NCBI RefSeq assembly: GCF_004010195.1
Contig: NC_057749.1
Coordinates: forward strand, 17,184,721-17,204,720
Direction of reading: 5' to 3'
DNA length: 20,000 nt
Origin: Chiloscyllium plagiosum
Lineage: Eukaryota
The position numbers and the translations under genes are program-made. Positions 1 to 20,000 of this stretch are shown here, in pieces; the first letter of the stretch is position 1; each line of letters begins with the position of its first letter. Under the pieces are notes generated by a model. The model was not told where the DNA came from. It saw nothing but the letters and a program-made list of their open reading frames with translations, and did no database searches.

Positions 1-661
1 CCCTAACAACGGTAGGGTAGAAATTGTTGCGAAACTGGCTGGTGTGTATGTTCAAGCCTTTGTACCATCTCTCCGATGGTAGAGGTTGCCAAGGTGGGAT
101 GGATCTTTGAGAATGCTGGCAGCCTTTCCTTGACGGCGGGCCTGGTAGATGGATTGTATAGATGGGAGGTTGGCTTTCGTTATTGTCCGGGCCGAGTTCA
201 CCACTTCTGTAATCGTCTCCGATCTTGAGTGGTACAGTTGCCATACCAGGTAGTGGTACATCCAGACAGAATGCTCTTGATAGCGAACCTGTAAAAGTTG
301 GCAAGGGTATTCGTCGTCATGCCAAATTTCCTCAGCTCCCTGAGGAAGAAGAACATTGTTGACCCTTTGTAACCAGTGCGTCCACGTGAAGAGTCCAAAA
401 AACGTTGTTGTGGATGATCACTCCCAGGAGCTTGAAACTCTCCACTTGTTCCACCTCTGTGCTGTTAATGTGTAGGGAGAGCATGAGTAACATCACGCCG
501 AAAGTCAATAATGAGTTCCTTGGTGTTGCCGACATTGAGAGCTAGGTTGTTCTCCAGGTCTTCCACCTCTCATTTATAGTCTGTTTCATTGTCATTTGAG
601 ATTCGATCGATGATGGTGGTGTCATCAGCGAACCTGTAGATGGCATTAGTCTGGTATTTGG
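1..661 (-). mobile_element. Rex1/Babar-type LINE, 5'-truncated RT C-terminal fragment, frameshifted; runs off the left edge
   Basis: Minus-strand pieces read KYQTNAIYRFADDTTIIDRISNDNETDY (FADD motif), EVEQVESFKLLGV, FFLRELRKFGM...FYRFAIKSILSGCTTTWYGNC, ILKDPSH and QPLPSERWYKGLNIHTSQFRNNFYPTVVR. This is the typical Rex1/Babar C-terminus. Confidence 0.85.
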
Positions 662-929
662 TAGGAAGTTTCTCATTAATGTCATTATGCCATACTTCAA
701 GGAGATCCTTCAAAGTGTCTTGGAAATATTTTCTTTGTTTTTTTTCCCACAAGTCCACTGGGCATGAATTAATCAAACTTAGTTCATGCAGACTAGAAAG
801 TGTCACAATGACTTTAGCTTAGAAACAATTTGATTTTTTTAGGAGACATACAGAAAAAAGTTTACAAGCTTGATCCTATATCAACAACTAGTTAGGTATT
901 CTTGCCTTGAACAGTGTTAACACCACTGT

Positions 930-1440
930 TTGGTATCAGTTTTCTTAGTCCCAAGAGGAGGATTTTAAGCAATTGTTCAATATGCTGAGTCTGATTATGT
1001 TATGTATTTCTAAAAGTTTTGTTATTACCTTTAGTTTGTTTGGAATGCCATTTGTATTTTCCACAACGAAAGTGATGGCAATGTACTTATTCAACCCAAG
1101 CCCATTTCTAGGCTTCACATTCATCTTTCCCATCAGGCTGATTACCACTTTGGCCCTTCTCTTCCTTTTTATATATTTAAGGTAGCTCTCACTGACTTTT
1201 TATGTTACTTGCTAATTTGTTTTCTCAAAGTTCATTTTCCCCTCTTCATTTGTTTTTTGCACAATTTTTGTTTATTTTTAAAACTTTCCCAATACTCTGG
1301 GTTTACCACAAATAATGCTATGCTGTTTTTTTTTTGTTTCTCAATTTAATGCTGTCTTTAATGTCCTTGGTTGGTCATGGTTGTTTTATCCCTTTCCTAG
1401 AATCCTTCTTCACTCAGATATATCTTTGTTGAGAGTCATA
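930..1440 (-). mobile_element. Old, highly decayed CR1 LINE ORF2 remnant (left part, interrupted by the L1)
   Basis: Minus strand gives LNKYIAITFVVENTNGIP (CR1 LNxYFASVFTVED-like) and KYIKRKRRAKV-like sequence near 1140-1180. It parallels the better-preserved CR1 at 11842-12327. Confidence 0.65.
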
Positions 1441-1487
1441 ATTAGTCATTTTGCATCAAACTTGAACAACTTGGTGTTGTTCTTAAA

Positions 1488-2284
1488 ATGGCTAAGGGCA
1501 AAAATTCCCGCAGTTTGCAACAGACAGGGACCCCTCCCCCACTCCCTCCAGCAGCAGTGGAGACGCCCGTGGCCGCCTCAGGGGACTTACCTGCGGAGGC
1601 GAGCCTGATCTCCAGGATCAACAAGCTGCAGGAGAAGATCGATGCCTTCATTGAAGAATCCAGGACCAGGTGGGAGTTGTTGAAAACCTTGAACAGCGCG
1701 ACAGAGGGGCAGAGCAAAAGGCCGCGGCCTTGGAGACTCCTGCTGAGTCAACCGTGGGCCAGATCCAGGCTCTCGAGCAGTGAATCTGGACCGTGGAAGA
1801 GCACATTGGTGACCTCGACAATCGGGGCTGTCGAAAAAATATTCGGTTGCTGGGCCTTCCCGAACATGAAGAGGAAGGCCACCCTGTAGACTTTCTGAAG
1901 CAATGGCTCCCTCAAATATTAAAGTTGGAGTCTGGATCAGGCCAGGTACAGGTGCAGGCCTGGGTCAGACCAGTGCCCCCGCCCAGTTCTGTTCTGGCTC
2001 CAATGTTATAGAGAGAAGCAGATGTTCCTGGAAGCCTCAAAGTCCTGGGGAAGGATCCTCAGGCCATGGTGCACAAGGATTCCAGAATTATGTTATTCCA
2101 GGAATTTTCTCCAGACGTGGTCTGCAAGAGGAGGGCATTCGATGAGGCGAAAAAGTGTCTAAGAGACCTAAATATCCAACACACTATGTGTTACCCAGCA
2201 ATGCTGCGCTTCAGCTTCGAAGGATCCATATATAACTTTGGATCACCGGAGAAGGCTAAAGAATTCTTGGACTCTAGACTGTGA
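1488..2284 (+). pseudogene. L1 ORF1p (coiled-coil, RRM, CTD; Transposase_22-like), frameshifted
   Basis: MAKGKNSR... start; DLDNRGCRKNIRLLGLPE (ENRxRRxNIRIxGLPE motif); RIMLFQEFSPDVVCKRRAF...YPAMLRFSFEGSIYNFGSPEKAKEFL. Split over three frames. Confidence 0.9.
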
Positions 2285-5200
2285 GACTTAAACCGTATGG
2301 ATGACGATTTTATTTTGCTGCCCCCCCCCCCCCCACCAAACCTGGTTTACCCTTTTTTCCTTTTTCATCTTTTTTTCATTACCTTCCCTCATTACCTTCC
2401 CCCCTCCCCACCCCCCGGGCTTATTTGTTATTTGCTATGTGATTTTTATTTTACAGGTCGTGCGGCTTATTCGATTTGTGTGGGAGAGGGGTTTGTTTTG
2501 TTCTACCTTTTTACTAGAGCAGGGTTTTCTTCTTTCATTTTACTTAGTTTTCTAATAATTGCTAGCATTGTAACTTTGTAGTTTTATATATTTATATTTT
2601 GTATTATGCTTGCTAAATACACCTAGGTGTGGGTGGGGGGGTGGTTGGGTCACTCACTTTTAATTTTGGTTTCATAGAGCACTCGAATTTGTCTACTCTA
2701 TTTTATACTGCCTGGGTCGAGGGTGGGACACTAGTTAGGAGAGCTTACAGTAAGGTTATTGACAGGTAGTTAGTTACTCCTCCTGGGAGCAAGGGGGAAA
2801 ATCACCTTTCAAATGTGTTTTGTATTGTTTTCTTCACTTAGGAATAGTTTTTAGTTGTGTTGGTGTAAATGTCTTACAGAAGTTTTGCTTTTGTGAGTTT
2901 TCCATGGTCTTTATTCAAGGTGTTTTGGATGGGGTTCTTCCTCCTGGGGGAATCTCGGGCTTGCCTGGATGATCATGACTAGCCATTTGCTTAGGTGGGG
3001 CACCTGAAATGTCAAGGGAAGTAATTCACCAATCAAAAAGATTGGTGAATTATCAAACGTCAAAAAAGAAAGGGTTGATATAGCTCTCTTACAAGAGACA
3101 CATCTACTTGACAAAGAACACTTAAAATTACAACAGGGTGGGTTTGACCAGGCTTTTTTCTCATCTTTTAGTTCAGAAAGTAGGGGAGTAGTCATTCTCA
3201 TTTGGAAGAATCTTCCTTTCAAAATCTTAAGCCAAATAAAGGTGAGTCTGGACGGTATATACTGATCAAAGCCCTAATATACGGAATTTTGAAACTTTAT
3301 TGCCCCCCGGCACACCCCTTCAAATTTGTAGCGGAAGCGTTCTCTAAGTTGATGGTTTTTTGGGGCCCGCCATACAATTATAGGAGGAGATTTTAATTGT
3401 ATTATGAACTCAGAGACAGATAGGATACCTAAGAGTACTGTGGGTATATCTCTCAGATCTAGACAATTGGAGGATCTGAATAAGGAGCTAGGGCTAGTAG
3501 ATGTGTGGAGATGTCTTCACCCCCAGGGCAGAGACTTTACTTTCTACTCAAATCCACGCAAGTGTCATACTAGAACTGATATGTTCTTTGCTCCCTCGAC
3601 CCTTTTGAATTCCATATTGTCCTGCAAAATAGGTAATATAGCAATCTCTGATCATGCCGCAGTATATATGAAAGTTAAGACTAGGGACGATGGGACAGGC
3701 CCCCGCCATTGGCATATGGATAGCAAATTTATAAAATATTTTTCTCAGGAACTCAAAACCTTTTTGGAAATAATTCAGGCACGGCCAGTAACCCATAGAT
3801 GATGTGGGAGTCCATTAAGGCTTATGCGCGAGGTTTGATCATCTCATAGTCTGTGACCCAGAAAAGACAAAAGGGAGAACAACAGTGCCTGCTCGAGGCT
3901 TGCTTGAAGGCCGCTGAGACAGCGTATGTTGATAGGTCCTCCGTTACTAAGCTACAAAGGATCACAGCCCTTAGGACAGCCTTGAATATCGCACTTACAC
4001 AAACAGCAAAGAGGGAAATATTATTTGCAAAGCAAAGATTATATGAATATGGTGACAAGCCTGGCAGTTACCTAGCATACCTTGCTAGGAAAAAAAAAGG
4101 CTCCTCAAGCTATCACTTCCATTAGGGAACGTGCTGGTACTCTGACTTGTGATTGTAAAAGGATCAATACAGTCTTTAGAAAGTTCTATTTTGAACTGTA
4201 TAAATCGCAGGACTGTGAGGATAGAACTAAGAAGATGGAGTCCTTCTTCAAAAACTTGGCCTTTCCAGATCTAACCTTGGAACAGGTGTCTTTCCTGAAT
4301 GCTTCCCCTGACAACCTAGGAAGTATTCAATGCAATTAGACAGCTTCAGAGTGGCAAAGCACCTGGACCAGATGGATTCCAGGTTGAGTTTTACAAAGAA
4401 TTTATAGGGGGACTGGCTAGTCCACTTATAAACATGTATAATCGCTCACATAGTCAGGACTGCCTCCCGCCTTCGTTGAGAGAAGCAAATATTTCTCTCA
4501 CTCTTAAAAAAGGGAAGGTCCCAGAAGATTGTTCAAAATATAGACCAATATCCTTGCTAAATGTAGATTTTAAAATCCTTTCTAAAACATTAGCATTAAA
4601 ATTGGAGAATGTCTTACCATATATCATAAAAGTGGACCGGACGGGGTTTATCAAGGGCCATAGATAAACTAACAATATTAGAAGGGTCTTAAATATGAAA
4701 CAAGCCTGTCAACAGGGAAGAATACCAGGGCTAGTTGTCTCCTTGGATGCAGAGAAGGCATTTGATTGGGTAGAGTGTTCATAGCTTTTTTACACATTGG
4801 AAAGGTTCGGTATTGGAGAGGTATTTTCTAAATGGGTCTCAATATGATACAATGACCCCAAAGCAGCTGTGATCACCAATGGTTTCGGCTTGGATAGCTT
4901 CAGTGTTGGTAGGGGCTGTCGTCGGGGATGTCCTCTCTGTGTTACTATTCACTTTAGTAATCGAACCACTAGCTGAAGCTATATGAACCTACTCTAACAT
5001 AGCGGCTCCAAGAGTTGGTTCGGGTAAATATAAATCACTCTCTATGCAGGTGATGTCCTCCTTTTCTTAAGTAATCCTTTGATATCCATGCCCTGCTTAA
5101 TTCAAGTTGTCAATCTGTTTAGTATGTTCTCAGGCTATAAAATCAATTTTATGAAATTGGAGACCATGCCGTTGGGTAGTCTCGTCAATATATCCAATTT

Positions 5201-5791
5201 ATCGGATGGATCTTGTTTTCTCTTTCTGTGGTCACTGGAGGGTTTTCTATACTTAGGTATTTTTATCACCCCAGTATTTGGTCAGCTGTATAAAGCCAAT
5301 TTTGTACACCTATTAGAGAAAATAAGGCAGGACCTTCAACACTGGGAAGATCTCCCAACATCTTGGTTAGGCAGAGTAGCTCTAGTTAAAATTAATATTC
5401 TGCCTGGTCTCCTATATCCTATAAGAATGCTCCCTCTGATGTTGCCGAGACTGGCGTTGCGTAAGCTATACGGCTGGCTTGGTTCCTTTATTTGGAATCA
5501 TAGACGGCCTCTAATCAAATTTGAAAAGCTGCAGCTTCTAACAAGTACTGGATTTTCTAGACTTCAGGAAGTATCAGTTGAGCTCTTTATTATGCTATAT
5601 AGCTGATTGGGTCTCTTGTGACCCTCAATCAATTTGGCTAGACATTGAGACCTCCCAAGCAAAATGTCCCCTCATCAATCTTTTATTTTTAGATAAGATG
5701 AGAGCTATTGCAAAAACAATTAAAATTGCAAATACAATTAAAGCCTGGAGGATAATGTGGCAAGATGAGGGTAACCTACAAAAAACCTCTC

Positions 5792-6359
5792 GACTACTGC
5801 GACCCCTAGGACTCATAACGGCACACAAACCAACAGCCACGCTCCGACAACAACTGACCAGAACGAAGGACCCGATACCCAACATGAGCAAGACGAATGT
5901 AGTGTACAAAATACCATGCAAGGACTGCACTAAACACTATATAGGACAAACAGGAAGACAGCTAACAATCCGCATACATGAACATCAACTAGCCACGAAA
6001 CGACACGACCAGCTATCCTTAGTAGCCACACATGCAGACAACAAGCAACATGAATTCGACTGGGACAACACTACTATCATAGGGCAAGCCAGACAGAGAA
6101 CAGCCAGGGAATTCCTAGAGGCATGGCATTCATCCACAAACTCCATCAACAAACACATCGACCTGGACCCAATATACCAACCACTACAGCGGACAGCTGA
6201 AACTGGCAACCGGAAGCGGCAGGGACAGACCACTATAAACACCGGAGGAAACATCAAAGAAGCGCTTCGCAGGAGGCTCCCAAGCACTGATGATGTCGCC
6301 TAGCCAGGGGACGAAACGTTTGCAACAAAAACTTCCAGCTCGGCGAACAGAACTACAAC
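5792..6359 (+). mobile_element. Penelope-like element, 5'-truncated: GIY-YIG endonuclease domain plus pLTR, with 8-bp TSD AACCTCTC
   Basis: Uninterrupted NVVYKIPCKDCTKHYIGQTGRQLTIRIHEH...REFLEAWHS..SINKHIDLDPIY. AACCTCTC occurs at 5784-5791 and 6360-6367. Excising the insert restores the L1 frame (NLQKTSPYTPIVGASGFQPG). Confidence 0.93.
6284..6323 (+). ncRNA. Minimal type I hammerhead ribozyme motif in the PLE pLTR, core apparently intact
   Basis: GCA-CTGATGA-T-GTC(GCCTAGCCAGGG)GAC-GAAA-CG-TT-TGC. Helix I GCA/TGC, helix II GTC/GAC plus CCT/AGG, palindromic AACGTT in place of helix III. Predicted cleavage after GUU (6320). Confidence 0.82.
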
Positions 6360-7374
6360 AACCTCTCCTTATACTCCTATAGTGGGAGCATCAGGTTTTC
6401 AGCCAGGGCTGACAGATGCTGCATTTAAAACCTGGAGGTCCAGAGGTATCTCCTGCTTGGGGGACATGTTCGATAGGGAGATTATGATGTCTTTTGAGCA
6501 GTTGCATCAGAAGTTTGGACTGCCTAATGGAGATCTTTTTCGGTATTTCCAAATATGAGATTATATACAGAAGAAGACCACATTATTAGACAGTCCCTAC
6601 AAATCGGATAGGGAAAGAAGAGTGCTATGGCCAATGGGGCCACCCTTGGTCAGTACTCTTTATCACTTATTATATAATGAGGTATCAAAAGACATGGAAC
6701 GACTGTTTAAAACATAGAACCAAGAATTGGGGTTAGAAATCTCGTTAGAAATGTGGGAGGGCATCTGGGAAAATGCCAGAAAGATCTCTATTTGTAATAG
6801 ATCTCAAGCTATTCAATTAAAGATACTCCATAGGGCTCATATAGCACCTGAACGACTGACAAGATTTAAGGTAGGAACATCCCCAATGTATCCTAAATGC
6901 AAAATAGAAGTGGGCACTCTCACGCACTGTCTATGAACATGTCACAAGATCTGAAGGTACTGGGACAGGGTAGCGAATGCTCTGACAGAGATCTTGGGAA
7001 CGGAGATTAGATTGGATCCAGTGTCTCCTCTTCTGGGCTTTTCAAATTTCCCCCCCACCCATCCCGGATGTGCACGGGAGGAAATTATTTTCCATTCTCT
7101 CCTTTTGTGCAAGGAAATATATCTTAGTGAATTGGGTAGCTGAAGGCCCTCGAATTGGCACAGGTTAATCATGGAATATATCCTCCTTGACTTCCTCACA
7201 AATATGGTGCACCAAAAAACTGAATTATTCCATAAAATATGGCAGCCCTTTCTGAACTATATCGACACCGATATTTCAGCCATACTGTCAAGGGCTTTTT
7301 GTCTGGCTGTGGTAGTGGTTCTGGCTGGTTTGGGGCCCCTGGGAGGAGGAGTCCCATATAAATACAGGTTTTAT

Positions 7375-7522
7375 TATGACTTGATGTTAATTCATTTTGA
7401 GTATGTACTTATTTAATTATTCCGTTATTTTTCGCAAGTAATGTATGATATGACTTGATGTTAATTCATTTTGAGTATGTACTTATTTAATTATTCCGTT
7501 ATTTTTCGCAAGTAATGTATGA
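7375..7522. repeat. Tandem duplication, 2 x 74 bp, in the L1 3' UTR
   Basis: TATGACTTGATGTTAATTC...CGCAAGTAATGTATGA at 7375-7448 and 7449-7522; the copies look identical by eye. Confidence 0.95.
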
Positions 7523-7633
7523 TATCCTATTTTACGTTTTGGTTGTTTGTAGGATAGATTAGTAGTTAGTTGGATTTTTTTCCTTTTTTTGGTGTTTTGG
7601 TTATTATTTATTTTTTTTTCTCATTTATTTAAT

Positions 7634-7896
7634 TGTATATTAGTGTTTATACTTGTTTGTATTACTTCATAATTTTGTGAAAAAAAGTTTTTTTAAAGAT
7701 TTCCTTTTTTTCCATTAAAGTACCTATTAAAACAGCATCTTCTCAATTGTCTTTTCTCTAATCTCTGTATATTAGTGTTTATACTTGTTTGTATTACTTC
7801 GTAATTTTGTGAAAAAAAGTTTTTTAAAGATTTCCTTTTTTTCCATTAAAGTACCTATTAAAACAGCATCTTCTCAATTGTCTTTTCTCTAATCTC
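7634..7896. repeat. Tandem duplication, 132/131 bp, spanning the L1 3' end and flank
   Basis: TGTATATTAGTG...CTCTAATCTC at 7634-7765 and 7766-7896. The copies differ by one substitution (cttcat/cttcgt) and one T in a homopolymer. Confidence 0.95.
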
Positions 7897-8030
7897 CTCT
7901 TTCAGTCCATTCTAGCCAGCTTTGCCCTCATCCCTATGAAATTACGTTTATTTAAGTTTAGCACAGTTTTCTCACACTCCACATGAACGTGAAGTTCTCA
8001 AATATTGCGGTTACTGTTGTCTTACTCTGA
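7864..8030 (-). mobile_element. Old CR1 remnant (right part, continuation of 930-1440)
   Basis: ...aatctcctctttcagtccattctagccagctttgccctcatccctatgaaattacgtttatttaagtttagcacag resembles the antisense CR1 region just after the endonuclease domain (VLNLNKxNF.GMRAKLARMDW). Confidence 0.6.
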
Positions 8031-8146
8031 AATAATTGGTATTGATAAATAAAGACCCTCCAAGGTGATTTTTAATCACTAATATCAAGACGAAAAGCTA
8101 TATTTTAAAATGTCTTCAATTTCACTTCGTTTTTCAGTATAGAAAA

Positions 8147-9215
8147 GATATTTTTCATCAGTATTCACACAGGAAAAAGACACTTGTCGAGGAGAACACT
8201 GAGATATAGGCTATTAGACTAGATGGGATCGAAGTTCATAAGGTGTTAGCAATTCTGGAAAATGTGAAAATAGGTAAATCCCATGGGCCGGATGGGATTT
8301 ATCCTAAAATTCTCTGGGCATCTACAGAGGAGCTTGCAGAGCCTTTGGCTTTGATCTTTATGTTGTCATTGTCTACAGGAACAGTGCCAGAAGACTGGAG
8401 GATAGCAAATGTTGTTCCCTTGTTCCAGAAAGGGAGTAAGGACAACCCTGGTAGTTATTGACCAGGGAGCCATACTTGGTTGTGGGCAAAGTTTTGGAAA
8501 GGCTTATAAGAGGATTTATAATCATCTAGGAATAATTTGATTAGGGATATTCAGCATGGTTTTGTGAAGGGCAGGTGGTGCCTCACAAACCTTTATTGAG
8601 TTATTTGAGATGGTGACCAAACAGGTGGATGAGAGTGATGTATGTATGGATTTCAGTAAAGTTCTTGATAAGGTATACCATGGTAGGCTATTGTAGAAAA
8701 TACAGATGCATGGGATTGAGGGTGATTTAGTGGTTTGGATCAGAAATTGGCTAGCTGAAAGAAGACAGAGGGTGGTGGTTGATGGGAAATGTTCATCCTG
8801 GAGTTCAACTACTAGTGGTGTAGCAACAATGACCTGTTTTTGGGCTACTGCTGTTTGTCAGTTTTATAAATGACCTGGATGTGGGCGTAGAAGGATGGGT
8901 TAGTGAATTTGCAGATGACATTAAGATCAGTGGAGTTTTGGACATTGTGGAAGAATGTTGCAAGTTACAGAGGAACATAGATAAGCTGCAAAGCTGGACT
9001 GAGAGGTGGCAAATGGGGTTTAATGTGGAAAAGTGTGAGGTGATTCACTTTGGAAGGAGTAACAGGAATGCAGTGTACTGGGCTAATGTTAAGATTCTTG
9101 GTAATGTGGATGAGCAGAGAGATCTGAGTCCATGTGCATAGATCCCTGAAAGTTGCCACCCAGGTTGGTAGGGTTGTTAAGAAGGCGTACGATATGTTCA
9201 GTTTTATTGGTAGAG
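8147..9215 (+). mobile_element. CR1 LINE copy A, 5' portion of RT region, decayed
   Basis: FSSVFTQEK, KSHGPDGIYPKIL, VPEDWRIANVVPLFQKG, QHGFVKGR, EFADDIKI, WQMGFNVEKCEVIHFG. Confidence 0.9.
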
Positions 9216-9793
9216 TCAGTTTTATTGATAGAGATGTACAGCATGGAAACCGACCCTTTGGTCCAACTTGACCATGCCGACCAGAGATCCCAGCTCAATC
9301 TAGTCCAACCTGCCAATACCCGGCCCATATCCCTCCAAACCCTTCCTATTCATATACTCATCCAGATGCCTTTTAAATGCTGCAATTGTAGTAGCCTCCA
9401 CCACTTCCTCTGGCTGCTCATTCCATATACGTACCACCCTCTGCGTGAAAATGTTGCCCCTTAGGTCCCTTTTATATCTTTCCCCTTTCACCCTAAACCT
9501 ATGCCCAGTAGTTCTGAACTCCCGCACCCTAGGGAAGAGATTTTGTCCATGCCGTTCATGATTTTATAAGCCTTTTAGGTCACCTCTCAACCTCTGACAC
9601 TCCAGGGAAAACAGCCCCAGCCTATTCAACCTCTCCCTGTAACTGAAATTCTCTAACCCTGACAACATCCTTGTCAATATTTTCTGAACTCTTCCAAGTT
9701 TCACAACATCCTTCTGATAGGAAGGAGACCAGAATTGCATGGAATATTCCAAAAGTGGCCTAACCAATGTTATGTACAACCGCAACATGACCT
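9216..9793 (-). mobile_element. CR1 LINE copy B, 3' end with (CTCTATGA)-type tail, nested in copy A
   Basis: LYITLVRPLLEYSMQFWSP, SYRERLNRLGLFSLE, RTTGHRFRVKGERYKRDLRGNIFTQRVVRIWN. Closely matches the reverse complement of 18166-18820. Confidence 0.92.
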
Positions 9794-10925
9794 GAGGTTT
9801 CTAAACATGAGGTTTCTAAATTCTTGGAAGAGGAGAGTCGGATTAGAACAAGTCAACATGGATTTAGTAAGTGGAGGTCGTGCCTGACAAACCTGTTGGA
9901 ATTCTTTGAAGAGGTGACAAGTAGGTTAGACCTGGGAAACCCAGTGGATGTGGTCTATCTAGACTTCCAAAAGGCCTTTGATAAGGTGCCACACGGGAGG
10001 CTGCTGAGCAAGGTGAGGACCCATGGTGTTCGAGGTGAGCTACTGGTATGGATTGAGGATTGGCTGTCTGACAGAAGGCAGAGAGTTGGGAATAAAAGGT
10101 TCTTTTTCGGAATGGCAGCCAGTGACAAGCGGNNNNNNNNNNNNNNNNNNNNNNNNNNNNNNNNNNNNNNNNNNNNNNNNNNNNNNNNNNNNNNNNNNNN
10201 NNNNNNNNNNNNNNNNNNNNNNNNNNNNNNNNNNNNNNNNNNNNNNNNNNNNNNNNNNNNNNNNNNNNNNNNNNNNNNNNNNNNNNNNNNNNNNNNNNNN
10301 NNNNNNNNNNNNNNNNNNNNNNNNNNNNNNNNNNNNNNNNNNNNNNNNNNNNNNNNNNNNNNNNNNNNNNNNNNNNNNNNNNNNNNNNNNNNNNNNNNNN
10401 NNNNNNNNNNNNNNNNNNNNNNNNNNNNNNNNNNNNNNNNNNNNNNNNNNNNNNNNNNNNNNNNNNNNNNNNNNNNNNNNNNNNNNNNNNNNNNNNNNNN
10501 NNNNNNNNNNNNNNNNNNNNNNNNNNNNNNNNNNNNNNNNNNNNNNNNNNNNNNNNNNNNNNNNNNNNNNNNNNNNNNNNNNNNNNNNNNNNNNNNNNNN
10601 NNNNNCTGTTAGGCGAGGAGACTAGGACCCATGGACACAGCCTTAGAATTAGAGGGGGTAAATTCAGAACAGAAATGTGGAGACATTTCTTCAGCCAGAG
10701 AGTGGTGGGCCTGTGGAATTCATTGCCGCAGAGTGCAGTGGAGGCCAGGATGCCAAATGTCTTCAAGGCAGAGATTGATAAATTCTTGATGTCACAAGGA
10801 ATTAAGGGCTACGGGGAGAATTCCGGTAAGTGGAGTTGAAATGCCCATCAGCTATGATTGAATGGTAGAGTGGACTCGATGGGCCGAATGGCCTTACTTC
10901 CACTCCTATGTCTTATGGTCTTATG
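9794..10925 (+). mobile_element. CR1 LINE copy C (different subfamily), 5'-truncated, nested in copy B, spans the N gap
   Basis: SQHGFSKWRSCLTNLLEFFEEVT, VYLDFQKAFDKVPH before the gap. ETRTHGHSLRIRG...FFSQRVVGLWNSLP and a TCTTATGG-repeat tail after it. GACCT is duplicated at 9789-9793 and 10926-10930. Confidence 0.88.
10133..10605. other. Assembly gap (473 N)
   Basis: Run of N; ORFs crossing it are artefacts. Confidence 1.
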
Positions 10926-12578
10926 GACCTCCCAACTCCTGTATTCAGTACTCTGACCAATAAAGGAAAGCATACCAAACGTTGCCTTCACTATCCTATC
11001 TATCTGCAACTCCACTTTCAAGGAGCTATGAACATGCACTCCAAGGTTCAGCAACACTCCCGATGACCTTACCATTAAGTGTATAAGTCCTGCTAAGATT
11101 TGCTTTCCCAAAATGCAGCACCTTGCATTTATCTAAATTAAATTCCATCTGCCAGTCCTCAGCCCATTGTCCCCATGGTCAAGATCCCGTTATAATCTGT
11201 AACCTTCTTCGCTGTCCAGTCCACTTCCAATTTTGATGTCATCTGCAAACTTACTAACTATATCTCTTATGCTTATATCCAAATCATTTATATAAATGAT
11301 GAAAAATAGAGGACCCAGCACCGATCCTTGTGGCACTCCACTGGTCACAGGCCACCAGTCTGAAAAACAACCCTCCACTGCCACCCTCTGTCTTCTATCT
11401 TTGAGCCAGTTCTGTATCTCAATGGCTAGTTCTCCCTGTATTCCATGAGATCTAACCTTACTAACCAGTCTCACATGGGGAACCTTGTCAAATGCCTTAT
11501 TGAAGTCCATATAGATCACGTCCACTGCTTTGCCCTCATCAGTCCTCTTTGTTACTACTTCAAAAAAGTCAATCAAGTTTGTGAGACATGATTTCCCATG
11601 CACCAAGCCACGTTGGCTATCACTAATCAGTCCTTGCCTTTCCAAATATATGTACATCCTGTCCCTCAGGATTCCCCCAACAACTTTCCCACCACCAAGG
11701 TCAGGCACACTGGTCTATAGTTCCCTGGCTTCTCCTTACCACCCTTCTTAAACAGTGGCACTATGTTAGCCAACCTCCATTCTTCCGGCACCTCACCTGT
11801 GACTGTTGATGATACAAATATCTCAGCAAGGGACCCAGCAATCACTTCCCTAGCTTCCCACAGAGTTCTAGGTTAGGTCCTGGGGATTTATCCACTTTTA
11901 TGCATTTCAAGACATCCAGCACTTCCTCCTCTGTAATATGGACATTTTTCAAGCTGTCACCATCTATTTCCCCACATTCTATACCTTCCATGTCCTTTTC
12001 CACAGTAAACACTGATGCAAAATACTCGTTTAGTATCTCCCCCATTTCTTGCGGATCCACACAAAGGCCACCTTGCTGATCTTTGAGGTGCTCAATTTGC
12101 TTCCTAGTTACCCTTTTGTCCTTAATGTATTTGTAAAAACCCTTTGGATTTTCCTTAATTCTATTTGCCAATGCTATCTCATGTCCCTTTTTTGCCATTC
12201 TGAATCCCCTCTTAAGTATACTCCTACCACCTTTATACCCTTCTAAGGATTGATCCGATCTATTTTGTCTATACCTGACACATGCATCCTTCTTTTTCTT
12301 AACCAAACCCTCAATTTCTTTCGTCATCCAGCATTCCTAATACCTGCTAGCATTTCCTTTCACCCTAGGAGAAAGTGAGGACTGCAGATGCTGGAGATCA
12401 GCTTCTTCGGGCATGAAGAAGGGCTCATGCCCGAAACGTCGATTCTCCCGCTCCTTGGATGCTGCCTGACCTGCTGCGCTTTTCCAGCAACACATTTTCA
12501 GTTCCTTTCACCCTAACAGGAATATGCTGTCTCTGGACTCTCATTATCTCATTTCTGAAGGCTTCCCATTTTCCAGCC
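10926..12578 (-). mobile_element. CR1 LINE copy B, RT core and upstream portion
   Basis: IKENPKGFYKYIK, LNEYFASVFTVE, DKSPGP, KSCLTNL, YMDFNKAFDKVPH, SGVPQGSVLGPLFFIIYINDL, KFADDIKI. Joins seamlessly to 9793 (catgacct|cccaactcc). Confidence 0.93.
12368..12501. mobile_element. 134-bp non-coding PLE-type mini-element with hammerhead remnant and 14-bp TSD
   Basis: TTCCTTTCACCCTA at 12354-12367 and 12502-12515. Starts GGAGAAAGTGAGGACTGCA like 17929-18111. Contains (A)TGAAGA-A-GGGC-TCAT-GCCC-GAAA-CG-TC-GATTC at ~12413-12445. Confidence 0.88.
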
Positions 12579-13116
12579 AGGGGATTGTGTTTCAGAGCCA
12601 TGAGGTCACGTTGCAGCTGTACAAACTCTGGTGCGGCCGCATTTGGAGTATTGCGTACAGTTCTGGTCACCGCATTATGGGATGGATATGGAAGCATTGG
12701 AAAGGGTGCAGAGGAGATTTACCAGGATGTTGCTGGTATGGAGGAAAGGCTGATGGACCTGAGGCTGTTTTCGTTAGAAGAAGGTTGAGAGGGGATTTAA
12801 TAGATATACAAGATGGTCAGAGGATTAGACAGGGTGGACAGTGAAAACCTTTCTTCCTCGGATAGGGATGGCTAGCGCAACATAGTTTAAATTGAGGGGT
12901 GATAAGATGTCGGACAGATGTTAGAGGTAGTTTCTTTACTCAGAGTAGTAAGGGTGTGGAATGCGCTGCCTGCAACAGTAGTAGATTCATCAACTTTAAG
13001 AGCATTTAAATGGATATTGGATAAATATATGGATGATAATGGAATGGTGTCGGTTATGTGGGCTTCAGATTGGTTTCGCAGTTCAGTGCAACATTACTAT
13101 ACTGTAATGTTCTCTG
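12579..13116 (+). mobile_element. CR1 LINE copy A, 3' end (resumes after the nested insertions)
   Basis: Continues 9215 (ttttattggtagag|ggattg...gagccatgaggtca). LQLYK, RPHLEYC, RVVRVWNALPATVVDS, then a CR1-type tail ctgtaatgttct. Confidence 0.85.
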
Positions 13117-14529
13117 ATACTTTCGTCGAGTTCAGACATTCAATATGTATTAAAATGTGTAAAATTATTCTGTTCATCTTGAGAATCAACTAAATCATCC
13201 TAGTTTGTTTCTTGAATGTTATCATTAGCCATATCATTCCACGTCTTCAATGCCATCAAGTGTTTTGAATATCCCATGTTTCTTGAATGACTTGACATTT
13301 TCCATTTTGATTTCAGACCAGGCTTCAATTCACTTAGTCAGGATTGCTAATGTTGGAGCATGTATGCTGCTTACCTTAAATGTGTAATAATTTTCTTAAT
13401 TCAAGGTGAAGATTTGGAAAACTTATCAAAACTGACAGTCCATTAATATTATCTTTGATTGATGTAACTTTTGACAACTTGCTTAACTTTGCTTTGTCTC
13501 CGTATTCATTCTCAGATGTCTGCTTAAGCTTTGAAGAGAATGCTATCCATTCTCTAACATTTTTCTCTGATACCTTGCAATCTGTGACTGTGTGCAAATT
13601 TTGGTTTGTTCTGCAATTTCAATGATTTTAAGTTTGAACAGGGCTGTGTATATACCATAGCTTGGTGCCAACTTGCCATAGTAGAGGGTGCGATTGGCAG
13701 CAAAACTGTGCACACCAGTGTACATGATAGGCTTGATGTCAAACATTGATTGACAGACACAGAAAACTGAACAGCTGCCTTCAGTGGTGTGCTGTTCTAG
13801 AATTCTATCAAGCCAGCTTATTTGGGGTGAATTAGACTTTTGTGAGTGGGTGATAAATGCAAAGAGTTTGGATTTTTTCCTTTTAAAAGTTGGGGTTGAC
13901 CTGTACACACTGTATATGAAAAATGAATGTTTCTTTTGTCAGAGGTTCAGCGTTGGCTTTTACACCAGATTAGTCATTACTTGAGTCCGTATGATTGTGA
14001 TGATGCAATAAACTGCATTCTTCCTTGTTTTTAAAAAGAATTGACTGTAATTCAAACTTTTCCCTAAAATGTGGCCATTTCAGTACAAAGAATGGTTAGA
14101 AGCATCGTATCTGTATTAGTCATTTGTATCCTTGAGGGTGAAATTTAATGACTGAAAGCATTTTGGCAATGGGTAATGAAATTTCTGGAATCCATGTGCA
14201 CTGACATGACTGGTTTATTACTGTTGCTGTATTATTTTGAGGGATGGATGAAACTGGATGTATGTTTCTCCTTTGGCCTGACTTTTACCAGGTTTTTAAG
14301 TTGATATGCTTTTGTTCTATGACTGTCATGTATAACGGGCACAAAGACTGCAGTGGTCTGTATGGTGGATAGAGTTTCTGGATAGAAATTTTAAGTGTTC
14401 TGCTGTATTATAGAATACAATATTTGTTGCAACAGATATTATCTTTTTCAATTGACTCTTTAATGGCCTCCAGACCCATCATTGTTTCGTAAAAGGTTTA
14501 AAATTGATCATGACAATCGTAATGTCGTA

Positions 14530-14644
14530 ATTTAATGGACGTACATGGAATAGTGTAGGTGGGATGGACTTCAGATTAGTATGACAGGGTGGTGCAACAT
14601 CGAGGGCTGAAGGGCCTGTACTGCGCTGTTATGTTCTATGTTCT
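14530..14644 (+). mobile_element. Short CR1 3'-terminal fragment
   Basis: gcaacatcgagggctgaagggcctgtactgcgctgttatgttctatgttct: CR1 3' stem-loop and (ATGTTCT) tail, similar to 13040-13116. Confidence 0.8.
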
Positions 14645-15214
14645 CAAATCGCTTGCAAGCTCCCTGTCTTCATCGCCATTCGTCGTCAGTCCTATCCTGG
14701 ATGTAATGCTTTGTTCTTTTACACAGATAACCCTACAAAAGAAAGCAAGGTTTATTTGGCTTGAGTTGTTTGGTTCTAATAAAATTATTACCCCTTTAAG
14801 TGTCTACCCTCTGTTTCAAAGTGCATAATTTGGTAGTGATGGATTCTTGGGCATTTGGTCGATTGCAGTCTACATTCAACTTTGCATTTTGAGAAAAGTT
14901 GACCATGTATTGTCTCGATGTGACTAGCAAAATACAACGATGCAGCAGTTTCTCAATTCTATGTCAAGTCAAAAGTTGGGACATGATTAGTTTCCTGAAT
15001 TGGAGTTATGAATACTGCCAATTGAGCCACTTTAGAGTGTAGTCAGGTCTTGTCGAGGCCACAGTACAGGCAACATTTACTTTTAAGAAGTGAATTCATG
15101 CATACTGTTTGGGATACTGTCGTTAGTGTATTTCAAATTTCCCTATTTCTTTGCTGTTGTGTTATTATTTTTGCTCTGCATCCAAGATTTCTGCAGACTG
15201 ATTCAGTTAATGCA

Positions 15215-15279
15215 TTTGGCCTGACTGAGAATTTTGAATTTCTTTGGTCTGACTGAGAATTTTTAATTTCTTTGGTCTG
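15215..15279. repeat. 28-bp minisatellite, ~2.3 copies, with a degenerate extra unit near 15298-15330
   Basis: TTTGG(C/T)CTGACTGAGAATTTT(G/T)AATTTC at 15215 and 15243, partial at 15271. Confidence 0.85.
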
Positions 15280-15494
15280 TTTAACTTTGTTCATGCGTTT
15301 GGTGTGGTCATGAATTTTGAGTTCTTTGGTTAGTTTAATTCCTTTTGATGAATTGATGACTAATCGGTTCTATGAAAATGCAAAATAAAAATGCAAGTCA
15401 TATAATTTCAGAAAGATAATGGAGAGCCTGGACCTGACTGGTAGAAGGAGTACTTCTGGTTAAAGGTTAATGGTGCATTTGTTGTTTTTTGCAG

Positions 15495-16293
15495 TTCATT
15501 GGGTGGAAGTGCATCCACAGAGTTGTTTGGAAAGGTGTTCCAGGATTTTGACCAAGCAAAAGTGAAGGAAATGTGATTTACTCCAGGTCAGGATTGTCTG
15601 TGAGTTGGAGAGGAACTGACAGATGTTGATGTTCCCATGCTTCTGGTCCCCCTGTCCTTCTGGAAAGTAGAAGCTGTGGGTTTGGAGTGTTCTGTCTGAG
15701 GAATCTTTAGAGTTACTTACTGAATCTTGTAAATAGTACATATGCTCCGTGTTGAAGGGGTGAGTTTTGAAAGTCATGAATGGGTTACAAATCAAGTGGG
15801 TTGATTTTTTTTCTGGTGGTGTCAGGCGGCTTGAATAATGTGGGAGCTGCCTCCATCTAGGGAAAGTGAAGTATTCCATCTCAGTTCTGACTTTTACCTT
15901 TTGTAGGTGGTGGAGGCTTTGAAGAGACAAGAGATGCTGTTGAATTCATAGCCTCTGACCTAACGACAGTATTTGTGTGACTTCCAGTCCAATTTCTGGT
16001 TAGTCGTAACCTACAGGATGTTGATAATGGGTAGTTCAACAATAGTAATATCACTGAATTTCAGTGGACAATAATTATGTTCTCCCATTGGAGATGATTA
16101 TTGCCTGGCATTGTGCAATTTGAATATTATATGCCACTTGTCAGCCCAAGCTTGGATGCTATCCAGCTATGGCTGCATTTGGACACAGATTGCATCAGTA
16201 TTTGCAGAGTTGCGAATGATGTCAAGCATTGCACAGTCATCATTGAATGCTCCCACCTCTGGCTTTGTGATGAAGAAAAGGTTATCGATGAAC
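15495..16293 (-). mobile_element. Ancient CR1-group (Zenon/L2-like) LINE, RT C-terminal remnant
   Basis: Minus strand: FIDNLFFITKPEVGAFNDDC (FINDL...FADDC), IQAWADKWH, KVKVRTEMEY (KAQVRSxMEY), SKSWNTFPN. Heavily decayed. Confidence 0.75.
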
Positions 16294-16756
16294 ATTTATT
16301 TGCTCCAATTGAATGCTGTTTAAATTCTATTTGATTTGATTACCCAAAAGCTGTAACCCTGTTTGTTTTGCAGTTTTAATTTAAAGAAGTTGGAGCATTT
16401 ATTTGAGCTTGCTTTGAAGTTGCATAACTAGAATAGTATTTTCTGCTTCATTCAAAAGTATACTTTTTTCAGTCCTGAGTTATACATTTGGTCAGAAACT
16501 GTTTGTACAGTAGATTATCGATATTTCAAATGCAGTTCTTTAATTATTTACAACAAAACCATAATATGATCAACATGACTATCTTTCATTTAGCTGCCTT
16601 AGATTTGGATTGATTATTTTTGCCTGGATAATAATAGTTAGGTTTAAAACATGTGATGCATGTAAAGAGCAATAAAAAATTTATAGAGTGACTTTAACAT
16701 TGTAAAATATCTCAAGGCTCTAAAACATGGGATATTAGAAAAATAGTGCATCGAGC

Positions 16757-16870
16757 TAAAGATTGAACACATGTACCAACAGGTTCAAGAACAGCTTCTT
16801 CCTTGCTGTTATTAAACTGTTGAATGCACCTCTCTAATTTCAAATCTAATGTTGATCTTGTTTTTCTGCA
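16757..16870 (+). mobile_element. Rex1/Babar LINE 3'-terminal fragment
   Basis: From 16763 it reads LNTCTNRFKNSFFLAVIKLLNAPL*, homologous to the C-terminus encoded at 1-88 (minus). Confidence 0.75.
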
Positions 16871-16917
16871 ATTGTATTCAGATCCATATGACAATAAATC
16901 AAATCACATCAAAACTT

Positions 16918-17090
16918 GGGCAGATGACCAAAAGCTTTGACAAGGTAGTTTGTTTTAAGGAGTGCCTTAAAAGAGGGCAACTAAACGTTAAGGTTTTTGG
17001 CGGAAATTCCAGAGCTCAAGGCCCAGGAAGCTGAAGGAAATGGCCAACAATGATGAATAATAACAATGATGCTGGAATGGCCAGAATTAT
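16918..17090 (-). mobile_element. L2 LINE 3'-end remnant
   Basis: tgaccaaaagcttt...gttttaagga...gaaattccagagc...aggaagctgaagg is the antisense of the L2 end (AFS...P.LWN...LKT..F..AF). Confidence 0.6.
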
Positions 17091-17928
17091 AAAAGTCTTA
17101 ACTCTTTGTGTATTGGGTTTTCCAACTGAGCTTTAATAACAAGAAACTAAAGCCTTGAAACTCTTAATTCTTATTCATTGGAAATTAGGTTGTCTTTGAA
17201 GAATGTTTTTGGATTTGTACAATGCCAGCGTGTTGGAGTGAGTGGCACAATTTGAGATATCCAGGAAAAAGCCTACCAGCATTTCAGAACCTTAGGTTGG
17301 TGTTACTTTTGAAAGTCCGTATGGACCAAATATATGCACTGAAAATGCCACCCTGTATTGATAAAGAAATCATCATTTCGGTAACTTAGATGACTTCTCT
17401 TTACTCTTGGAAAATGTTTACCATATATAAGTCTGCACTTGTTGCACCCCTGCAGAAACCTCAAGTCAGGAACTTAATACACTGTATGTTGTCTTGTGGT
17501 TTGTCATTAATTGCTTCTATGAATAGTTCAGCTCTGTCTTTAGGTAGCTGTTTATATCTCCACCTTCACTCAGGTTTTTCACATTATGAATGATTTATTT
17601 CAAGTGTTGCTGTTTTGTAAATGTGAGTGTTTACAACCTGGAAGTTCTGTTGCTGAGAAGTGGTTTCCTGCTTCTTTTCTCAGTGCTGCAGGCTGTTTAT
17701 ACTCCGTTAAATGTTAAGTATAAGCTTGTCATGGCTGCAAAATAATTGAATTCAAAAGGGAGATTCAGAGAGGTAGTGCGTTCTTGGGGTGCTTCAATAC
17801 TGATAATCCAAAGAAAATTTAGGTGATTTGGTGGTGAATCAAACTTTTCTGAGGGAGGTTGGAATAATTTGAGCAGTAATGCTTGAGATTCACGTGCAAA
17901 GTTTCTTCCAAAATTGTCATAGTTTTAA

Positions 17929-18111
17929 GGAGGAGAAAGTGAGGACTGCATGTGGTGAAGATCAGAGTCGAGAGTGTGGTGCTGGGAAAGCACAGCAGGT
18001 CAAGCAGCATTCGAGGAGCAGGAGAATCGATGTTTCGGGCAGAGGCCTTCATCAGGATTCCTCAGATGCTGCCTGACTTGCTTAGCTTTTCCAGCACCAC
18101 ACACTCGACTC
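17929..18111. mobile_element. 183-bp non-coding fold-back PLE-type mini-element with 13-bp TSD
   Basis: GTCATAGTTTTAA at 17916-17928 and 18112-18124. Imperfect 53-bp inverted arms at 17965-18017 and 18059-18111. Same family as 12368-12501. Confidence 0.9.
18024..18060 (-). ncRNA. Minimal hammerhead ribozyme motif, partly decayed
   Basis: Minus strand: GAATC-CTGATGA-A-GGCCTCTGCCC-GAAA-CA-TC-GATTC. Perfect 5-bp helix I and full core; helix II is weakened and CG>CA occurs in the helix III palindrome. Confidence 0.75.
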
Positions 18112-18165
18112 GTCATAGTTTTAACCCTACTCCATGGGTGATTTTTTTTTTGGTATACGTTTGAT

Positions 18166-18820
18166 TAAAAAAGTAGAGTCACAGGTAGTTAGGATAGTGA
18201 AGAAGGCGTTTAGTATGCTTTCCTTTATTGGTCACCATATTGAGTACAGGAGTTGGGATGTCATTGTACGGCTGTGCAGGACATTGGTTAGGCCACTTTT
18301 GGAATATTGCGTGCAATTCTGGTCTCCTTCCTATCAGAAGGATGTTGTGAAACTTGAAAAGGATTCAGAAAAGATCGACAAAAATGTTGCCACGGTTGGA
18401 GGTTTTGAGCTATAGGGAGAGGCTGAATAGGCTGGAGCTGTTTTCCCTGGAGCGTTGAAGCTGAGGCGTGCTCTTATAGAGGTTTATAAAATCATGATGG
18501 TATAGATAGGATAAATAGACAACGTCTTTTCTCTGGGGTGGGGGAGTTCAGAACTGGAGGGCATAGGTTTAGTGTGAGGGGGGAAAGATATAAAAGAGAT
18601 CTAAGGGACAACTTTTTCACACACAGGGTGGTGCGTGTATGGAATGAGCTGCCAGAGGAAGTGGTGGAGGCAATTAAAAGGCATCTGAGTGGGTATATGA
18701 ATGGGAAGGGTTTGGAGGGATATGGGCCAGGTGGGACTAGATTGGTTTGGGATATCTGGTCAGCATGGACGGGTTGGACCGAAGGGTCTGTTTCCGTGCT
18801 GTACATCTCTATGACTCTAT
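18166..18820 (+). mobile_element. CR1 LINE 3' fragment (same subfamily as copy B)
   Basis: VKKAFSMLSFIG, TLVRPLLEYCVQFWSP, RTGGHRFSVRGERYKRDLRDNFFTHRVVRVWNELP; ends CTCTATGACTCTAT. Confidence 0.93.
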
Positions 18821-19329
18821 AATTGAGGCAAGAAAGAACTGTTGTATTGGAATGGACAATGCAAGATTAAATGATAAAACATTTAATGGCACAGACATGA
18901 ATGAAACTGATCATGGTACAGTACATGCTGTTCTAATTTAATTATATTGAAGAGAGGAACTGGAAAAGATTGCAGCATTCGTTGTTGTCAAAAAGTATTT
19001 TTCAAGCAAATTAACTGCTAACTATCTTTTGACTGTACTATGAAGCTTCTTGAGAGAACCGTTTCTTAATTACCATGTGATTTTGTATCACTTCCCACTG
19101 ATATAAACTATCTCATTTATGTATTGACTTTAATATTTACATTTCCCGCTTAGTGTCTGACTCTACCATTCCATTTTAGTATTTATATCTCCTTACCCTG
19201 TAGTAAAGATCGCGATATATCCTGATGCGATGTTGACAGGTGTAGAGAAGTAATTCAAATAGAATATGAAAGGGTAAGGAAAGAAGCAAGTCAACCCAAC
19301 CCACAAAAAAAGCAGATAGAGATAGTTCT

Positions 19330-19580
19330 GCTGTAAAATTGTTGAATTTAATGTTGAGACCAGAGGATGTAGAGTGCCAAGTGAGAAGATTTCAAACAAA
19401 AACTGTTCCTTGAACTTCATTGGAACCTCATAGTAGGTCTCGGATAGAAGGATTGTAGTTGGAGCAAGGTGGTGAATTCGAATGACGAGTGATGAGAATC
19501 TTTGGGGCATTTTTGCAGATTGAGCAGAGGAATTCTGCACCGTGGTCACTCATTCTGCTTTTGCTCTTTCCAGTATAGGA
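19330..19580 (-). mobile_element. Old Penelope-like GIY-YIG remnant
   Basis: Minus strand: SYTGKSKSRMSDHGAEFLCSICK (YIGETKRRLGDRFAEH-like) and KFKEQ...IFSLGTLHP/GLNIKFNNF. Confidence 0.7.
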
Positions 19581-19647
19581 ATATGGTAAGCTAAATAAAA
19601 AGGACACAAATAAATTGCTGTTTCATTTGGAAAGTGTGTTTATGACT

Positions 19648-20000
19648 GAGTTAAAAATCGCACAATACCAGGTTACAGTCCAACAGGTTAATTTGGAATT
19701 ACTAGTTTTGGAGCACTGCTCCTTCGTCAGATGGTTGTATGGGATCGTAAGAAACCGAATTTACAGCAAACGTTTACAGTGTGATGAAACAGACATTATA
19801 TATTGAAAAAGACTTGGACTGTTTGTTATGGCTCTCATCTTTTAGAATGACCATGTTGGTTTGAGCAAGTTCGGTACCCATGGGGATGGCTTCAACCAGG
19901 AACTTGGATTCATATCACACTACAGGTGATCCCACCATCCCCCCCCCACCGTCTCTCTTTCTCACCTCCTTCTCTCTTTCTCGCCCCCGTCCCCTTCTCT
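19648..20000 (+). mobile_element. Penelope-like element: inverted pLTR segment (19648-19862) joined to the sense ORF C-terminus (19863-19929); continues off the right edge
   Basis: 19864-19929 reads SKFGTHGDGFNQELGFISHYR* (PLE GLN-type terminus). The upstream segment carries a hammerhead remnant on the minus strand. A pyrimidine-rich tract follows at 19935-20000. Confidence 0.72.
19700..19733 (-). ncRNA. Degenerate minimal hammerhead ribozyme motif
   Basis: Minus strand: CAT-CTGACGA-A-GGAGC-AGT-GCTCC-AAAA-C-TA-GTA. Helix II is perfect, but the G of GAAA is mutated, so it is probably inactive. Confidence 0.62.

Follow-up and report, generated by a model that had tools for sequence, protein, structure and literature searches.

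Probable Penelope-like end pieces with a direct and an inverted arm in the genome of Chiloscyllium plagiosum

Results

Two short insertions lie between exact target-site duplications

We analyzed a 20,000-nt window of the Chiloscyllium plagiosum genome (contig NC_057749.1) that holds two short insertions, copy 1 of 134 bp (12368-12501) and copy 2 of 183 bp (17929-18111), and, at 5792-6359, a fragment of a Penelope-like element (PLE) of the RT/GIY-YIG family with an 8-bp target-site duplication (TSD). An earlier note on this DNA had described both inserts, their perfect 14- and 13-bp TSDs, and the lack of an ORF or poly(A) tail in either, and each part of this description was confirmed. When copy 1 and exactly one TSD were taken out, the surrounding CR1-like frame aligned unbroken (empty-site test with two controls). 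Exact direct repeats of at least 13 nt, spaced 100-300 nt apart, occurred five times in the window: two were the TSDs of the inserts and the other three were part of a local tandem duplication at 7634-7896. In 200 block shuffles, the mean number of such repeats was 0.165 and the maximum 2. Neither copy had a poly(A) tail or a gene of its own, and the crossing frames of at least 80 aa were stop-to-stop frames entering from the flanks. BLAST revealed no third copy in the window, and these two are the only copies seen whole, with both TSDs.

The common left end claimed for the two inserts was partly borne out: they share an exact 19-mer (12368-12386 and 17932-17950; 20 nt including the preceding A), but copy 2 begins three bases ahead of it. 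The boundary of copy 1 is ambiguous by up to 3 nt, as the last three bases of its left TSD also match the outer end of the family (unit +98 to +100), possibly a priming microhomology. The A+T content of the TSDs is 57% and 77%, and flank consensuses at 17931 were AT-rich, but with low agreement.

Table 1. Parts of the two insertions in window coordinates; unit positions are counted from the predicted hammerhead cut.
Feature	Coordinates	Strand	Description
Copy 1 left TSD	12354..12367	.	14 bp, exact
Copy 1 direct arm, tail only	12368..12401	-	unit +64..+97; 31/35 identical to copy 2 tail
Copy 1 junction filler	12402..12413	-	12 nt, of which 8 copy the hammerhead helix II/GAAA region by snap-back
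Copy 1 inverted tail-less arm	12414..12501	+	unit -27..+61, 88 nt; hammerhead remnant 12414-12440
Copy 1 right TSD	12502..12515	.	14 bp, exact; empty-site test
Copy 2 left TSD	17916..17928	.	13 bp, exact
Copy 2 tail	17929..17964	-	36 nt, unit +65..+100; two outermost bases deviate from family consensus
Copy 2 direct arm body	17965..18058	-	unit +64 to about -30; decayed minimal hammerhead 18029-18055
Copy 2 inverted tail-less arm	18059..18111	+	unit +12..+64, 53 nt; 45/53 identical to direct arm
Copy 2 right TSD	18112..18124	.	13 bp, exact

The arms meet head to head and differ by a one-sided tail

Both copies consist of two arms joined head to head, and more fold-back joints of this kind were seen in the read data. 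In each copy, the direct arm carries an extension (34 nt in copy 1, 36 nt in copy 2) and the inverted arm stops just short of it, such that one outer end lies at +97 to +100 and the other at +61 to +64. The earlier note had read each insert as an antisense and a sense copy of one unit joined together. This is correct for copy 2, whose arms overlap over the whole inverted arm, but in copy 1 the arms are different segments: adjacent, non-overlapping parts of the unit with a 2-nt gap at the tail boundary, as would be expected if both DNA ends had been primed separately. The true inverted repeat of copy 1 is 11 bp (12406-12416 and 12425-12435), counting 3 nt by which it overlaps the other arm. Copy 2 is a real fold-back; copy 1 hardly qualifies as one. 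In the copy 1 subfamily the sequence runs on into the tail, as indicated by an RNA-read consensus of 161 reads at place 17967. The direct arm of copy 2 stops 2-4 nt upstream of C3 and folded no better than its shuffles (z 0.06). A tRNA-like head was looked for and not seen.

The unit is highly repeated, with one fixed outer end and variable inner junctions

Between 33,042 and 43,093 contig pieces per DNA run matched the unit in the runs of three organisms, although we did not take DNA contig depths as copy numbers. The outer end at 17931 was fixed: 446, 437 and 353 contigs of the three DNA runs shared it but had unrelated flanking sequence (agreement 0.33-0.35). Joints between 17950 and 18111 on opposite strands (5, 8 and 10 contigs) indicated that, along the unit, the tail comes after the tail-less end. 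Loose ends at 18102 were a mix of tailed and tail-less arms, and the tail-less end gave no clean peak. Inner junctions varied: among the joints listed (15 of 84 and 12 of 80), the direct arm was left at 17980, 17983, 17991, 17994, 18000, 18009, 18010 and 18025. The largest loose-end class listed (593, 615 and 715 contigs) runs past the cut site and across the core.

In RNA, 2,631 of 12,955,460 records matched the unit, with copies lying in both orientations in host transcripts. Depth over the body was about 1.7 times that over the tail, a weak signal that local divergence can bias. Piled RNA starts or ends were absent from the one poly(A) single-cell run, of which about 2% was read and whose library is blind to small and circular RNA.

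The ends bear on whether the inserts could be MITE-like DNA transposons with terminal inverted repeats, which are likewise short, abundant, non-coding and partly palindromic. The asymmetric ends contradict this: the termini are not inverted copies of one another and only one of them has a tail. In addition, TSD length and sequence differ between the copies, the internal junction is variable, and a PLE-type hammerhead signature is present, leaving such an origin exceedingly improbable.

Both copies have lost the complete hammerhead motif, but the family consensus retains its core

The full motif CTGANGA-A-stem-GAAA-CG-TC had been ascribed to each copy, a claim that failed on inspection: the complete minimal hammerhead ribozyme (min-HHR) motif is absent from both. 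In copy 1, C3 is replaced by A and the 5' strand of helix I is missing (predicted cut after 12440). Copy 2 reads GAAA-CA-TC rather than GAAA-CG-TC (predicted cut between 18029 and 18028); a 1-nt deletion leaves two contiguous pairs in its helix II, and its helix-III palindrome is broken. The apparent 6-bp helix I of copy 2 draws on junction letters, while the native helix I has two pairs, a mismatch and then one pair, the last taken from the read consensus. Scanning with hammerhead models, a check that the earlier note had proposed, returned no Rfam hammerhead in the window or in either copy. Over the whole window Rfam gave no match of any kind, and within the single copies there were just sub-threshold, unrelated rows (4 and 8, one set per copy), of which those for glmS, miRNA and CITE were put down to chance.

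The earlier reading had been staked on a conserved core in the consensus, and the family read consensuses (18041, 18059 and 18065) do carry the core boxes, along with an extra base before helix II, a G-C pair closing helix II and a palindromic 15.2/16.2. The C at 18031 that restores the palindrome made up 45%, 46% and 26% of the depth in the DNA runs and was found in 647 of 985 RNA reads. The printed family consensuses vary in the loop of helix II and not in its stem, which says nothing either way on covariation. All of these consensus features are shared with the min-HHRs of PLE pLTRs, as is dispersal in solo or opposite-strand copies; however, the shark helix II is shorter (4 bp versus 7-8), the native helix I may measure about 2 bp where 4-5 bp would be typical, and the copies in the window are defective. 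Pairs of min-HHRs on opposite strands are ascribed to truncated PLEs (PMC4209133). The text and two supplementary files available from the published min-HHR survey contain no shark example.

A hammerhead signature raises the question of a retrozyme-like element, in which hammerhead cleavage would free a monomeric or circular RNA that is then reverse-transcribed and inserted. The family consensus does have a minimal type-I signature, and non-LTR retrozymes are described as deriving from pLTRs and occurring in the one chondrichthyan sampled (Li, Clavereau and Pollet 2026, bioRxiv 10.64898/2026.07.22.740005). Like the inserts, those elements are non-coding and pLTR-related, carry a type-I hammerhead and were sampled in the shark lineage, but they are head-to-tail tandem units with complete hammerheads, whereas the shark inserts are single and head to head, with TSDs and broken motifs. 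Neither copy has tandem units, no arm boundary falls at the cut site, and both motifs are defective, with a native helix I of just two pairs plus one by read consensus. A retrozyme-like origin of both copies is largely refuted and in our view very unlikely. The "ribozyme-processed" option of the earlier note is not supported: no arm ends at the predicted cut, every arm extending to the hammerhead takes in the core, and other copies have many turn-around positions.

The inserts probably derive from the ends of an endonuclease-bearing PLE

We consider it likely (probability about 0.7) that the inserts are dead-on-arrival, ORF-less end pieces, pLTR plus tail, of a very abundant endonuclease-bearing PLE in a shark-type genome, built by two-end priming. 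The connection to PLEs, which had been proposed before, is supported by the minimal-hammerhead signature, the inverted truncated arm, the 30-40-nt tail at one end, the variable TSDs and the lack of poly(A). In Craig et al. 2021 (PMC8557442), complex insertions of EN+ PLEs are made up of a pLTR, an adjoining inverted 5'-truncated copy and a 30-40-bp tail at one end, and Arkhipova et al. 2013 (PMC3846280) describe an inverted pLTR that is 37 bp shorter, with a TSD, and TSDs of 8-10 bp for Adineta PLEs. The shark inserts resemble EN+ PLE insertions in their head-to-head arms, one-end tail (34-36 nt here), TSD, lack of poly(A), strong truncation and junction hairpin; they differ in having no ORF remnant at all and, in copy 1, arms without overlap. 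Their TSDs of 13-14 bp are longer than those of Adineta and the 8 bp of the neighboring fragment, although a family trait cannot be read from two cases. The inserts follow an insertion pattern already described for PLEs. We found no paper on the shark family itself, and nothing in the supplement of PMC11167929; Dfam, Repbase, subscription journals and bioRxiv supplements were outside the search and may well hold it.

Protein searches with two of the possible frames found no RT/GIY-YIG ORF linked to the unit: the first translated frame gave two candidates and no matches, and the two matches of the second were both unrelated tandem-repeat proteins. Comparing 45 PLE-type proteins with both copies yielded nothing beyond brief matches at chance level (best E 0.005, the search being tiny), and a gapped resemblance of the copy 1 translation to an RT stretch (E 0.016-0.7) was likewise put down to chance. 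Repeats of this type in sharks presumably sit downstream of Neptune-clade GIY-YIG ORFs. The PLE fragment in the window, although from the same genome, has a different terminal repeat, with no BLAST match to the unit and 22 of 45 positions in common over the hammerhead. A first sequence-pattern scan found no loci in viral contigs or metagenomes; matches to a second pattern at four metagenome and three genome loci, the latter in Algoriphagus, were treated as chance, and the one inspected (L001) had flanks unrelated to the unit.

Extreme PLE truncation, the other option of the earlier note, is the best fit, but no continuum up to a full PLE and no ORF link were found. Further observations count against the proposed explanation. 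The overlapping arms of copy 2 need two templates, re-copying or self-priming, and the arms that reach the hammerhead (two in the window and one fetched) end within about 4 nt of the upstream edge of the core, a clustering that points to a set start of the RNA more than to truncation at random. The inserts might instead come from a separate non-autonomous element that is pLTR only, with an RNA of about 130 nt transcribed from ORF-less masters, starting just upstream of the core and mobilized in trans by a PLE protein; its insertion chemistry would be the same as for a truncated PLE and only its source would differ. In all three arms with a readable upstream end at the hammerhead, that end is no more than about 4 nt from C3. 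Agreement between the runs drops off shortly past the core in the loose-end consensus at 18041, and the missing ORF link would fit as well. As published, pLTRs suffice in cis for trans-mobilization (PMC3846280) and non-autonomous PLE derivatives are known (PMC8557442). However, a full-length PLE transcript would yield the same short product by run-off from its 5' pLTR, so the clustering is no proof of separate masters. At 18036-18041, three of the four consensuses from DNA runs share letters 9-12 nt upstream of the core, so some copies continue, and no pile-up of RNA starts or ends was seen, though a poly(A) single-cell library is ill suited to test this. We regard separate masters as unlikely.

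Discussion

A proposed two-end priming model for insertion

For PAc, a Poseidon element of Anolis carolinensis, Frangieh et al. 2024 (PMC11167929) report two RT start sites that bound the tail, extension of both strands, and no need for hammerhead cleavage. The shark inserts are similar in having two ends a tail length apart downstream of the hammerhead, templates uncut there, and both target strands apparently used. They belong to another sequence family, and while priming by PAc is reported as non-homologous, copy 1 has a target/template match of up to 3 nt at its distal end.

Starting from the end pieces of a PLE, we propose that its GIY-YIG endonuclease would make a staggered cut of 13-14 nt, the length of the duplications seen. 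One DNA end would prime reverse transcription at a distal start site (unit about +97 to +100) to give the tailed direct arm, and the other would prime at a proximal start site about 36 nt upstream (+61 to +64) to give the tail-less inverted arm; both end positions are observed, and the two priming events are modeled on the anole PLE biochemistry. The two cDNAs would stop after at most 130 nt and be joined head to head, with the joint in varying positions, presumably by end joining and sometimes with snap-back filler like that in copy 1, and gap filling would then create the TSD. The hammerhead would be carried along because it is located in the pLTR, on a template left uncut at that site.

The 5' inversions of L1 reportedly arise by twin priming. 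Copy 1 has the corresponding layout: within a TSD, it combines a direct 3' piece with the neighboring upstream piece in inverted form, with just a tiny gap between the two. Unlike in L1, the second priming site looks fixed at the tail boundary, a poly(A) is missing, and the arms of copy 2 overlap.

Second-end priming is the step for which a PLE-compatible alternative has been published: the inverted arm would arise by self-priming, through fold-back of the nascent strand (Arkhipova et al. 2013), and endonuclease resolution, in place of a second priming event, would account for the tail being on one side. That model was built on palindromic head-to-head junctions, and the inverted arm of copy 2, wholly inside the direct arm, and the hairpin at the copy 1 junction would both suit it. 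Most of the 88-nt inverted arm of copy 1, however, is missing from its direct arm, so that self-priming would have to be followed by loss of about 68 nt that happened to end at +64, the tail boundary, and the anole protein has been seen to extend the two target strands in vitro. We find self-priming rather doubtful.

Within the two-end priming model, we tentatively suggest that the short copies could be run-off products of an RNA starting a few bases upstream of the core, either a pLTR-only RNA or the 5' end of a PLE transcript, with programmed double priming that uses the distal site for one strand and the proximal site for the other. Copy 1 would then be a twin-primed product of a single RNA and copy 2 a product of two RNAs (dimer).

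Implications for PLE end formation

The origin of the tandem and inverted structure of PLEs and of their one-sided tail has been described as undefined (PMC8557442), and in vitro work on a PLE has left the second-strand steps open (PMC11167929). Annotation can mistake repeats such as those described here for SINEs, MITEs, miRNA hairpins or retrozymes. Minimal inserts reduced to their two ends offer the cleanest natural view of how PLE ends are formed, although their value is modest given that the class is known, and the non-overlapping arms of copy 1 are hard to account for by a simple fold-back. If run-off combined with double priming is true, the shark genome would be a very large natural record in which self-priming and two-end priming could be decided between.

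Two short insertions with target-site duplications

The earlier note had reported two separate short insertions in this DNA, and both were confirmed, coordinates and exact 14- and 13-bp duplications included. Exact direct repeats of at least 13 nt at 100-300 nt spacing numbered five in the window, against a chance mean of 0.165 in 200 block shuffles; three reflected local tandem duplication and two were the target-site duplications (TSDs) of copies 1 and 2. The host sequence of copy 1 is a CR1-like LINE frame, from which we cut the insert with exactly one duplication before aligning the frame to eight protein relatives, with both duplications kept or both removed as controls. One-duplication removal gave a single alignment over the site in four of the eight (P0003 and P0004 ungapped, P0005 and P0007 with one gap), and a fifth, P0006, spanned the site with a gap elsewhere; the remaining three end too soon beyond the site to be informative. 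In the controls, P0003, P0004 and P0006 split into two pieces in different frames, and the match was shorter for P0005 and P0007. The test therefore shows that copy 1 is a genuine insertion whose TSD measures 14 bp. For copy 2, the left junction was found in organism B and the right junction in organism C, sources of two of the DNA contig runs, and the copy therefore predates the B/C split; 8 of 53 positions are no longer identical between its arms.

Features of the window. Unit positions count from the predicted hammerhead cut, with +1 at 18028 (minus strand, copy 2) or 12441 (plus strand, copy 1).
Feature	Window position	Strand	Unit position	Remarks
Copy 1	12368-12501			134 bp; exact 14-bp flanking duplication
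Copy 1 direct arm			+64 to +97	
Copy 1 filler				12 nt, between direct and inverted arms
Copy 1 inverted arm			-27 to +61	
Copy 2	17929-18111			183 bp; exact 13-bp flanking duplication
Copy 2 direct arm			~-30 to +100	
Copy 2 inverted arm			+12 to +64	
L1-like element	~1450-7400	+		long, decayed; class inferred from ORF translations
Second PLE, 3' fragment	5792-6359	+		568 bp; GIY-YIG-like frame, own hammerhead, 8-bp TSD
PLE fragment TSD	5784-5791 / 6360-6367			8 bp
PLE fragment hammerhead	~6287-6323			intact-looking minimal motif; GIY-YIG-like frame ends inside, then ~39 nt
Two tandem duplications	7375-7525, 7634-7896			74 and 131 bp, near-perfect; after L1-like element
CR1-like LINE fragments	8225-13034, 18170-18708	both		several, nested
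28-bp tandem repeat	15215-15279			2.3 copies

The nested CR1-like fragments account for the window's long distant inverted repeats, and the two tandem duplications may either be of recent origin or stem from the assembly. The CR1-like RT P0004, which lies on a 3-kb contig and bears the label Carnobacterium maltaromaticum, shares 57% identity with the window's shark-type LINE piece and is probably host contamination in a bacterial assembly.

Anatomy of the copies and their family

Both copies carry a 34-36-nt extension, the tail, on one outer end, and the opposite outer end stops just before it. Each insert had been read as an antisense and a sense copy of one repeated unit; this holds for copy 2, in which the inverted arm lies within the span of the direct arm, but not for copy 1, which joins adjacent unit parts with a 2-nt gap and contains as its sole inverted repeat 11 bp at the junction. 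The last 3 bases of the copy 1 TSD are also compatible with unit +98..+100. The unit's outer end (window 12365-12385, minus strand) resembles a 3' splice acceptor, a pyrimidine run followed by TAG; introns are possible within the pseudo-LTRs (pLTRs) of Penelope-like elements (PLEs), and the predicted likeness may be chance.

Comparison of four sequencing runs with window 17850-18190 at 80% likeness yielded 33,042 (A), 35,280 (B) and 43,093 (C) matches, which are contig pieces and not copy numbers, and 2,631 RNA reads. The outer end at 17931 was fixed, with unrelated flanks (agreement 0.33-0.35), in 446, 437 and 353 contigs of the three DNA runs. Opposite-strand joints in 5, 8 and 10 contigs placed the tail after +64, as did a 161-read RNA consensus for copy 1's subfamily. 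Inner junctions of further copies fell at many positions from +49 to +4 (among the joints listed, the best 15 of 84 and 12 of 80); the entries at 18041-18042, which reflect divergence of copy 2 itself, were discounted as junctions. Among the loose-end classes (best 24 of 940 rows), that at 18102 mixes tailed and tail-less arms, leaving the tail-less end inseparable there, and the agreement of its consensus falls off near +64 in organism B, and at a later point in both A and C.

RNA reads of the unit occurred in both orientations, with 99% continuing into dissimilar sequence; in the roughly 2% examined of one poly(A) single-cell run, a library blind to small or circular RNA, their starts and ends formed no peak. 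This pattern fits passive carriage within host transcripts. At 17933, 174 RNA reads of run X21 shared a common flank (agreement 0.87), which suggests that they come from one well-expressed transcript with a copy of the unit.

The hammerhead motif and the templates

The family read consensus bears the minimal-hammerhead signature known from PLE terminal repeats (PMC4209133). The complete hammerhead proposed for each copy was not borne out: C3 and the 5' strand of helix I are missing from copy 1, while in copy 2 helix II carries a deletion and a CpG-type change breaks the helix-III palindrome. The seeming 6 bp of helix I in copy 2 borrow junction letters; the read consensus has 2 pairs plus 1. 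Rfam models detected no hammerhead in the window or in either copy searched separately.

Ribozyme processing, put forward as one option by the earlier note, is not supported by the arm ends, none of which lies at the predicted cut; arms that reach the motif extend past the cut and contain the core, and so does the largest loose-end class among those listed (593, 615 and 715 contigs). It follows that the templates had not been cleaved at the hammerhead, in agreement with the anole PLE, whose hammerhead mutants inserted normally (Frangieh et al., PMC11167929). Three hammerhead-reaching arms stop no more than ~4 nt from the motif's upstream edge, a possible sign that the RNA starts at a fixed point.

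Relation to Penelope-like elements

Searches with two translated frames, and of 45 PLE-type proteins against both copies, found no RT/GIY-YIG ORF tied to the unit, and its putative assignment to PLEs is by architecture and hammerhead signature rather than by a parent gene. The second PLE, at 5792-6359, has no inverted arm and sits in the L1-like frame, which reads through once the insert is taken out. Its Pfam GIY-YIG score is 15 bits, under the cut-off of 22.6, and many of its 45 relatives contain RT; by resemblance we take it to be of Penelope/Poseidon type. It is an unlikely partner of the unit because the terminal repeats differ. Pieces encoded in the window, this fragment among them, have their nearest named relatives in Chiloscyllium punctatum and Hemiscyllium ocellatum (89-90% for the fragment) and in other cartilaginous fishes, which suggests a host of the bamboo/epaulette shark type. 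Pieces 70-90% identical to the Penelope-type endonuclease frame occur in annotated isoforms of three shark proteins, MAP3K7, a 5'-nucleotidase-domain protein and CUEDC2 (P0018, P0024, P0036), and may reflect exonisation or an annotation artefact.

Mechanism of insertion

The directly seen TSDs, two end positions, tail asymmetry, variable junctions and filler are best explained, for both inserts, by priming on the two DNA ends of a target cut by a PLE, a proposal in which a PLE enzyme would prime twice and end-joining would follow. We take the architecture to be like that of L1 twin priming, and the filler presumably resembles polymerase-theta snap-back fillers. In the anole PLE, two RT start sites flank the tail and both target strands are extended (Frangieh et al., PMC11167929), and PLE insertions have an inverted truncated copy plus a tail on one side (Craig et al., PMC8557442; Arkhipova et al., PMC3846280). 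Self-priming, the alternative of Arkhipova et al. (PMC3846280), is as compatible with copy 2 as two-end priming is; copy 1, a single case spotted post hoc, is more readily explained by two separate cDNAs, barring a subsequent deletion that happened to end at the tail boundary, and we consider self-priming unlikely. Two-end priming might further be programmed, as double priming on an RNA starting at the hammerhead, a suggestion that is doubtful.

A literature search confined to openly available papers found no description of the shark family; the architecture, motif and likely mechanism of the inserts are already described for PLEs.
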